Positions 1 to 64,000 of a stretch of 64,000 nt of DNA are shown one piece after another. The stretch is from Pseudomonadota bacterium (GTDB lineage: Bacteria; Pseudomonadota; Alphaproteobacteria; UBA2136; JAPKEQ01): assembly GCA_036141575.1 (NCBI GenBank), contig JAYZXF010000018.1, positions 613 to 64,612 on the forward strand. The letters run 5' to 3'. The position numbers and the translations under genes are program-made. Within the stretch, counting starts at the first letter, position 1; each line of letters begins with the position of its first letter. The notes below the pieces were generated by a model. That model did no database searches. It was not told the origin of the DNA and was given only the letters and a program-made list of their open reading frames with translations.

Positions 1-2
1 CT

Positions 3-1208
3 CTTTATATGGGTGAACTTGGCTTAGATGGTACGCTTCACCCGGTGCCAGGTGTTCTTCCAGCTGTGCTCCATGCCATGCAAAATGATATTGAGCAAGT
101 GTTTGTACCTGCAGTGAATGCACCTGAAGGGGCATGGTGTGAAGATGTTGCTGTGATGCCTGTACGTAATTTAACAGAGTTTTTAAGCCATGTTTCAGGT
201 GAGGCGCCTTTACAGCCTTTGGTGCCACAGAGTATCTCAACTCAAGATATTAAAATTCAAGACAACTTCAGTGATGTGAAAGGCCAATATGCTGCTAAGC
301 GTGCTATGGAAATAGCAGCAGCAGGTGGGCATAACCTGCTTATGTGTGGGCCTCCCGGGTCTGGTAAAAGCATGATGGCAAGCCGTTTCCCAGCTCTTCT
401 TCCAAATATGAAAACAGAAGATGTTCTTGAAACATCTATGATTCATAGTATTGCAGGACAGTTAACAGGTGGTTTGAATTTAAAACGCCCGTATAGGTCT
501 CCGCACCATAGTGCTTCGGCTGTTGCACTCAGTGGGGGTGGGCATAAAGCACTACCTGGTGAAATGTCTCTTGCGCATAAAGGTGTGCTTTTCCTGGATG
601 AGCTTCCTGAGTTTCCACGAAACGTACTTGAAACATTGAGGCAGCCTTTAGAGAGTAAAGAGATTACAGTATCTCGTGCTAATCATCATGTGACTTATCC
701 AGCATCCTTCCAGTTTATTGCTGCCATGAACCCTTGCCCTTGTGGGTATATGGGAGATGATACGCAAGTATGTCGCTGTTCTCCGCGCCAAATTGAGTCT
801 TACAGAGGTAAACTTTCAGGACCTCTTATGGATCGTATTGATCTTCATGTTGGTGTGGAGGCTGTACCCATTGACGCACTTACGGCAGGAAGCAAAGAAG
901 AGCCTACAGAGACTATAAAAGCGCGTGTTTTACGTGCAAGGCACCGCCAAGAGGAGCGCTACAAGGAAAATGGTTATAGTTGTAACGCAGAAGTAGGGGC
1001 CGGAGATGTTGAGCATTATATGCCATTATGTCAGCAAGGGCTTACTCTCTTAAACAAAGCTCATGAAAAATTTGCGGTTTCTGCTAGAAGCTTCCATAGA
1101 ATTGTCCGTGTGGCGAGAACCATTGCTGACCTTGAAGGGTGTGACGCAATTGGCCCACAGCACGTTGCTGAATCTCTAGGTTACCGCTATCGCCCCTATA
1201 CAGGATAG
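3..1208 (+). CDS. comM: ComM/YifB Mg-chelatase-like AAA+ protein, 5'-truncated by window edge
   Basis: Frame is open from the window start. Walker A GPPGSGKS, Walker B LFLDELPEF, C-terminal HRIVRVARTIADLEG typical of the YifB/ComM family. About 100 N-terminal residues are missing. Confidence 0.85.
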   Translation, partial: LYMGELGLDGTLHPVPGVLPAVLHAMQNDIEQVFVPAVNAPEGAWCEDVAVMPVRNLTEFLSHVSGEAPLQPLVPQSISTQDIKIQDNFSDVKGQYAAKRAMEIAAAGGHNLLMCGPPGSGKSMMASRFPALLPNMKTEDVLETSMIHSIAGQLTGGLNLKRPYRSPHHSASAVALSGGGHKALPGEMSLAHKGVLFLDELPEFPRNVLETLRQPLESKEITVSRANHHVTYPASFQFIAAMNPCPCGYMGDDTQVCRCSPRQIESYRGKLSGPLMDRIDLHVGVEAVPIDALTAGSKEEPTETIKARVLRARHRQEERYKENGYSCNAEVGAGDVEHYMPLCQQGLTLLNKAHEKFAVSARSFHRIVRVARTIADLEGCDAIGPQHVAESLGYRYRPYTG

Positions 1209-1231
1209 GCCTTTTCCTGCATAGTTAAAGA

Positions 1232-1699
1232 ATGCGGGTATTAGGGATCCTTTTCTTATGTTTTTTATATGTTGTACCGTCCTTTTCTGAAGGGCGCCCT
1301 TTGCCGCGTTATGCCAGCCTAAGAAGCTCAGAAGTCAATGTGCGTACAGGCCCCGGTACACAGTTTCCTATTCTTTGGGTGTATCGTCGCTCTGGATACC
1401 CCGTCAAAATTATTGCAGACTACGATTCATGGCGCCAAATTGAAGACGAAGATGGTGAGCAGGGTTGGGTCTATAAAGGGCTTCTTTCATCAACACGTAC
1501 TGTGACTGTACAAGGAGCAGAACCAGCAAGACTGTTTAGAAAGCCAGATGGTGTAACGGTTTTAAATTACCTTGAGCCAGGTGTTATTGCTTATTTGCTT
1601 CAATGTAACCCTATTCTATGTAAGGTTAAAGTGGATGGCCGTAAAGGTTGGGTGATGAAAGAGAAGCTCAGTATGGTTGAGGAGTTAAACAATGGCTAA
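1232..1699 (+). CDS. secreted SH3-like domain protein (DUF1058-type)
   Basis: N-terminal signal-like hydrophobic segment, then SSEVNVRTGPGTQFPI...GWV, a bacterial SH3 pattern. Confidence 0.6.
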   Translation: MRVLGILFLCFLYVVPSFSEGRPLPRYASLRSSEVNVRTGPGTQFPILWVYRRSGYPVKIIADYDSWRQIEDEDGEQGWVYKGLLSSTRTVTVQGAEPARLFRKPDGVTVLNYLEPGVIAYLLQCNPILCKVKVDGRKGWVMKEKLSMVEELNNG

Positions 1700-2306
1700 A
1701 ATTCAGCTGAATATCCCTCTTATGATGGCGTCTACCTCTATTTTTCGCAGGCGCATGCTAGAGGAAGTGAAACTGCCTTGTTCTTTTGAGAAACCATTGG
1801 ATGAAGAAAACGATATTAAAGGTAAGGTGAGGCATCTTCCTTTCCCTGAACAGGCATTGGCTTTAGGAGCCTACAAAGGCCAAACTTTGAGTAAAAATCA
1901 CCCAGATACTTATGTAATCTCAAGTGATCAAATGGCGGTATGTGAAGGTAAGGTTTATAGTAAACCTAAATCTTTAGAAGAGGGTGTAGAGCAGCTTATG
2001 GAGCTCTCTGGCAAAGTGGTTGAGCTTCATACCGCTGCAATCATTCAAAAGAGCTCACAGACAGTATGGTCTCATGTAGAAACCCCAAGAGTTCAAATGC
2101 GAAAATTCACCGAAACAGAGGCGCTTTCATATTTGCAAATGGAGCCAGAAGCCCTGTATTGCTGCGGAAGTTGCAAGCTTGAAGGCACTGGATGTTACCT
2201 TGTGCATTCTATTGATGGAGACCCTTATACGATTCAAGGCTTACCAGTCAACGCCCTTATTAATTGGCTCATGGAAGAAAAACATGTGGAGCTGGTTGCA
2301 TCATGA
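1692..2306 (+). CDS. maf: Maf-like nucleoside-triphosphate pyrophosphatase
   Basis: N-terminal LMMASTSIFRRRMLEEV resembles the Maf LILAS-S-RR-LL motif. Length is about 200 aa. Overlaps the upstream stop by 8 nt (ATGGCTAA). Confidence 0.7.
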   Translation: MAKIQLNIPLMMASTSIFRRRMLEEVKLPCSFEKPLDEENDIKGKVRHLPFPEQALALGAYKGQTLSKNHPDTYVISSDQMAVCEGKVYSKPKSLEEGVEQLMELSGKVVELHTAAIIQKSSQTVWSHVETPRVQMRKFTETEALSYLQMEPEALYCCGSCKLEGTGCYLVHSIDGDPYTIQGLPVNALINWLMEEKHVELVAS

Positions 2307-2902
2307 TTGTTGGGTTAACAGGTGGTATTGCAAGTGGTAAGAGTACAGTTGCACGTATTTTGAAAGAGTTTGGTGCTATTGTGTTAGATGCAGATGCTCA
2401 AGTAAGAGCTAACCAAATGATTGGTTCTGATGGGTATGAGAAGACCAAAGCCATTGTTGGCGAAGACTGTGTGTTAGAAAGCGGTGCATTTGATAGGGAA
2501 AAAATCCGAAGTAAAATTTTAAAAGATTCTACTATTCTTGACGCTCTTGAGGATAACCTTCATCCAATTGTCAGAGATTATTATGCAAAAGCCCTTAAAG
2601 ATGTAGATACAAAAAATGATCTCGTTATTTTAGATGTGCCATTACTGATTGGTTACCCTACAGAGCTCTTGTGTGAAAAGATTGTTGTGACTATTTGTGC
2701 GGATGAAGAGGAGCGTAAAAAGCGTGCTTTTGACCGTGGCGGTATGTCAGAAGAGTGGTGGCAGTTTATTACCTCACGTCAACTCACAGCAGATCAGTTT
2801 AGAGATCGAGCGGATTATGTCATTCCGACAGAGTGTTCTATGGATGAAACCAAAGAGCATGTGAGGAAACTGATAAGCTTACTTACCAATACAGAAGCTT
2901 GA
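2303..2902 (+). CDS. coaE: dephospho-CoA kinase
   Basis: MIVGLTGGIASGKST P-loop at the N-terminus. ATGA start/stop overlap with maf. The longer ORF-track start at 2264 is unlikely. Confidence 0.85.
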   Translation: MIVGLTGGIASGKSTVARILKEFGAIVLDADAQVRANQMIGSDGYEKTKAIVGEDCVLESGAFDREKIRSKILKDSTILDALEDNLHPIVRDYYAKALKDVDTKNDLVILDVPLLIGYPTELLCEKIVVTICADEEERKKRAFDRGGMSEEWWQFITSRQLTADQFRDRADYVIPTECSMDETKEHVRKLISLLTNTEA

Positions 2903-4240
2903 GAAGACCACGTCTAGCACGTCCTCACTACCAGTTTTCCCTGTAATATCTCCAATAGAGTGTGCCGCCTCACGTAAGTCTTGTGCGATGAGATCGCTCA
3001 AGCTGTAACGCGCATCAGAAGCGTTTTGCAAAACTGAAAGGGCGCGATCAAGGTGAGAAACTGCAAGCTCAGCAGCCTTTCTGTGACGTTCCCTGGTAAT
3101 GAGTTGGCTATTCATATGGGCGCCATACTCTTTTTGAATCATAACTTCAAGTTCTTTAAGAATGACAGTCAGTGCAGTTTTTTCAGTAAGGTTTTCAAAA
3201 ATGGAAACACCTGTTTCAGGTAAAGTGACATCACCTGATTGATCTTTCTTAGAGAAGACAGTAAGGAGTTTATCTTTTTTGTGTTCTGGAACTTTATCCA
3301 AAACAGAGAGGTCCATATCATCTGCAGCAATAACCGCAATAATCAGATCCGCTGAAGAGATACGCGCTTCTGCTTTTTCAACACCGATTTTTTCAATCAC
3401 ATCTTCTGTTTCACGAATACCTGCGGTATCTGCAATCGTTACAGGGAACCCGCCAATGTTAAGTCTTTTCTCAACCACGTCGCGCGTTGTTCCTGCAATA
3501 GGGCTAACAATAGCAGTGTCCTCACCTGTCAGAAGGTTAAGGAGTGTAGATTTACCAGCATTAGGCTTCCCGACAATACTGAGGGTAAACCCGTCACGCA
3601 CACGCTCACCAAAGTTATTATTTAGGGCTGAAGTGAGTGTGTTGTGCATGGCTTCAATTTTTTGTCTCACGCCTGCATCTTCTAAAACATCAATTTCCTC
3701 ATCTGGAAAATCAATAGCTGCTTCAACGTGAGCCAGCATATGTAGGATATCTGAGCGCCAGCCTTCAAATAGAGATGTGCTTTCTCCCTTAAGTTGGGTG
3801 AGAGCTTGTTTACGTTGAGCTTCTGTTTCACTGGCAACAATATCTGCAATACCTTCAGCTTGCAGGAGACTCATTTTTCCGTTCATAAAAGCACGACGGC
3901 TAAATTCACCCTGAACTGCAGGACGAACATGTTCATGCGCACACAGCGTTGTCATAATTTTTTCAATAACAGCCATACCACCATGACAGTGAATTTCAAC
4001 AACATCTTCACCTGTAAAGGAGTTTGGACCTTTAAAAGCAAGCACAAGAACTTGGTCAATTTCTTCGCCTGAATCATCTTTAAGTGTACAGTAATGAGCA
4101 TGCCTTGGTTTAAGGCTACTTGTAACACTGACCTTATTTAAGGCATCAAGGGCGTGTGGGCCTGAAAGACGTAGAATAGCAACCCCTGCGGCAAGAGGGG
4201 CAGTAGCAAGTGCGATAATCGTTTTAGAGTCATGTAGCAT
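2879..4240 (-). CDS. mnmE: tRNA modification GTPase MnmE
   Basis: G-domain GKPNAGKSTLLN and DTAG, C-terminal FCIGK tetrapeptide. ATG at 4240 preferred over TTG at 4276; the start is uncertain. Confidence 0.9.
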   Translation of the reverse strand: MLHDSKTIIALATAPLAAGVAILRLSGPHALDALNKVSVTSSLKPRHAHYCTLKDDSGEEIDQVLVLAFKGPNSFTGEDVVEIHCHGGMAVIEKIMTTLCAHEHVRPAVQGEFSRRAFMNGKMSLLQAEGIADIVASETEAQRKQALTQLKGESTSLFEGWRSDILHMLAHVEAAIDFPDEEIDVLEDAGVRQKIEAMHNTLTSALNNNFGERVRDGFTLSIVGKPNAGKSTLLNLLTGEDTAIVSPIAGTTRDVVEKRLNIGGFPVTIADTAGIRETEDVIEKIGVEKAEARISSADLIIAVIAADDMDLSVLDKVPEHKKDKLLTVFSKKDQSGDVTLPETGVSIFENLTEKTALTVILKELEVMIQKEYGAHMNSQLITRERHRKAAELAVSHLDRALSVLQNASDARYSLSDLIAQDLREAAHSIGDITGKTGSEDVLDVVFSSFCIGK

Positions 4241-4299
4241 GCCTTGTGTTATAAAGAGATTTGTGTTTGTATGCAACCTTTAATGAAAGAGTTTAATGG

Positions 4300-5121
4300 A
4301 TGCCAGAGCTGCCTGAAGTAGAAACCGTTATGCGCGGTATGGAAAAAGAGATGTTAGGAAAAACCCTAGATAGGGTTGCTGTACATATTCCTAAACTTCG
4401 TTGGGAGGTTCCTGTTGAACTTAAAAGCATTAAAAATGAAAAAGTTAAAGCATTTAAACGCCGCTCTAAATACGTACTTATTTATTTGGAGAGTGGGCGT
4501 ATTATCATTATCCACCTTGGAATGAGTGGCCGTATACTGTTTGGAAGTGAAAAATCGCATACAAAACAAAAGCATGACCATATAGTGTTCTATTTTGGGA
4601 ATGAGCAAGTTGCCATTTATAATGATCCAAGGCGCTTTGGTATGGTGGACTTAGTTGATGAAAAGGCTCTTGATGACAGCCATTATATGAAAACCTTAGG
4701 CCCTGAGCCTCTAGGTAATTGTTTTACAAAAGATTACTTCTATAAAACCCTACAAAATAGCCGTTTAGCGATAAAAACAGCTATTATGCAACCAAGGGTG
4801 GTTGTTGGGGTCGGTAATATCTATGCAAGTGAGTCTTTGTTTGCTGCTGGGTTAGACCCAAGGATACCTGCAGGAAGTTTAACACAGGCTCAGATGGATA
4901 CATTGCATACATGCATTGTAGAGACTTTAAAGGATGCCATTGAAGCAGGTGGCTCTACTTTGAAGGACTATGTTCAGGCAGATGGGTCACTTGGTTATTT
5001 TCAACACTCCTTTAAGGTATATGGGCGTGAAGGGGAGCCATGTAAGACTTGTAAAAGCCCTATAAACAAGGTAGTTTTAAACCAAAGGAGCACGTTCTAC
5101 TGCCCTAAATGTCAAATATAA
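4300..5121 (+). CDS. mutM: formamidopyrimidine-DNA glycosylase
   Basis: N-terminal MPELPEVE and a C-terminal zinc finger CKTC...CPKC. Confidence 0.9.
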   Translation: MPELPEVETVMRGMEKEMLGKTLDRVAVHIPKLRWEVPVELKSIKNEKVKAFKRRSKYVLIYLESGRIIIIHLGMSGRILFGSEKSHTKQKHDHIVFYFGNEQVAIYNDPRRFGMVDLVDEKALDDSHYMKTLGPEPLGNCFTKDYFYKTLQNSRLAIKTAIMQPRVVVGVGNIYASESLFAAGLDPRIPAGSLTQAQMDTLHTCIVETLKDAIEAGGSTLKDYVQADGSLGYFQHSFKVYGREGEPCKTCKSPINKVVLNQRSTFYCPKCQI

Positions 5122-5216
5122 TGAACGACTTAATTTAGGTGAGTGTTTATTTACTTACAGTTTTGGCGAAATATGACCATGGGTTGTGCCCGTATAAAGA
5201 AAGAAAAATAGTTTAA

Positions 5217-6260
5217 ATGAAGACAGAGCGTATTCTTGCTATTGAGAGTTCATGTGATGAAACCGCAGTTGCACTTGTTGATGTATCAATAAGTGATGAA
5301 GGTGTATTCACAAGTTCGGTGATCTCAAGCAATGTTCTGAGTCAAATTGATACCCATCGCGCATATGGGGGCGTTATACCAGAAGTTGCATCAAGGGAGC
5401 ACTATGAAGCCCTCTCAGGGTTAGTTAAGAATTGTATTCAATCTGCGAGTGTTGAGTTGAATACAATTTCTAGAGTGGCAGCAACAGTTTCACCTGGTCT
5501 TGTGGGTGGGCTTTTGGTTGGAAGCGTCTATGCAAAAAACTATGCCTTTGGTTTGGGTGTGCCTTTTTCAGGTATAAACCATATTGAGGGGCATGTGCTT
5601 ACTGTTGGCTTAACAGATGAACGCCAGCCTCCTTATTTGGTACTTCTTGTTTCTGGTGGGCATTGCCAATTTGTTTCGGTAAAGGGTATTGGTGAGTATG
5701 AGCTTATTGGTAAGACTGTGGATGACTCTGTAGGAGAGTGCTTTGATAAAGTTGCTCAAATGTTGAATCTTCCATATCCGGGAGGCCCTGAAATTGAAAA
5801 GCTTGCCATGAATGGCAACCCTGAAGCTTACGAGTTACCAAAACCAATGCTCCATAATGGTCTGGATTTTTCATTTTCTGGTTTGAAGACAGCTGTGCGT
5901 CAATTGATTGACTCTGTAGATATGACAGAGGAAGTAAAGACTGATATCTGCGCGTCTTTCCAACAAACAGTCGCTGACCTATTTGCACATAAGCTTAAAA
6001 AAGCTCTTAAAGAAACAGGCCACAATGCTTGTGTGGTTGCTGGTGGTGTTGCGGCAAATAAAACAATTCGTGCAGCGCTTGATACAGTGTGTCAAAATAA
6101 TGAAGCTAAATTTATCGCGCCTCCGCTTAAGCTTTGTACAGATAATGCGGAGATGATTGCCTATACAGCGGGTGTGCGCGCACTGCTTGGTGCTGAAGAC
6201 TCAGAAGCTGCTGTAAAGCCACGTTGGCCATTAGAAGATATGAACTGGAGATATGCCTAA
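5217..6260 (+). CDS. tsaD: tRNA N6-threonylcarbamoyladenosine transferase TsaD
   Basis: SSCDETA, HIEGH and GGVAAN motifs. Confidence 0.9.
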   Translation: MKTERILAIESSCDETAVALVDVSISDEGVFTSSVISSNVLSQIDTHRAYGGVIPEVASREHYEALSGLVKNCIQSASVELNTISRVAATVSPGLVGGLLVGSVYAKNYAFGLGVPFSGINHIEGHVLTVGLTDERQPPYLVLLVSGGHCQFVSVKGIGEYELIGKTVDDSVGECFDKVAQMLNLPYPGGPEIEKLAMNGNPEAYELPKPMLHNGLDFSFSGLKTAVRQLIDSVDMTEEVKTDICASFQQTVADLFAHKLKKALKETGHNACVVAGGVAANKTIRAALDTVCQNNEAKFIAPPLKLCTDNAEMIAYTAGVRALLGAEDSEAAVKPRWPLEDMNWRYA

Positions 6261-7270
6261 TGAAAGTTGCTGTGATTGGAGCTGGGCAATTTGGTGTTGC
6301 ACTTGCCCATGAGCTTGCGCTTTCAGGTCATCATGTAAATTTATATGGTAGAGATAGGGATGTGTTTTTAACATGGTCCTCAAATGGTAAGTTTACCGGC
6401 CTATATGATGATCTTAGCCTTCCACGTCTTCTATCATTAAGTACTGACATGTCAGATGCGATTCGTGATGTGGATGTCATTTTATCTGTGGTGCCTTGTG
6501 CGGCAAACAGATCTATCGCTTTACAATTGGCACCGCTTTTAAATGAAGGACAGAAGGTTGTTCTCTGTTCTAAAGGGTTTGCTAATGAACGTGGAGATTT
6601 TCTGACAGATCTATGGAAAAGGCACGGTGTTCCAGAAGAACAGCTTCTTGTGCTTTCAGGCCCTGGCTTTGCAAAGGAAATTATTGATGGACAACCAACT
6701 TGCGTGTCACTTGCCTGCACAGATAAAAAGAACCTGCTTTCAGTAGGCTCTTTATTTTCTGGTCGTAAATTTAGACTGTATTACACAACAGATATTATTG
6801 GTGTGCAGGTTGCTGGCGCCATGAAGAACGTATTTGCTATTCTTGCAGGCCTTGTAAAAGGTTTAGGTTATGGGGACAACGCTTCTGCGGCGCTCTTGAC
6901 GATGGGCCTTAGAGAAATGAGCATGGTTGTTGAAGCTCTTAAAGGAAAAAGAGAAACCCTTCTTGGGTTTTCTGGTGTAGGGGATCTTCTTCTAACTGCG
7001 ACATCTCTGCAATCACGGAATACGCAATTTGGTGTAGCCCTCGCTAAATATGCAGATAAGGATAAAGCCGTTGCTGAAGTTGGTGCTACAATTGAAGGGA
7101 TTGCGACTGTGGAGAAGAGTTTAGCGCTTGCGAGCCGTCTAAGCCTCAACCTTCCACTTGTGGAAGGTGTACATAGTGTGATTAGAGGGTATATAAAGGC
7201 AGAAGATCTTATTGATATTCTGTTTGATCAGGTAAGAGAGTTTGAGACACATGAAAAGAATCCTATTTAG
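6260..7270 (+). CDS. gpsA: NAD(P)H-dependent glycerol-3-phosphate dehydrogenase
   Basis: MKVAVIGAGQFG Rossmann start at a TAATG overlap with tsaD; AGAMKNV motif. Confidence 0.85.
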   Translation: MKVAVIGAGQFGVALAHELALSGHHVNLYGRDRDVFLTWSSNGKFTGLYDDLSLPRLLSLSTDMSDAIRDVDVILSVVPCAANRSIALQLAPLLNEGQKVVLCSKGFANERGDFLTDLWKRHGVPEEQLLVLSGPGFAKEIIDGQPTCVSLACTDKKNLLSVGSLFSGRKFRLYYTTDIIGVQVAGAMKNVFAILAGLVKGLGYGDNASAALLTMGLREMSMVVEALKGKRETLLGFSGVGDLLLTATSLQSRNTQFGVALAKYADKDKAVAEVGATIEGIATVEKSLALASRLSLNLPLVEGVHSVIRGYIKAEDLIDILFDQVREFETHEKNPI

Positions 7271-8030
7271 CATCTTAGCAGTTAACCTTGTTTGGAACTT
7301 TAGCGCTGCCGCTCAAATTAGCTTAGATGAAGAGTTGGTTGATAAAACGGCTCAGGAAACATCTAAAATTACAATTCGCGTTCTTTTTGAGGGGGAGAAC
7401 TTTCCTTCTTATACGTGGGATGTGCCGCAGCCTCAAAAGCCGATTCTTTTTACATGGTTAAAAGACATGGCTCGTGGCGATATTGATCGTGATCCTGTTT
7501 TGGCTGTGCATGGTAAAGTAAAAGAGTATCGTGGCCTTGAGATAGAATTCTTTGATTATGATGGCGGTAAACTTGAAACGATTACACTTTATAACGAGCT
7601 TGTGAAGAATGACTTTGGCGATATTCTTTTCCGTGATCTTGGCCGTTACTTTGAATACTGGGTGTGGAGTACAACAGATGTATTTGAGCTCCAAGATGTT
7701 GCAGCAAAAGTTCTCCCTATTTATGCGTTTGAGCAGTGCTTACGCCTAGGTAATCCTATTATTGAGACATACCCACGCCAGTGTTTGCTTGCTGATGGTG
7801 ATATCTTCCTTGAAGTAAATGAAAAACCAACGCTAGAAGCGCTTCTGATTAATAACTTTGATGATTGTTTAGAGAAGGGGCAGGCTTTGATTAACACCTT
7901 CCCACGCCGTTGTGTTGCAGCTGGTGGTCACGTTTATACTGAACCTCCACGTCTTTTCACAACAACGAAGCGTCGTGAAAACACAGATAAGAAGAAGCCA
8001 GAAGGCCGGGACATCTATAAGTTAAACTAG
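7251..8030 (+). CDS. secreted hypothetical protein with a duplicated Cys-pair motif
   Basis: Signal peptide MKRILFSILAVNLVWNFSAAAQ. Two copies of F-[ED]-x-C-L-x-x-G-x(3)-I-x-T-[YF]-P-R-[QR]-C. No family recognised. Confidence 0.5.
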   Translation: MKRILFSILAVNLVWNFSAAAQISLDEELVDKTAQETSKITIRVLFEGENFPSYTWDVPQPQKPILFTWLKDMARGDIDRDPVLAVHGKVKEYRGLEIEFFDYDGGKLETITLYNELVKNDFGDILFRDLGRYFEYWVWSTTDVFELQDVAAKVLPIYAFEQCLRLGNPIIETYPRQCLLADGDIFLEVNEKPTLEALLINNFDDCLEKGQALINTFPRRCVAAGGHVYTEPPRLFTTTKRRENTDKKKPEGRDIYKLN

Positions 8031-8047
8031 ATGATTAGATAAAGAGA

Positions 8048-8074
8048 AGCGCCCGTAAAGGGCGCTTTCTTTTG
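8048..8074. terminator. bidirectional rho-independent terminator between the secreted-protein gene and gyrB
   Basis: Stem agcgccc / gggcgct with loop gtaaa, followed by a T-run on the + strand. Confidence 0.75.
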
Positions 8075-8087
8075 TAGGCGTAAGGGA

Positions 8088-10583
<2,496 letters not shown>

Positions 10584-10673
10584 TTACATAGGCTAAAAAT
10601 ATAGCACAAACGGCTAAAATTCGCTTTTAAAAAAGCAAAAAAGAGACGGAAAAACAGAGGTTTTGCCTAAAAA

Positions 10674-11738
10674 TTAGTCAAGAGTGAGGGTGCCGTTCTC
10701 AACTTTGCAGAAAAGGGCGTCGGAAATGTTCTCAAAAGCGGCTTTTTCAGTCCCTGTCATCCAGATTTGCGCACCGTATTTTGTGAGGGCTTCGAGCATC
10801 ATGTTTTTATTCTCTGCATCAAGGTGTGCAACAAACTCATCAAGTAGAATAAGGGGTGCGTTACCTTTTTGTTTATGGAGGAGCTCCGCGTGAGCTAGAA
10901 GCACATCAAGCAGTGCTTTTTTGTGCTGCCCTGTCGAGGTGCGGTTGAGCCTGTTACCTGCTGGTAGGAATGTGCCAACCACATCTGTGCGGTGTGTGCC
11001 AAAGTGTGTGCTTTGGTAAATGCTGTCACGCTTTCTGTGGCTTTGCCATTTGCTGGCAATATCTGTAGCACCCATACCTTCTAGAATAAATTTATGGAGT
11101 GGACATTCAAGTTCGAGTTCTACAAGAGAGAGAGTTTCAGCAAGGGCCTCAAAGTAATTCTTACGGTTGATAGCAATCTGGTAAGCAAGCTCGCTCGCCA
11201 TGTGCTCTTCAGCGCCAATCCAATCGCTGTCTGCGTTTTCTTTAAGAAGTTTAAGACGATTTTTAATGTGGGTTTTGTAACGGTTGATAAGCGCACCATG
11301 GTTTGGGTAAAGTCCAAAAACGAGGCGATCAAAGAAATCACGTCTTGGCGCAGCGCCATCATGGAAGAGGCGATCATACCTTGGAGTAAACCAAACAATA
11401 TGGCCGAGCCGTGTGAGGTCTGTTTGATGCTCTACAATATCTCCGTCCAGCATAATCTTACGGTCTTTGCCATCATAGGACATGCCGAGAGAGAAAGATT
11501 CTTCCCCACCTGTAAGTTCACTGTATAGGCCCCAAGAGAGGGAACCATCTTGGACTTGTTCAGCGCGTTTGGCTTTATGGATACCAAAGCCTGGTGAAAG
11601 AAGAGAGAGGGCTTCTAAGATGTTTGTTTTGCCGGCACCGTTTTCCCCGTACAACACAACATGGGATTTCCCTTCTGTTTGAAGGTCCAAACTTTCAAAG
11701 TTTCTAAATGTTGTGAGTTTAAGGGTGTTAATATGCAT
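10674..11738 (-). CDS. recF: DNA replication/repair protein RecF
   Basis: GENGAGKTN Walker A; lies upstream of gyrB as in many bacteria. Confidence 0.9.
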   Translation of the reverse strand: MHINTLKLTTFRNFESLDLQTEGKSHVVLYGENGAGKTNILEALSLLSPGFGIHKAKRAEQVQDGSLSWGLYSELTGGEESFSLGMSYDGKDRKIMLDGDIVEHQTDLTRLGHIVWFTPRYDRLFHDGAAPRRDFFDRLVFGLYPNHGALINRYKTHIKNRLKLLKENADSDWIGAEEHMASELAYQIAINRKNYFEALAETLSLVELELECPLHKFILEGMGATDIASKWQSHRKRDSIYQSTHFGTHRTDVVGTFLPAGNRLNRTSTGQHKKALLDVLLAHAELLHKQKGNAPLILLDEFVAHLDAENKNMMLEALTKYGAQIWMTGTEKAAFENISDALFCKVENGTLTLD

Positions 11739-11760
11739 AGAGGCACTGTAACAAAAGCAG

Positions 11761-11793
11761 CCGTATAAGCAAAGCCCCGCAAACTGCGGGGCT
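11761..11793 (-). terminator. hairpin terminator after the small two-TM gene
   Basis: Stem agccccgc / gcggggct with loop aaact; a short T-rich tail on the minus strand. Confidence 0.55.
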
Positions 11794-11804
11794 TTAAATA
11801 TCGA

Positions 11805-12113
11805 TTAAAAGAGAAAGGCACAAAAAATCAGCAGGCCAATCACAGCAAGGGCTTTTTGCAGTCGAGGCTGAAGCTTTGTTTCAACTTCTTTCAGCATATC
11901 TTTGAGCATTTCAAGAACCTCTTCTTGAGACAGCTCGCGCCCTTCCTTTTGTTCAAGAGCTTTTTTGAGTTGAGTGAATTCCTCATCGTCTTCTTTGATG
12001 ATGTTTGGGTCGGTAATGTATTTTGCACCAAATTTTATGGTTTTAATGCCAGCCCATACAAAGAATGCGTAGATCGCAGCACAAAGTGCAAGAATGATAA
12101 ATAATGTGGTCAT
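11805..12113 (-). CDS. small membrane protein (N- and C-terminal TM segments, charged coiled middle)
   Basis: ATG at 12113 is preceded by GGAGG 6 nt upstream. MTTLFIILALCAAIYAFFVWAG ... ALAVIGLLIFCAFLF. No family recognised. Confidence 0.5.
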   Translation of the reverse strand: MTTLFIILALCAAIYAFFVWAGIKTIKFGAKYITDPNIIKEDDEEFTQLKKALEQKEGRELSQEEVLEMLKDMLKEVETKLQPRLQKALAVIGLLIFCAFLF

Positions 12114-12142
12114 GATAACCTCCAAAAGGAAAGAATAAAGAT

Positions 12143-12175
12143 ATAAATCAAAACCACCCTAACAGAGTAGGGTGG
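12143..12175 (-). terminator. rho-independent terminator after the VirB11-like ATPase gene
   Basis: Stem ccaccct / agggtgg followed by TTTTGATTT on the minus strand. Confidence 0.7.
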
Positions 12176-12202
12176 CTTATCAAGTATAAATCAGCTTTTA
12201 AA

Positions 12203-13333
12203 CTATTTATTTGTCAGAGTTTTAAGGAGGTCAGCTCCAGACATTGTGGCTGGTTTTTCTTGTGGCCTCTCTACAGGTGTGACAGGAGCAGGTTGTGCTG
12301 CTGGCTGTTCTGTACTGTGACCATTTTCTTCTTCGTGTTCGGCGCTGTGGTCTGCAAAAGGTTCCGCAACACCATCTTCACCATCATACTTTTCAAGGTC
12401 ACCTTCTTCAGCAAGGCATTGGAAGTAACCACGGACACCACCTTTAACGCGGTTGAGCTGGATTACACCGTAAATATCGCTCACCAACTGGCGGCGTAAA
12501 ACGTTAATGGCAGATTCCATTGTGTCACCATTAAGAAGGACACGGTTAATAACGGCATCAATGGCACTCTTAGGGTCGTTGGCGTGAATGGTTGCCATAG
12601 AACCTGCGTGACCCGTGTTAATGGCACTACAGAATGTGAAAGCGTTCTCTTTACGAATCTCACCAAGCAGGATTCGGTCTGGACGCATACGGAGTGCAGC
12701 GTTAAGAAGGGCGTTAATGTCAGGAGCATTATCTTTTTTCTCACCACTGCTAAATGTTAGAGCAACCCAGTTATGTAGAGGAACTTTAAGTTCTCGAACA
12801 TCCTCTAGAGTCAGAACACGTTCTTCTTTAGGCACATACTGTAAGATCACGTTCATGAAAGATGTTTTACCTGAGCCTGTACCCCCAGAGATCAGAAGTG
12901 TCTTGTGGTTCTGTACGGCATCAATAATGTCTTTTTTATCTTTTTCACTAAGCATGTAATCATCAATGGTGAACTCACGCTCGTTGAAAAGACGAATCGC
13001 CATAGAGAAACCCATCTGGTTTTGTTCACCAGCAACAACCTGTGCACGGTGACCTCCCGGGAGGCGGAATGATAGAATAGGGTTTTTAACGTTATAACTT
13101 TCGTTGTAACGGTCAGCAAACAAGCGAAGAATATCAAGAAGTGCAGCTTGAGTTAGCTCTGGCGTTTCAATACGCTCCCAATCACCGGCAAAGGTTTCGT
13201 AAATAGCCTCGCCAGGAGTATTGATGACTAGCTCTTTACGGCCTTTTGTGTTTTCTGGAGCAAGAAGGTTCATCAGTGGTTCTGCGAGCTTCTTCTCCGT
13301 AGGGCTCATTGCAAAATCGCCTTGTTTCGCCAT
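12203..13333 (-). CDS. VirB11/TrbB-type secretion (type II/IV family) hexameric ATPase, orphan, with an acidic/Pro-rich C-terminal tail
   Basis: Walker A LISGGTGSGKTS, Asp box RPDRILLGEIR, His box NTGHAGSMATIHAN. The last ~68 aa are low complexity, rich in E, D, P and Q. Confidence 0.8.
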   Translation of the reverse strand: MAKQGDFAMSPTEKKLAEPLMNLLAPENTKGRKELVINTPGEAIYETFAGDWERIETPELTQAALLDILRLFADRYNESYNVKNPILSFRLPGGHRAQVVAGEQNQMGFSMAIRLFNEREFTIDDYMLSEKDKKDIIDAVQNHKTLLISGGTGSGKTSFMNVILQYVPKEERVLTLEDVRELKVPLHNWVALTFSSGEKKDNAPDINALLNAALRMRPDRILLGEIRKENAFTFCSAINTGHAGSMATIHANDPKSAIDAVINRVLLNGDTMESAINVLRRQLVSDIYGVIQLNRVKGGVRGYFQCLAEEGDLEKYDGEDGVAEPFADHSAEHEEENGHSTEQPAAQPAPVTPVERPQEKPATMSGADLLKTLTNK

Positions 13334-13356
13334 GCGTTTTCTCTTTCTATTTTTGT

Positions 13357-14253
13357 TTATGACGCGTTCTTATGGGAAGCCTTAGGAGCGTCGTGTTTAT
13401 GTTTATCAATATCTCTATGTCTTAGGGTGACACGGAAGCCTTTTTCTTTAAGAGCCTCTTCAACATTCATGGCCATTGTGACACTACGGTGAGCTCCACC
13501 AGTGCAGCCAATAGCGACAGTTGCATAAGGGCGGTCTAGTGTTTCAAAGATAGGAAGCTGGAATGCCAGGAGGTCTAAAATACGATCAGCTGTTGGGGTA
13601 AAGTTATCGTCAGTTTTTACGTAAGAGCGCACCTTTTCGCTTTCGCCTGTGTATGGCTTAAGGCTGGGTTCCCAATGGGGGTTTTTTAGGTGTCTTACAT
13701 CAAAGACCATGTCCGCCATAGTGGGCATGCCATGCTTAAACCCGAAGCTGGTCACAAACACTTGCATATGGGTGTGTTGTGTATCATCAAACTGTGCTTC
13801 AAGAACACTCCAGAAGTTTGCTGGTGTAAAACCAGAGGTATCAATAGAGAACGTAGCTTTATCTTTGAGAGGGGCAAGGAGAGTTTCTTCTAGGGCAAGG
13901 CTTTCATCAATAGGGCGTCCCATAGCGAGTGGGTGGCGGCGACGGTTTGTTGAAAAGCGTTTAAGAAGTTCAGCAGGTGAAGCTGTGAGATACAGAATAT
14001 CAACTTTAATATCTTTAAGATGATCTAGCTCTTCTGCAAAAGTGCTTGCATGTGTTTCCAGCTCTCTTGTGCGAACATCAACGCCAAGGGCCAGTTTGTC
14101 TGGCAGAGCTGATTGATCAGAAAGGAGTGGGGCCATGAGGGAGAGGGGCATATTATCAATACATTCAAAGCCCATATCCTCAAGGCATTTAAGTGCCTCA
14201 GACTTACCAGCACCAGACAGGCCTGTCACAATCACGATACGTTTTTGAGTCAT
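13357..14253 (-). CDS. rapZ: RNase adapter protein RapZ (YhbJ)
   Basis: N-terminal VTGLSGAGKS P-loop, C-terminal IGCTGGAHRSV motif. Confidence 0.9.
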   Translation of the reverse strand: MTQKRIVIVTGLSGAGKSEALKCLEDMGFECIDNMPLSLMAPLLSDQSALPDKLALGVDVRTRELETHASTFAEELDHLKDIKVDILYLTASPAELLKRFSTNRRRHPLAMGRPIDESLALEETLLAPLKDKATFSIDTSGFTPANFWSVLEAQFDDTQHTHMQVFVTSFGFKHGMPTMADMVFDVRHLKNPHWEPSLKPYTGESEKVRSYVKTDDNFTPTADRILDLLAFQLPIFETLDRPYATVAIGCTGGAHRSVTMAMNVEEALKEKGFRVTLRHRDIDKHKHDAPKASHKNAS

Positions 14254-14268
14254 ATGATCTTTTTCTTC

Positions 14269-14302
14269 TTTTTATCCCTATCAAATTTTTATCCCTATCA
14301 AA
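14269..14302. repeat. perfect tandem duplication of a 17-nt unit (tttttatccctatcaaa x2) between the hpf terminator and the rapZ start
   Basis: Read directly: 14269-14285 and 14286-14302 are identical. Confidence 0.95.
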
Positions 14303-14326
14303 AAGTATGCGGGGTAAAAACCCCGC
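14300..14326 (-). terminator. rho-independent terminator after hpf
   Basis: Stem gcgggg / ccccgc with loop taaaaa, followed by a T-run on the minus strand. Confidence 0.7.
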
Positions 14327-14344
14327 ACACAATATTTTTTCGGT

Positions 14345-14974
14345 TTAGCCAGCAGCCTGAAGCTGTTCTGTACCTTCCCTGTGTGGCTCAACCCACCCAA
14401 TCGTGCCAGATGGCTCACGGTAAACTACGTTGAGGTCACCTGATTTCGGGTTTTGGAAGATGAAGAAGTTTGTGTGAAGCAAGTCCATCTGCATCACAGC
14501 TTCGTCCACTGTAAGGGTTTGAATATTACGTACATCTTTATGCTCAATCTTTGGCATAAACTCAGCAAACATGTCATCTGGGAAATCTTCTAGAGAAGAC
14601 TCTTCAACTGTTTGGTGACGTAGAGAGATGGCTTGTGCCTGCTCTTCAATAGCAACCAGACGTTCGTTTTTCTCCATACGACGGTTCAGGTGCTTGTTCA
14701 TGCGACCTTTGTACTTATCAATTTGTTTGAGCAGTTTGCTGCATGCATCGTCTGTTGCAAGGTAAAGGTCTGCGCCTTCACCTGCTGCGCGCATGTTAAG
14801 TCCGCTTGCAAAAAGCGTAATTTCAGACACAAATTTGTGACCATCTTTTTTAAGACTCACATCAGCTTCATGAATTTGGCTGAAAATGTTCGTCAGTTGA
14901 GAGAGTTTTTCCTCAATATGTGCTTTGAGTGTGTCACCTGTGTCAACGTGTAGTCCTGCGATAGATAGCTTCAT
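14345..14974 (-). CDS. hpf: ribosome hibernation promoting factor (long form)
   Basis: N-terminal MKLSIAGLHVDTGDTLKAHIEEKL of the RaiA/HPF family plus a C-terminal extension; lies directly downstream of rpoN. Confidence 0.85.
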   Translation of the reverse strand: MKLSIAGLHVDTGDTLKAHIEEKLSQLTNIFSQIHEADVSLKKDGHKFVSEITLFASGLNMRAAGEGADLYLATDDACSKLLKQIDKYKGRMNKHLNRRMEKNERLVAIEEQAQAISLRHQTVEESSLEDFPDDMFAEFMPKIEHKDVRNIQTLTVDEAVMQMDLLHTNFFIFQNPKSGDLNVVYREPSGTIGWVEPHREGTEQLQAAG

Positions 14975-15011
14975 TTGCTACTCTCCCTTTGTTTTTTATT
15001 TTACTAAAATT

Positions 15012-15039
15012 AGTATAGCGCAGCTTGTGCCCCATCTAA
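15012..15039 (-). promoter_or_regulatory. candidate sigma-70 promoter for hpf (TTAGAT-N16-TATACT)
   Basis: Minus-strand hexamers lie at 15039-15034 and 15017-15012, about 38 nt upstream of the hpf ATG and downstream of the rpoN terminator. Confidence 0.35.
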
Positions 15040-15094
15040 AGATTTATGGGGTGGTGCACCAATATTTTTTCCTTAAAAACCAACAAAAATTGCA

Positions 15095-15138
15095 TACAGA
15101 AAACATCCTTAAAAAGCCTTACTTTTAAGGGGATGTTT
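15095..15138 (-). terminator. rho-independent terminator after rpoN
   Basis: About 14-bp stem (aaacatccttaaaa / ttttaagg-gg-atgttt) with a 2-nt bulge, followed by TTTTCTGT on the minus strand. Confidence 0.7.
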
Positions 15139-15160
15139 ACCTATTTAATTTGCTGATTTT

Positions 15161-16591
15161 TTAGAAACGGATGCGGCGCCCCGTTGTCGATGGAATGTTC
15201 ATCGCTTCACGGTACTTGGCAACGGTACGACGAGCGACGTCGACACCTTCGCGTTTTAGCATGCCCACAAGCTTCTCATCGCTGAGAGGTTTGCGTGCGT
15301 CTTCATTATCAATTAGGCGCTTAATCATTTGTTTCACACTTTCAGAAGCCACGCCAACTTGGCCACCTGTTGTGTTGATTGCGCTTGAGAAAAAGTATTT
15401 GAGCTCAAATACACCCATTGGTGTTTGCATGTACTTGCCGTTTGTCACACGTGAAACTGTAGACTCGTGAACATCAACAAGTTCAGCAACATCTTTAAGG
15501 GTGAGGGGCTGAAGGTACTCAGGACCAAACTCGAAGAAATCTTTTTGTTTTTCTAGAATAGCGCCTGCCACCTTATGGATTGTACGCGCGCGTTGCTCTA
15601 GGCTTTTCATGAGCCATTGGGCACGGCTCATGCGTTCGTTAATAAATTGTTTTTCTTCAGTGTTCTTTGTTGAGAATCCACCATTGACAAGAACCTTAGG
15701 CATCGCTTCAGCATTAAGCTCTTGCATCCATTCACCTTTTTCGTTCTTACGAATAATCACATCTGGGATGACATTTGAAGCGTTATCGCTGCCGTATTTC
15801 AGGCCTGGTTTAGGGTTGAGTGTTGTAATCGAAGCAATGAGTTCTTCAATTTGATCATGAGAAACCCCTGCCATTTTGGCAAGTTTACCAAATTCTTTGC
15901 GGGCCAAAACTTCAAGGTTATCAAGGATAACATCATGGGCTTCACTGTAGAGGCCTTCGCTTACAAGTTGAAGCTTCAGGCACTCTGCAAGGCTTCTTGC
16001 GCCTACGCCAGCTGGCTCAAATGTTTGGATCATAGAAAGAACCTGAGTGATCTGGTGTTCTTTTAATTTGAGGCGTTCTGCCATTTGTTTGGCATCTGCT
16101 TGCAAGTAGCCAGCATCGTCAATGGCATCAATCAGGTAGTGTCCGATAAAGAGTTGAACAGGATCGTTTACGGCTTCACCAAGTTGTGTTGTCAGGTGAT
16201 CCTTAAGTGTAAGCTCTTTTGTAGCTGTATTTTCCCAGTAGCTATCATCTGTATCATTAAAAGATCCACCAGAAGAACTTGCTCCCATACTTGGGCTTTC
16301 ATACATGTTGTCCCATGAGTGATCAAGCGCAAGGCTCTCATCATTATCGCTCATAGAGGTGTTTTCAAGGTGATCTGCTGTGTCAGTTGTTTTTGTTTCA
16401 AACTCAGCAGAAGACTCAACTTCTGTCACGCCATCATCTTTTTGAAGGAAAGGATTTTCGAGAATTTCTGAATCAATAAACTCGTTCAGGTCAACCATAG
16501 GCATCTGCAAAAGCTTAATTGCCATCTGCAATTGCGGCGTCATAACCAGGCCTTGGCCAAGTTTGATATCTAGCTTCTGTGTAAGTGCCAT
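15161..16591 (-). CDS. rpoN: RNA polymerase sigma-54 factor
   Basis: N-terminal MALTQKLDIKLGQGLVMTPQLQ, C-terminal RpoN box ARRTVAKYRE. Confidence 0.95.
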   Translation of the reverse strand: MALTQKLDIKLGQGLVMTPQLQMAIKLLQMPMVDLNEFIDSEILENPFLQKDDGVTEVESSAEFETKTTDTADHLENTSMSDNDESLALDHSWDNMYESPSMGASSSGGSFNDTDDSYWENTATKELTLKDHLTTQLGEAVNDPVQLFIGHYLIDAIDDAGYLQADAKQMAERLKLKEHQITQVLSMIQTFEPAGVGARSLAECLKLQLVSEGLYSEAHDVILDNLEVLARKEFGKLAKMAGVSHDQIEELIASITTLNPKPGLKYGSDNASNVIPDVIIRKNEKGEWMQELNAEAMPKVLVNGGFSTKNTEEKQFINERMSRAQWLMKSLEQRARTIHKVAGAILEKQKDFFEFGPEYLQPLTLKDVAELVDVHESTVSRVTNGKYMQTPMGVFELKYFFSSAINTTGGQVGVASESVKQMIKRLIDNEDARKPLSDEKLVGMLKREGVDVARRTVAKYREAMNIPSTTGRRIRF

Positions 16592-16732
16592 GATTCTTCC
16601 CCTATTTGATTGTATTATACGCTAAAGAGGCGCAGTGCTCTATATTCTATGGGAAGATAGCCAAGGGAATTGTGCTTAAAAAATCACAACTTACGAAAAT
16701 CAAGGGGTTAAGAGGAGGTTTTTCCTGACATG

Positions 16733-16880
16733 TTTGGCATATTTTTTGCATATTGTCAGAAAATCAATCATAAGCGGCTCTCCTGACAGTACGAATTATC
16801 CAATCAATACTTTATATGGGCGATTATTTAGTTTTCTCATCGCTTAAGTACGCTTTGCTTATACTTTACACTCTTCTAAA
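16733..16880. repeat. intergenic repeat, family 2, copy A (rpoN-lptB spacer)
   Basis: Aligns with 36759-36911. The core tcgcttaagtac ... tactttac.ctc.tctaaaa is nearly identical, and an aaaatcaa block is shared upstream. Confidence 0.75.
16734..16749 (+). promoter_or_regulatory. near-consensus sigma-54 -24/-12 promoter (TGGCAT-N5-TTGCA) on the + strand, divergent from rpoN
   Basis: TGGCAT 16734-16739, spacer atttt, TTGCA 16745-16749. GG-N10-GC spacing is exact. A dyad TTGTG-N9-CACAA (16670-16688) lies about 80 nt upstream of the predicted start site. Confidence 0.5.
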
Positions 16881-16945
16881 AATAAATTTTCATCCCATAG
16901 CGCCCTTTTTAGGGCTTAAATGTATTCTTGAATAATTCGGTAAAG

Positions 16946-17701
16946 CTAAGAAAGCTTAAAGTCCTCACCAAGGTAGACTTTACGTACACTTTCGTTGTTT
17001 ACGATGTCTTCAGGTGTGCCTTCCATAATCACACGGCCTTCATGAAGAATATACGCACGATCTACAATGCTGAGCGTTTCGCGTACGTTATGATCGGTAA
17101 TGAGAACACCAATACCACGTGTTTTCAGATCAGACACAAGCGCTCGAATATCACCAATGGCAATTGGATCGATCCCCGCAAAAGGTTCATCAAGGAGAAT
17201 ATATGTTGGGTTAGATGCAAGGCCGCGGGCAATTTCAACCCGACGACGCTCACCACCCGACAAGGCAACAGCTGGTGCATGACGAATGCGACCAAGGCCA
17301 AAATCTTGTAGGAGTTGTTCAAGGCGGTTTTGAACCCAAACCTTATCTTTGCTCATGACTTGAAGAATGGCGCGAATGTTATCTTCAACGCTCATGCCTC
17401 TAAAAATAGATGGTTCTTGAGGAAGGTAACCAAGACCTTGACGGGCACGTTTATAAACAGGCCAGTCTGTTACGTCCTTGCTGTCCATCGTAATTTCACC
17501 AGAATCAACAGTGTTAAGACCTGCAACAGCATAAAACGTAGATGTTTTACCTGCGCCGTTAGGGCCTAGGAGGGCTACAACTTCACCACGGCTGACATGT
17601 AGCGATACATCGTTAAGAATTGTACGCTTTTTGATAACTTTTTTGAGGCCTCTCGCTACAAGACCTGCATCAGTTTGTGATGGTTGTGCTTTTTTGTTCA
17701 T
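16946..17701 (-). CDS. lptB: LPS export ABC transporter ATP-binding protein
   Basis: GPNGAGKTS Walker A, LSGGERRR signature; follows lptA. Confidence 0.9.
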
Positions 17702-18168
17702 TATTCCCCGAGTGTAAAAGAGCCTTTAACGCGTCCAGACTCTGTTCCTTTTAGATTGATGTCCCCTGTCTCTAAGTTATAGGAGAGTGCGCTTCCTTTC
17801 AAGGCGTTTTGTCCCTGAAGCAGCACAACGTCACCAGTAAGGGTTATAACAGATGATGTTGGGTTATAGATAGCTTTTTTACCTGAAGCTGTCGTCTCAT
17901 CATAAAGAATTGTTACGTTACCCTCAGCAACAATAGAGCGGAAATCATTCTCGTCTCCATCAAAATGCGCCTTAATATGATCAGCACCAATTGTGATTCT
18001 GCCTTGTGAAATCTTGACGTTACCTGTGAAATTGGCAACTTTATAGGTTTGAGAAACGTGAAGTTTATCCGCTTCAATATTGATCTTTTCTTTTGTAAGG
18101 CCTTTTTCTTCAGCGTGAAGAGTTGTAGGCAAGCTGAGGAGTAAAGTTAGGGCTAAGATTGTTTTCAT
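17701..18168 (-). CDS. lptA: LPS transport periplasmic protein LptA (OstA-like)
   Basis: Signal peptide, beta-rich 155 aa, lies between lptC and lptB with 1-4 nt overlaps. Confidence 0.7.
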
Positions 18169-18791
18169 TTTTTAATAAAGCCTCCTTTTTTCATATCCCA
18201 AAGAGAGGGGTCAATCGTGACTTGGATGTTACGAAGTTCGATTTCTTTGCCGTGATTGCTGGCAATAAGCTGGTCAGAAAGTAGGGACATACCAATACCG
18301 CTCATACTCAGAGGGCCAACCGTTTCAATTTCTCTATCTTTAATATTGCCAGTGATGCCTTCTGTTTTAAGAGTATAGCCATAACCAAGAACAGCAACGC
18401 TACCTGTTAGAGCAATGTCTTGTGTAATAGGGTTGAAGTGGCCTGACCTTGCATCAATTTCAATATGGCCACCGGTTGAAAGAGAAAGAAGCGCTTTAAT
18501 GGCTTGTAGGCCAATATCGCTTTGGTTTTCATCTTCTGTGTGAGTCGCACTTTCCGCTTGGATATCCCATGAGCGGCCATCAGCATCCTCACCTGTATAG
18601 CGAGGAGACATCATTTTAGTTTCCCCTACGGCTTCTTGGATATCATCTGAGGTGAAAGAGCGTTTTTCGGCAGCAGGATCAAACTGAATGCGCTCAATAT
18701 CATCATTACCACCCGTTGTGAACAGCAGCACAGTTGCAAGGCCTGCAAGGCCAATAAGTGCAACTTTAATAAACCAAATACGGTTGTTCAC
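18165..18791 (-). CDS. lptC: LPS export protein LptC
   Basis: Single N-terminal TM and a periplasmic beta-rich domain. Called mainly from its position between kdsD and lptA. Confidence 0.6.
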   Translation of the reverse strand: MNNRIWFIKVALIGLAGLATVLLFTTGGNDDIERIQFDPAAEKRSFTSDDIQEAVGETKMMSPRYTGEDADGRSWDIQAESATHTEDENQSDIGLQAIKALLSLSTGGHIEIDARSGHFNPITQDIALTGSVAVLGYGYTLKTEGITGNIKDREIETVGPLSMSGIGMSLLSDQLIASNHGKEIELRNIQVTIDPSLWDMKKGGFIKK

Positions 18792-18805
18792 GGAAGTATC
18801 CTAAC

Positions 18806-19792
18806 TTAGATAACGCCAGCTTGTAGGCAGTGGTGAATGTGAATCAGGCCTTTAACCTTGTTCTCGCTGTCCACAACAAAAATAGCTGTTTTGTTTGGTG
18901 GAGACGTCATCAGCTTTACAGCTTCAACAGCAAGGGCTTCATCCGAAATTGTGATTGGTGAAGGTGTCATAACATCTTCAACAGTCTTTTCAAGAAGGCC
19001 TTCACCCATGTGACGTTTCAAATCACCATCTGTAATCATACCTTTCAGAGTGCCAGTTGTATCAATGATACCTACACCGCCAAGGTTCTTTTCTGTCATC
19101 TCAAGCAGAGCGTCTGCCATAGATGTGTTTTCATCAACAAGAGGTAGATCTTTACCTGTCGCCATAATGTCGCGTACAGAAAGCATTTGGCTACCAAGTT
19201 TTCCACCAGGGTGGAACTTATGGAAATCTTCAGCTTCAAAACCTTTGCGGTGCATCACAGTAATCGCTAGAGCGTCACCGAGTGCCATTGTCGCTGTTGT
19301 TGATGTGCTCGGTGCCTTACCAACAGGGCAAGCTTCGCCGCTAATATGTGTGTTGAGGATAATATCAGAGGCTTTAGCCAGTGTAGACTCAGGCTTACTG
19401 ACCATGCAAATAAGAGGCACACTGTAACGCTTGCAGTAATGAATCATATCACTGAGTTCTTTTGTTTCGCCGCTATTGCTAAGCGCAATAACAGCATCTT
19501 CTTCTGTAATCATACCAAGGTCACCATGGCTGGCTTCAGCTGGGTGAACAAAGAAACAAGGTGTACCTGTGCTGGCAAATGTTGCAGCCATTTTGTTACC
19601 AACATGGCCAGATTTACCAATACCAGTAATCACCACACGACCTTTTAGGTTTTCAAGACATTCAACAGCTTTTTTAAAACTGTCATCTAGCATGTCTGCA
19701 AGGTGTGTAAGGGCTTGTGCTTCTTCGTTTAGGACACGCTTCGCTTCGTCCAGTGAAACTTCAGAAGATTGTTTAAGGGCAACGACGTTCAT
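18806..19792 (-). CDS. kdsD: arabinose-5-phosphate isomerase (KpsF/GutQ family; SIS + 2 CBS)
   Basis: SIS motif GIGKSGHVG and a C-terminal tandem CBS region. Confidence 0.85.
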   Translation of the reverse strand: MNVVALKQSSEVSLDEAKRVLNEEAQALTHLADMLDDSFKKAVECLENLKGRVVITGIGKSGHVGNKMAATFASTGTPCFFVHPAEASHGDLGMITEEDAVIALSNSGETKELSDMIHYCKRYSVPLICMVSKPESTLAKASDIILNTHISGEACPVGKAPSTSTTATMALGDALAITVMHRKGFEAEDFHKFHPGGKLGSQMLSVRDIMATGKDLPLVDENTSMADALLEMTEKNLGGVGIIDTTGTLKGMITDGDLKRHMGEGLLEKTVEDVMTPSPITISDEALAVEAVKLMTSPPNKTAIFVVDSENKVKGLIHIHHCLQAGVI

Positions 19793-19815
19793 AATGTGAC
19801 TCTCAATACTTTAAA

Positions 19816-20439
19816 TTAACGGTGCGAGAAAATATCTGCTTCTTCCCAACCACCAAGGTCGAGTTGAGCGCGCACAGGGAGATAGTTAAATGACGCATCG
19901 GCCAGTTCAACACGATCAAGCTCTTTGAGTTTTTCATCAAAGTAAATTTTAAGCTGGTGAAGGTAAATCACGTCACTTGCAGCGTAATGCTTTTGGCTTT
20001 CTGTAAGCTCAGGCGCTGACCAGTCGCTGCACTGCTCGCCCTTATCCATGTTTGTGCCAACAATTTGACCAACAAGAGCCTTAAGGCCGTGGCGGTCTGT
20101 GTAAGTGCGTACAAGTTTAGAAGCAATTTTGGTGCAGTATACTTTTTCAGTCATGACACCAAGGTAATGCTTCATTACGGCAATATCAAAACGGCCGTAA
20201 TGGAAAATCTTTAGAATTTTAGGGTTTTGAAGAAGAGCTTTTAGGTTTGGTGCATCGTAGTTTGTGCCATCAAACTTAATGAGCCATACGTTACCTTCAC
20301 CATCACCTACTTGAACAAGGCAAAGGCGGTCACGCTTAATGTTCAGGCCAAGCGTCTCTGTATCGACAGCTGCAATGCCATTATTAAAAACTACGCCATC
20401 AGGTAGGTCACCGTGGCATTCTACAATGTTTACACTCAT
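19816..20439 (-). CDS. DEDD 3'-5' exonuclease, short RNase D-like
   Basis: AVDTETLGL (ExoI), HYGRFD (ExoII), YAASDVIYL (ExoIII). ATG at 20439 preferred over GTG at 20466. Confidence 0.75.
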   Translation of the reverse strand: MSVNIVECHGDLPDGVVFNNGIAAVDTETLGLNIKRDRLCLVQVGDGEGNVWLIKFDGTNYDAPNLKALLQNPKILKIFHYGRFDIAVMKHYLGVMTEKVYCTKIASKLVRTYTDRHGLKALVGQIVGTNMDKGEQCSDWSAPELTESQKHYAASDVIYLHQLKIYFDEKLKELDRVELADASFNYLPVRAQLDLGGWEEADIFSHR

Positions 20440-20520
20440 TTCAAATATTTCTTTCTTGTGTGACACAATAAGTTTGTTTCTGGAGTTTAGGGACTCTTTT
20501 GAGGTTTTTCAAGGGGAAAG

Positions 20521-20549
20521 GCAAGAAAAAGCCCGCGCAAATGCGCAGG
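20521..20549 (-). terminator. rho-independent terminator after the 382-aa hypothetical gene
   Basis: Minus-strand stem gcctgcgca / tgcgcgggc followed by TTTTTCTT. Confidence 0.7.
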
Positions 20550-20567
20550 CTTTCTCGGGAGTTCGAT

Positions 20568-21716
20568 TTAGCTGTCTACCAGACTGTTTTTGTACTCATT
20601 CAGAGCACGAAGCAGCCCTCGGGTTTGGTGTTCACACATGGTGCCTTCAAATACGAAGTAATCCAGGAAGTTTTCAGTGATATGGATCACATCTTCAAGC
20701 ATGTGAATTTCAGCTGTTATGTTGCCGTTAGCAGCGACCGTGATGGTATTGATCAAGCCGTTGACATCATAGATGAGCGGGTGCATAGAGTCGTAGTGAT
20801 TCGCATGCAGCTCCACATGTGCCATTTGGCGTTCATTGGAGTAAATGATCAGTGCTGCGTCTGAAACGGGAGTACCAGAATAAACATCCACAAACAGGTT
20901 ATCTTTCTTGGACTTTCCAACTGTCCACTCTGCAATCGCTTGGCTGAGAGAGCATCCAAAAAAGCCATGGGCTTCACTCTCAACAACATAGATGCTTGCA
21001 CCTTCATCCTCAATGGCTTCACTGACGGTATCACAAAGGAAATCAGCAATTTTGACATCAAGGAGTTCGGTGTTTTCAAGGCCGTTAGGCAGCATGCTTC
21101 CTGCAGCTTCTTCGGCTTTTGCACCTGGGTAGGCCATATCAACAAAAGCGCAGATGCTTTTGATGTCGCTGAGAACTTTGTTGCTCACGCCCTCTTTTTT
21201 CCAAGTGAGGGATGCAAACGTTTTGATTTTCTCAATTTCACTGCGAACAGAGAAAGCATCAATCATCTTGCTGACGATTTCGGCTGCATTGGGCAGAACG
21301 TTATCACGAATTGTTGTGAACTCTGTCAGGTGCAAGCGCCCCCACAGGAGGTTGTTGACAAGTGTTAGGCCGCCGTGGCTAAACGTCAACATACGCATGC
21401 CGTTATCAAAGATCACAAAATCCAGTGTGACGGAGTCTTCCTCGTCAAGGTAGAGCTGCAGGCTACTGCCTTCAAGAAGGTCGCCGTGAAAGTTATAACG
21501 AACTTTAGGAGCAAAGTTGAATTGCAGACCTATGAAAGGGTTTTCCTCCAAAGAGGTCAGAAAGCTGCCAAGTACAGGGCCAAAATCTTTGAAATTTTTG
21601 GTTTTGTACAAGGTGTCTACGTATTCTCCTTCAATGTCGCCATTAAAGGTTTCCGCATAGAACTCTACAGAGCTGATGAGAGCATCAACTTGAGTTTTCG
21701 TAAGTTGTTTGTTCAT
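20568..21716 (-). CDS. hypothetical cytoplasmic acidic protein, no family recognised
   Basis: Long ORF with AGGAG 7 nt upstream of the ATG. No TM segment or signal peptide and no recognisable motif. Confidence 0.6.
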   Translation of the reverse strand: MNKQLTKTQVDALISSVEFYAETFNGDIEGEYVDTLYKTKNFKDFGPVLGSFLTSLEENPFIGLQFNFAPKVRYNFHGDLLEGSSLQLYLDEEDSVTLDFVIFDNGMRMLTFSHGGLTLVNNLLWGRLHLTEFTTIRDNVLPNAAEIVSKMIDAFSVRSEIEKIKTFASLTWKKEGVSNKVLSDIKSICAFVDMAYPGAKAEEAAGSMLPNGLENTELLDVKIADFLCDTVSEAIEDEGASIYVVESEAHGFFGCSLSQAIAEWTVGKSKKDNLFVDVYSGTPVSDAALIIYSNERQMAHVELHANHYDSMHPLIYDVNGLINTITVAANGNITAEIHMLEDVIHITENFLDYFVFEGTMCEHQTRGLLRALNEYKNSLVDS

Positions 21717-21793
21717 GTAGAACTCCTAGAAAAAGAACGGAAGAGATGTAATAAGTTCTGGGAACTTAACAAAAACCGCTAAAAACGTCTAGG

Positions 21794-23596
21794 TTATTCT
21801 GGTAAAAAACCGCCCGCTTGCATGCTCCAAAGCTTAGCGTAATGGCCTTTTTTGTTCAGGAGTTCTTTATGAGAACCATCTTCAATAATCTCACCATTAT
21901 CAAACACAAGGATACGATCCATGTTGGCAATAGTTGAAAGACGGTGAGCAACTACCACAACCGTTTTATCTTCCATGAGGGTATTGAGGCTATCTTGGAT
22001 ATCTTTCTCTGTCACACTATCAAGGCTTGATGTGGCTTCATCCATAATCAGGACAGGTGCGTTTCTAATGAAGGCACGAGCAATGGCAATACGCTGCCTT
22101 TGGCCACCAGAGAGTTTAATGCCACGCTCACCTACAAGGGCATTGTAACCTTCAGGCGTTCGCTCAATAAAGTCATGGGCTTTAGCAAGCTTTGCAGCTT
22201 CAATCACTTCTTCGTCTGTCGCATCTAGGCGGCCGTAACGAATATTTTCCATCAGCGAGCGGTGGAAGAGGATAGGGTCTTGAGGAATCATCGCAATACC
22301 TTCACGCAAACTATCTTGCGTGTGAGTGCTCACATTTTGTCCATCAATTTTAACCGCACCACTGTTTGCTTCAAAGAAGCGAAGAATCAGGTTAACAAAG
22401 GTACTCTTACCTGCGCCAGAAAACCCAACCAGACCGACTTTTTGACCTGCAGGGATTTTAACATTTAGGCAATTAAAGACTTTTTGGCCATCTGTGTAAG
22501 AGAAGCACACATCATCAAAGTCAATTTCACCTTTTGTAACTGTCATGGCTTTTGCTTCTTGTGTATCTATAACTTCGTGCGGTTGAACAATAATATTTAC
22601 GCCGTCGTTGATGTTTCCAAGGTATTCAAAGAATTCAAGGAAGCGGCGTGCAAGGCCACGTGCTTGTTCAATAAGCATGAGGGCAAGGCTCATGACCATG
22701 GCAAACTCACCAACAGTAATTTCGCCTTTTGTCCAAACATTCAGGGCTGTTAGCATCATCAGGATCATAAGGCCAAGAGCTGCGGTAAACTGGAACCAAC
22801 GCATGATTTCCATAAACCAGAATTGGCGACGGGCCATCTTTACTTCGTATGTGAGGTGTTCATCAAGGTTTTTACGCTCGTAACCCATGTGCGCAAACAT
22901 ACGTGTGTTCATGATGTTGGTGACAGCATCTACAATTTTACCGCTCACCGCACTGCGGGCAGAGGCAAAATCTTTGGCGTATTTGCGGCATTTGCTGGCA
23001 AGGATAAATGATACAAAAATGTAAACAGAGATCCAGCTGGCAAGGGCGACCGCGAGAGATTCATGTGCGCCATAAAGTAGCGTAAGTGAAACTGCGAACG
23101 TAATTGTGATAGGTAGGAAATCAAACATGATGGTCCAAAGCAGGTGGTTTACACTCATAGAGACTTCAGCAACGCGGTTTGCTAGAGCACCAGCAAAGTT
23201 ACCCATAAAGTAACGTTGTGAATGGTTTTGCAAGTAATGGTAAAGGGTTGCACGAACACGTTTACGTAGTGCTGGGGCAAGAATAACAAGCACCGTACCA
23301 CTTGTACGGCTAAAGAGAAGTACACCAATGTTAAGGCCAATAAAGAGCGTGATTGGGTCTTTAAATGTTTCCCACATGGTGCCAGCCATCTGGCCATCTA
23401 GAGCCGTTGCTGTATCAATAATAGTCTTGATGGCATATGGCAAAAGAATACCGCAAGCGGCTTGGCCAACTTCTAAGAAAATCATGATAAATAGGAACCA
23501 TTTATATTGGCCCAAGAAATACGTTACAAACCGAAAAGGATTAGACGGCAGACGAGGCGCCCCTGGCGCGATAGTGTGTGTAAGTTCTTTTTGCAT
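21794..23596 (-). CDS. ABC exporter, fused permease/ATPase (MsbA-like type)
   Basis: Six-TM N-terminal half, then GFSGAGKST Walker A, LSGGQRQR signature, ILIMDEATS Walker B. Confidence 0.85.
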   Translation of the reverse strand: MQKELTHTIAPGAPRLPSNPFRFVTYFLGQYKWFLFIMIFLEVGQAACGILLPYAIKTIIDTATALDGQMAGTMWETFKDPITLFIGLNIGVLLFSRTSGTVLVILAPALRKRVRATLYHYLQNHSQRYFMGNFAGALANRVAEVSMSVNHLLWTIMFDFLPITITFAVSLTLLYGAHESLAVALASWISVYIFVSFILASKCRKYAKDFASARSAVSGKIVDAVTNIMNTRMFAHMGYERKNLDEHLTYEVKMARRQFWFMEIMRWFQFTAALGLMILMMLTALNVWTKGEITVGEFAMVMSLALMLIEQARGLARRFLEFFEYLGNINDGVNIIVQPHEVIDTQEAKAMTVTKGEIDFDDVCFSYTDGQKVFNCLNVKIPAGQKVGLVGFSGAGKSTFVNLILRFFEANSGAVKIDGQNVSTHTQDSLREGIAMIPQDPILFHRSLMENIRYGRLDATDEEVIEAAKLAKAHDFIERTPEGYNALVGERGIKLSGGQRQRIAIARAFIRNAPVLIMDEATSSLDSVTEKDIQDSLNTLMEDKTVVVVAHRLSTIANMDRILVFDNGEIIEDGSHKELLNKKGHYAKLWSMQAGGFLPE

Positions 23597-23608
23597 ACAT
23601 GTATGCTA

Positions 23609-24412
23609 CTACAAATAAAGCCAGCCGAGGAGAAAAATTCCAAGTGTGATGCGGTAGAGCACAAATGGCAGGAAACCAATACGGTTTACAAATCGCATGA
23701 GAAGGCCAATAGCAATGTAAGCTGTGATGAAGGAAAGCACAGCACCTGCAATAAGGTGAGAGGACTCAGCATGATTGCTAACCAATCCATCACTTGTTAT
23801 AGCACTTAAAATGGCAAGCGTTGTAAGGACACCAATCACAGGAATCGCCATAAGCATAGAGAAGTGCGCGCTTTCTGTACGTGAAAGACCGAGGAAACGA
23901 CCTGCTGTCATTGTGATACCACTTCTTGATGTTCCTGGAATGAGGGCAACTGCTTGGAAGAGGCCAAAAACAAAAGCATCTTTATGAGAGATATCTGTTT
24001 TATCACTTTTCTTTTTATCTGCAATCCAAAGCAATACGCCAAAACCAATGCTTGCGAGAGCAATGGGCAAAATACCGCGGAGGTCTTGCTCAATGAGATC
24101 TTTTAGAAGGGCAGCACAAATAAGAAGAGGGATAGTCGCAATAGAGAGTTTAATGAAGAGTTTACTGTTATCATGAGAGAGCTTACCCAATAGAGTATGC
24201 TTTATACCGCTAAGCATACGCAGCGTATCTGATTTGAAATAGAGCATCACTGCGCCAAGTGTTCCAAGGTGCACAGAGAGATCAAAAAGAATACCTTGCT
24301 CTAACCATCCAGTTATTTCAGGCACCACGATAAGGTGTGCACTGCTAGAGATTGGCAAAAACTCTGTAATGCCTTGAACCACACTGAGGATAAAAACTTG
24401 TAACCATTCCAT
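23609..24412 (-). CDS. uppP: undecaprenyl-diphosphate phosphatase
   Basis: MEWLQVFILSVVQGITEFLPISSSAHL at the N-terminus. The ORF-track extension to 24646 crosses a terminator hairpin and is rejected. Confidence 0.85.
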   Translation of the reverse strand: MEWLQVFILSVVQGITEFLPISSSAHLIVVPEITGWLEQGILFDLSVHLGTLGAVMLYFKSDTLRMLSGIKHTLLGKLSHDNSKLFIKLSIATIPLLICAALLKDLIEQDLRGILPIALASIGFGVLLWIADKKKSDKTDISHKDAFVFGLFQAVALIPGTSRSGITMTAGRFLGLSRTESAHFSMLMAIPVIGVLTTLAILSAITSDGLVSNHAESSHLIAGAVLSFITAYIAIGLLMRFVNRIGFLPFVLYRITLGIFLLGWLYL

Positions 24413-24444
24413 AATGGCTAGCATAGGCGTTTCTTCTTCAAATG

Positions 24445-24476
24445 GCAAAAAAAAGCAGCCCTCCATTTCTGGAGGG
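24445..24476 (-). terminator. rho-independent terminator after the 110-aa basic protein gene
   Basis: Stem gccctcc / ggagggc followed by TGCTTTTTTTTG on the minus strand. Confidence 0.8.
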
Positions 24477-24491
24477 CAACTTTTATCGACT

Positions 24492-24824
24492 TTAGATAAC
24501 CAAAGAGATGACCGTGGCAACAATTGCAGCAACGGCACCTGCGCCGATGGCACCAAGAATGATGTATCTGCGAATCTTGGCACGGGCGCGTCTTTTGACT
24601 TCACCTGCGGCAAGGTCAGCAGCAGCACCAACCAATGGGGCAGCATTTTTGGCCGCTTCTACAGCGCCTCTGGCAACCTTGCCGGCAGCACCTTTTGCTG
24701 CTTCCCTAACTTTAGGGCTAGCAGCAACTTGGCCAGCTTTTTTGGCGCCACCTTTGACAACCTTACCAGCAGCGCCAGCAGCACCACCGATAATTTTTTT
24801 GAGGAATTTTCCAGGTTTAGGCAT
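24492..24824 (-). CDS. small, very basic Ala/Gly/Lys-repeat protein with a C-terminal (tail-anchor-like) TM segment
   Basis: AAGGAGG lies 4 nt upstream of the ATG. GAAGKV... is repeated twice, then RRARAKIRRY, then IILGAIGAGAVAAIVATVISLVI at the extreme C-terminus. Confidence 0.6.
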   Translation of the reverse strand: MPKPGKFLKKIIGGAAGAAGKVVKGGAKKAGQVAASPKVREAAKGAAGKVARGAVEAAKNAAPLVGAAADLAAGEVKRRARAKIRRYIILGAIGAGAVAAIVATVISLVI

Positions 24825-24839
24825 AAGGCCTCCTTGGGG

Positions 24840-25406
24840 TTATTGCAGGAAGGACAACAGACCGCCAAACTCAGAGAGTAAGCCGATGCCGTCGAGAATG
24901 TCTGCGAAGGGATTAGGGATGAAAACCAGCAGTGCCAGCATGACCACCAACATGATGAAATCATCATCTTGCAGGTCATTCAGGAAGTCGCCGAAAACTT
25001 GGCTGCCATGTTGTTCAGCAAACTTGAGTAAGCCGCCGCGAAGCGGGTCAGCATCCAAGCGTGCGCGCAACAGCATTGCAGCTGCGGAAATCGCAGGGCC
25101 AACCAGAGGGGTTTCGTCTTGGAATTTCCGCAGCTTTTTGTACATCTCTGGCAGGGTATTCAACACGTCTTGAGTGTTGGGCACGTCCGGTAGCATGTTT
25201 TTGCAACTGGTTGCAAAACTGCTGATGGTTTCAGTTGGGATGTTATTGGTCAATGTGTCGACCACGTTGATATTGGTCACAGCGCCTGCAGCTTTGCCAG
25301 CAACATCACTTGCTGTATCAGCTGCTTTACCTACAGCATCTGTGGCTGTATCAGCAACTTTACCGGCAGCGTCTTTTGCAAGATCTGTCAGCTTTTTTCC
25401 AAACAT
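24840..25406 (-). CDS. acidic repeat protein with three N-terminal 11-residue repeats and a C-terminal hydrophobic region
   Basis: ATG at 25406 has AAGGA upstream. Repeats are AKDAAGKVADT / ATDAVGKAADT / ASDVAGKAAGA. C-terminus is DDDFIMLVVMLALLVFIPNPF... Confidence 0.6.
   Translation of the reverse strand: MFGKKLTDLAKDAAGKVADTATDAVGKAADTASDVAGKAAGAVTNINVVDTLTNNIPTETISSFATSCKNMLPDVPNTQDVLNTLPEMYKKLRKFQDETPLVGPAISAAAMLLRARLDADPLRGGLLKFAEQHGSQVFGDFLNDLQDDDFIMLVVMLALLVFIPNPFADILDGIGLLSEFGGLLSFLQ
25281..25379. repeat. three tandem 33-nt coding repeats (11-residue protein repeats)
   Basis: Read from the translation of 24840-25406 and from the DNA periodicity. Confidence 0.8.
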
Positions 25407-25440
25407 TTGGAGTCCTTTCGAGAGGAGAAAGAGGGACATT

Positions 25441-25475
25441 GAAGATAATAATCCCCTCCAGATATAGAGGGGATT
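25441..25475 (-). terminator. hairpin after the M16 peptidase gene
   Basis: 9-bp stem aatcccctc / gaggggatt; the trailing T-run is weak. Confidence 0.55.
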
Positions 25476-25498
25476 GTATTCAATTTCAAGGGAAAAGT

Positions 25499-26719
25499 TT
25501 AAGAAACAGCTCCAAGAAGTGAAAGTGTTTCAGGTGTGCTGAGCACTTTTTGGGCCTGTGCTTTCGCATCTTCCATTGTTACGCTTTCAATGGCTTTTAA
25601 AACTTCATCCAGCTCGCGGTAGCGATCAAAGACAAAATAGCTCGATGCAATGCGGTTCATACGAGCTTCAGTACTTTCAAGGCCCATGCGCAGACCAGAG
25701 CTCATTTGAGTCTTGGCGCGGTTGAAAGCATCTTCTGAAAGGTTGTGAGCTTGATCGTTCAAAACGTCACGCGTAACTTTGAGAACTTCATCTACACCAT
25801 CTTCACCGCAACCTGCATAGACACCAAAGATACCTGTATCGCTAAAGCTGCTATTGAATGAGTAGACGCTGTAAACAAGGCCGCGCTTCTCACGTATTTC
25901 TTGGAAAAGCGGAGAGGCCATACCGCCACCTACAGCATTACTCCAAATATCAAGAGCAAGACACTCTGGGGTGCCGCGTTTCAAGCTTTGGTAACCGAGA
26001 AGAACGTTGGCTTGTTCAAGGTCTCGGCGTTCAACATGTTTACCGCCTTTATACAGGCCTGCTTCTGAAACAGATTTTTGCCCCCCAGTAACGCCGTTGA
26101 AGCTGCTTTCTAAAAGAGCAAAGAGCTCTTTAGGTTCTACGTTACCTGCTACAGAGATCATCATGTTGCCAGTGTGGTAATGCTCTTTTACAAAGTTTTG
26201 AAAATCAGCACGCTGCATGTTTGAAACGGTTTCAACTGTGCCAAGGATATCGCGACCAAGAGGTTGATCTGGGAAGGCTTGGTGCTGGAAGTTATCAAAT
26301 ACCGCGTCGTCAGGTGTATCGTTACACATGCCAATCTCTTGTAGGATGACACCGCGTTCGCGTTCAATTTCTTCCTGAACGAACGTGCTACGAAGCATAA
26401 TGTCAGAGAGGATATCAATTGCAAGCGGCAGGTGCTCTTTAAGAAGACGAATGTAATACGCAGTAGATTCACGGCTAGTGAAGGCATTCATGTAACCGCC
26501 AACATCTTCAATCTCACGAGAGATATCTTCTGCGCTGCGATTTGTAGTGCCTTTAAATGCCATATGTTCAAGAAAGTGCGCAATACCGTTTTGCTTAAGT
26601 GCGCTTTCAAAGCGAGAGCCAACAGCGGTGTAAACGCCAATGCTAACAGTTTCTACATGTGGAATAACATCACAGCCAACACGAAGGCCGTTAGAAAGGG
26701 TGTGTGCGTGAAAGGTCAT
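25499..26719 (-). CDS. M16 family zinc peptidase (pitrilysin/MPP-like)
   Basis: HFLEHMAFKG inverted zinc motif (HxxEH). Confidence 0.85.
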   Translation of the reverse strand: MTFHAHTLSNGLRVGCDVIPHVETVSIGVYTAVGSRFESALKQNGIAHFLEHMAFKGTTNRSAEDISREIEDVGGYMNAFTSRESTAYYIRLLKEHLPLAIDILSDIMLRSTFVQEEIERERGVILQEIGMCNDTPDDAVFDNFQHQAFPDQPLGRDILGTVETVSNMQRADFQNFVKEHYHTGNMMISVAGNVEPKELFALLESSFNGVTGGQKSVSEAGLYKGGKHVERRDLEQANVLLGYQSLKRGTPECLALDIWSNAVGGGMASPLFQEIREKRGLVYSVYSFNSSFSDTGIFGVYAGCGEDGVDEVLKVTRDVLNDQAHNLSEDAFNRAKTQMSSGLRMGLESTEARMNRIASSYFVFDRYRELDEVLKAIESVTMEDAKAQAQKVLSTPETLSLLGAVS

Positions 26720-26747
26720 AAGACTCCTCTCTCTCTCTTTAAATTGT

Positions 26748-28139
26748 TTAGCGGTAACGCTCTAGAATATACTTTTTCACCACTTCAACATCGTTTGGAA
26801 GTGTTTCGTAAATTTCTTCTTTATCCATCAGGTCTTCCATGTGAGAAGGAAGAATTGGGATGGCGCCAGTTGCGCGTTCAACCGCTGATGGGAACTTGGC
26901 GGGATGTGCTGTAGAAAGAACAACCATAGGTTTAAGCCCAGGTTTTGCTTCAGCGGCACACATACCCACAGCTGTGTGTGGATCAATTGTGATTTGGCGC
27001 AAGATATCAGATGATGACATTTGCTTCAGGACATCAATCTCAGTGGCTGAGAAAGCATCAAAGATACTACGAGCATCTTCAAGCTCTTGAGAGTTGATAT
27101 CTTCAAGAGAGCCTGACTGACGGAATTCTTCCATGGCTGATTTAGTACGCTCAGGCATTTTACCGTAGAGGTCAAATAGGAAGCGTTCAAAGTTTGAGGC
27201 AACAAGGATGTCCATGCTCGGGCTTGAAGTGGGCTGAACCTTCTTCATGCTGTAATCACCTTCAGTGATGAAACGTGTGAGAATGTCATTGCTGTTGTTG
27301 GCAATAACCAAGCGCTCAACAGGAAGGCCACATTGCATGGCAACGTAACCTGCATAGATGTCACCAAAGTTACCTGTTGGGACACTAAAGCTGAGGCGCT
27401 TATCTTGAATAAAGGTACGAAGCCTTGACCATGCAAAAAAGTAGTAAACCACTTGTGGTAGAATGCGGGCCCAACTGATAGAGTTCACAGCTGTTGCGTT
27501 AACCTTTTCCTTGAAGTCTTCTTGGTTAAAAAGGGCTTTTACGATGTCTTGGCAGTCGTCAAACGTGCCTTCAATGGCAATCGGGAAAACGTTCTTTGCT
27601 TCACATGTTGTCATTTGGCGTTGTTGAATGGCGCTCGTTCTGTTCTTTGGGAACAGCATAAACGTTTTGGCGCGCTCAACATGTTTAAGGCCTTCAATTG
27701 CTGCGGGGCCAGTATCACCTGACGTCGCACCAATAACTGTGGCATTCACGTCATTATTATCGAGGGTGTAGTCAATCATTTGCCCAAGAAGTTGTAGAGC
27801 AATATCTTTAAATGCGAGTGTTGGGCCGTGGTAAAGCTCGAGGAGCCATGTATCATCACCAAGTTGGTTCAGAGGTGCTACATCTTCATCTGCAAAATTA
27901 GCGTAAGCTTTTTTAAGCATGCGCCTAAAGGTTTCGCGCGGGATGCTGTTACCAATAAATGGCGACATAATCACTTCAGCAACTTCCTCATAAGACAGGT
28001 ACGTCAGCTCTTCCATTTTATCGAATGGGATTTTTGGATAGTGTGTTGGAACATATAGGCCGCCGTCAGGTGCGAGGCCGTCTAGAATCGTTCTTTCAAA
28101 TGAAACTGGCCCAAAGCCACGTGTACTAATGTATTCCAA
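26748..28139 (-). CDS. thrC: threonine synthase
   Basis: HGPTLAFKD PLP-lysine motif; 463 aa long-form ThrC. Confidence 0.9.
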   Translation of the reverse strand: MEYISTRGFGPVSFERTILDGLAPDGGLYVPTHYPKIPFDKMEELTYLSYEEVAEVIMSPFIGNSIPRETFRRMLKKAYANFADEDVAPLNQLGDDTWLLELYHGPTLAFKDIALQLLGQMIDYTLDNNDVNATVIGATSGDTGPAAIEGLKHVERAKTFMLFPKNRTSAIQQRQMTTCEAKNVFPIAIEGTFDDCQDIVKALFNQEDFKEKVNATAVNSISWARILPQVVYYFFAWSRLRTFIQDKRLSFSVPTGNFGDIYAGYVAMQCGLPVERLVIANNSNDILTRFITEGDYSMKKVQPTSSPSMDILVASNFERFLFDLYGKMPERTKSAMEEFRQSGSLEDINSQELEDARSIFDAFSATEIDVLKQMSSSDILRQITIDPHTAVGMCAAEAKPGLKPMVVLSTAHPAKFPSAVERATGAIPILPSHMEDLMDKEEIYETLPNDVEVVKKYILERYR

Positions 28140-28148
28140 TAAGGACTC

Positions 28149-28505
28149 TTATCTACTAATTGTTTTTAAAAAGTGTGTCAGGTTGCTTGTGATCATAACG
28201 GCTGTTACAAGAATAAGAACCATCCATGCCTGCTCTTTGTTTTGAAGGGCTGTGATCTTTTCTCCAAGGTATTCACCTGCAAAGTAATAGGTAATGCAAA
28301 GCAATGTTGCAAAGAGTGTAATGAACATGTAGCCCAGAGTTAGCATAGTGTGGAACCACACTGGCATGAACGTTAGGTTCATTGAGATGATTGGTAAGAT
28401 AAATAACCAGATCCATCCCAGTGAGATAAAGAAGTACACAAACAGCAGAACCGCAAAGAGTACGGATGAGAGTAGTAATCTAAGTCTGGCAGCTGCTGAA
28501 AGCAT
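28149..28505 (-). CDS. small polytopic membrane protein (about 4 TM), unknown family
   Basis: Hydrophobic throughout; lies between the COX III gene and thrC with short gaps. Confidence 0.5.
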   Translation of the reverse strand: MLSAAARLRLLLSSVLFAVLLFVYFFISLGWIWLFILPIISMNLTFMPVWFHTMLTLGYMFITLFATLLCITYYFAGEYLGEKITALQNKEQAWMVLILVTAVMITSNLTHFLKTISR

Positions 28506-28548
28506 ATTTTCTAAACACCTATTATTCTTAAAGGCTTATGTCTGGCTC

Positions 28549-29667
28549 CTATAGAAGGTAAACAAACAGGAAAAGTCCAATCCATACTACATCCACAAAG
28601 TGCCAGTACCAAGCAGACGCTTCAAAGTAAAAGTGGTGCTTGTCTGTAAAGTCACCTTTGTACATACGTAGAAGCACAGCGAGGAGCATCAACGTACCAA
28701 GGAGGACATGGAAACCGTGGAAACCTGTTAGCATGTAGAAGAGTGAGCCATATACACCGCTGCTCATTGTAAATGCAGCATGGCCGTACTCATACATTTG
28801 GCAGAATAGGAAAATAAAGCCAAGGTTCACAGTTAGCAGAAGTGCAAACTTTGCTGTTTCGTACTCTCTGTGTAGAAGCGCGTGGTGTGCCCATGTTACT
28901 GTTACACCTGAAGTGAGTAGCAGGAGCGTGTTAATTGTAGGCAAAGCAATGTGTAGTGTTTCAATGTTTTCTGGAGGCCATACAGGGTTAAAGCTTCTTA
29001 GGAAGAAGAACGCTGCAAAAAAGGCCGCGAAGAACATGATTTCTGAAACAATAAAGAAGATCATACCGTAGCGGTTAGCAAGGTCTAGAACGTAAGGAAC
29101 CTTTTTAAAGCCACGCGCTCGGCTTTCTACAATTAGCTTGAGGAACCATTTCATAGCGGCTGCAAATGTAAGAGCGCCACCAACAATCATAAGAGCTTTA
29201 GCAATGCTGATTGGTGTCTTCATATCTTTAAGCTCTACGCCAGATGTGTAAACCACTGCATAAGCAAGAACAGCAACAATAGCACCAAGGAAGGCAAGCT
29301 TTGTATTCTCTGACTTAAGGGCGTTTTTGATCCAAGTGAGTTTACCAAGACCAAGAACGGCAAATGCTGAGTACTGTAGAGGCAGTGCATAGTCACCAGC
29401 AAAAGCATTACCATTTAGGAATACACCTGTGTAGTAAAGAAGGGCTGCCGCACCTGCTGTCAGCATAAAGAGTCCACCACCAAAGAAAGAGGCAACAGAA
29501 ACGCCGGCAACAACTGTTGCCATAAGCGCCATGAAAAGAAGAGGAGTACCAGGGTGCAAAAGAGCGATAAGGCCAAATACAAGGAACCCTACGCCGAGGC
29601 ATGAGAGTGGTGGCCAAATGTTATTACCTGGGATAAAAAAGTCGTGATCTTGTGCCTGTCCAGCCAT
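28549..29667 (-). CDS. coxC: cytochrome c oxidase subunit III homologue with a large internal insertion
   Basis: C-terminal half has the canonical motifs (TVTWAHHAL, YGSLFYMLTGFHGFHVLLGT, WYWHFVDVVW). ATG at 29667 has AGGA 8 nt upstream. Confidence 0.8.
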   Translation of the reverse strand: MAGQAQDHDFFIPGNNIWPPLSCLGVGFLVFGLIALLHPGTPLLFMALMATVVAGVSVASFFGGGLFMLTAGAAALLYYTGVFLNGNAFAGDYALPLQYSAFAVLGLGKLTWIKNALKSENTKLAFLGAIVAVLAYAVVYTSGVELKDMKTPISIAKALMIVGGALTFAAAMKWFLKLIVESRARGFKKVPYVLDLANRYGMIFFIVSEIMFFAAFFAAFFFLRSFNPVWPPENIETLHIALPTINTLLLLTSGVTVTWAHHALLHREYETAKFALLLTVNLGFIFLFCQMYEYGHAAFTMSSGVYGSLFYMLTGFHGFHVLLGTLMLLAVLLRMYKGDFTDKHHFYFEASAWYWHFVDVVWIGLFLFVYLL

Positions 29668-29760
29668 GAAATACATCCTATTTTTCACATATGTTTTAAA
29701 GAGCCTTTTTAGGCTTATATGCATTTTTACCTGATTCAGGGGTAAAAGTAAAACAGCCTT

Positions 29761-30216
29761 TTATGTGAGCGTTTTGCTAAAAATGCTTTTGTCACCATCT
29801 TGACCATGCTTTTTCCAACCAAGATTTTGGTAATAACCTTCAATGCCTTCATCTGCGATAAGGTAAATCACATCAAGGTATTCTGCCTTTGCTGCGGCTT
29901 CTACATGGTCACAAAGAGAACGACCTATATGCTTTTTCCGGTTGATTGGCTCCACATATAAGTTGGCAAGGGCGGGGATTGGGTTTTTCTTTTCTGCGAT
30001 ATGCCATGTCGTAAGTTGGACACACCCTGTAGGCTCACCATCCCATAAGGCGATCCAAAAATCACCAAACTCATCAGGAGAGAGGCGTTTGTGAAGCCAT
30101 GATTCATAGTCTGATGTGTTAAGACCCGAAAGTTGTCCCCATGTTTCGCTGCACCACTTGGCAACGAGGGGGATATGTTGTGGCAGAGATTTTAGCGGTT
30201 GAATACTCAGCGCCAT
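29761..30216 (-). CDS. GNAT family N-acetyltransferase
   Basis: About 150 aa with an R-x-x-H-I-G-R-S-L acetyl-CoA loop-like motif. ATG at 30216 lies 4 nt after the upstream stop. Confidence 0.6.
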   Translation of the reverse strand: MALSIQPLKSLPQHIPLVAKWCSETWGQLSGLNTSDYESWLHKRLSPDEFGDFWIALWDGEPTGCVQLTTWHIAEKKNPIPALANLYVEPINRKKHIGRSLCDHVEAAAKAEYLDVIYLIADEGIEGYYQNLGWKKHGQDGDKSIFSKTLT

Positions 30217-30220
30217 GGTT

Positions 30221-31240
30221 TTATGAAATTTTATCCAAATGTTCGACAAATGTACGTGTCAGCATCACATGCTTTTCTAAGATTGGAATATCTTCATTTG
30301 AAAAGGCTGGCTTTGTAATGGCGCGTGGCTCAAATAGGTTGTTACTGTAAGGCATAAGGAAGGCCACGTAGTTCTCATAGAAGCTAACCTCAATAGGGGC
30401 ATTAAATAGGTTAAGGCTAATTTTCTGGATAAGGCTCAATGTTTCTGGATGAGCAAGGTTTGTCGCCTCTGTTTGTTGTGTCGTGTAGATATCTAGCCAT
30501 GACACATTACCTGTTGCAGGAAGTTTTACTCCTGAAAGGCCTTGTTTAATTTGGGCTTCTTTTTCAAGCTTTGTTCCGCGTTTAGACGTCATGATGGTAT
30601 GACCTGTAAACTTGGTAGGGCGCACAATAATCATTGACATGCCACGTGTCACAGGCAGACCTTTTACGCGTTTATCTTTTACATGTTTTGGTTTTGCGCG
30701 AGCAGGGTTGCTAACCACTGTTTCAGCAAACTCAACTTTGCTGTTGTCGATATTTCCACCAATAAAGTCTTCCATGTGGAGGGCATACCTTGGAGGAATA
30801 AGGCCACTGCGCTTAAGGGCTTTTTCGTTAAGTGGACGCTTGGGCATGTATGAAAAATCACCAAGAAGTCTTACGAGCTCAGGCATGAATTCAGCTTTAA
30901 AAGCTTTGCGGTAGCTATGTACAGGTAGGTAAGCAAAGGCGCCAATAAATAGAAAGCCTCCACCAAGAGTCTGCATGAGAACAGATTCATTTAAACCTGA
31001 AAAGAGTGTGAGGTATACACCGGCAATTAGGGCAAAGATAAGTCCTAAAATAATACGCCTGTTATGTTGCTTGAGGTAAGCAAGACGCTGTTGCTCAATT
31101 CTGTCAATTAGTCTGGTAATGTTGGTTTTTTGAGTTGGAGCACGAGAAACAAGTTCAGTGCCTTCAATAGAAACAACACCCCCTTCGCCGGATCCTTTAG
31201 ACGTAAGTTCTGTAAAGTTTGGCGAAGGAGGGTTTGACAT
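30221..31240 (-). CDS. membrane protein, DUF3137-like (tentative)
   Basis: N-terminal soluble segment, two adjacent TM helices (IILGLIFALIAGVYLTLF, GGGFLFIGAFAYLPV), then a ~220-aa domain. The family call is from memory of this architecture only. Confidence 0.5.
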   Translation of the reverse strand: MSNPPSPNFTELTSKGSGEGGVVSIEGTELVSRAPTQKTNITRLIDRIEQQRLAYLKQHNRRIILGLIFALIAGVYLTLFSGLNESVLMQTLGGGFLFIGAFAYLPVHSYRKAFKAEFMPELVRLLGDFSYMPKRPLNEKALKRSGLIPPRYALHMEDFIGGNIDNSKVEFAETVVSNPARAKPKHVKDKRVKGLPVTRGMSMIIVRPTKFTGHTIMTSKRGTKLEKEAQIKQGLSGVKLPATGNVSWLDIYTTQQTEATNLAHPETLSLIQKISLNLFNAPIEVSFYENYVAFLMPYSNNLFEPRAITKPAFSNEDIPILEKHVMLTRTFVEHLDKIS

Positions 31241-31246
31241 GAGGTA

Positions 31247-31798
31247 TTAGCCTTTTGATGCCAGTGGAGACATCACCATAATCATTTGGCGACCTTCCAT
31301 CTTTGGCCTTTGATCCACTTTTGCGATTTCTTTGAAATCAGCTTCAATGCGATCAAGCATTTGAGTTCCAAGATCTTTGTGTGTAATCTCACGACCTCTG
31401 AAGCGTAGGTTAATTTTAACTTTATCGCCTTTTTCAATAAACTGGCGAGCCTTCTTCATTTTAATCTGATAGTCGTGCTCTTCAGTACCTGGGCGAATAG
31501 AAATTTCTTTCACAGTCACAACGTGCTGCTTCTTACGCGTTTCAGCCGCTTTTTTCTGTGTTTGGTATTTTAGTTTACCGTAATCTTGAATTTTACAAAC
31601 TGGAGGTTCAGCGTTTGGTGAAACTTCAATTAGGTCTAGGCCAGCCATTTCAGCGCGTTCAATCGCTTTTTCAAGTGGCATTACACCAAGTTGTTCACCT
31701 TCTTCCGTAATGACACGGACATTTGCTGCAAGAATTGAACGGTTGATTCTGTACAATTCATCTTTCTTTGGGGCTTGGCGCCCTCTGTAAGTATTAAT
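31247..31798 (-). CDS. infC: translation initiation factor IF-3, probable AUU start codon
   Basis: IF-3 N- and C-terminal domain motifs (DLIEVSPNAEPPVCKI, RFRGREI). AGGAG lies 7 nt upstream of an in-frame ATT at 31798. An in-frame TAA five codons further upstream rules out any longer N-terminal extension. Confidence 0.8.
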   Translation of the reverse strand: MNTYRGRQAPKKDELYRINRSILAANVRVITEEGEQLGVMPLEKAIERAEMAGLDLIEVSPNAEPPVCKIQDYGKLKYQTQKKAAETRKKQHVVTVKEISIRPGTEEHDYQIKMKKARQFIEKGDKVKINLRFRGREITHKDLGTQMLDRIEADFKEIAKVDQRPKMEGRQMIMVMSPLASKG

Positions 31799-31895
31799 GG
31801 TATCTCTCCTTATGTCTCATTTATACCGTTTGATTTATATATTGAAGCACAAGCACGCCTGACTTGTAAATGGTCAGACGTGTTTATGACATAAC

Positions 31896-33881
31896 TTAAG
31901 CTGCTGATTTTTCTTGTGACACTTCGGGGCGTTGCCTGTTTGCAATCTCTTCCTTCAGTGCGTTAATCAAATCATCTGTGCTAAATATTGTTTGTTTTTG
32001 GCTACCAAGGCGACGAACAGTCACTTGGTCGTTTTCGATCTCGCGGTCACCAAGAACAAGAATCACAGGTGTCTTCTGGTGCGAGTGTTCACGCACTTTG
32101 TAAGACACTTTCTCGTTTCTAAGGTCGCTTTCTACACGGAAACCTTCTGCACGTAGACGTTTTTCAAGTTCTACAACAGCGTCATTATGCTTTTCGCTAA
32201 TGCCCATCACGCAAATTTGCGTTGGTGAAAGCCATAGCGGCATGTGGCCTGCGTAGTTTTCAATCAGAATACCAATAAAGCGCTCAAGTGAACCAAGTAG
32301 AGCACGGTGAATCATCACTGGATACTTACGCTCGTTATCTTCAGTCACATATTCAGCATCGAGGTTTTTCGGTAGAATGAAGTCCATCTGAACTGTACCA
32401 CACTGCCAGTCACGGCCGAGGCAATCTTTCAAAACAAACTCAAGCTTTGGTCCGTAGAAGGCACCTTCACCTGGGTTAAGTACCCATTCTAGGCCTGCTG
32501 CATCACATGCGTTTCTAAGAGCTGCTTCTGCATTATCCCAAACATCATCTGAGCCGGCACGTGTTTCAGGGCGGTCAGAGAATTTTACGAACATGTCCGT
32601 GAAGCCCATTTCAGAGTAAATCTCTTTAATAAGTTCACAAAGTTTAACAACTTCGCTTTCAATTTGCTCTTCTGTACAGAAAACGTGGGCATCATCTTGC
32701 GTCATAGATGTGACGCGCATAATACCATGCAGGGCACCCGTTGCTTCATTACGCATGCACGTACCAAACTCACTCATGCGGAGTGGAAGGTCACGGTAAC
32801 TCTTAATGCCTTGGTTAAAGATTTGTACGTGGCAAGGGCAGTTCATTGGCTTCATAGCAAATGTACGACCATCATCTTCACGAACGATGAACATGTTTTC
32901 TTCACCAAACTTATCCCAGTGACCACTCGCTTTGTAGAGGTCATTCTTAATTAGCTGAGGCGTGTTCACTTCTTGGTAGTTATGACGCGCAAGCTTTTCA
33001 CGAATGTACTTTTGTAGTTCTAGGAAAACTGTCCAGCCTTTAGCATGCCAGAATACTTGGCCTGGTGCTTCTTCTTGCAAATGGAACCAGTCGAGAGCAG
33101 GACCAATTTTACGGTGGTCACGCTTTGCAGCTTCCTCAAGCATATGTTGGTGGGCTTTAAGTTCTTTTTCTGTTGCAAAGCTAAGTCCGTAAATACGTGT
33201 CAGCATCGCGTTGTTACTGTCACCACGCCAGTAAGCACCAGCAAGGTTAGTCAGTGTGAAGGCTTTAGAGATTTTACCTGTTGATGGCACATGAGGGCCA
33301 CGACATAGATCAATAAAGTCTTCGCCATTTTCTAGCTTCTGGCGGTACACAGAGAGGTCTTTACCATCAATAAGGTCACCTTTTTCAATCGCCATTTGTA
33401 CGATGTCTGCTTTGTAAGTTTCGCCTTTGTCCTCAAAGTATTTCTTCACTTCGCCGGCATTCCAAAGTTCACGTTGTACAGGGTTATCTTCGGCAATAAT
33501 CTCACGCATTTTCTTTTCGATCTTTGGAAGATCGTCACTTGAGATTGGCTCTTCAAAGTCGATGTCGTAGTAAAACCCGTGCTCAACAGTTGGGCCAATT
33601 GCCAGTTTAGCTGTTGGGTAAAGCATTTTTACCGCACGAGCAAGTGTTTGCGCAGTTGTTGTGTGGCGCATGACATCCATACCTTGCTCATCTTTTAAGG
33701 TGAGAAGAGAAACGGTTCGGTCAGACGCGATCGTTCGAGAAAGGTCACGCTGTTCGCCATCTACGGTCATGGCAACAGCAGCTTTCGCAAGTCCTGGCCC
33801 AATGCTCGCAGCAATGTCAAAACCAGTGATTGGACTATCGAATTCTCTTTTACTTCCATCTGGAAGAGTAATGATAGGCAT
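31896..33881 (-). CDS. thrS: threonine--tRNA ligase
   Basis: TGS domain at the N-terminus, class II core, HRALLGSLERF; 661 aa. Confidence 0.95.
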   Translation of the reverse strand: MPIITLPDGSKREFDSPITGFDIAASIGPGLAKAAVAMTVDGEQRDLSRTIASDRTVSLLTLKDEQGMDVMRHTTTAQTLARAVKMLYPTAKLAIGPTVEHGFYYDIDFEEPISSDDLPKIEKKMREIIAEDNPVQRELWNAGEVKKYFEDKGETYKADIVQMAIEKGDLIDGKDLSVYRQKLENGEDFIDLCRGPHVPSTGKISKAFTLTNLAGAYWRGDSNNAMLTRIYGLSFATEKELKAHQHMLEEAAKRDHRKIGPALDWFHLQEEAPGQVFWHAKGWTVFLELQKYIREKLARHNYQEVNTPQLIKNDLYKASGHWDKFGEENMFIVREDDGRTFAMKPMNCPCHVQIFNQGIKSYRDLPLRMSEFGTCMRNEATGALHGIMRVTSMTQDDAHVFCTEEQIESEVVKLCELIKEIYSEMGFTDMFVKFSDRPETRAGSDDVWDNAEAALRNACDAAGLEWVLNPGEGAFYGPKLEFVLKDCLGRDWQCGTVQMDFILPKNLDAEYVTEDNERKYPVMIHRALLGSLERFIGILIENYAGHMPLWLSPTQICVMGISEKHNDAVVELEKRLRAEGFRVESDLRNEKVSYKVREHSHQKTPVILVLGDREIENDQVTVRRLGSQKQTIFSTDDLINALKEEIANRQRPEVSQEKSAA

Positions 33882-33934
33882 CTGTTGTTTCTACTTTCTA
33901 TATTTAAAACTCTTGCTTGTTCTACTGTATGGTG

Positions 33935-34033
33935 CTGCAAATCGTTTCTTCTTACGTGTTGGTGCTCATGTACAGTGAAGTACACTGCGCGCCAAGCCTC
34001 ATAAAAAACAATTTTCGCTGGCCATACAACGAA
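33935..34033. repeat. intergenic repeat, family 1, copy upstream of thrS
   Basis: The 99-nt block aligns with 36623-36721, with about two-thirds of positions identical by eye and three 1-nt indels. Weaker similarity continues for about 70 nt more. Confidence 0.75.
33969..33984. promoter_or_regulatory. dyad TGTAC-N6-GTACA (also readable as TGTA-N8-TACA)
   Basis: Perfect 5-bp inverted arms inside the family-1 repeat, 88-103 nt upstream of the thrS ATG. Confidence 0.4.
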
Positions 34034-34111
34034 CAACCTAAAAGTTTTTGGGTTGCTTTATTAAAATGTGCTCTATTTTTACGCAAAATCAGAGGTTTTC
34101 GCAAGATAAAG

Positions 34112-34148
34112 CCACAAAAAAAGAACCCCTTTCAGACGAAAGAGGTCC
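34112..34148 (-). terminator. rho-independent terminator after ppa
   Basis: Minus-strand stem cctctttc / gaaagggg (one mismatch) followed by TTTTTTTG. Confidence 0.7.
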
Positions 34149-34165
34149 TTTTTAAATTTGCGAGG

Positions 34166-34702
34166 TTACGCAGCTTTGCTTTTTAGGCGCTCAACACCCT
34201 CAACAATTACGTTTTTAGCTGCTGCAGCATCACCCCAACCGCCAAGTTTAACCCACTTGCCTTCTTCAAGGTTTTTGTAACCTTTGTAGAACTGTTCCAT
34301 TTGCTCTTTAAAGAGAGCTGGAAGGTCATCGACGCTGCCCACGTTCTCAAAGCGACGGTCAAGCTTTGTGTGTGGTACACAGATCAGCTTTTCGTCCATG
34401 CCTGATTCATCTTCTGTGATCAGCATACCGATTGGACGGCAACGTACAACAGCACCAGGAACAACATCAATGTCAGTGTAAACAAAAGCGTCTACAGGGT
34501 CACCGTCACCACCAAGTGTTTGGTTGATGTAGCCGTAGTGTGCAGGGAATACCATTGGCATTGGTGCAAAACGGTCTACAAAAACTGCGCCTGTGTCTTT
34601 ATCCACTTCGTATTTGATGTGTGGAAGGTGGCGTGGGTTTTCCACGATTACAAAAATATCATCAGGAGCATCTTTACCTGCTGGAACGTTCAAAAGAGAC
34701 AT
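34166..34702 (-). CDS. ppa: inorganic pyrophosphatase (family I)
   Basis: DGDPVDAFV and YGYINQTL motifs; 178 aa. Confidence 0.9.
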   Translation of the reverse strand: MSLLNVPAGKDAPDDIFVIVENPRHLPHIKYEVDKDTGAVFVDRFAPMPMVFPAHYGYINQTLGGDGDPVDAFVYTDIDVVPGAVVRCRPIGMLITEDESGMDEKLICVPHTKLDRRFENVGSVDDLPALFKEQMEQFYKGYKNLEEGKWVKLGGWGDAAAAKNVIVEGVERLKSKAA

Positions 34703-34830
34703 TGTGGTCTAATCCTTTGTGTTAAATTTAAAATCTTATTTGAGTTATACCGCCCTATAGAGCTTTTCGCAAGGGGCCAAGAGCAATCATCAGTGACAAA
34801 CTGAAAAAAAATTGTTAGGGTGCGTTCGTT

Positions 34831-35673
34831 ATGAGTTGGTTAAAAGAAATTGTACGTCCAAAAATCGCAACCCGATCTAAGCGGGATGTGACGCCTAATG
34901 TGTTTTCTAAATGTCCATCATGCGCAGAAATGCTGTATGAACGTGACCTGAAGAAAAATAACCGTGTCTGCATGAGTTGTGGGCATCATTTGCGTATTGA
35001 TGTGGAGACACGCCTGAACCTGATGATGGATGAAGGCTTTAAAGATGTGCCTCTTAAGCTTGACCATACAGATCCAATTGGTTTTAAAGATCGTAAGCGT
35101 TACAGTGATCGCCTCCGTGACGCAGGTTTCCAGAAGCGTGGCCGTGACGCCTATCGTGTAGTTAAAGGAACAATTGAAGGTGCGCCAGCAGTAGTCTGCG
35201 TATTTGATTTTGCTTTCATGGCAGGCTCGATGGGAACGCATGTTGGAAGTGCTCTTGTAAAAGCCGCTGAAAAAGCAGCAAAAGATAAGGCTGCCCTTAT
35301 TATTGTACCCGCTTCAGGTGGTGCACGTATGCAGGAAGGGATTCTCTCTCTTATGCAAATGGCACGCTCAACCGCTGCTATTCAAGAGGTGAAAGAAAAA
35401 GGCCTACCTTATATTGTGATGCTGACTGACCCAACAACGGGTGGTGTGAGTGCATCCTTTGCAATGCTTGGCGATATTATTGCTGCTGAACCTGGAGCTC
35501 TTATTGGATTTGCCGGTCCACGTGTGATTCAACAAACCATTGGTGAAACACTGCCAGAAGGTTTCCAAACAGCTGAGTACCTGCTTGAAAATGGTATGGT
35601 AGACAGTGTCGTGCCACGTGCTGAGCAAAAAGCATGGTTTGGTAAAACGCTCAATATTTTGATGAAGCGATAA
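34831..35673 (+). CDS. accD: acetyl-CoA carboxylase carboxyltransferase beta subunit
   Basis: N-terminal zinc ribbon CPSC...CMSCGHH and the carboxyltransferase domain. Confidence 0.9.
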   Translation: MSWLKEIVRPKIATRSKRDVTPNVFSKCPSCAEMLYERDLKKNNRVCMSCGHHLRIDVETRLNLMMDEGFKDVPLKLDHTDPIGFKDRKRYSDRLRDAGFQKRGRDAYRVVKGTIEGAPAVVCVFDFAFMAGSMGTHVGSALVKAAEKAAKDKAALIIVPASGGARMQEGILSLMQMARSTAAIQEVKEKGLPYIVMLTDPTTGGVSASFAMLGDIIAAEPGALIGFAGPRVIQQTIGETLPEGFQTAEYLLENGMVDSVVPRAEQKAWFGKTLNILMKR

Positions 35674-35690
35674 AGCGCTTTAAAGGAGAA

Positions 35691-35718
35691 CACCCGCCAT
35701 TCCGGCGGGTGTTTTGTT
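35691..35718 (+). terminator. rho-independent terminator after accD
   Basis: Stem cacccgcc / ggcgggtg followed by TTTTGTTT. Confidence 0.8.
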
Positions 35719-35729
35719 TAGGGAGGACT

Positions 35730-36590
35730 TTAAGCCACTTTGAGTTCTGTTTGTTTTTCTGCTTCTAGCATCTTGAGAGCGCGAATGATGCGCGTCACAC
35801 CGATACCACCACCAAAGCGTGGGAAGAAGTCATGTGAAAGGAACTCTTCAAGCTCTGTTTCTACACGTTCTTTACCAAACTTCTTGAACAGTAAATTGGC
35901 GTATTCACCGTCTGATATCGTGTGGAAGATCTCTCGCATTTGCTCTACGTCACAGCTGCGCTCAGCAGAACCAATTGTTTCCATGCCGTACATGAGGACA
36001 TCAATCTTGTTGGCGATGGTGCCTGTTTCGTTGAATTTCATGTTCCAGAATGGGCTGGTATAGCGTGGGAAGTGTGTAAGTAGGAAGGTATTACCGAAGT
36101 CTTCACCAATTTTTGTTTCTGTGTCGCCGCAGATATCAATGGTTTTGTAAGTTTTGGCCATTTCTGTGTAAGCGCCTGATGGGATGCTGGCAGCGTTGCC
36201 GAAACCTAGAAACTCAAGCAGTTCACGCTCAAGCTTTTCAAGTTCTTTAAGCCCGCCATGAGATTCAAACTCAAACATTGGGAAGATCGTTTCGTGACGA
36301 CCCGGAACAGGGTTAGGTTCTTGACGATAGCTTGTTGTTTGGCAAAATACGCCTTTGTATTGTGGGTTTTCTAAAAGTTCGTGCTCTAGCCACATTTGGC
36401 CTGTTTGTGGCAGAGGCCAAACTTCGCCTTCGTATTCGTATGTTGTAATGGTTGCTGGATCTTCACAGGCAGCAAGGATGCTTTTACGACTTTGGGTATG
36501 GACTTCTAGAAATCCTTTGGCCAAAAAAAACTCCCTAAGACGGGAGGTGGCGTTATGGAAATCTTCAGTATTGATGTGTTGGTTTATCAT
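35730..36590 (-). CDS. standalone class II aminoacyl-tRNA-synthetase-like catalytic core (AsnA/AsnRS-type paralogue, no anticodon-binding domain)
   Basis: Motif-2-like SYRQEPNPVPGRHETIFPMFEFE and motif-3-like FGGGIGVTRIIRAL. ATG at 36590 has AGGAG 5 nt upstream; the ORF-track TTG at 36620 is rejected. Confidence 0.65.
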   Translation of the reverse strand: MINQHINTEDFHNATSRLREFFLAKGFLEVHTQSRKSILAACEDPATITTYEYEGEVWPLPQTGQMWLEHELLENPQYKGVFCQTTSYRQEPNPVPGRHETIFPMFEFESHGGLKELEKLERELLEFLGFGNAASIPSGAYTEMAKTYKTIDICGDTETKIGEDFGNTFLLTHFPRYTSPFWNMKFNETGTIANKIDVLMYGMETIGSAERSCDVEQMREIFHTISDGEYANLLFKKFGKERVETELEEFLSHDFFPRFGGGIGVTRIIRALKMLEAEKQTELKVA

Positions 36591-36622
36591 GGTGTCTCCT
36601 AAGGAAATTCTACTATGCAATA

Positions 36623-36721
36623 CTGCAAATTTGTTTTTTCTGCGCTTCCGCTACTCAGGTACATTTTAGTACATTGCGTTGCGGGGCTCGTAAAAACAAA
36701 TTTTCGTGAATGCCTAGCGAA
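36623..36721. repeat. intergenic repeat, family 1, copy upstream of the aaRS-like gene
   Basis: Aligns with 33935-34033 in the same orientation relative to the downstream minus-strand gene. Confidence 0.75.
36658..36673. promoter_or_regulatory. dyad GGTAC-N6-GTACA
   Basis: Same position within the family-1 repeat as the thrS-upstream dyad; one outer mismatch. Confidence 0.35.
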
Positions 36722-36758
36722 TTTATATTTGTTTTTTTTGTTTCCTTAGGTAAGTAGT

Positions 36759-36911
36759 GTGGCGAGATTTTTCTGTAAAATCAACCACATTGTTTTCTTG
36801 GAGAATTTCAAAACCTGTGAGATTCTAAAGGTCTGTTCTCCTAATTCTCGGCGCCTCCTTTTTATTTTATCTTCGCTTAAGTACTTGCCTGTACTTTACG
36901 CTCATCTAAAA
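36759..36911. repeat. intergenic repeat, family 2, copy B (upstream of the GT4 gene)
   Basis: Aligns with 16733-16880 and carries a degenerate -24/-12-like sequence TGGCGA-N5-TTCTG at 36760-36775. Confidence 0.75.
36880..36895. promoter_or_regulatory. dyad AGTAC-N6-GTACT
   Basis: Perfect 5-bp inverted arms inside family-2 copy B. In copy A (16846-16864) the spacing is broken by 3 extra nt. Confidence 0.35.
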
Positions 36912-36966
36912 GAAAAAATAGCTCACCGAATAATCAGAAGAATTGTTGCTTAAAATATGGTAAATA

Positions 36967-38106
36967 ATGGGTATGAGTAAGAAACCAACGATTTTGCAAT
37001 TAACACCAGCTCTGCATCAGGGTGGGGTGGAACGCGGCACTGTGGAAATGGCGAACTTTTTACATGAAGCAGGCTGGGGCAGTGTTGTGGCTTCTGCAGG
37101 TGGATCTATGAAACGTGATTTAGAACGTGACGTTTTGCACCTCAACATTTCTATGAAGCGTAAAACACCTATTGAAATTGCAAAGGCATATTTCAAACTG
37201 GTTGCTTATATAAAAGAAAACCCAGTTGATCTCATCCACGCGCGCTCTCGTGTTCCGGCTTGGGTGGCCTATTTTGTCTCTCGTAAAACAGGAGTGCCAT
37301 ATCTCACCACATACCATGGTACATATGGCATGCAGAATGCCTTTAAGAAGTTTTATAACAGCGCCATGGTGCGTGGTCGCCATGTTATTGCTATTTCTAA
37401 GTTTATTGAAACGCATGTGAATCAATATTTTCCAAGCCATCCAGACATGTCTCTGGCATATAGAGGGTTTGATGTATCAAGATTTCAATACAGCAACACA
37501 GTGCTCAAGGCTGCTGAAGAATTGCGAGAGAAGTATAGCTTTCACGTAGGTGTTCCTATTTTAATGCTTCCCGGACGTGTGACACGTTGGAAAGGGCAGG
37601 TTGAGTTTATTGAAGCACTTGCAAGCTTAAAAGATCTAGACTTCTATGCCCTTCTTGTTGGAGGCGCTGAAGAAAAGCAAAAGCCGTACCTAGAAGAACT
37701 TAAAGGCATGGTTTCTAAATATGGTTTAGAAGATCGGGTAATATTTGCGGGGAATGCTGAGAACATTGTACCGTACTACGCCTTAAGTGATGTGGTGGTC
37801 GCGCCATCAAGCTCTCCAGAAGCATTTGGGCGTACGCCTATTGAAGCCAGTTGTATGGCAAAGCCTATTGTAGCAACGGCTCATGGCGGTGCACTTGAAA
37901 CGATTAAAGATGGTGAGACAGGTTTTCACTTTGCAGTTGGTGACATAAAAGGTATGGCGAAAATACTACGCAGCCTCATAGAGAATGAGCCTTTAAGGAG
38001 AAAACTTGGGGAAAACGGGAAGTCTTTTGTGGAAAAAACCTTTACACTAAAGAATATGTGTAACGCGGAACTATCTGCGTATAAACAAGTTTTAAAGGTA
38101 AAGTAA
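36967..38106 (+). CDS. glycosyltransferase family 4 (GT-B, group 1)
   Basis: C-terminal E-x7-E region SSSPEAFGRTPIEA and a GT-B layout. Confidence 0.8.
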   Translation: MGMSKKPTILQLTPALHQGGVERGTVEMANFLHEAGWGSVVASAGGSMKRDLERDVLHLNISMKRKTPIEIAKAYFKLVAYIKENPVDLIHARSRVPAWVAYFVSRKTGVPYLTTYHGTYGMQNAFKKFYNSAMVRGRHVIAISKFIETHVNQYFPSHPDMSLAYRGFDVSRFQYSNTVLKAAEELREKYSFHVGVPILMLPGRVTRWKGQVEFIEALASLKDLDFYALLVGGAEEKQKPYLEELKGMVSKYGLEDRVIFAGNAENIVPYYALSDVVVAPSSSPEAFGRTPIEASCMAKPIVATAHGGALETIKDGETGFHFAVGDIKGMAKILRSLIENEPLRRKLGENGKSFVEKTFTLKNMCNAELSAYKQVLKVK

Positions 38107-38568
38107 ATGAGACGTGTCATACTCGCACTAGATGTACAAGAACGGTTCCAGACGCCGCAAATGGTGGTACAGGGAATCCAAAAACTTGCATCTAAGTACC
38201 CGTTGGTTGCCACACTCTTTACTCATGAAGAAGAAGATGTGCCATTTGACCGTCTTGTAAAATGGAAAGGTCCAATTGAGGACTCTCTCTCTCTTCAAAC
38301 AGAACATGTTTATAACCGCCACGGTTACCACCTGCCTGTAGAGCTGCTTGCGCTTCTTAAAGAGAATCAAGTAGACGAAGTTTACATTACGGGTGGGAAA
38401 AACGAGACGTTCCTGATTACTGCTGCAACAGACCTGTTTGATATTGGTATTAAGCCAAACATGGTGGCACCACTTTGTTTGACGGGTCAGTTCCACCAGA
38501 TGAGTGTATTGATGCGTATGTGGGAACAGAACCTGGGCGGTGTTTACGAGAACACGCACGAACTTTAA
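38107..38568 (+). CDS. hypothetical protein, possibly a degenerate isochorismatase-like (cysteine hydrolase) fold
   Basis: VILALDVQERF start and VYITGGKNETFLITAATDLFDIGIKPNMV resemble the family pattern, but the nucleophile Cys position is Phe. The start abuts the GT4 stop. Confidence 0.4.
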   Translation: MRRVILALDVQERFQTPQMVVQGIQKLASKYPLVATLFTHEEEDVPFDRLVKWKGPIEDSLSLQTEHVYNRHGYHLPVELLALLKENQVDEVYITGGKNETFLITAATDLFDIGIKPNMVAPLCLTGQFHQMSVLMRMWEQNLGGVYENTHEL

Positions 38569-39197
38569 TTTTTAAAGTTTTCTTTCATAAATTCTAGCGC
38601 CACACTGAGCCCTTGCTCGCCAATATAGTGCGCCACACCTTCTTCTTTAGTCAGAGAAACGTTAAAGCCAAGCTTTTTAAGGGCCTGTTCAGACCTGCTG
38701 CTTTGTTCGTGAGGGACTACATCATCTTGAATGCCGTGAATCAGTGAGATATTTGGTTTATGGAAAGGTTCTTCTAGCTTCTCTTCCCACATCATTTTAC
38801 CACTGAACCCAAGGACACCAGCAATTTTATGTTTAAATCGCGGAGCTGAAAACAGGCTCATCATTGTGCCTTGTGAAAAGCCAAAGAGGATCACTTTATC
38901 GTGTGAAATGCCAAGACCATCTACAATGTTCTCTTGAATGTAATCTTCAAGCTTGGCATGAGTTTCAACCATGCCGTCATAATCTTTAAAGGTCCAGTTG
39001 TTATCACTAAACCATTGGTACCCCATGCCCATAGGTGTTGTGGCTGGGCCGTTAGGGGCAAAGAAAGCCGTTTCTGGAAATACAGCGCTGAGCATGCCTG
39101 CTAGGCTGATGAGGTCCTCTCCATTTGAGCCAAACCCGTGTAAGAATACACAAGCATTTTTCGGGTTTTTAGGGATAAGTGTTGGGCCTTGGAGCAC
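38565..39197 (-). CDS. phospholipase/carboxylesterase family alpha/beta hydrolase
   Basis: HGFGSNGEDL and the nucleophile elbow GFSQG. Confidence 0.75.
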   Translation of the reverse strand: MLQGPTLIPKNPKNACVFLHGFGSNGEDLISLAGMLSAVFPETAFFAPNGPATTPMGMGYQWFSDNNWTFKDYDGMVETHAKLEDYIQENIVDGLGISHDKVILFGFSQGTMMSLFSAPRFKHKIAGVLGFSGKMMWEEKLEEPFHKPNISLIHGIQDDVVPHEQSSRSEQALKKLGFNVSLTKEEGVAHYIGEQGLSVALEFMKENFKN

Positions 39198-39202
39198 GGT
39201 TG

Positions 39203-39604
39203 TTACCTTCTGAATGTTAAGTTGCCAAAAGGGAGAAGGCCTTCTACACCATCGATGTAAATGAGAATGTCATCGCCTTTTTGTTTTTGAGCGTCTACCA
39301 CAGTGCCTTGCTTGACTTCGCCAAGAGGTTTTTTAGTTGTAGGATGTAGGAGAGTAGAGGTTTCATTCACCATAGCGTAAGCAGGAAGCACCAGTTTAGG
39401 CACAGCAATAACTTCTGTTGCACTCACTCCAGTAATTTCAGGTTTTTCATCTGGTTTAGGTGTGACGACGTTTTTACCGAGTGTAAAGATAGGTTTTAAA
39501 AAATCTGGGAGCTCGCCTCTGCCATCGAGTTCATGGCCTTTCACAATGAAAACCACAATGATACCAATAATAATGATAAAAACAGCTTCTCTTGATTTGT
39601 CCAT
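39203..39604 (-). CDS. membrane-anchored protein with a C-terminal SH3-like segment
   Basis: Single N-terminal TM (AVFIIIIGIIVVFIV). The C-terminal pattern PLGEVKQGTVVDA...GDDILIYIDGVEGLLP is SH3b-like. Confidence 0.45.
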   Translation of the reverse strand: MDKSREAVFIIIIGIIVVFIVKGHELDGRGELPDFLKPIFTLGKNVVTPKPDEKPEITGVSATEVIAVPKLVLPAYAMVNETSTLLHPTTKKPLGEVKQGTVVDAQKQKGDDILIYIDGVEGLLPFGNLTFRR

Positions 39605-39667
39605 GCGGGTATTCTAGCCTTCAGCCTTATGTTATAAATGTGTGCTGATTATATTAGGAATGATCGA

Positions 39668-40288
39668 ATGAGAGGTCAAGTGGTGCTAAGAACATCTTTT
39701 GCAATTATTTTAGGTTTAATGGCTTCTATGCCTGCTTTGGCAGAGAACTCGTCTGAGAGTTTTGAAAAATATCTGACCTCTGTGAAAACTTTAGATGGAA
39801 CATTTCAACAGTATGTATCAGGGTTTATGCCGCGCACGGGATCTGTGGTGTTTGAGCGCCCTAAAAAGTTTGTGTGGCGTTACGGAGAGCCTGAGCCACA
39901 AAAACTGATTTCAACAGGCAATGCTCTATACTTTATTGATGAAAATAGCGAGCAGGTTACAACATTGCCGCAAGATATTGCGCTGACGAAACTTATGTTT
40001 GGTGAGGAGGTTGTGTTTAATAGTGAGGTGACAAAGCTCACAAGCATTACACGCCAAGAAGGCCATGCTTATGTGCATATTGATGTGCTAGACAGTGAGA
40101 CGTGGCAGGCTGATATTGATGCGCTTACCTTGGTGTTTAAAGAAGAGCCGATTCAGCTAGTAGGGTTAACAACAGTTGACCGTCTTGGGAATCAGGTGGA
40201 TCTATACTTTGAAAGCCTTACACTCAATAAGCCTGTAGATAGATCTATCTTTAAGTATACGCCACCTCAGTATGAGAGGTCAGACTAG
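39668..40288 (+). CDS. lolA: outer-membrane lipoprotein carrier protein LolA
   Basis: Signal peptide ending ALA, F-Q-Q motif (LDGTFQQ), about 200 aa. AGGAA lies upstream of the ATG at 39668. Confidence 0.7.
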   Translation: MRGQVVLRTSFAIILGLMASMPALAENSSESFEKYLTSVKTLDGTFQQYVSGFMPRTGSVVFERPKKFVWRYGEPEPQKLISTGNALYFIDENSEQVTTLPQDIALTKLMFGEEVVFNSEVTKLTSITRQEGHAYVHIDVLDSETWQADIDALTLVFKEEPIQLVGLTTVDRLGNQVDLYFESLTLNKPVDRSIFKYTPPQYERSD

Positions 40289-41052
40289 AACGAAAGTGTT
40301 CTATGGTTTCTTAGTGAGTGAAGTTTTCTACCTTTGTGTGAAAGCTTAGCAAGCTCTTCATCTAGAATATCAGCCATACCAACTTTGAAAGAGAATGTGT
40401 AGATATCACAGTCTTGTTTGAAGCCTTTAAGTTCTTCTTCAAGATCGTTTGCTGTTGTGTGTTTGCTAAGGCCAGCCACATGCTGTTCAGCATTTGGAAA
40501 TGACATATCCATAATGAGTGCTTTGAGGTTTTCAGCTTCATTCGCCACGCGCCATAGCTCCGGGCAAGGTGCTGTATCCGCAGAAAAGACCACAGAAGAT
40601 TTTTCATCTGCAAGTTTGTAACCGAGAGTTGGAACCGTATGATCGACTGCAAAAGGCATAACGTTTAAGCCGCCAGCATTGTATATTTCGAGCGGTTTAA
40701 TTTCTTTCATTGTGAACTGGCCTTTGTCTGGCGTTGGCAGCACAGAAAAATCAGGCCAAATGCGATTGTTAAAAACATGCTCTCTAAGCGTTTGAAGTGT
40801 GTAGTCAGAGCCGTAAATTGTGAGAGGTTTTTCACGACGCTCAAACGTTGCATCAAGGAAGAAGGGTAGGTCTACAATGTGGTCAAAGTGTGTGTGTGTG
40901 AAGAAGAGGTGCTCAATTTTGCAGGCACGTTCCAGTGTAAGCTCTGATTGAATTGTTCCCGCATCAATAAGAACTGTATCATTAAAGAGCAGAGACGTTG
41001 TCTTGTAGCCAAGACCTCTGCCGCCATCACATCCAAGTACATCTAGTTTCAA
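40285..41052 (-). CDS. class II 3',5'-cyclic-nucleotide phosphodiesterase (MBL fold)
   Basis: HTHFDHIVD metal motif and an overall layout like CpdP/PDE1-type enzymes. Confidence 0.7.
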   Translation of the reverse strand: MKLDVLGCDGGRGLGYKTTSLLFNDTVLIDAGTIQSELTLERACKIEHLFFTHTHFDHIVDLPFFLDATFERREKPLTIYGSDYTLQTLREHVFNNRIWPDFSVLPTPDKGQFTMKEIKPLEIYNAGGLNVMPFAVDHTVPTLGYKLADEKSSVVFSADTAPCPELWRVANEAENLKALIMDMSFPNAEQHVAGLSKHTTANDLEEELKGFKQDCDIYTFSFKVGMADILDEELAKLSHKGRKLHSLRNHRTLSF

Positions 41053-41067
41053 AAAACGGTACCACCC

Positions 41068-41883
41068 TTAGTAGGTTACTCTTTTGCCTCCGCCTTCTTT
41101 AGGAGGGAAGGTTGGTTCAAACTGGCCAAGCCTGTTTGCTTCCTCTAATAACGGTACCATATCTGTATTAATGGTGTCGAAAATCTGCTTCAGATCATCG
41201 ATTACGTAGTAAATTGTTTGATAAATATCAATGCGGTATGGCGTACGGAACACACTTACAGGGTCATAGGGGCGTCTTTCTGGTACGTTGCTATCAATAG
41301 AATATGGTGTCTCACCTGCTGAAGAGGCAATACCTGCGCCGTAAATGCGGTTTTTGCCATTTTCATTAATGAGGCCAAATTCAACAGTAAACCAGAAGAG
41401 TTTTTGCATAAGCCAGAGATATTTCTTATCCATCTTAAGGGCTTTCTCACCATATTTTTGCATAAAGTCTGCGTAAATAGGATTAGTAAGCATTGGGCAG
41501 TGGCCAAAAATTTCATGGAAAATATCAGGCTCTTTGAGGTAGTCAAACTCTTCTCTTGTGCGGATGAATGTTGCCGCTGGGAATTTTCGCTCACTGAGGA
41601 GTGTGAAGAATTTGGTTGGGCTAATAAGTGCAGGTACAGGCTCAACTTGGAAACCTGTAATACTTTTTAGTGTTTCTGAAACTTCTTTCACTTGAGGAAC
41701 ACGGTCTTCTGGTAGGCCAAGAGCGTCAAGCCCATCCCAAAAAATTTGTGCAGCGTGGTCTTTGAGTGTTTCAATTTGTCGTGCATAGAGGTCTGCCCAA
41801 ATCTGGTCCTCTTCCTTTGTGTAAGTAAATAGACCATTCTTATCAGGCGTTTTTGAAACGTATGTAGACTCTTTCATTTGCAC
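41068..41883 (-). CDS. phhA: phenylalanine 4-hydroxylase
   Basis: Iron ligand region PDIFHEIFGHCPML and EFGL; 271 aa, bacterial short form. Confidence 0.85.
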   Translation of the reverse strand: MQMKESTYVSKTPDKNGLFTYTKEEDQIWADLYARQIETLKDHAAQIFWDGLDALGLPEDRVPQVKEVSETLKSITGFQVEPVPALISPTKFFTLLSERKFPAATFIRTREEFDYLKEPDIFHEIFGHCPMLTNPIYADFMQKYGEKALKMDKKYLWLMQKLFWFTVEFGLINENGKNRIYGAGIASSAGETPYSIDSNVPERRPYDPVSVFRTPYRIDIYQTIYYVIDDLKQIFDTINTDMVPLLEEANRLGQFEPTFPPKEGGGKRVTY

Positions 41884-42017
41884 TCCTTATTCAGTTTTAG
41901 AAATGTCATCCTAGATGAAGTTGGTGCTTGATATCAAACGAAACTTCGTGTTTAGTTAAAAACACTTAAAGCCATGTGGCTTTTGCAAATAATTTATAAA
42001 CAGAAAGAGATGATGAA

Positions 42018-42968
42018 ATGGACTTTTCTCAGTTTCCCCAGCTAGATGAAAATACACGCAGTCAGCTGTTTGAAACAGCGACAATGTACGGCATGCAGTT
42101 TGTTGCAGCTGTAATAACACTAATTGTTGGTTTTACCCTTGCAAAGTGGGCAAGTAAACTTGCTTACAAAGGCCTGAAGCGTATTCCTGAATTTGATGAG
42201 ATGCTTGCGCGCTTCCTACAAAGCATGGTGCGTTACGCGATCCTTGCCTTCACGATTGTAGCCGTGCTTTCTAAGTTTGGCGTACAAACAGCCAGCTTGG
42301 TTGCAGTTATTGGTGCCGCCGGTCTTGCTATTGGTCTTGCTCTTCAAGGTACACTGAGCCACATTGCTGCTGGTGTCATGCTTCTTATCTTCCGCCCATT
42401 TAAATTGGGTGAGTACGTAGATGCTGGCGGTATTGCTGGTACTGTAAAGGATATGAATCTGTTCACAACCGAGCTTGCAACACCAGATAACATCCAGATC
42501 ATCGTTCCAAACGGTCAAATTTGGGGTCAAGCTATTAAGAACTTCAGTTCTCCAAAAACACGTCGTGTGGATGTGGTTGTGGGTATCGATTACTCAGACA
42601 ACATTGATGACGGTATCAAAATTATGAAAGATGTAATGAAGAAGGATAAACGTATCCAGACATCTCCGGCGCCAATGGCTGCAGTCACAGATCTTGGTGA
42701 TAACAGCGTCAACTTTACTGTGCGTGCATGGGTGAAGACGCCTGATTTCTGGGATGTGAAGTTTGACCTAACGAAGAAGGTGAAGCTTGCTCTTGATGAA
42801 GCGGGTCTATCTATTCCATTCCCACAGCGTACACTTCACATTGTGAACGGTACGTCTGCTGATGTTGTTTCTGCTCCTAAAAAAACTGAAACAAAACCAG
42901 CAGCTGAAAAAAAGACAACTGCTAAGAAAACAGTAGCGAAGAAGACGACAACTAAAAAAGCGTCTTAA
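42018..42968 (+). CDS. small-conductance mechanosensitive channel (MscS family) with a Lys/Thr/Ala-rich C-terminal tail
   Basis: Three TM helices, LSHIAAGVMLLIFRPFKLGEYV pore/beta-domain junction; the tail is KKTETKPAAEKKTTAKKTVAKKTTTKKAS. Confidence 0.85.
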   Translation: MDFSQFPQLDENTRSQLFETATMYGMQFVAAVITLIVGFTLAKWASKLAYKGLKRIPEFDEMLARFLQSMVRYAILAFTIVAVLSKFGVQTASLVAVIGAAGLAIGLALQGTLSHIAAGVMLLIFRPFKLGEYVDAGGIAGTVKDMNLFTTELATPDNIQIIVPNGQIWGQAIKNFSSPKTRRVDVVVGIDYSDNIDDGIKIMKDVMKKDKRIQTSPAPMAAVTDLGDNSVNFTVRAWVKTPDFWDVKFDLTKKVKLALDEAGLSIPFPQRTLHIVNGTSADVVSAPKKTETKPAAEKKTTAKKTVAKKTTTKKAS

Positions 42969-42981
42969 TGTCTGAATGTTT

Positions 42982-43012
42982 AAAAGGCCACCGATTGGTG
43001 GCCTTTTTTATT
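42982..43012. terminator. bidirectional rho-independent terminator between mscS and fxsA
   Basis: Stem ggccacc / ggtggcc flanked by an A-run and a T-run. Confidence 0.8.
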
Positions 43013-43478
43013 TTTCTTTGTCTTCATCGACAACGGTGTAGTCCGCATCAATAATGCCATCATCAGCAAAAGTTTTACGCTCTGGTTTTTGCTGAGGGCC
43101 GCCTTGCATACCATGCATAGTAAATGAGGCACCAATGCCACCTTTAGGAACCGCTTTCATAATACCTTTAATGAGGCTTTTTTGAACAAAAGGAATGAGG
43201 AGGATAATACCTAAAAAATCTGTCATGAACCCTGGTATCATAATCAGAGAAGCAGCAAGAAAGCGTGTTAGAAGCTTGCCTCCAATATCAGCACCTGCGC
43301 CAATTTTCATGTAATCATTCATCGCTTGTTCTCTCGGAGCAGCAGACATGAGGTATTTACCCCAGTAAAAAGTGACTACTGTCCACAATACAACATGTAA
43401 AAAACCAATTTCAATGGCAGCAACAACCAGTCCTGCAATCTCAAGGATTGGAATAAGCAGTAGTAAAATAATCGGCAT
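43008..43478 (-). CDS. fxsA: FxsA family membrane protein
   Basis: MPIILLLLIPILEIAGLVVAAIEIG start and PGFMTDFLGIILLIP motif. The upstream extension in the ORF track is rejected. Confidence 0.7.
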   Translation of the reverse strand: MPIILLLLIPILEIAGLVVAAIEIGFLHVVLWTVVTFYWGKYLMSAAPREQAMNDYMKIGAGADIGGKLLTRFLAASLIMIPGFMTDFLGIILLIPFVQKSLIKGIMKAVPKGGIGASFTMHGMQGGPQQKPERKTFADDGIIDADYTVVDEDKEK

Positions 43479-43529
43479 ATGAATTCTCTTCTCTTGACTA
43501 AATCTCCAAAAGCCACCATACCACCTTTT

Positions 43530-44039
43530 ATGAAACAGTACACACCAGAGATGATGAAAGCTCATTTAGATGAACAGGGCTTTGAATATTCATTCCACGA
43601 GCATCCAGCTGTATATACAGCAGATGAAGCCGCAGAGCATACAGGCCACCTTGTTGGAGGCCATTGTAAAAACCTTTTTGTAAAAGATAAAAAGAGCAAA
43701 ATGTGGCTTATTACCGTATGTGATGAAACACGTGTAGATTTAAAAGCTCTTGGTAAAATGTTGGGTGCAAAATCAAACCTGAGTTTTGCAAATGAAGAGC
43801 GCCTAGATCAGTACCTAGGTGTGAAGCCGGGTTCAGTGACACCGCTTTCTCTTATTCATGATACAGAAGGTGAAGTAACAGCAATTATTGAAGAGAAACT
43901 CACACAGCATAATGTGATTTATGTCCACCCGCTGATTAACACGATGACAGTTGGTCTTAAAACAACAGATCTAATGAAGTTTTATGACAGTGTTGGTGGT
44001 GTAACGGTTATGGAACTCCCAGAAAGAGATATGTCTTAA
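43530..44039 (+). CDS. YbaK/ProX-type aminoacyl-tRNA editing (deacylase) domain protein
   Basis: HPAVYTADEAAEH, CKNLFVKDKK and GSVTPL motifs. The start is uncertain (43530 or 43551). Confidence 0.7.
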   Translation: MKQYTPEMMKAHLDEQGFEYSFHEHPAVYTADEAAEHTGHLVGGHCKNLFVKDKKSKMWLITVCDETRVDLKALGKMLGAKSNLSFANEERLDQYLGVKPGSVTPLSLIHDTEGEVTAIIEEKLTQHNVIYVHPLINTMTVGLKTTDLMKFYDSVGGVTVMELPERDMS

Positions 44040-45304
44040 TGAGTGAAGGTTTAGAAAGCCGCTTGGCAGCGTTTCAGCTTTTAAATGGCGTTTATGTTGA
44101 TAAGCGAACACTAGAGCAACTTGAGAAAAGAATGGTTGGTTTCTTGCCAAACCAAGATCAAAAATTTGCTATGGCTCTTGCCCATGCCACTTTGAAGTGG
44201 GATGGTGCGCTAAACCGTATGATTAAGCAGTTTGTAAAACCTAAAATTGGCCATAGTGAACGCCTGATCCTTAAGCTTGGTATGTGCCAAATGGTGTTTA
44301 TGGACGGGGTCGCAGATCATGCTGCTATTCATAGTAGTGTAGAGCTTTCACGTGAAGTGGGCATTGGCCATGCCTCAAAGCTGATTAATGGTGTGTTGCG
44401 CTCTATGCAGCGCGCTAAAGTTTCAAAACACGATTACTCAAAAGTAGAAACAGTCTCAAAGTGGATTGCGCGTTCTTTGAAAGAGCATTACGGCAATGAT
44501 TCTGAAATGATTGTGGCTTCTATGCTTGAGGAACCTTCTGTGTATGTGCGCAAACGTCGTGGCAATGCTACAGATGAGCGTTTAACGGTTGTTAAAGGGT
44601 TGGATGGCACATATCTGGTGCCAAAAGATTTACCCCTTAACCATTTGGAAGGTTGGGATGATGGTGCTTACATTGTGCAGGATATTAGTGCACAAGCTCC
44701 AGCACATGTTTTGGCTGATTTATATAACAAGCAAAGCCTTAAAGGCAGTGTGGTTGATATGTGCGCCGCGCCGGGTGGAAAGACAGTTCAGTTATTTGAT
44801 CTACTTCCTGATGCGGAACATGTGGCATGTGAGTTGAGTGAAAAGCGTGCCAAGCGCATGCAAGAAAACTTGGAGCGTTGCAAGGTTAAGGCAGATGTTA
44901 AAGTGCAAGATGCAGGCACACTTGAAGGCACATATGATGCTGTTCTTCTTGATGCACCGTGCAGTGCTACAGGAACAACAAGACGCCACCCTGATGTGTT
45001 CTTTACAAGATCAAAAGATGGTGTGAAAGAGTTGACACATCTACAAGAAAAGCTCCTTGGTAAGGCTGTGGATCTGGTTTCAAAAGATGGTGTTGTGGTT
45101 TACGCGACATGCTCTCTATTGCCTGAAGAAAACGAGAAGCTTATAGAGACATTCTTGGAAAAAAATAAGTCGGTTGAACTTATTGATTTATCGGCGTACA
45201 CATGGCCGTCACAAATTAAAGCGCCTATGGGGGGCACACTTCGTTTGTCACCAAGCAAAGGCGGAGATGGTTTTTTTGTCGCCGCACTGAGAAAAGTTCA
45301 GTAG
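44039..45304 (+). CDS. rsmB: 16S rRNA m5C methyltransferase (RsmB/Sun family)
   Basis: NusB-like N-terminus, DMCAAPGGKT SAM motif, DAPCSATG and TCSL catalytic Cys motifs. Confidence 0.85.
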   Translation: MSEGLESRLAAFQLLNGVYVDKRTLEQLEKRMVGFLPNQDQKFAMALAHATLKWDGALNRMIKQFVKPKIGHSERLILKLGMCQMVFMDGVADHAAIHSSVELSREVGIGHASKLINGVLRSMQRAKVSKHDYSKVETVSKWIARSLKEHYGNDSEMIVASMLEEPSVYVRKRRGNATDERLTVVKGLDGTYLVPKDLPLNHLEGWDDGAYIVQDISAQAPAHVLADLYNKQSLKGSVVDMCAAPGGKTVQLFDLLPDAEHVACELSEKRAKRMQENLERCKVKADVKVQDAGTLEGTYDAVLLDAPCSATGTTRRHPDVFFTRSKDGVKELTHLQEKLLGKAVDLVSKDGVVVYATCSLLPEENEKLIETFLEKNKSVELIDLSAYTWPSQIKAPMGGTLRLSPSKGGDGFFVAALRKVQ

Positions 45305-45314
45305 TATATTTTTT

Positions 45315-45965
45315 ATGAAAATTGCTCCTTCTATTTTGTCCGCCGATTTTGCCAATATGGCAAGAGATCTTAACGCCTTAAAACCTGCAGGTGCAGACTG
45401 GGTGCATGTTGATGTGATGGATGGTCACTTTGTGCCAAACATGACGTTTGGTGCTCCGCTCATTAAGCAATGGCGTGCTCACACAGATTTGCCATTTGAT
45501 GTGCATTTGATGATTGAAAAATCTGATGACTGGGTGGACGCATACCTTGATGCTGGTGCAGATATTCTCACGCTTCATATTGAGTCTACATCTGATGTGA
45601 AGACTTGTGCAGATAAGGTACATGAAGCAGGTAAAAAGTTTGGCTTGTCTGTTAAGCCGGGAACGCCTGCGGAGGTTCTTTTCCCTTATATGGATCTTCT
45701 TGATCATATTCTAGTGATGACGGTTGAGCCTGGTTTTGGTGGGCAGTCTTTCATGCATGATATGCTTTCTAAAATAACAGAGCTTCGTGCTGCAATTGAT
45801 GAAAGTGGTCGAGATATTACGCTTTCTGTGGATGGTGGTGTGGATGTAAGTACGTTGCCACTTTGTGCAAATGCTGGCGCAGACGTGTTTGTGGCAGGCA
45901 GTGCTGCTTTCAAAAACGGTGAACTGCAAAAAAATATCACAGCCCTGAAACAAAGTGTTCAGTAA
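45315..45965 (+). CDS. rpe: ribulose-phosphate 3-epimerase
   Basis: IAPSILSADF and HVDVMDGHFVPN motifs. Confidence 0.9.
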   Translation: MKIAPSILSADFANMARDLNALKPAGADWVHVDVMDGHFVPNMTFGAPLIKQWRAHTDLPFDVHLMIEKSDDWVDAYLDAGADILTLHIESTSDVKTCADKVHEAGKKFGLSVKPGTPAEVLFPYMDLLDHILVMTVEPGFGGQSFMHDMLSKITELRAAIDESGRDITLSVDGGVDVSTLPLCANAGADVFVAGSAAFKNGELQKNITALKQSVQ

Positions 45966-46041
45966 TTGAACATTTGAGTTGACCCTCACTCTTCTCAGCT
46001 TTACCCTACCCTAGCTTGATAACAAAAATAGGTGTACTGCA

Positions 46042-46671
46042 TTGCTTCCAACAGTACTTTCAGCTGAACAAAGAACATGCCTGATAAAGGTGGGTTTGCT
46101 GAGTGCTATTGAGCAGGAAAAAGGTTTAAGCCAAAGGCAGCTTGCAGGAGAGTTAGGTATTGCTCTTGGTGCAGCAAATGCTCATCTTAAAGAGTGTGTG
46201 AATGATGGCCTTTTACAAAAAGTTCCAAGCTCTCAACAGAAAACGGGATACCGCCTTACGCCTAAGGGTGTTGTTGAAAAAAGCCGTATGGCGTCCGGTT
46301 TGATTATCGAAAATATGAATTTTTACGATCGAGCGAAGGATTCAGTCTTTCAATCTCTTCTTGGGGCCTTAGAAAATGGTTTTAAACACGTTGTTGTTTA
46401 TGGTGACGACGCGCTTTGTGATATTGCTTACCTTGCTGATATGAAATTAAAAAAACGGTGCGTGGTTGGCAGGCTTGGGCCAACCGATACCTACTGGAAA
46501 GACATTGGTCTATATGAAGAAGAGGCGTTGCCAGAAAATATTGATGGTATTTTGTTTTTACAGCTGTTAAACCCTCTTGAGCATTATATGAGGCTTAGGG
46601 ATAAGTGGGGTGCTGAAAGGGTGTTTGTGCCATCAGTGATGGATAGTGTTTTAATGTATAGAGGGAAATAA
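46042..46671 (+). CDS. winged-helix (MarR-like) regulator with an uncharacterised C-terminal domain, at the head of the polysaccharide locus
   Basis: GLSQRQLAGELGIALGAANAHLKECVNDGLLQK is HTH-like. TTG start at 46042; the start is uncertain. Confidence 0.5.
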   Translation: MLPTVLSAEQRTCLIKVGLLSAIEQEKGLSQRQLAGELGIALGAANAHLKECVNDGLLQKVPSSQQKTGYRLTPKGVVEKSRMASGLIIENMNFYDRAKDSVFQSLLGALENGFKHVVVYGDDALCDIAYLADMKLKKRCVVGRLGPTDTYWKDIGLYEEEALPENIDGILFLQLLNPLEHYMRLRDKWGAERVFVPSVMDSVLMYRGK

Positions 46672-46678
46672 AATCTTT

Positions 46679-47845
46679 ATGACGATGGAAAAACAAAAAA
46701 TTATTAGTGTGATCGGGACACGTCCAGATGCCATTAAAATGGCACCTGTTATTCGTGCGTTGAGTTCAGATGATCGTTTTGAGTCTGTTGTTGTAAATAC
46801 AGGTCAGCATAAAGATATGATTCAAGGTGTTCTTGAATGGTTTGACCTTAAACCTGACTACACGTTAGATGTTATGACACCAGGGCAGCCTCTAAGCTAC
46901 CTTGCAGGTAAAGTAATGGCTGGTCTTCATGATATCTTTGTAAAAGAAAACCCTCATATTGTTGCTGTGCACGGTGATACAACAACAGGATTTGTTGCCG
47001 CTCTTGCCGCACATTACTGCTATAACTTTAATGAAAAACGCCCAATTCGCGTAGCGCACGTTGAAGCAGGGCTTCGTACGGATAGTTTGTACGCACCATA
47101 CCCTGAAGAAGGAAACCGTCGCCTGATTGCGCCTCTTGCTTATTGGCACTTTGCACCAACAGAAACAGCTGCAGAAGCTTTGTTTGAAGAGAATGTAACA
47201 GGTAATGTCTTTATTACTGGAAACACTGTTATTGATGCACTGTATGATACCGTTGATACCTTAAAAGCAAATCCAAGGCCATCTCCTGTAGAGCTTGAAG
47301 ATGGTAAGCGTATGCTTCTTGTGACTGGGCACCGTCGTGAAAATTACGGTGATGGTTTTGATAATATTTGTGAGTCATTGAAGCAGCTTGCAGAAGCCAA
47401 TGCTGATCTTGAAATTGTGTACCCTGTACATATGAACCCTGTGGTTAAAGAGGCCGTAGAGAGCCACCTTGCAGGTATTGGAAATGTTCACCTTATTGAA
47501 CCTCAAGATTACCCTGACTTTGTCGCCCTCATAGAGCGTAGTGATATTATTCTGACGGACTCAGGAGGGCTTCAAGAAGAGGCGCCATCTCTTGGTAAGC
47601 CAGTTCTTGTAATGCGTGATGTGACAGAGCGCCCGGATGCGGTGCTTTCTGGTACTGTGAAGTTGGTAGGGACAGATATTGATCGTATTGTGCCAGCCGT
47701 ACAGGAGCTTCTAGATAGTGAGGTTTCCTATAAGAAGATGGCAATGGCAAGCAACCCTTATGGGGACGGGCTTGCGGCTCAACGTATTGTAAACATTCTA
47801 AGTGGCGGCCTTGGTAAGGAAAACACCTTCCACGCAGTTGCTTGA
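46679..47845 (+). CDS. wecB: UDP-N-acetylglucosamine 2-epimerase (non-hydrolysing type)
   Basis: VIGTRPDAIKMAPV, HVEAGLRT and TDSGGLQEEAPSLGKPVLVMR. Confidence 0.9.
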   Translation: MTMEKQKIISVIGTRPDAIKMAPVIRALSSDDRFESVVVNTGQHKDMIQGVLEWFDLKPDYTLDVMTPGQPLSYLAGKVMAGLHDIFVKENPHIVAVHGDTTTGFVAALAAHYCYNFNEKRPIRVAHVEAGLRTDSLYAPYPEEGNRRLIAPLAYWHFAPTETAAEALFEENVTGNVFITGNTVIDALYDTVDTLKANPRPSPVELEDGKRMLLVTGHRRENYGDGFDNICESLKQLAEANADLEIVYPVHMNPVVKEAVESHLAGIGNVHLIEPQDYPDFVALIERSDIILTDSGGLQEEAPSLGKPVLVMRDVTERPDAVLSGTVKLVGTDIDRIVPAVQELLDSEVSYKKMAMASNPYGDGLAAQRIVNILSGGLGKENTFHAVA

Positions 47846-47902
47846 TTTTGCGTGAGGGTTCACGCATAATCCCAGTAGAACTTTCAAAGAAAGGTTATTT
47901 TT

Positions 47903-48373
47903 ATGAAACAGATTTTTATGACACTGGCTTGCTCAGCGCTTCTGCTGTCTGCATGTACGCAAGGTCAGGGCCCTAATAAGCAACAGATGGGTACAGCTCT
48001 TGGTGGCGTGCTTGGTGGTATCGCTGGTAACCAAATTGGTCAAGGCTCTGGTAACACGGCTGCAACAATTGGCGGCACACTTCTTGGTGCTTTCCTTGGC
48101 AACTCGATCGGCGCGTCTCTCGATCGTGCAGATATGATGTACTACAACCAAGCTGCTTCTCAAGCTTACAGCGCGCCAATCGGTCAGCAAATTAACTGGG
48201 CAAATCCACAGTCAGGGAACTCAGGAACCATTACACCTGTACGTGATGGTCGTGCAAGTAATGGAAGTTACTGTCGTGAGTTTCAGCAGACAATCTTTGT
48301 GGATGGTATGAACCAAACTGCTTACGGTGTGGCATGCCAACAGCCTGACGGAACTTGGAGAATCGTTAACTAA
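47903..48373 (+). CDS. 17-kDa surface antigen-type lipoprotein (glycine zipper)
   Basis: Lipobox LLSAC, Gly-zipper GGVLGGIAGNQIGQGSGNTAATIGGTLLGAFLGNSIG, C-terminal YCREFQQ...GVACQQPDGTW. Confidence 0.75.
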   Translation: MKQIFMTLACSALLLSACTQGQGPNKQQMGTALGGVLGGIAGNQIGQGSGNTAATIGGTLLGAFLGNSIGASLDRADMMYYNQAASQAYSAPIGQQINWANPQSGNSGTITPVRDGRASNGSYCREFQQTIFVDGMNQTAYGVACQQPDGTWRIVN

Positions 48374-48407
48374 CGTCTTCAAAATGTGTTAAAAAAGCAC
48401 ACCTATG

Positions 48408-48440
48408 CGCCCCCAAACCTTTGGGGGCGTTTTCTGTTTG
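48408..48440 (+). terminator. rho-independent terminator after the lipoprotein gene
   Basis: Stem cgcccccaa / ttgggggcg followed by TTTTCTGTTT. Confidence 0.85.
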
Positions 48441-48530
48441 TATGCAAATTGTTGATTTTGTTATTTGTGCTCCGTAGCATAGAAGGTGAATGTTTTTAAA
48501 TTTGTAACAATAAAATAAAAGGCAAAATCA

Positions 48531-49970
48531 ATGACTCAACCAGTTAAGCCGCAGCCAAAGATGTTTAACCCTTTGCGCGACTTCCTGCAGATGGAAGCAG
48601 CCGGTGGTATTATTCTTGTAATTTGTGCGGTTCTCGCAATGTTTATCGCAAATATCGAACCATGGGGGCACATGTATGAAGATATTCTTCACCATACACG
48701 TGCAGCTGTTTCTATTGGCGATTGGTCTATCAATAAAGATATCATTCACTGGATTAACGATGGTCTTATGGCAATTTTCTTCTTCCTTGTTGGTTTAGAG
48801 ATTAAGCGTGAAGTGCTTGAGGGTAAATTAAAAGGGCGTTCTCGCTATATGCTTCCAGTACTTGCTGCGATTGGTGGTATGGCTGCTCCGGCTCTTATTT
48901 ATACGTTCCTTAACATGGGTAACGATCAAGCAATGGTTGGGTGGGCGATTCCTGCTGCAACAGATATTGCCTTTGCTGTGGGTGTGATTATTCTTCTTGG
49001 TAAGCGCGTGCCTGTTGCACTTAAGGTTTTCCTGCTTGCGGTAGCAATTATTGATGATCTTGGCGCGATTATTATTATTGCCCTGTTCTACACAAGTAAC
49101 ATGAAGGTGGAAATGCTTTTATGGGCGCTACCATTCTTGTTTGGTTTATTTGCTCTTAACAAGATGAATGTGAACCGTTCTTCACTTTATGTTTTCCTTG
49201 GTATTTGTCTGTGGGTATGCGTGCTTAAGTCAGGTATCCATGCGACACTTGCAGGTGTAGTTGCCGCTTTTGCTGTGCCACTTTACGTGCCTCAGGAAAA
49301 GCGCTCTCTGCTTAAACAACTAGAACATAGTCTTCACCCATTTGTGGCCTTTATTGTTCTGCCAGTCTTTGCGTTTGCAAATGCAGGGGTTGCGCTTCAT
49401 GGTGCTTCAGTGGATATTCTGTTTGAATCTGTAACCTTGGGCGTTATTCTTGGTCTTGTTGTTGGTAAGCCTGTTGGTATCTTCCTGTTTACTTGGCTTG
49501 CAGAAAAATCAGGCCTTGCAAAGCTGCCTGATGGTGTGAATTATAAGCACGTGATCGGTGTAGGGTGTCTTGCTGGTATTGGTTTCACAATGAGTCTCTT
49601 TATTGGTACGCTTGGCTTTGTTGGAAATGAGCACTATTTAATGGACGCAAAGCTTGGAATTATGACGGGTTCTGTTATTTCTGCCATGCTTGGTGCTGTG
49701 CTGCTTATTATGGCTTGCCCTGCTGCAGTTGAGCAAGACTATAGTGAGCCTGGTTACGGTAAAGAGCCTAAGCCTGTAAAGGTGCCGGCTAAAAAAGCTG
49801 CGCCGAAGGTTGCTGTCAAAAAGCCTGTAGCTAAGAAAGCTGCACCGAAGAAGGCGCCAGCCAAAAAGGCTGCACCAAAAACAGCTGCCAAAAAAGCTCC
49901 AGCTAAAAAGCCGGCTGCTAAAAAGCCGGCTGCTAAAAAGGCACCAACTAAGAAAACAACGAAAAAATAA
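48531..49970 (+). CDS. nhaA: Na+/H+ antiporter NhaA with a ~69-aa Lys/Ala/Pro-rich C-terminal tail
   Basis: AIPAATDIAF and AIIDDLGAIIIIA motifs. The tail runs KKAAPKVAVKKPVAKKAAPKKAPAKKAAPK... Confidence 0.9.
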   Translation: MTQPVKPQPKMFNPLRDFLQMEAAGGIILVICAVLAMFIANIEPWGHMYEDILHHTRAAVSIGDWSINKDIIHWINDGLMAIFFFLVGLEIKREVLEGKLKGRSRYMLPVLAAIGGMAAPALIYTFLNMGNDQAMVGWAIPAATDIAFAVGVIILLGKRVPVALKVFLLAVAIIDDLGAIIIIALFYTSNMKVEMLLWALPFLFGLFALNKMNVNRSSLYVFLGICLWVCVLKSGIHATLAGVVAAFAVPLYVPQEKRSLLKQLEHSLHPFVAFIVLPVFAFANAGVALHGASVDILFESVTLGVILGLVVGKPVGIFLFTWLAEKSGLAKLPDGVNYKHVIGVGCLAGIGFTMSLFIGTLGFVGNEHYLMDAKLGIMTGSVISAMLGAVLLIMACPAAVEQDYSEPGYGKEPKPVKVPAKKAAPKVAVKKPVAKKAAPKKAPAKKAAPKTAAKKAPAKKPAAKKPAAKKAPTKKTTKK

Positions 49971-49989
49971 GTTGTTTGATCTTTAAGGA

Positions 49990-50018
49990 AAGGGTGCTGT
50001 GCGCACCCTTTCTTTTTT
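49990..50018 (+). terminator. rho-independent terminator after nhaA
   Basis: Stem aagggtgc / gcaccctt followed by TCTTTTTT. Confidence 0.85.
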
Positions 50019-50078
50019 CCTGTGAATACAGTGTGGAAAACACTTGGGATTTAGATCTGTTTAAGCTAAAGTGAGCCC

Positions 50079-51770
50079 ATGCAACGCGTTAAAAATATAG
50101 GTCCATTTTTAAGGACAATTCGTTATGTGCCACCAAGTAATTTGGTGCGTCGCATTGTACGACGAGTGAAGTCTTCTTATTACACAACACCAGCATTTTC
50201 ATTGTTTGAAAAGGTGCATAATCCAGTAGATAGCTTGATGCTTAGCCCACCAGCTTTATGGAAGGGTGACGCTAAGAAGGGGGCTCTTGTTGCTGAAAAT
50301 CAGTTTAGCTATGTAGGGCGTGATGTGAACTTTGGTACACAGATTGATTGGTTCCCAAAGCAGGTTTCAGCGTTGTGGATGTTTCATTTACACTATCATG
50401 ATGACCTTGCAGATTTTGCTGCAATGAAGAGTAAAGGTGTTGAGCCTGCTGTAAACTATATCCGTAGTTGGATTGACGAGTGTGGTGGCTACCATAAAAC
50501 AGCTTGGCACCCATACCCAATGTCTTTGCGTTTGGTGAACTGGTTTACTTACTACGATTCTTTTGAAAAAGGTATGGATGACGAGTTAAGAGCTGACTTT
50601 TGGGAATGTGTTTCTTGGCAGGTTGAGCTCCTAAAACGTTCTCTTGAAACAGACATTGGTGGAAACCACCTCATTAAAAATATTAAAGCGCTTATCTATG
50701 CCGGCCTTTGCTTGAAAGGGCATCAATCAGACTATCTAGATGCCATGGCGCTTCTTCTTCAAGAAATTAAAATTCAAGTGCTGCCAGATGGTGGTCACTA
50801 TGAGCGTAGCCCTCACTATCATGCAATTGTTTTGAAAGACCTTCTTGATATCCATGCGCTTGTTCTAAAAGCAGGTCAAACACCTCCGCATGAATTAGAT
50901 GCTGCCATTGATGCTATGGCTGAAGCACTTGCCTTTATGGTTTACCCGGATGGGCACCTCGGATTGTTTAATGATAGCGTTTTAGGAAATGCTAAAGATA
51001 TTACAGCAATCATGAAGCGCACTGGTGTGAAGAACACGAAGAATGCACAGTTAGCTGAAACAGGTTATGTGCGTTTGAATCGTAAAAAGACATTCTTGTT
51101 TATGGATGCGGGGCTATGTTGCCCTGATAGTTTACCTGGTCATGCTCATGCAGATATGCTGTCTTTTGAGCTTTCAATTGGTGGCGAACGTGTGATTGTG
51201 AACCAAGGCACATACGGCTATCAACATAAAAACCGTAATCAAATGCGCGGTACTCAGGCGCATTCAACGCTTTGCTATGATAAGCAGGATAGCGCTGAGG
51301 TATGGCATGTGTTTAGGCTTGGTCGACGCCCGCGTAAAGTGGAGGCTCTTCTAAAAGAAGAAACAGGAACAGGTATTGGTGTAGATGCCTCTCATGATGG
51401 TTATAGGCATCTTGGCCTAACGCATCATCGACGTATTTTTATGTCAGAAGATGGTTTGGACATTCGTGGTGAGGATACGCTTATTTCTAAGCGTAACAAA
51501 AATGGTGAAAAGAGTGCGACTATTCATTTCCATTTATCACCTCATGTGCATGTGCAGCAGCGCAATGAAAAAGAAATTGAGATCCAGACAAAAGATAACG
51601 GTAAGATTTCATTTAAAGTGCAAGGTGCACGTTTGTATGATGCGCAAAGTGTTTACGCTCCGCAGTTTGGTGAAAAAGAGCTTTCACGACAGATTGTGCT
51701 AAGTGTTCCTGTTAAAGGAAAAGAAACAACGGTAAGATGGGCACTTAAAGTGCTGAAAAATGGAAGGTAG
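50079..51770 (+). CDS. heparinase II/III-like protein
   Basis: GGNHLIKN and PGHAHADMLSFEL motifs typical of the Hepar_II_III family. Confidence 0.75.
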   Translation: MQRVKNIGPFLRTIRYVPPSNLVRRIVRRVKSSYYTTPAFSLFEKVHNPVDSLMLSPPALWKGDAKKGALVAENQFSYVGRDVNFGTQIDWFPKQVSALWMFHLHYHDDLADFAAMKSKGVEPAVNYIRSWIDECGGYHKTAWHPYPMSLRLVNWFTYYDSFEKGMDDELRADFWECVSWQVELLKRSLETDIGGNHLIKNIKALIYAGLCLKGHQSDYLDAMALLLQEIKIQVLPDGGHYERSPHYHAIVLKDLLDIHALVLKAGQTPPHELDAAIDAMAEALAFMVYPDGHLGLFNDSVLGNAKDITAIMKRTGVKNTKNAQLAETGYVRLNRKKTFLFMDAGLCCPDSLPGHAHADMLSFELSIGGERVIVNQGTYGYQHKNRNQMRGTQAHSTLCYDKQDSAEVWHVFRLGRRPRKVEALLKEETGTGIGVDASHDGYRHLGLTHHRRIFMSEDGLDIRGEDTLISKRNKNGEKSATIHFHLSPHVHVQQRNEKEIEIQTKDNGKISFKVQGARLYDAQSVYAPQFGEKELSRQIVLSVPVKGKETTVRWALKVLKNGR

Positions 51771-51774
51771 AGGC

Positions 51775-52794
51775 ATGAAGCGCCCTGAAAATAAATCGTT
51801 TATTATTATTGGTGGAATGCTCGTGGCTTGGGTTATTTTTATTGCGATTGGTCTTGCGATGCGCCCAGAGAAAGCAAACCCTGTTGCTGAAATTCTCGCA
51901 CAATTTGAAGCGGCTCAAAAAGCACTACAAAATGAAGATTTGAGAACACTGAAGGCGCTTGCGGATATGAACGCGATTGCCTCAAGTGTTGCTTCAGATA
52001 TTGTAGATATTCCAGATGAACAGTCAGCAATGGGCTCTGCTATTGTTGATAATGTTGCAAAATCTCTTCTTTCTGAGTTTGAAACATTGATGAAAGATCA
52101 AGCTGGTGAGGCGCCTGCACCTCATACTGTGTTGGGGCAGGTGTATTTGAGTCTAGTCGGTTCAAACTCTGCACAAATGCATTTAAAGGGTGTTTCTGTG
52201 ACAGATGTTGTCGAAAGTTCAGCGCTTATGACCATGACATGGCAGCGTGATGATGTCAGCCTAACCTTCCCTCTTTCTATGGAGATGTTTGTGAAGGATG
52301 ATCTATGGACATTTGGTACTGTAAGGGGGTTGGAAGAAGCTTTTGAGATGATTAATGAGCGCCAAGACGCTTTACTCGAAGCAAAAAATAAGAAAATTTT
52401 AGATGCGCTTAAAAATACTGTTGCACTCGATCGAGCTGAAATTTCTACAGCAATTTCTACAGAAGAAGGTGGCGCGCCACGCGTGATGTTGTTTATGGCT
52501 GTGAAGAATATTTCAGAGAAAGATATTAAAACATACCATGCAACAGTTTCTATTGCTGATAATGAAGGAACTATTTTAAAGGCATTTGACCTTTCAGATA
52601 CAGACACGTTTGTATCTGGTAAGCTTACAGAAAAGTCATGGCCAATCTTTTTGGATATTGATGATGATTTTGAAAAACAAATTTTAATTAAGCCTGCAGA
52701 AGAACTTTCTATTAGTTTAAATGTGAATGAAGTGACTTACGCTGATGGAGAGGTTCTTATGCCTCTTTCTAAAGGTGAGAGACAAGGAGAATAA
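51775..52794 (+). CDS. membrane-anchored hypothetical protein in the polysaccharide locus
   Basis: Single N-terminal TM (FIIIGGMLVAWVIFIAIGLAM), then a ~300-aa acidic domain. No family recognised. Confidence 0.5.
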   Translation: MKRPENKSFIIIGGMLVAWVIFIAIGLAMRPEKANPVAEILAQFEAAQKALQNEDLRTLKALADMNAIASSVASDIVDIPDEQSAMGSAIVDNVAKSLLSEFETLMKDQAGEAPAPHTVLGQVYLSLVGSNSAQMHLKGVSVTDVVESSALMTMTWQRDDVSLTFPLSMEMFVKDDLWTFGTVRGLEEAFEMINERQDALLEAKNKKILDALKNTVALDRAEISTAISTEEGGAPRVMLFMAVKNISEKDIKTYHATVSIADNEGTILKAFDLSDTDTFVSGKLTEKSWPIFLDIDDDFEKQILIKPAEELSISLNVNEVTYADGEVLMPLSKGERQGE

Positions 52795-52797
52795 GCC

Positions 52798-54093
52798 GTG
52801 AAAATATGGTTGATTTGTCAATTTTTTGGACCTGAACCAGGGGCACCTTCTGCACGCCTTGGTGGGTTTGCAAGTTTTTGGAATCGTTCTGACCAGAATG
52901 TAACAGTTCTTACAAGTATGCCAAATCATCCGTACGGTAAAGTGTATGGGGAGTATAAGGACAAAGGCTTCTTCCACGAGGAAAATATTGATGGTGTTTC
53001 TGTTAAGCGCCATAGCTATTATATGACAGCCAATGAAGGGATTGTGTTGAAGGCGCTTTCTCAATTGATGTTTGCTTTTGTAGTTCTGTTCAAAAACTTG
53101 TTTGCTGCGCAACAAGAGCGTCCAGATGTGATTGTAGTGAGCTCGCCTTCTTTCTTTGTTGCTATTACGGCATGGATTCTTTCTAAGCGCTATAAAGTGC
53201 CATTTGTTTTTGAGGTGCGTGATATTTGGCCAGGTATCTTCTTGGAGCTTGGCGTTCTGAAACGCGGTTTCTTGTATAACCTGTTAGAGAAAATAGAGCT
53301 GTTTCTATACCGTCGTGCTGCAGCAATTGTGACAGTAACACGTGGCTTTGGTCAGGATATGATTAACCGCGGCATTGATGGCAGTAAGATCTTTATTATT
53401 ACAAATGGTGTGAGTGAGCATGATATTGCACGTGCTTCTGACCCTGAGCTAGATAACAAAGTTGCAAAGCTTAAAACGGATTTACAAATTAATCCACTTA
53501 GCAAAGTTATCCTTTATATTGGTAACCATGGTGTATCTCAAGCCCTAGGGCAGGTGGTTGATGCGGCGCGTATTTTAATGGCGCGCACAGATTTTGTATT
53601 CGTATTTGTAGGTGAGGGTGGTGATAAAGACCGTTTGAAACGCATTGCCACAGGTATGCCAAACATTCAATTTTACCCTTCTCAGCCAAAAGATAAAGTT
53701 TGGGAGTTTTACCACCTTGCTTATGCGTGCCTTGTACCGCTGAAGGACATTAAAGGCTTTGATACTTTCATCCCTTCTAAAATGTTTGAGGTTATGGCAA
53801 GTGGAACACCTGTACTTGGGTGTGTACGTGGTGAAGCTGCACAAATTATGGAAGATAGTGGCGCCGCTGTTGTGCTTCCACCAGAAGAACCTGAAAAACT
53901 TGCACAAGCAATTATGAACCTTGTTGATGACGCGTCTTATGCAGAGCGCCTTTCTGCTGCTGGGCCTGAGTTTGTGAAGAAGAAGTACAGTCACGCTCTA
54001 CTTGCTGGTCAATACCTCAATATTCTTCAGCAGGTGACAGGTCAAAAAGAAGCTCCTAAAGAAGAGACTGTAAAGGAGCAAAATGTCGGCTAA
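52798..54093 (+). CDS. glycosyltransferase family 4, WbuB-like
   Basis: GTG start with AAGGAG 9 nt upstream. MKIWLICQFFGPEPGAPSARL N-terminus and a GT-B C-terminal domain. Confidence 0.8.
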   Translation: MKIWLICQFFGPEPGAPSARLGGFASFWNRSDQNVTVLTSMPNHPYGKVYGEYKDKGFFHEENIDGVSVKRHSYYMTANEGIVLKALSQLMFAFVVLFKNLFAAQQERPDVIVVSSPSFFVAITAWILSKRYKVPFVFEVRDIWPGIFLELGVLKRGFLYNLLEKIELFLYRRAAAIVTVTRGFGQDMINRGIDGSKIFIITNGVSEHDIARASDPELDNKVAKLKTDLQINPLSKVILYIGNHGVSQALGQVVDAARILMARTDFVFVFVGEGGDKDRLKRIATGMPNIQFYPSQPKDKVWEFYHLAYACLVPLKDIKGFDTFIPSKMFEVMASGTPVLGCVRGEAAQIMEDSGAAVVLPPEEPEKLAQAIMNLVDDASYAERLSAAGPEFVKKKYSHALLAGQYLNILQQVTGQKEAPKEETVKEQNVG

Positions 54094-54952
54094 ACGTGTC
54101 CTCCTGATTGGAGCAACAGGTTTTACAGGGCGAAGGCTTTATCATACATTGAAAGACAAGGCTGATGTGATATGTTTTGTACGTCAAACTTCTGATGTCT
54201 CTAGCCTTGGCTCTGACGTTAAACTGGTTTACGGAGACCTCTCTGATATTGATGCTTTAAAAGCAGCAATGCACGATATGGAAGAGCTTATTTATGCTGC
54301 GCCTTTAGAGGGTGGCCATGGTGAAAATGCTGTTCAGGCAGCAGAAGCATCAGGAATTGGACGTGCCATCTTTATTTCTACAACAGGTATCCTAACAACG
54401 CTTGATCCAGAGCTGAAAGAGAAACGTCTTGCTGTTGAAAAAGCCATTCAAGACTCAAGCCTGTCATGGACAATTATTCGACCAACTATGATTTACGGCC
54501 GTGCTGGAGATAGAAACATGGAACGCCTTGTGAGATGGTTGAAGAAATATCCAGTGTTCTTTATGCCGGGGGGCGGTAAGTGTTTGCAGCAACCTGTTCA
54601 TGTTGATGATCTGGTTGATGGTATTATGAGGGCTTGGTCTAAAAAGATTGCGCGTAAGAAAATCTATACGATGAGTGGTAAAGAATCAGAACCACTGGTT
54701 GATGTTGTAAAGACCATTGCAGGAAAACTTCATAGAAAAGTGTGGGCGATTTCTGTCCCGATTATGCCTTTTGTTTTAATGTTGCGCTTTTATGAACGCT
54801 TCACTTACAATTCAAAGCTAAAAGCTGATCAAATTCAAAGGCTCAGCGAAGATAAAGCCTTTGATCATGACTTGGCAAAAGAAGACCTTGGGTTTAAACC
54901 CCGCACATTTGCAGAGGGAATAGATATTTTAATAAAAGAGCTCGCAGTATGA
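54083..54952 (+). CDS. NAD-dependent epimerase/dehydratase family (atypical SDR) protein
   Basis: VLLIGATGFTGRRL Rossmann motif. Confidence 0.75.
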   Translation: MSAKRVLLIGATGFTGRRLYHTLKDKADVICFVRQTSDVSSLGSDVKLVYGDLSDIDALKAAMHDMEELIYAAPLEGGHGENAVQAAEASGIGRAIFISTTGILTTLDPELKEKRLAVEKAIQDSSLSWTIIRPTMIYGRAGDRNMERLVRWLKKYPVFFMPGGGKCLQQPVHVDDLVDGIMRAWSKKIARKKIYTMSGKESEPLVDVVKTIAGKLHRKVWAISVPIMPFVLMLRFYERFTYNSKLKADQIQRLSEDKAFDHDLAKEDLGFKPRTFAEGIDILIKELAV

Positions 54953-55938
54953 TTGATTTTGCATTGGTATTTGGAAGTTTCTTGCTTACGGCCCTGCTTA
55001 TGGGGCGTGTAATTGCATGGAGCAAATCTTTTGGACTTATTGATGAGGTGAACAAACGTTCTTCTCATAAAGAGCCAACGCCAAGGGGGGGTGGTATTAT
55101 TATTGTGCTGATGACACTTCTTGCAGGTATTGTTTATACAGGTTATTTAATGAAATCAGCAGATGGAGCAGTGCCTTGGTTTCTTATTGCTCTGTTAGGT
55201 GGAGGCGCTCTTGTTGCTTTTGTTGGTTTGATGGATGATAAGCACGGTCTTTCAGCGAAGGTTCGTCTTTTGTCACAGGTTGTAGCTGTTGCGCCTGTTG
55301 TTTATTTTTTACCTCATATTATGACGTTTATGCCGGTATGGGCAGATAAAGCAATTTTCTTCTTCCTGTGGATTTGGTTTATTAACCTGTACAACTTTAT
55401 GGATGGTATTGATGGTTTAGCTGGTGCTCAAGCAGTCTTTCTTGGCGCTGCTATGAGCCTGTTTAGCCCGTTCTTTAAACCTATTGCTCTTGTAATTGCT
55501 GGAAGCTCAATGGGATTCTTACGTGTAAATGTTTCTGTAAAACGCCCAGCTAAAATCTTTATGGGTGATGTGGGCAGTACGTTTCTTGGCTATATGTTTG
55601 CAGGGCTTATTTTTTATTCTGCAACATGGGATACGCTTCTGGCGTTCCTTGCGTTAACACTTGTGTTTAGTGGGGATGCAACATTTACACTTATTAAACG
55701 CCTGATGCAGGGCAAAAAGCCTTGGCATGCACATAAAGAACACTTTTATCAGCGTGCCGTTCATAATGTTGGGATGAGCCATACAGATGTGGTCGTGAAA
55801 GCAACCTTTGTAAACACAGCCCTTCTTGTTGCTGTTATGGTTGGTCTGGTTTCTGGTTTTGGTCCTTGGGTCTTTGTTGTAGGTCTTGCGATTGTGGCAT
55901 ACCCTGCACACCGTATTTCTAAGTTGGAAGGAAAATAA
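54949..55938 (+). CDS. polyprenyl-phosphate N-acetylhexosamine-1-phosphate transferase (WecA/WbpL family)
   Basis: Polytopic; GLMDDKHGL and NLYNFMDGIDGL motifs. Confidence 0.85.
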   Translation: MIDFALVFGSFLLTALLMGRVIAWSKSFGLIDEVNKRSSHKEPTPRGGGIIIVLMTLLAGIVYTGYLMKSADGAVPWFLIALLGGGALVAFVGLMDDKHGLSAKVRLLSQVVAVAPVVYFLPHIMTFMPVWADKAIFFFLWIWFINLYNFMDGIDGLAGAQAVFLGAAMSLFSPFFKPIALVIAGSSMGFLRVNVSVKRPAKIFMGDVGSTFLGYMFAGLIFYSATWDTLLAFLALTLVFSGDATFTLIKRLMQGKKPWHAHKEHFYQRAVHNVGMSHTDVVVKATFVNTALLVAVMVGLVSGFGPWVFVVGLAIVAYPAHRISKLEGK

Positions 55939-57803
55939 TGCGCGGCCTTATTACTCTTTTTTATGATGCGATCATTGGTGGTGCTGCGCTTTATCTTGCA
56001 CTTCTTTTACGCTTTGGTGGAGAAATCCCAGCAACGTCAGAGGCACCACTCTACGCTGTGCCTTATGCCATTATTTGCCTAATTACTTTTGGTCTTTTAG
56101 GGATGCAGCGCCGCATGTGGCGTTATACCTCTACATCAGATGCAGTTGCACTTTCATATGCGGTTGCACTTTCTATTATGGTTACAGCGAGCCTTATGTT
56201 TACAGTGACGCGCCTTGAGCATTTCCCGCGTACAGCTTTTCCAATTCTATTGATGTTGCATGTGGCTCTTTCTATGTTTCCGCGTTTTATTTACAAGCGC
56301 ATGTCTGAGAAAAAGTCAGGTGTTAAGCGCACAGGTCAAAAACCTAAAAATGCCCTTGTGATTGGTACAGGCGGTGCGGCGGATCTCTTTTTGAAAGATG
56401 TACAGAGACAAAGTTCAGCTTCTTATAAAATTCTCGGTATTCTTGATGATGATAAAGGGAAGCAAAACCGCCTCATGCACGGTGTGCGTATTCTAGGTGC
56501 TGTTGCTCAGCTTGAAGCTGTTCTTAATAAGCTGGACAAATCTCGTCGCCGTATTGATATGCTTATTCTCTCTGAGCCAGGTCTTACATTGAATAAAACG
56601 ATTTTGGAAGTCGCTCAGGATAAATCTCTTCTCGTTAAACGTCTGCCAAGTTTGCAGGATATGCAAGACGGTGAAAAACTGTCTAACTTGAAGCCTGTAA
56701 TGATTGAAGATCTGTTGCGTCGTAAACCTGTGCAATTGGATGATGCGGCTCTTGAATCTTTTGTGGCTGGTAAACGTGTGTTGATTACAGGTGCTGGTGG
56801 GTCTATTGGTTCTGAAATTTGTAGACAAATTGCAATGAGAAACCCTCAGCATATTACTTTATTAGACCACTCAGAGTATGCCCTTTACGGCATTGATATG
56901 GAGCTGTCACGTAAGTTTCCTGAAGTGAAGAAGTCACCTGTTCTTGCAAATGTTCGTGAACGCACAATACTTGGCGATGTTTTTAAAGAAGGTCAGTTTG
57001 ATGTGGTTTTCCATGCAGCGGCCTATAAGCATGTGCCACTTGTTGAAGCCAATGCGATTTCTGGCGTAGCTACTAATATGATTGGTACCAGCCATGTTGC
57101 AGACCTTTGTGCTGAGAATGGTGTAGAAAGCATGGTGATTATTAGTACAGATAAAGCCGTGAACCCAACCAATGTGATGGGGGCAACAAAACGTGCCGCT
57201 GAGCTGTACTGCCAGAACCATGAAGGCAAAACAAATTATGTGACGGTTCGTTTTGGTAATGTACTTGGATCGACAGGGTCTGTGGTGCCGCTTTTCCAAA
57301 AGCAAATCCGTGAAGGTGGGCCAGTAACAATCACGCATAAAGATATGACACGTTACTTTATGACGATTCCTGAAGCTGTTCAGCTTGTTATTCAGGCAGC
57401 AGCCCTTGAAATTAAAGAACAGAACCCTATTTATATGCTGAACATGGGTGACCCTGTTCGTATTTACGACCTCGCTGAAGACATGATTCGTTTGAGTGGT
57501 CTTGAGGTTGGTCGTGATATTGAGATTAAAGAGGTGGGGCTGCGCCCAGGTGAAAAGCTATTTGAAGAGTTAAGTTACGATAGTGAAACTATGGTAAAAA
57601 CTGCCCATAAAGATATTTTCTGTGTAAACCCTGTGTCACTTGACACGAAAGTGGTTAAGGCGCAGTGTGAAGCTGTAAAGAAGGCTTGTGAAATTGGTGA
57701 TGTACAAGGTGCTGTAGATGGTATTATGGCGCTTGTAGAAGAATATACACCAGCGGAAAATAGCCCTTATTACAAACCGCAAAATGAAACAAAAGCTTCT
57801 TAA
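55938..57803 (+). CDS. membrane-bound UDP-HexNAc 4,6-dehydratase family protein (CapD/WbpM/PglF type)
   Basis: Four N-terminal TM helices; GAGGSIGSE Rossmann motif; AAAYKHVPLVE. Confidence 0.85.
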   Translation: MRGLITLFYDAIIGGAALYLALLLRFGGEIPATSEAPLYAVPYAIICLITFGLLGMQRRMWRYTSTSDAVALSYAVALSIMVTASLMFTVTRLEHFPRTAFPILLMLHVALSMFPRFIYKRMSEKKSGVKRTGQKPKNALVIGTGGAADLFLKDVQRQSSASYKILGILDDDKGKQNRLMHGVRILGAVAQLEAVLNKLDKSRRRIDMLILSEPGLTLNKTILEVAQDKSLLVKRLPSLQDMQDGEKLSNLKPVMIEDLLRRKPVQLDDAALESFVAGKRVLITGAGGSIGSEICRQIAMRNPQHITLLDHSEYALYGIDMELSRKFPEVKKSPVLANVRERTILGDVFKEGQFDVVFHAAAYKHVPLVEANAISGVATNMIGTSHVADLCAENGVESMVIISTDKAVNPTNVMGATKRAAELYCQNHEGKTNYVTVRFGNVLGSTGSVVPLFQKQIREGGPVTITHKDMTRYFMTIPEAVQLVIQAAALEIKEQNPIYMLNMGDPVRIYDLAEDMIRLSGLEVGRDIEIKEVGLRPGEKLFEELSYDSETMVKTAHKDIFCVNPVSLDTKVVKAQCEAVKKACEIGDVQGAVDGIMALVEEYTPAENSPYYKPQNETKAS

Positions 57804-57814
57804 GGAGAAGTACG

Positions 57815-58732
57815 ATGGCAAAAGTTAGAAAAGCAGTTATTCCAGTAGCGGGTTGGGGAACACGTTTCCTTCCTGCGACAAAGGCAATGCCAAAAGAGAT
57901 GCTGACAGTTGTCGATAAACCTGTTGTGCAATACGCCCTAGAAGAGGCGAGAGCTGCAGGTATTGAAGAATTTATTTTTGTAACGGGTCGCGGTAAGCAA
58001 ACCATTGAAAACCACTTTGATCGCTCTTTTGAGCTAGAAGAGGTGCTTGAAGCAAAAGGCCGTACAGAAGACCTTGAGCTTCTTAAGGACATCACACCTC
58101 CTGAAGGCTGTGTAATGTACACGCGTCAGGCGCGTCGCCGCGGTTTAGGCCATGCGGTTCTTTGTGCGCGTAGTGCAGTTGGTGATGAGCCGTTTGCAGT
58201 GCTTCTGCCTGATGACATTGTGTTTGGTTATAACAACCGTGTGCCTCTGAAAGAAATGGTTGAAACATTTGAAGAGCATGAAAAATCAGTTGTGCTTTGC
58301 ATGGAAGTGGCTAAAGAAAACACAACGCGCTACGGTATCCTAGATACGGGTGGTGCTGTGCCACAAAGTGATGTGCTTCCTGTGCAAGGTTTTGTTGAGA
58401 AGCCTTCTATGGAAGAAGCGCCATCGAACATGGCCGTTATGGGGCGTTACGTATTTACTCCTGAAGTTTGGGACCTACTAGAAAAGACAGAAGCAGGGGC
58501 TGGTGGTGAAATTCAGCTGACTGATGCGATGGAAACGCTTGCCAAAGAACAAGGTTTTATGGGACAAGTGCTCGACGGTATTCGTCTGGACTGTGGTGAC
58601 CGCCCAGGGTTTGTCAAAGCAAACATTTTTATGGCGTTGAACCATCCAGAGCTTAAAGGCGAAATTGCAGAGTTTATTAAAGAACTTGATATCGATAATC
58701 CTCAGGCATCAAGCCTTGAGAAGGTAAAGTAA
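57815..58732 (+). CDS. galU: UTP--glucose-1-phosphate uridylyltransferase
   Basis: PVAGWGTRFLPATKAMPKEML. Confidence 0.9.
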   Translation: MAKVRKAVIPVAGWGTRFLPATKAMPKEMLTVVDKPVVQYALEEARAAGIEEFIFVTGRGKQTIENHFDRSFELEEVLEAKGRTEDLELLKDITPPEGCVMYTRQARRRGLGHAVLCARSAVGDEPFAVLLPDDIVFGYNNRVPLKEMVETFEEHEKSVVLCMEVAKENTTRYGILDTGGAVPQSDVLPVQGFVEKPSMEEAPSNMAVMGRYVFTPEVWDLLEKTEAGAGGEIQLTDAMETLAKEQGFMGQVLDGIRLDCGDRPGFVKANIFMALNHPELKGEIAEFIKELDIDNPQASSLEKVK

Positions 58733-58748
58733 AAGGTAAACCTTTCAA

Positions 58749-60053
58749 ATGAAAATAGCATTTATTGGAACAGGCTACGTTGGCCTGGTGAGTGGGACGT
58801 GTTTTTCTGAGCTTGGCTTTGATGTGACATGCCTAGATGTGGATCAAAAGAAAATTGATGATCTAAATAATAATGGCAAAATTCCAATTTATGAACCGGG
58901 CCTTGAAGAGCTAGTGAAAAAGAACACGGCTGCCGGTCGTCTTTCTTTCAGTACATCGTACGCAGATGTGATTCCTCAGGCGGATGTTGTTTTTATTGCT
59001 GTAGGAACACCTCAAGATGAAGACGGTTCTGCTGACCTGAAATATGTAGAAGCTTGTGCACGCCAAATGGCGCCACACTTTAACGGCTACACAGTTGTAG
59101 TAGATAAATCAACGGTGCCAGTTGGTACGGCACAGAGTGTGCAAAAGTGGATTTCATCTGAAAACCCACATGCTGAGTTTGATGTTGTGAGTAACCCTGA
59201 ATTCCTTCGTGAAGGCCATGCTGTTGGTGACTTTATGGATGGCGACCGTGTGGTTGTTGGCGCACAGAGTGAAAAAGCTCTGGGTGTGATGCGTGAACTC
59301 TACAAACCACTTGTGGCACGCGGTGTAAAACTGTTTGAAACCAATGCTCCAACAGCTGAAATGATTAAGTACGCTGCTAATGCTTTCCTTGCGATGAAAA
59401 TTACATTTATTAACGAAGTTGCAGCGCTTAGCGAAGCTTGTGGTGCTGATGTGATGGATGTAGCAGATGGTATTGGTATGGATAACCGTATTGGTCGTGC
59501 CTTCCTAAACCCAGGACCTGGCTATGGTGGCTCTTGCTTCCCGAAAGATACCAATGCCTTTGCAAAAATTGGTAAGGATTATAACGAACCTCAAACGCTG
59601 ATTGAAACCGTGATTGAAGCCAATGTGCGTATTAAAGAGCGTATGGCTGAGAAGGTTGTGAATGCAATGGGCGGTAATATACAGGGTAAAACTATCGGTG
59701 TGCTTGGTCTTGCGTTTAAGGCAGATACAGATGACATGCGCGATGCACCATCTCTTACAATTCTTCCAATCCTCAATGAGCTTGGTGCCAAGGTAAAAGC
59801 TTTTGATCCTGAAGCGATGGAAGAAGCCGCACCGAAGATGCCATTTATTGATATGCAAGACAGCGCTGAAGCCGTGTTTGATGGTACAGACGCTGTGCTT
59901 GTTCTCACGGAGTGGGCAGAATTTAGAGACCTGAGCTGGAATACGCTTGGGAGCGGAATGGCTGGCAATACATGTGTTGACCTTCGCAACATTCTAGATG
60001 CAACAGCGATGCGTGAAGCAGGCTGGGCATACACATGTATTGGACAGAAATAA
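58749..60053 (+). CDS. ugd: UDP-glucose 6-dehydrogenase
   Basis: GTGYVGLV Rossmann motif and the catalytic GGSCFPKD. Confidence 0.9.
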   Translation: MKIAFIGTGYVGLVSGTCFSELGFDVTCLDVDQKKIDDLNNNGKIPIYEPGLEELVKKNTAAGRLSFSTSYADVIPQADVVFIAVGTPQDEDGSADLKYVEACARQMAPHFNGYTVVVDKSTVPVGTAQSVQKWISSENPHAEFDVVSNPEFLREGHAVGDFMDGDRVVVGAQSEKALGVMRELYKPLVARGVKLFETNAPTAEMIKYAANAFLAMKITFINEVAALSEACGADVMDVADGIGMDNRIGRAFLNPGPGYGGSCFPKDTNAFAKIGKDYNEPQTLIETVIEANVRIKERMAEKVVNAMGGNIQGKTIGVLGLAFKADTDDMRDAPSLTILPILNELGAKVKAFDPEAMEEAAPKMPFIDMQDSAEAVFDGTDAVLVLTEWAEFRDLSWNTLGSGMAGNTCVDLRNILDATAMREAGWAYTCIGQK

Positions 60054-60065
60054 GGAGCAACTCTT

Positions 60066-61067
60066 ATGAAAACGATTCTTGTAACAGGTGCAGCAGGCTT
60101 TATTGGCTACGGTGTATCTAAAAAATTCCTTGCAGAAGGTTGGAAAGTTGTCGGTATTGATTGTGTAAATGATTACTACGACACATCTCTGAAGTATGCT
60201 CGACTTGCGGAGTTGGAATCACAAGAACACTTTACGTTTCATAAAGTAGACCTGGCTAAAAAGGGTGCCTTTGATGATATTTTGACTGATGAAAAACCAT
60301 CTCGTGTGGTACATCTTGCAGCTCAGCCAGGGGTGCGTTACTCGCTTGAAAACCCATTTGCTTACATTGAAAGTAACGTTATGGGGCATATGCGTGTGCT
60401 TGAGGCGTGCCGTCATTATGTTGCAGGTGGTGCCGAAGATTTCCACCTTCTTTACGCATCGTCATCTTCAGTGTATGGCGGTAACGATAAAGTGCCTTAC
60501 GCAGAATCTGATCCTGTAGATCATCCACAGAGTCTTTACGCTGCAACAAAGAAAGCTGATGAGCTATTTAGCGACTGCTATGCACATCTTTACAAGATAC
60601 CAATGAGTGGTCTACGCTTCTTTACTGTTTACGGCCCTTGGGGACGTCCAGATATGAGCCCAATGCTCTTTGCATCAGCCATTGCAGAAGGTCGCCCAAT
60701 TAACGTATTTAACTACGGTGAAATGTGGCGTGACTTTACGTACATTGATGACATTGTAGAAGGTATTTACCGTCTAAGTGATGTGGTGCCAACAGGTGAC
60801 CTTCCTCATGAAGTTTACAATATTGGTAACAACACGCCTGTAACGCTCAAAGAATATATTGAGACGATGGAAAAGGTGATGGGTGCGGGGGCTGAGTGGA
60901 ACCTCATGCCAATGCAGCCGGGTGATGTTCTGAAGACTTATGCTGATACAGATAAGATTTTTGCGGCAACAGGTTGGAAGCCTGATACGCCGCTAGAAAA
61001 AGGTCTTCAGGCCTTTGCGGACTGGTTCAAAAAATGGCATGCTGAGTCGTCAGGGAAATCAGCTTAG
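60066..61067 (+). CDS. UDP-glucuronate 4-epimerase (extended SDR)
   Basis: VTGAAGFIG and YAATKKA catalytic motifs; lies directly after ugd. Confidence 0.8.
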   Translation: MKTILVTGAAGFIGYGVSKKFLAEGWKVVGIDCVNDYYDTSLKYARLAELESQEHFTFHKVDLAKKGAFDDILTDEKPSRVVHLAAQPGVRYSLENPFAYIESNVMGHMRVLEACRHYVAGGAEDFHLLYASSSSVYGGNDKVPYAESDPVDHPQSLYAATKKADELFSDCYAHLYKIPMSGLRFFTVYGPWGRPDMSPMLFASAIAEGRPINVFNYGEMWRDFTYIDDIVEGIYRLSDVVPTGDLPHEVYNIGNNTPVTLKEYIETMEKVMGAGAEWNLMPMQPGDVLKTYADTDKIFAATGWKPDTPLEKGLQAFADWFKKWHAESSGKSA

Positions 61068-61073
61068 GTTGCC

Positions 61074-61709
61074 ATGAATAAAGAAATTCGCTACCAGATT
61101 TTCAAAACTCTCCATGATCTAAATCCGGAGCCAGAAGGCGAGCTGGATTATGTTAACCTTTATACTTTACTTGTGGCCGTTGTGCTGAGTGCACAGGCCA
61201 CAGATGTAGGGGTAAACAAAGCGACAAAAGAGCTCTTTAAGCTTGTTACCACGCCTGAAGAAATGGTGGCACTTGGTGAAGAAGAGCTCATCTCTCATAT
61301 CAAAACAATTGGTCTTTATAAGGCTAAAGCAAAGAACACCATTAAGCTCTCTGAAATGCTGATTGAAAAGCACGGCAGTGAAGTACCTAATGATCAAAAA
61401 GCTCTAGAAGCTTTGCCTGGCGTTGGTCGTAAAACAGCAAACGTTGTGCGCAATATTGGTTTTGGTGTGCCAACCATTGCGGTTGATACTCACGTGTTTC
61501 GTCTAAGCAATCGTACAGGTATTGCGAAAGCACCAACGGTAGAAAAAGTAGAAGAACGGCTCAATAAAGTGGTACCAAAAGAGTTTCTTCTTCACGCGCA
61601 TCATTGGTTAATTCTACACGGGCGTTATATTTGTACTGCCCGAAAACCTAAGTGTTCTGAGTGCCCAATTGAGCATCTATGTGAATATAAAGAAAAAGTC
61701 TTTTCTTAA
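61074..61709 (+). CDS. nth: endonuclease III
   Basis: HhH-GPD (LPGVGRKTANVV) and an Fe-S cluster loop C-x6-C-x2-C-x5-C. Confidence 0.9.
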   Translation: MNKEIRYQIFKTLHDLNPEPEGELDYVNLYTLLVAVVLSAQATDVGVNKATKELFKLVTTPEEMVALGEEELISHIKTIGLYKAKAKNTIKLSEMLIEKHGSEVPNDQKALEALPGVGRKTANVVRNIGFGVPTIAVDTHVFRLSNRTGIAKAPTVEKVEERLNKVVPKEFLLHAHHWLILHGRYICTARKPKCSECPIEHLCEYKEKVFS

Positions 61710-61763
61710 AATCTCTGTAACCTTTGCGGTTCTTCTTCCGAATATCTATTGTAAGAAAAGGTT

Positions 61764-62270
61764 ATGAAACAGGAGAACACCGTGAAAACACTTCATAAAA
61801 GTCGAAGGTATTTTTTAGGAGCAGCAGTGCTTGCGCTGGTGGCTCCAAGAATTATATTTGCCGTGACAAAAGAAGAGAAGGAGAAATGGGCATTGAGTAG
61901 AGATGAGTGGAAAGAGCGTCTCACGGATGAGCAGTATTATGTTCTTCGTAGAGAGGGGACTGAGCGTCCTTGGACAAGCAAGTTTAATGATGAAAAACGT
62001 GAAGGTATCTATCACTGCGCAGGTTGTGATTTAGCACTGTTTAAGTCAGAACATAAATATGATAGCGGCACAGGTTGGCCAAGCTTCTTTGATACAATTG
62101 AAGGAGCGGTAGAAACCAAGCTAGATTTTAAGTTGGTGTATCCTCGTAAAGAATACCACTGTACAAGATGTGGCGGCCACCAGGGACATGTCTTTAAAGA
62201 TGGTCCAGAGCCAACGGGCCTTAGATATTGTAACAATGGCGTGGCACTCACGTTTAAGGCGAAAGGGTAA
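61764..62270 (+). CDS. msrB: peptide-methionine (R)-S-oxide reductase with a twin-arginine signal peptide
   Basis: SRRYFLGAAVLALVAPRIIFA Tat-type leader, two CxxC zinc motifs, catalytic RYCNNG. Confidence 0.9.
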   Translation: MKQENTVKTLHKSRRYFLGAAVLALVAPRIIFAVTKEEKEKWALSRDEWKERLTDEQYYVLRREGTERPWTSKFNDEKREGIYHCAGCDLALFKSEHKYDSGTGWPSFFDTIEGAVETKLDFKLVYPRKEYHCTRCGGHQGHVFKDGPEPTGLRYCNNGVALTFKAKG

Positions 62271-62275
62271 CCCAC

Positions 62276-62854
62276 GTGAAAAAAGTATTCCTATTAACTG
62301 CAGCATTACTATGGGGAGGTGATCTCATGGCAGAAACAAAAACAGCAATTTATGCCGGCGGATGTTTTTGGTGTATTGAAAAAGACTTTGAAAAACTAGA
62401 CGGCGTTATTGATGTGGTGTCTGGTTATAGTGGCGGCTCAAAAGAAGACGCAACTTATGAGTTGGTTTCAGCAAAAAAGACCAAGCATTATGAAGTGGTG
62501 CAAGTGACCTATGATGCTGAAAAAGTATCTTATAAAGAGCTTACAGATTACTTTTGGCACCATGTGGATCCACTAGATGGTAGCGGTCAATTTTGTGACA
62601 AAGGTGAGCAGTACACAAGCGCTGTGTTTTACGGCAATGATGAAGAAAAGCACATTGCTGAAGAGCTTAAGGCATCTTATGAAAAAGACCTGTTTGGAAC
62701 TGGTGCTGTGAAAACAAAAATTATGCCTGCAAAGCCATTTTACTTAGCGGAAGAGTACCATCAGGATTACTACAAAAAGAACCCTGTACGTTACAACTAT
62801 TACCGTTGGGCTTGTGGCCGAGATCAGCGTGTAAATGAGGTTTGGAAAAAGTAA
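62276..62854 (+). CDS. msrA: peptide-methionine (S)-S-oxide reductase with a Sec-type signal peptide
   Basis: GTG start, leader KKVFLLTAALLWGGDLMA, catalytic GGCFWC. Confidence 0.9.
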   Translation: MKKVFLLTAALLWGGDLMAETKTAIYAGGCFWCIEKDFEKLDGVIDVVSGYSGGSKEDATYELVSAKKTKHYEVVQVTYDAEKVSYKELTDYFWHHVDPLDGSGQFCDKGEQYTSAVFYGNDEEKHIAEELKASYEKDLFGTGAVKTKIMPAKPFYLAEEYHQDYYKKNPVRYNYYRWACGRDQRVNEVWKK

Positions 62855-64000
62855 TTATTTAACCAAATCATCTAATGGATATCCTCCATCAGAAGGAATG
62901 TTGTACTCGGTAATTCTTTCTGATGTGAGGGCCTTGTGAGAGGCGCGCCAAAGCGGAACATAAATGAGGTCTTGTGCAGTAATGCGCTGGACCTCTTTTG
63001 CTAGGTTGTCATGTCTTTCACCTTTAGGTGTTGTGGCAAGCGTATCGAGCAAATAGTCCACTGTAGTATTCCTGTAAAATCCTCTGTTTAAGCCTTTTGG
63101 TGGTATCATTTCTGAGTGGTAAACACTGTTTAAAAAGTCTGTATCAAAGGCACCAACCCAAGTCAGAATATACATTTCTGTGGCACCCTTTTTAACGTTT
63201 TCATAGAACGTACCCCATTCAGTACTTTGAATGTTGAGCTGAATGTAAGCGCTTTTTAATTGGTCTTGAATCACTTGTGCGAGTTTATGCACAAAAGCAT
63301 TGTTTGTGATTGAGAGTGTGATGTGAAGTGGTTTTTCAGCACTGTAACCAAGGTCTGTCATCATCAGTTGTGCGCGCTCTAAATTATGCTGTGGCGGGTG
63401 GACATTAAACACAGATTGGTGCGTTGGCATCAGTACGCTGAGAGCAGGGGCAGCGTCACCTTTAAGAAGGGCAGAAACCAGTGCATCACGATTCAATGCA
63501 TAAGCAACAGCTTTACGAATTTTAAGCGTGTTGGTTGGCGTGTTTTTTACGTTGAATCCAATGTAACTATATGACTCTGAAGGTGCAGAAAAGCCTGTGA
63601 ACCCTTTGTTTTGACCATGATTAAATAGTTCTGGAGACATATCGCCGTGGGCAATATCAATGTCGCCTTTTTGTAGTGCCATGAGGCGCACATCTGGAGA
63701 TTGGATTGTGCTAAAGAGAGCTGTTTTTCCAGAAGTATGAGCGAGTTCTATGCTGTTTAGGTGGTTTACATTTTTAATGCGCCAATCACCAAGGCCTTGC
63801 GGTGTACCATCGGCCATTTTAATCAGTGGGGCAGTAAGCACTTTTGCTCGGTAAGGGTCGTCCATGTTGACGTAAAAACGCAGAGTGTTTTCATCTTGTT
63901 TTTCAACTTTAATGAGGCCCTCAGTTAGGGATGTATAAGGGTACAAGTTGGTTTGAAGGTCAGTGTAAACAGCTATAACATCCTCAGCGTTCAAAGGAGC
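62855..64000 (-). CDS. ABC transporter substrate-binding protein, family 5 (peptide/nickel type), N-terminus beyond the window edge
   Basis: Frame is open to position 64000 and the apparent TTG start at 63994 is an ORF-caller artefact. The family call is by overall resemblance only. Confidence 0.7.
   Translation of the reverse strand, partial: APLNAEDVIAVYTDLQTNLYPYTSLTEGLIKVEKQDENTLRFYVNMDDPYRAKVLTAPLIKMADGTPQGLGDWRIKNVNHLNSIELAHTSGKTALFSTIQSPDVRLMALQKGDIDIAHGDMSPELFNHGQNKGFTGFSAPSESYSYIGFNVKNTPTNTLKIRKAVAYALNRDALVSALLKGDAAPALSVLMPTHQSVFNVHPPQHNLERAQLMMTDLGYSAEKPLHITLSITNNAFVHKLAQVIQDQLKSAYIQLNIQSTEWGTFYENVKKGATEMYILTWVGAFDTDFLNSVYHSEMIPPKGLNRGFYRNTTVDYLLDTLATTPKGERHDNLAKEVQRITAQDLIYVPLWRASHKALTSERITEYNIPSDGGYPLDDLVK

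Follow-up and report, generated by a model that had tools for sequence, protein, structure and literature searches.

The 354-nt spacer between lptB and rpoN (16592-16945) of an uncultured marine proteobacterium contains a predicted sigma-54 promoter element that faces away from rpoN and that, judged by comparison with related genomes, has clearly been maintained by purifying selection although these genomes have diverged to near saturation at synonymous sites. The element is very likely a real sigma-54 site, and it is probably an activatable promoter as well. What is new here is the combination of a full enhancer/IHF-type sigma-54 promoter, as predicted from its anatomy, with strong selection, a back-to-back arrangement with rpoN and the lack of a constrained product.

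Genomic context and relatives

In the window (the whole stretch of DNA that was analysed, 64,000 nt in length), the genes kdsD, lptC, lptA, lptB, rpoN, long-form hpf and rapZ are found on the minus strand. The two genes that flank the spacer are listed in Table 1 together with the features inside it. All open reading frames of at least 150 amino acids between 8088 and 34702 lie on the minus strand and the first open reading frame on the plus strand begins at 34831, so the first-pass annotation of this DNA was correct in describing the plus strand as free of genes for about 18 kb downstream of the site. It had also drawn attention to the size of the lptB-rpoN gap. The length of 354 nt was confirmed, compared with 47 nt in E. 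coli K-12. In ten distinct relatives lptB-rpoN spacers of 164-1122 nt were found, making the big gap a trait of the clade and not a peculiarity of this genome. The gap in the window is further widened by an insertion that is missing from the close relatives L001, L002 and L059, whose spacers are 108-123 nt shorter. Separately, in a more distant relative (L060), a 256-aa open reading frame sits between lptB and rpoN.

The closest genomes are metagenome-assembled genomes (MAGs) labelled Alphaproteobacteria or Magnetococcales, and the nearest named RpoN proteins share only 42-45% identity. Among the close relatives, RpoN identity is 91% in L001, 90% in L002 and 86% in L059. As L001 and L002 are closely related, the comparison contains three effectively independent lineages (the window, L001/L002 and L059), between which four-fold degenerate sites in rpoN and lptB retain 37-52% identity, near saturation. 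A scan of metagenome contigs yielded no close relatives.

Table 1. Positions, strand and conservation of features in and around the lptB-rpoN spacer. Positions refer to the window; fractions are identical positions in the close relatives L001 and L059; functions are predicted.
Feature	Position	Strand	L001	L059	Remarks
rpoN (sigma-54)	15161-16591	-			Full length, RpoN box ARRTVAKYR intact
Block around TATAAT	16612-16622		10/11	9/11	GCGTATAAT on rpoN strand, likely -10 element
TATAAT	16614-16619	-			Likely -10 of rpoN's sigma-70 promoter, 22 nt upstream of ATG
TTCTATG (CATAGAA on rpoN strand)	16645-16651		7/7	7/7	In -35 region of rpoN promoter
Dyad block	16662-16689		28/28 (also L002)	26/28	
Dyad TTGTG-N10-CACAA	16670-16689				Candidate enhancer (bEBP) site, conserved
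IHF-like block	16697-16710		13/14	13/14	
Exact IHF consensus WATCAANNNNTTR, sequence AATCAAGGGGTTA	16698-16710	+			Predicted site, centre about -57
Spacer DNA	16711-16724		7/14	5/14	Neutral
Sigma-54 block	16725-16759		33/35	33/35	CTGACATG-t-TTGGCATATT-t-TTTGCAT-a-TTGTCAG
CTGACA box 1	16725-16730 (-36 to -31)	+			Sigma-70 -35-like, invariant in all lineages
Sigma-54 -24/-12 element TTGGCATATTTTTTGCAT	16734-16751	+			Consensus match, 20.46 bits
CATATT	16749-16754	+			Sigma-70 -10-like, overlaps -12 element
TGTCAG box 2	16754-16759 (-7 to -2)				Inverted copy of box 1, invariant
Downstream DNA	16760-16782		12/23	8/23	Neutral
Predicted transcription start	16761	+			Placed by standard sigma-54 geometry, 12 nt past the -12 C
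CTGACA box 3	16783-16788 (+23 to +28)	+	6/6	6/6	6/6 in every lineage, flanks neutral; spacing of 58 to box 1
Window-specific insertion	16792-16939 (about 150 nt)				12-nt terminal inverted repeats; absent in L001, L002 and L059
lptB	16946-17701	-			Faced head-on by the sigma-54 promoter

The predicted sigma-54 element

The element reads TGGCAT (16735-16740), ATTTT and TTGCA (16746-16750) on the plus strand and matches 10 of the 11 specified positions of the consensus TGGCAC-N5-TTGCW. Its GG (16736-16737, -25/-24) and GC (16748-16749, -13/-12) are exactly 10 nt apart. The first-pass annotation had recognized both the motif and this exact spacing, but it had placed the motif one base too low. 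From the predicted start, transcription would head toward the 3' end of lptB and away from rpoN.

Whether this match exceeds chance depends on the test that is applied. With a plain count of the consensus allowing at most one mismatch, a single match was obtained against 4.5 expected in shuffles, which is not significant. Because this simple count was uninformative, a position weight matrix was built from the 37 intergenic sites for sigma-54 that a Yersinia pseudotuberculosis ChIP-seq study gives in its Table 1 (PMC7657599), and scoring of the site with such a matrix, a check that the first-pass annotation had put forward, favored a sigma-54 site. TTGGCATATTTTTTGCAT scored 20.46 bits, the highest score in the 64-kb window and 5.4 bits above the runner-up (15.0 bits), where the training sites themselves reach at most 20.65 bits, with a median of 16.0. 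Of the random 64-kb sequences generated with a first-order Markov model, 1/200 reached this score. The conservation of the site, described below, likewise exceeds chance.

The likeness to sigma-54 could nevertheless be a coincidence, the conserved block being instead a sigma-70 composite or the operator of another regulator that recognizes either the TGTCAG/CTGACA hexamers or a T(G/T)GCAT direct repeat at 11 bp. The result of the plain consensus count is in keeping with such a coincidence, whereas the matrix argues against it, a 20.5-bit match being reached by 0.5% of random 64-kb sequences.

Conservation across three lineages

The 35-nt block containing the element is 33/35 identical to each lineage (probability of about 2e-8 at a neutral identity of 0.5). 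Three positions vary in the block (16733, 16744 and 16752), of which only 16744 lies inside the 18-mer scored by the matrix, the other two flanking it. In L001, L002 and L059, the corresponding site reaches 19.95-20.46 bits. The first-pass annotation had named conservation of the GG and GC dinucleotides in orthologous spacers as a way to check its proposal; both dinucleotides, and the spacing between them, are invariant in all three of these genomes. Conservation extends to the low-information bases that separate the -24 from the -12 element, as could be expected if the sigma-54 likeness were coincidental, but the high-information sigma-54 positions are all invariant and the single substitution in the 18-mer falls into the -24/-12 spacer, which weighs against such a coincidence.

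This conservation has a sharp outline. Over the rpoN-proximal 200 nt or so of the spacer, invariant blocks are split by DNA at neutral identity (5-7/14 and 8-14/23 in the two inter-block segments), and from the rpoN -10 element to box 3 there are no indels in any lineage. Relatives with 55-60% RpoN identity were tried as a wider comparison set and set aside, as their spacers cannot be aligned with that of the window and a comparable site is absent. The lack of a comparable sigma-54 site in the long spacers of these relatives (L003 and L060-L066) indicates that the element is young, belonging to a clade of roughly genus or family level.

Upstream dyad and IHF consensus

The center of the conserved dyad is located at about -81 from the predicted sigma-54 start. 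The first-pass annotation had described a dyad at an enhancer-like distance, and that description holds, but the half-sites are separated by 10 nt and end at 16689, not by 9 nt ending at 16688. An exact IHF consensus, which had been overlooked in that first reading, lies between the dyad and the -24 element. Although the consensus pattern itself is no more frequent than expected (4 matches in 64 kb against 4.2 expected), the chance that it falls into the stretch of approximately 55 bp from the dyad to the -24 element is about 0.004, and the sole substitution in the IHF-like block among the lineages sits in the NNNN part of the consensus. The IHF site was sought after the sigma-54 hypothesis had been formed, though through inspection of the conserved blocks, and it is thus a supporting rather than a fully independent test. 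The order and distances of the putative enhancer, the putative IHF bend and the -24/-12 element are those of the textbook activator-dependent sigma-54 layout, and the fit of the IHF site and the dyad to sigma-54 anatomy also weighs against a coincidental likeness.

Motif searches of the 64-kb window revealed neither an enhancer-binding protein (GAFTGA motif) nor IHF/HU genes, and no activator or IHF gene was identified by Pfam in ten neighbouring open reading frames; the presence of IHF is assumed for a proteobacterium. Neither the dyad nor the CTGACA-N23-TGTCAG frame has further informative copies in the window, where the latter pattern is unique.

The same two upstream elements could equally serve rpoN's own sigma-70 promoter, as the dyad is centered at -72.5 and the IHF-like block lies at about -97 from the predicted rpoN start (approximately 16607). 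They would belong to that promoter if the sigma-54 site were a pure operator, where the holoenzyme would form a stable closed complex that never or hardly ever fires and would repress overlapping or nearby sigma-70-type promoters or block read-through from lptB, resulting in negative autoregulation of rpoN. We consider this rather unlikely. A conserved exact IHF site and a conserved dyad, both at canonical distances and on the side of the -24 element where a sigma-54 promoter has them, would then be a needless coincidence.

Overlapping sigma-70-like signals and the rpoN promoter

The predicted sigma-70 promoter of rpoN has a perfect TATAAT, around which the GCGTATAAT block is invariant, and lacks a good -35 element. 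Its predicted start and that of the sigma-54 site diverge and are approximately 154 bp apart, placing the two promoters back-to-back. In addition, a consensus scan identified a sigma-70-like CTGACA-18-CATATT (9/12 matches) that overlaps the sigma-54 site on the same strand. As the -10-like hexamer and the -12 TTGCA overlap, one start site is predicted for both polymerases. The hexamer differs between lineages, being CATGTT in L001/L002 and CATTTT in L059, and with this drift it is weakly conserved as a -10 element and the sigma-70 overlap is only suggestive.

For an operator, the repressed promoters would be this CTGACA-18-CATATT and, on the rpoN strand, CTGACA-18-AAACAT. The -10 hexamers of these putative distal sigma-70 promoters are weak (3-4/6 matches), and the site, approximately 130 nt upstream, is too far from the predicted proximal rpoN promoter to occlude it.

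The three CTGACA/TGTCAG boxes alternate in orientation at 29-bp intervals, and past the predicted start nothing but box 3 is conserved. All three are invariant, which a sigma-54 promoter by itself does not account for. Possible readings are sigma-70 -35-like elements, half-sites of another regulator, or traces of a tandem duplication of a module of approximately 58-64 bp. Their invariance and fixed spacing outside the sigma-54 core speak for a coincidental sigma-54 likeness, to which the distant relatives L003 and L061 add a (C/A)TGACA-18-TATAAT ahead of rpoN. Against this stand the poor match of the -10-like hexamers to sigma-70 and their drift between lineages. Taking the matrix scores, the conservation and the promoter anatomy together, we regard a coincidental likeness as improbable.

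Search for a downstream product

The first-pass annotation had proposed three possible products for a promoter in this position: a short RNA, a 39-codon open reading frame and an antisense RNA entering the 3' end of lptB. The first two were not borne out. The 39-codon open reading frame (16816-16935) resides in the insertion found only in the window and so does not qualify as a conserved product. Rejected as a conserved feature was also a short sRNA that would end at the GCCCTTTTTAGGGC hairpin, as this sole terminator-like hairpin lies in the same insertion, the terminator scan was empty and no structured RNA was detected. Specifically, a permissive Rfam scan of 14000-20000 gave matches at chance level only, no intrinsic terminator was found within 540 nt on either strand, and the close relatives share no open reading frame downstream of 16761. 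The insertion was also considered as a repeated mobile element, of which no second copy was found in the window or in the other loci compared.

The remaining geometric option is antisense transcription into the 3' end of lptB, and this part of the earlier proposal was supported by position but not by constraint. In the window, 185 nt separate the predicted start from the stop codon of lptB, and fewer do so in the relatives; with a promoter directed into a convergent lptB the arrangement has the geometry of a cis-antisense or excludon system. However, four-fold identity in lptB codons 200-250 (5/22, 8/22 and 10/22) is the same as in the rest of the gene, and a constrained antisense overlap was rejected, as the last 50 codons show no extra synonymous conservation. 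A relic promoter of a lost divergent gene was considered as well; tblastn revealed no remnant of the L060 open reading frame in the window, and strong selection on the site speaks against it.

It is also conceivable that the conserved blocks act as RNA, within lptB-rpoN read-through transcripts, where alternative hairpins preceding rpoN would serve as an attenuator or a processing signal. Two mutually exclusive helices of 6-10 bp can indeed be formed by the boxes on the rpoN strand (box 3 with box 2, and box 2 with box 1). Covariation in the spacer, which the first-pass annotation had suggested examining, gave no support to a conserved structure: the RNAalifold covariation term was +0.19, and the helix extensions break in L059, leaving only the invariant hexamers paired. 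With neither a U-tract after either hairpin nor an Rfam match, a role as RNA is very improbable.

As the downstream region is unconserved, the output of the site is probably its occupancy or the act of transcription rather than the sequence of an RNA. The absence of constraint downstream means that selection acts on the promoter and not on its RNA, which suggests a role at the DNA level. Candidates for such a role would be occupancy, head-on transcription against lptB read-through, competition with sigma-70 and supercoiling coupling with the rpoN promoter.

Proposed mechanism

From the quality of the site, the selection on it and its promoter anatomy, we infer a mechanism that includes binding, firing, an activator and possible effects on rpoN or lptB. 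The segment 16725-16759 would be the binding site of sigma-54 RNA polymerase within a complete activator-dependent promoter, whose output is exerted through occupancy or non-coding transcription; we give this proposal about an even chance of being right. Sigma-54 holoenzyme would dock on TGGCAT-N5-TTGCA, an enhancer-binding protein would occupy the dyad approximately 81 bp upstream, and IHF would bend the DNA at its consensus site at about -57. Transcription would then begin near 16761 and run toward lptB, away from rpoN. This non-coding transcription would meet lptB read-through head-on and compete with the overlapping sigma-70-type signals, which would tie expression around rpoN to how much sigma-54 is present and how active it is. 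The idea of the first-pass annotation that sigma-54 may feed back on its own gene is plausible; the sign of such an effect, and the choice among the DNA-level roles, are inference. The absence of a conserved transcript and of a terminator is what a silent operator would also predict.

Comparison with known systems

Classical sigma-54 promoters that depend on an enhancer-binding protein and IHF include glnAp2, nifH, Pu and pspA. The spacer element resembles them in the spacing of its -24 GG and -12 GC and in having an IHF consensus between the promoter and an upstream dyad, a frequent though not universal feature of such promoters. The dyad of the classical type lies 80-150 bp upstream, and the compact -81/-57 layout seen here resembles the geometry of the pspA type. 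Unlike the classical promoters, the spacer element shows only one dyad, has no downstream gene or conserved RNA and points at the 3' end of an essential gene that is convergent with it.

A second point of comparison is glmY, at which promoters of the sigma-54 and sigma-70 types overlap and are combined with IHF and a TGTC-N10-GACA activator dyad (PMC3045617). Both loci have a sigma-70 -10-like hexamer overlapping the -12 TTGCA (CATATT here, CATAAT at glmY) and an N10-spaced upstream dyad (TGTG-N10-CACA here) along with an IHF consensus. They differ in that one dyad is present at -81 here and three GlrR sites lie more than 100 bp upstream at glmY, in that the half-site is TGTG here and TGTC at glmY, and in that the -10-like hexamer drifts here. 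No GlmY/GlmZ-like RNA was detected at the spacer by Rfam or conservation. As a side observation, rapZ, the partner of GlmZ, shares the operon with rpoN in this genome.

Sigma-54 sites without an obvious target gene have also been mapped by ChIP-seq. In E. coli, 8/50 intergenic sigma-54 sites are oriented away from the neighbouring genes (PMC4591121), and intergenic antisense sites were reported in Yersinia (PMC7657599). The spacer site is similar to such orphan or antisense sites in E. coli, Salmonella and Yersinia (PMC4591121, PMC3844500, PMC7657599) in being high-scoring, intergenic and away-facing, and it may have in common with them possible roles in antisense transcription, interference or silent storage of holoenzyme. 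In contrast to them, it has conserved IHF and dyad elements, lies in the control region of rpoN and is under purifying selection.

Genetic work in a few species has shown autoregulation of rpoN, and negative autoregulation is known for B. japonicum rpoN2, R. etli rpoN1 and P. putida. To our knowledge, which does not extend to the older primary literature, no cis element has been defined for it. The rpoN gene of Rhizobium leguminosarum is likewise stated to be negatively autoregulated (PMC3538637), a precedent that favors an operator in the spacer. The element described here would similarly link sigma-54 to its own gene, with the differences that the rhizobial cases were defined genetically and this site is predicted from sequence, and that this site is clear of the predicted proximal rpoN promoter, overlapping only weak sigma-70-like signals.

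Predicted sigma-54 sites upstream of rpoN in other lineages

In order to place the spacer element in a wider context, the 400 nt upstream of rpoN were surveyed in 29 unrelated loci, several of which are mutually related, using a cut-off of at least 14.5 bits. Seven sites were found in these 11.6 kb (0.60 per kb), compared to four in the remaining 171 kb of control sequence (0.023 per kb), a difference of about 26-fold relative to what is mostly coding DNA. Recurrence in unrelated lineages, albeit in a small survey, lends credibility to the view that sigma-54 sites and the control regions of rpoN are functionally linked. It is possible, though on balance doubtful, that a sigma-54 site in the rpoN control region is a recurrent, independently evolved device for reading and adjusting the level of sigma-54 itself; here it would be a full enhancer/IHF promoter that sends a transcript of unconstrained sequence away from rpoN and against lptB read-through. 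The presence of strong sites at most 400 nt upstream of rpoN, in either orientation and in several unrelated lineages, would also be consistent with operators.

How the cellular level of sigma-54 is set is poorly understood. The spacer offers a candidate element for this purpose, consisting of 35 bp plus the IHF site and the dyad, about 170 bp with fixed spacing beside rpoN. If the proposal is true, it would be a case of a promoter kept for the position or movement of polymerase and not for its transcript, and the enrichment upstream of rpoN in unrelated lineages suggests that the principle may be general. If the site is merely the promoter of an unconstrained transcript, it would be one more orphan sigma-54 site of the kind found in ChIP-seq lists.

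The individual sites found in the survey occur in more than one arrangement. Three Clostridia-like loci (L008, L027 and L029; rpoN nucleotide identity of approximately 79%) contain TTGGCATAAAAATTGCAA, which scores 19.6 bits, faces away from rpoN and has the same topology as the site in the window. Part of it coincides with the terminator of an ABC-transporter operon that lies upstream and runs in the same direction as rpoN. The site does not vary, while a compensatory change is seen in the terminator stem. An away-facing site upstream of rpoN with no divergent gene to transcribe, as in these three loci, also suits an operator. Sense-oriented sites lie 65-130 nt before rpoN in L006, L034-36 and L039, several of which are Myxococcota-type MAGs. 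Finally, the site in L019 faces a divergent polysaccharide-export gene.

Sigma-54 sites upstream of rpoN in unrelated lineages

In a comparison of 29 diverse rpoN loci, the density of strong sigma-54 sites within 400 nt upstream of rpoN was about 26 times that in the rest of the same loci. Two groups contribute differently oriented sites, scored here in bits with the position weight matrix (PWM) (table). The loci with sense-oriented sites are Myxococcota-type MAGs, and three loci of a Clostridia-like group (L008, L027 and L029) carry TTGGCATAAAAATTGCAA, which overlaps the terminator of an upstream, co-directional ABC-permease operon. The TTGGCATAAAAATTGCAA site is unchanged across the three loci, whereas in L027 the stem of the terminator carries a compensatory substitution.

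Coordinates of features in the window and in the compared rpoN loci
Feature	Location	Strand or orientation	Remarks
Insertion, ~150 nt	window 16792-16939		window-specific; within lptB-rpoN spacer
Apparently duplicated module	window 16695-16790; L059 2273-2382		period 58-64 bp
Sigma-54 PWM match TGGGCACGGCTCATGCGT	window 15618-15635	+	antisense within rpoN coding region; 14.5 bits
Sigma-54 site TTGGCATAAAAATTGCAA	L008 ~2860-2900; L027 and L029 2350-2400	facing away from rpoN/sigL	19.6 bits
Sense-oriented sigma-54 sites	L006, L034, L035, L036, L039	sense	65-130 nt upstream of rpoN; 14.5-17.3 bits
256-aa ORF	L060 1426-2196	-	divergent; between lptB and rpoN
lptC-lptA, apparently one fused gene	L060 1-609; L063 196-1278		LptC and LptD_N domains
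NtrC-type enhancer-binding protein gene	L060 5060-6416; L064 4609-6021	-	receiver, Sigma54_activat and HTH_8 domains

Structure of the lptB-rpoN spacer and an antisense site in rpoN

The spacer insertion, which encloses a GCCCTTTTTAGGGC hairpin together with a 39-codon ORF, is bounded by terminal inverted repeats of 12 nt (CGAATTATCCAA / TTGAATAATTCG). It is lineage-specific, being missing in the close relatives L001, L002 and L059, and no further copies were found in the rest of the window or in the compared loci. This insertion may represent a miniature mobile element.

The module containing the sigma-54 site appears to be tandemly duplicated. In the window, GAAAATCAA and TCCTGACA each occur twice, and the corresponding stretch of L059 contains a 34-nt repeat with 71% identity in addition to two occurrences of ATGCAAAAAA. 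The GG of the -24 element is retained in one module copy only.

Within rpoN itself, the antisense match TGGGCACGGCTCATGCGT ranks third among PWM matches in the window. The site is identical in L001 and differs by one base in L002, a preservation that may reflect mere coding constraint on rpoN.

Gene content around rpoN

Among the distant relatives, the divergent ORF of L060 (59% RpoN identity) had no Pfam match. The NtrC-type gene of L060 and L064 (58-59% RpoN identity) directly follows rpoN-hpf but is encoded on the opposite strand; no such gene was found within the 64-kb window.

At 13357-14974 the window also differs from the E. coli order rpoN-hpf-ptsN-rapZ: the gap between hpf and rapZ is 91 nt and holds no ORF of 150 aa or more, the size range of ptsN (163 aa in E. 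coli). Here hpf is of the long form, encoding 209 aa with an S30AE C-terminal domain, and rapZ is followed by a PilT-like T2SSE ATPase gene.

Follow-up and report, generated by a model that had tools for sequence, protein, structure and literature searches.

Two adjacent genes in a 64,000-nucleotide stretch of an alphaproteobacterial genome (the whole analyzed stretch, hereafter the window) constitute a two-gene operon that is inherited vertically, is transcribed and has a promoter and a terminator of its own, and their products are new protein families. The newness lies in the families and in a predicted fold, and no new mechanism is demonstrated. Both genes, here called gene 1 and gene 2, are real and conserved and, as judged from the sequence searches described below, the pair is confined to a single small clade of uncultured Alphaproteobacteria from the sea. 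The product of gene 1 is an acidic helical protein, and that of gene 2 a polycation with a predicted tail anchor.

Layout, conservation and transcription of the locus

The original prediction had described a minus-strand unit of two genes, 15 nucleotides (nts) apart and with AAGGAGG before the second, and had regarded it as self-contained and set between core genes. The sequence and the list of open reading frames (ORFs) agree with the first description, and the locus analysis supports the second (Table 1). Because the gap between the co-oriented genes is 15 nts, carries a consensus ribosome-binding site and showed no terminator, gene 1 and gene 2 were taken as one transcription unit. The gene order, thrC-M16-g1-g2-uppP-ABC, is found at an identical position in three divergent lineages, and synteny is kept across all four lineages from which the family is known, including an outgroup in which gene 1 is followed directly by the terminator and uppP. 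This result indicates that the pair is not obligate, since the outgroup has gene 1 alone. The habitat of the host is open seawater.

Table 1. Positions of the operon features in the window, in order of transcription
Feature	Position	Strand	Size	Basis or remark
Putative sigma-70 promoter, CTTGAA-N17-CTATAT	25462..25490	-		motif match and conservation
Hairpin 3′ of the M16 peptidase gene, likely intrinsic terminator	25450..25475	-		folding; weak U tract
Conserved pyrimidine box in the 5′ leader, TCCCTCTTTCT	25426..25436	-		four-lineage alignment
Gene 1 ribosome-binding site, AAAGGA	25413..25418	-		sequence
Gene 1, acidic all-helical orphan-family protein	24840..25406	-	188 aa	starts MFGKK; net -9, pI 4.45; sequence and ORF list
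Three 33-nt / 11-residue repeats, gene 1 residues 10-42	25281..25379	-		zwitterionic amphipathic tail
Conserved C-terminal module, gene 1 residues 146-188	24843..24971	-		orthologue alignment
Gene 2 ribosome-binding site, AAGGAGG	24829..24835	-		in the 15-nt gap
Gene 2, polycationic Ala/Gly/Lys-rich protein	24492..24824	-	110 aa	net +17, pI 11.4; sequence and ORF list
C-terminal transmembrane helix, gene 2 residues 88-110	24495..24563	-		after KRRARAKIRRY; tail anchor (predicted)
Operon intrinsic terminator	24447..24477	-		stem-loop and run of 8 T

The putative promoter is the sole match to CTTGAM-N17-CTAYAT in the 64 kb (0.03 expected), and according to the alignment both hexamers are kept in four of four lineages. 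The consensus of the sigma-70 motif of S. meliloti is CTTGAC-N17-CTATAT (PMC2873474). The -10 element sits in the loop of the upstream hairpin, which has a folding energy of -16.9 kcal/mol (z -3.1). Equivalent hairpins with different stem sequences are present in lineages L001, L005 and L008 (z -4.2 to -7.0), so that the structure rather than the sequence of this element is kept. At the other end, the terminator stem-loop at 24458-24477 has 8 bp, 6 of them G-C (-21.7 kcal/mol, z -5.3), and the terminator is conserved in the same three lineages. Thus, the hairpin and the strong terminator that were predicted to flank the pair are both real by folding energy. No RNA families were found in an Rfam scan of the window.

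The alignment places AAGGA or AAGGAG at the same place before gene 1 in the orthologues, and gene 2 of L001 and L005 is preceded by AGGAG or AAGGAG. The conserved start of gene 1 is MFG at 25406; an ATG farther upstream, at 25439, lacks both a ribosome-binding site and conservation. On the plus strand, the ORFs at 24508-25173 and 24414-24881 are antisense shadows of the GCN-rich coding frames.

Synonymous divergence between the lineages is saturated, and dN/dS of the pair was 0.11-0.31 (0.11-0.29 for gene 1 and about 0.30 for gene 2, which evolves fastest among the genes of the locus). The gene 1 orthologues are 83-49% identical with conserved synteny, and positional orthologues of gene 2, 112-119 aa long, are found in L001/L002, L005/L007 and L006. 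RNA contigs from marine metatranscriptomes cover gene 1 (24900-25414) and gene 2 (24485-24752), and the former is the longest strain-matching contig in 20 kb. In addition, the GC3 of gene 1 is the highest among about 64 ORFs, and this excess is present in all four lineages and is not found for gene 2. Judging from the RNA contig, the GC3 and the only consensus sigma-70 motif in the window, gene 1 is probably highly expressed and its product abundant. Co-occurrence and expression had been named at the outset as points on which the prediction depended; the pair was found together in three lineages, and the RNA contigs cover both genes.

Properties of the two proteins

Gene 1 had been predicted to be acidic and gene 2 basic, and the computed net charges (Table 1) agree with this; for gene 2, the prediction had given roughly +18. 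The three tandem repeats proposed for gene 1 (AKDAAGKVADT, ATDAVGKAADT and ASDVAGKAAGA) were confirmed at the position given in Table 1. Tandem Repeats Finder (TRF) reported a period of 33 nts, 2.2 copies and 78% matches, and a second repeat search placed three 33-nt copies in register at 25288-25386, which is this array moved by 7 nts. A fourth related 33-nt copy (70%) lies inside gene 2, at 24673-24705. As a feature of the family the repeats failed: there are three copies here, about two in the 83%-identical orthologue and one or none in the others, and the remainder of gene 1 is conserved while the repeat number drops.

The amphipathic 11-mer periodicity, another element of the prediction, held when compared with composition-matched shuffles: near 98 degrees, the angle of an 11/3 helix, the shuffles were exceeded by the gene 1 tail and, in three lineages, by the whole cytoplasmic part of gene 2. 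The hydrophobic moment of the gene 1 tail has its peak at 98 degrees, a height that none of 500 shuffles reached. For gene 2, the cytoplasmic part (about 85 residues, basic, weakly hydrophobic and rich in Ala, Gly and Lys, with Val as a further small residue) forms a coherent amphipathic helix, with 84-91 residues at 94-100 degrees in the three orthologues, a periodicity which at most 0.2% of the shuffles reached.

AlphaFold2 modeled gene 1 with a pTM of 0.70 and residues 45-188 with a pLDDT of about 85-94; over the repeat region pLDDT was below 50. For gene 2, pLDDT was about 50, with helices at 4-33, 37-79 and 84-109. Low confidence over the gene 1 tail and gene 2 would fit folding on binding. 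The all-helical 45-188 region of gene 1, confidently predicted from four sequences, is a candidate new fold.

In the C-terminal module of gene 1, Q-D/E-D-D is followed by a run of exactly 14 hydrophobic residues, then by PNP and last by an amphipathic helix of acidic character. The module is invariant, and the acidity of the protein is concentrated in it, with -5 to -7 of the net charge. The original prediction had read this end as a hydrophobic segment after DDD that anchors the protein. The segment is there, and the anchor was not upheld, since the hydrophobic run counts merely 14 residues and is flanked by acidic residues and PNP, which makes a membrane-spanning helix doubtful. Insertion energies were favorable over 14-15 residues only, and windows of 19 or 21 residues gave about 0 to +4 kcal/mol. 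The AlphaFold2 model places the segment confidently within the all-helical region. Invariant polar residues of gene 1 include C68, H133, E131, D120 and R123, as drawn from six sequences of at least 49% identity.

For gene 2, the RRARAKIRRY stretch and the 23-residue hydrophobic C-terminus are present as predicted. Its Kyte-Doolittle maximum over 19 residues is 2.52, the Hessa-scale sums are negative for C-terminal windows of 19-23 residues in all three orthologues, and there is no N-terminal hydrophobic segment. The tail-anchor topology proposed for it is borne out by a favorable C-terminal helix and a preceding basic cluster in all orthologues, and these features fit a C-tail-anchored inner-membrane protein. 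The helix contains Gly/Ala motifs (GAIGAGAVAA). The net charge of gene 2 is exactly +17 in every lineage and Ala, Gly and Lys together make up 52-56%, despite an identity of 42-54%, indicating selection on the physical character of the protein.

The AAGKVA motif shared by the two proteins is present, and as a sign of common descent it did not stand at the profile level, where the hhalign probability was 1%. The local alignment of the gene 1 tail with gene 2 beat shuffles in the genome of the window (z 6.4) and was weak across lineages (z 0.4-4.3), and the shuffling also destroys the periodicity that the two share. Composition-corrected BLASTP gave E = 16. On these comparisons, common descent of the gene 1 tail and gene 2 is unproven.

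Searches for relatives

No relatives were found outside the clade in 5.8 billion proteins (searched with single sequences and the gene 2 profile), 1.84 billion cluster representatives, Pfam, NCBIfam, PHROGs, PADLOC or PDB sequences. An exhaustive search of the 1.84 billion representatives with the gene 1 profile yielded one further clade member. Six other matches (E 1.6e-07 to 6.2e-06) were rejected as repeat-score artefacts; the three that were inspected (P0008, P0010 and P0011) are long TPR or tandem-repeat proteins whose score adds over the repeats. When the gene 1 model was compared with PDB and BFVD by Foldseek, no structure matched at E ≤ 0.001 (best E 0.6, best TM-scores 0.12-0.36), and among PDB sequences there was no significant match, the best for gene 2 being the tail anchor of VAMP2 (E 0.45). 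Profile, structure and sequence searches thus agree with the earlier statement that the pair matches nothing known.

Homology to phasins or to ElaB/YqjD-type proteins, which the prediction had named as a possible outcome, was looked for and none was found: phasin families gave no match at E up to 10 with both proteins and their orthologues, DUF883 gave no Pfam match at E up to 10 with gene 2 and two orthologues, and none was found in NCBIfam either. Among toxin and antitoxin domains the sole Pfam match was MT0933_antitox (E 0.63), and PADLOC had none. No LEA family was listed in the profile scans. Sub-threshold family matches (Ntox10, YtxH, Sec23_trunk, RIFIN and Gly_rich_SFCGS) were rejected as composition artefacts of low-complexity regions in single members. 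Of these, Ntox10 (PF15520) scored 19.8 bits against a cutoff of 26.8 and YtxH 15.2 bits (E 0.03) against 37.5, each from the repeat region of one of the six members.

A phage origin was considered and rejected, as a scan of viral contigs found no family member, and the gene 1 profile gave no match in JGI metagenomes. Among 80 loci that surround an M16 peptidase of 41-47% identity, hmmsearch --max found no ORF resembling gene 1 or gene 2. A basic ORF of about 195 aa, as judged by size and charge, often lies downstream at these distant loci. No papers were found on assemblies GCA_035092365 and GCA_035092205.

Possible roles of the pair

Our best explanation, held tentatively, is that the operon encodes a highly expressed membrane-surface pair that serves as coat or scaffold. 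We infer membrane binding, the interaction of the two proteins and their physiological role from the properties described above. The helix of gene 2, likely disordered when free, would fold on the inner membrane, lying along its anionic cytoplasmic side, where the protein would be held by its own tail anchor. The gene 1 product would dock on the same surface by its hydrophobic helix-turn-helix, half-inserted or peripheral and not spanning. The acidic C-terminal module of gene 1 would there find its partner in the basic juxtamembrane region of gene 2. The pair would then stabilize, shield or shape the membrane, and would be no enzyme or toxin system. Gene 1 would be the older, self-sufficient part and gene 2 an accessory partner, absent from the outgroup. 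Because gene 1 stands there without gene 2, charge pairing cannot be the core function of gene 1.

The 11-mer helices of the 3-11 type in apolipoproteins, alpha-synuclein and perilipin 4 are unfolded in solution and fold on contact with lipid (PMC5889406). Like these proteins and group 3 LEA proteins, the pair has a periodicity close to 11/3, a weakly hydrophobic non-polar face of small residues with Lys on the polar side, and low predicted-structure confidence (pLDDT below 50-56), consistent with disorder off the membrane. There is no homology, however, and clear 11-residue repeats occur only in gene 1 of the window, in varying number among orthologues, so that tandem 11-mers are not the conserved core of gene 1 as they are in the known proteins. 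The helices here are also short (40-85 residues), and gene 2 has a transmembrane helix as a further attachment, a feature that the exchangeable 11-mer proteins do not have. In its logic only, the gene 1 model resembles the colicin pore-forming domains and the Bcl-2 family, being all-helical with one extremely hydrophobic helix, a turn and a second helix; in gene 1, though, the hydrophobic helix lies at the C-terminus and not in the middle and has acidic flanks, and Foldseek found no similarity. Phasins and histone-like granule proteins (PhaP, PhaF and PhaM) are helical and amphipathic as well as small and abundant, and in some of them the tail is basic and rich in Ala and Lys. We know of no phasin with a transmembrane anchor, and the pair differs from them in having no match to the Phasin family and no storage-polymer genes near the locus.

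Two considerations speak against placing gene 1 at the membrane. On the model, the hydrophobic helix may be the core of a soluble, globular protein, and an anionic bilayer would push an acidic amphipathic helix away unless cations or a basic partner came between the two. A bolder version of the membrane-surface pair, distinctly improbable in our judgment, would have gene 1 found a new all-helical fold whose ultra-hydrophobic 14-residue helix-PNP-helix would switch from burial in a soluble form to half-insertion into the membrane and back; gene 2, possibly born after the outgroup split, would be the membrane receptor or organizer, and the two would form an undescribed coating or remodeling pair.

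A rather unlikely alternative is a tether in which the basic part of gene 2 holds a polyanion (ribosomes, RNA, DNA or polyphosphate) at the membrane and gene 1 competes or regulates. The model for this is ElaB/YqjD/YgaM (DUF883), whose N-terminal part binds and inactivates ribosomes and which dimerize via the transmembrane helix (bioRxiv 10.1101/2024.08.16.608256). Gene 2 is of the same topology class: these proteins are about 100 aa long with no signal peptide and a cytoplasmic N-terminal effector part (bioRxiv 10.1101/2024.08.16.608256), and they share with it a basic stretch next to the membrane and one C-terminal helix in which Gly and small residues abound. The conservation of charge without conservation of sequence would suit polyanion binding, and an acidic partner is encoded directly upstream. 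On the other hand, there is no sequence relationship, DUF883 being unmatched even at E up to 10, and gene 2 is far more basic, Ala/Gly/Lys-rich, amphipathic over its whole length and paired with an acidic partner. A helix lying on a surface accounts better than a polyelectrolyte tail for the coherent periodicity over about 85 residues, and in the outgroup gene 1 occurs without gene 2.

It is likewise possible, at low probability, that the two genes are unrelated neighbors, gene 1 encoding a soluble, abundant helical bundle that binds a ligand or metal and gene 2 being a young, fast-evolving add-on that uses the strong promoter of gene 1. The confident modeling of the hydrophobic helix inside the 45-188 region, its insufficient length for spanning, the many invariant polar residues and the solitary gene 1 of the outgroup are in accordance with this, as are the rapid evolution of gene 2 and its lack of the GC3 excess. 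But the invariant residues come from the six sequences mentioned above, and gene 2 is under purifying selection, with its charge exactly kept across saturated synonymous divergence and a strong ribosome-binding site retained directly after gene 1 in three lineages.

We give little credence to the lead of the original prediction, LEA-like protectants whose hydrophilic 11-mer repeats shield membranes and proteins under osmotic, cold or desiccation stress. The periodicity and amphipathicity of the gene 1 tail and the weak YtxH and Ntox10 matches from the repeat region agree with it, but the repeats vary from three copies to none, the conserved part of gene 1 is modeled as a folded helical domain and not as a repeat protein, no LEA or YtxH match reached threshold, and desiccation is not an obvious pressure in open seawater. 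Still less probable is a toxin-antidote pair, with gene 2 as a membrane-active basic toxin and gene 1 as its antidote. The layout does resemble that of type II modules (two small, tightly coupled, fast-evolving genes, the acidic one upstream and the basic one downstream), and the lone gene 1 of one lineage could be an orphan antidote. Unlike such patchy and mobile modules, the pair occupies a fixed chromosomal position between M16 and uppP, is inherited vertically over a divergence at which synonymous sites are saturated, has no mobile context and is absent from viral contigs; it has no above-threshold match in Pfam toxin/antitoxin families, PADLOC or PHROGs and no DNA-binding domain for autoregulation, and gene 1 combines codon bias with a strong promoter of constitutive type. 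Finally, that one or both ORFs are chance frames in a GC-rich, repeat-containing spacer is for practical purposes already refuted: low-complexity Ala/Gly-rich sequence does open long ORFs on the opposite strand too, but dN/dS indicates selection in the annotated frames, starts, ribosome-binding sites and terminators are conserved, length and charge are kept, and RNA covers both genes.

The practical weight of the finding is limited; the family occurs in one small clade of marine Alphaproteobacteria, which is uncultured. Gene 1 is an attractive target for structure determination, and gene 2 would be a clean case of selection acting on net charge and amphipathicity and not on sequence. If our explanation is true, gene 2 adds a bacterial case to the few tail-anchored proteins that are known, and a compact two-protein system, made of a tethered amphipathic polycation in the style of synuclein or perilipin and an acidic helical partner, would cover the cytoplasmic face of a bacterial membrane.

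Layout and conservation of the gene pair

From 24440 to 25500, the layout of the minus strand agreed with the original prediction, including the two closely spaced genes, the strong terminator downstream of gene 2 and a real hairpin following the M16 peptidase gene (see table). The neighbours were also as described: one flank carries the M16 peptidase, threonine synthase and COX3, the other BacA/UppP together with an ABC exporter. The opposite charges of the two products were borne out as well, gene 1 having a net charge of -9 (pI 4.45) and gene 2, of which Ala, Gly and Lys make up 55%, one of +17 (pI 11.4).

Features of the gene pair and its surroundings
Feature	Position	Strand	Remark
Gene 1	25406 to 24840	minus	188 aa, N-terminus MFGKK
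Gene 1 ribosome-binding site, AAAGGA	6 nt upstream of gene 1	minus	sequence
Gene 2	24824 to 24492	minus	110 aa; starts 15 nt past gene 1 stop codon
AAGGAGG	directly before gene 2	minus	sequence
Strong terminator	24458-24477 and T run		downstream of gene 2
Hairpin	25450-25475		3' of M16 peptidase gene
Putative sigma-70 promoter, CTTGAA-N17-CTATAT	25462-25490	minus	consensus match
Pyrimidine box TCCCTCTTTCT	25426-25436	minus	gene 1 leader
COX3 gene	28549-29724	minus
Hydrophobic ORF	28149-28505	minus	118 aa
Second orphan ORF	20568-21716	minus	382 aa
Antisense ORFs	24414-24881; 24508-25173	plus	155 aa; 221 aa

The gene order COX3-118 aa-thrC-M16-gene 1-gene 2-uppP-ABC is kept in three divergent lineages. 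These lineages are L001/L002 (two MAG assemblies, gene 1 83% identical), L005 (an ENA scaffold) and L006/L007 (two GTDB species representatives, ~50% identity). The dN/dS values (Nei-Gojobori, in the stated frames, with synonymous sites near saturation) were 0.11-0.29 for gene 1, ~0.30 for gene 2 and 0.01-0.14 for the flanking genes, indicating that both genes are under purifying selection yet evolve faster than their neighbours; gene 1, for example, reaches 54% identity in a comparison in which thrC reaches 90%. Expression was supported by contigs from two marine metatranscriptome runs, which are assembled, strandless and possibly affected by DNA carry-over, differing from the window at 5 of 515 nt over 24900-25414 and at 1 of 268 nt over 24485-24752. 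Within 20 kb, no strain-matching contig is longer than that of gene 1.

In a fourth lineage, P0007 (L008/L009), gene 1 is followed by 87 nt with a terminator and then uppP, and gene 2 is absent there. By its flanking-gene identities this lineage is the outgroup of the other three, which leaves either a gain of gene 2 in the inner clade or a single loss of it. The pair is not obligate. All comparisons across lineages cover these four.

Several other features of the region were recorded. The two hairpins bounding the pair share a core, CCCTCCA...TGGAGGG (24459-24476 and 25454-25471, 78% identity over 18 nt), which may reflect chance or a terminator design favoured in this genome. The antisense ORFs, Ala/Pro/Ser-rich and overlapping both genes, are unsupported as genes and are shadows of GCN-rich coding frames. 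The second orphan has no Pfam match, has syntenic counterparts of 381 aa in L001 and 377 aa in L008, ranks second in the window for GC3 (0.50) and carries the deepest metatranscriptome contig in that part of it (depth 9.1). The very hydrophobic ORF between COX3 and thrC, also without a Pfam match, keeps its position and length in L002, L005 and L008. At 372-391 aa, the COX3 gene is long; in the 391-aa ORF the Pfam COX3 domain does not begin before residue 175, which implies a partly hydrophobic N-terminal extension of about 155 residues.

Expression signals

The putative promoter of the operon matches the alphaproteobacterial sigma-70 consensus, CTTGAC-N17-CTATAT (PMC2873474), is the sole consensus match in the 64-kb window (0.03 expected), and its hexamers are kept in all four lineages. 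It overlaps the M16 terminator hairpin (25450-25490, minus), with the -10 hexamer in the hairpin loop; the hairpin structure is kept in the four lineages, and its stem sequence differs between them. Conserved across lineages, the pyrimidine box of the leader is a possible pairing partner of the purine-rich ribosome-binding site; structure prediction gave no conserved fold for it.

The GC3 of gene 1 (0.52) is the highest of about 64 window ORFs, compared with 0.37 on average (sd 0.04) across the 40 ORFs that reach 250 aa or more. An excess over neighbouring genes occurs in four of four lineages (window, L001, L005 and L008), which suggests codon selection in a highly expressed gene and not recent transfer. 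Gene 2 shows no such excess.

Anatomy and possible kinship of the two proteins

The repeat array at 25281-25379 was confirmed as three 11-residue units (gene 1 residues 10-42); TRF gave a 33-nt period, and find_repeats gave three in-register copies, 67-76% identical to its reference copy. Alignment of six members showed that this tail is variable: the window has three 11-mers, its closest relative about two and the remaining members at most one. The core is conserved, with many invariant polar residues that include T58, E59, S67, C68, K69, D80, R114, D120, R123, E131, H133 and S135. Also invariant is a C-terminal module of Q-[DE]-D-D, exactly 14 hydrophobic residues, P-N-P and an amphipathic helix with an acidic face, which bears -5 to -7 of the net charge. 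An AlphaFold2 model from a four-sequence alignment (pTM 0.70) predicted a low-confidence helix for residues 1-44 (pLDDT below 50) and nine helices for residues 45-188 (pLDDT about 85-94). A Foldseek search of this model against PDB and BFVD found no similar structure (best E 0.6, TM-scores <=0.36). Matches of gene 1 to Ntox10 and YtxH were sub-threshold, confined to the window's three-repeat member, and were rejected as composition artefacts.

Both proteins had been predicted to be C-terminally anchored, and this is supported for gene 2 and doubtful for gene 1. By a simple Hessa scale sum, a crude assessment, the favourable window of gene 1 is only 14-15 residues, 19- and 21-residue windows scoring about 0 to +4 kcal/mol, and the segment lacks basic residues at its flanks. 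This makes a classical membrane-spanning anchor doubtful, and a half-inserted hairpin and a buried core helix are both live options. The C-terminal 23 residues of gene 2 make up a Gly/Ala-rich hydrophobic helix preceded by KRRARAKIRRY, which scores favourably as transmembrane in all orthologues; as there is no N-terminal hydrophobic segment, a tail anchor with a cytoplasmic N-terminus is predicted, as originally proposed.

The cytoplasmic part of gene 2 (84-91 residues) diverges fast (42-54% identity) and keeps a net charge of exactly +17, an A+G+K content of 52-56% and an N/H-A-A-P-L motif. Its hydrophobic moment stays coherent from end to end at 94-100 degrees per residue, above at least 99.8% of shuffles in three of three orthologues, and AlphaFold2 gave three helices with pLDDT about 50. 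The weakly hydrophobic small-residue face, basic polar face and low predicted order match those of lipid-surface 3-11 helices, which in the free state are unfolded (PMC5889406).

An A-K-x-A-A-G-K-V-A unit is common to gene 2 and the gene 1 tail of the window. The two share 18 of 39 residues without gaps, their DNA is about 70% identical across the 33-nt unit, and a related 33-nt copy lies inside gene 2 (24673-24705). Their local alignment reached z 6.4 over shuffles in the window's genome and was weak between lineages, and hhalign of the family profiles gave 1% probability. Common descent of the tail and gene 2 is no more than possible.

Distribution and interpretation

Among 5.8 billion clustered proteins, four clusters matched gene 1 and one matched gene 2. 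Searching 1.84 billion representatives exhaustively with a gene 1 profile HMM added one true member, P0007; the other six matches were low-scoring, and the three of them inspected were TPR or tandem-repeat proteins. The gene 2 profile search added only its own orthologue. No match was found in IMG/VR and JGI metagenome contigs. The closest M16 peptidases in JGI contigs (L012-L091) are 41-47% identical, indicating that sampling of the window's clade is poor and that the clade is isolated in phylogeny, and none of these 80 loci encodes anything resembling either protein. Many of them have a basic ORF of ~195 aa 3' of M16, described by size and charge only. The public runs containing the locus are seawater or marine metagenomes, and the MAGs are labelled no more closely than 'Alphaproteobacteria bacterium' or 'uncultured Magnetococcales'.

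The best-supported reading, which we hold tentatively, is that the two products coat or organise a membrane surface. The gene 2 product would lie as a tail-anchored polycationic amphipathic helix along the anionic inner leaflet, and the acidic, probably abundant gene 1 product would join it there through its hydrophobic helix-PNP-helix module and charge complementarity. For the pair we have topology signals, charge, periodicity, conservation and hints of expression only, and membrane binding, gene 1-gene 2 interaction and physiology are what we infer. Membership tests failed for all families considered (DUF883, LEA/YtxH, phasins, Ntox10, toxin-antitoxin domains and colicin/Bcl-2 folds), and the remaining likeness to known systems is analogy, in topology (tail anchor) and physical chemistry (3-11 amphipathic helices).

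An ElaB/YqjD-like tether for ribosomes or nucleic acid would share the tail anchor and is unlikely. Equally unlikely are functionally unrelated neighbours, gene 1 being a soluble ligand-binding bundle; the doubtful gene 1 anchor and the solitary gene 1 of P0007 are consistent with this, and the pairing kept in three lineages speaks against it. A LEA-like protectant, for which the 11-residue units might speak, is improbable after the failed LEA/YtxH test, and a toxin-antidote pair, suggested by the coupled genes and opposite charges, is slightly more so, as no toxin-antitoxin domain was assigned. That these are non-genes is hardly credible beside the conserved order and purifying selection.

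The pair is new as a protein family and as a predicted fold; biologically, it is an orphan pair of a narrow uncultured clade.
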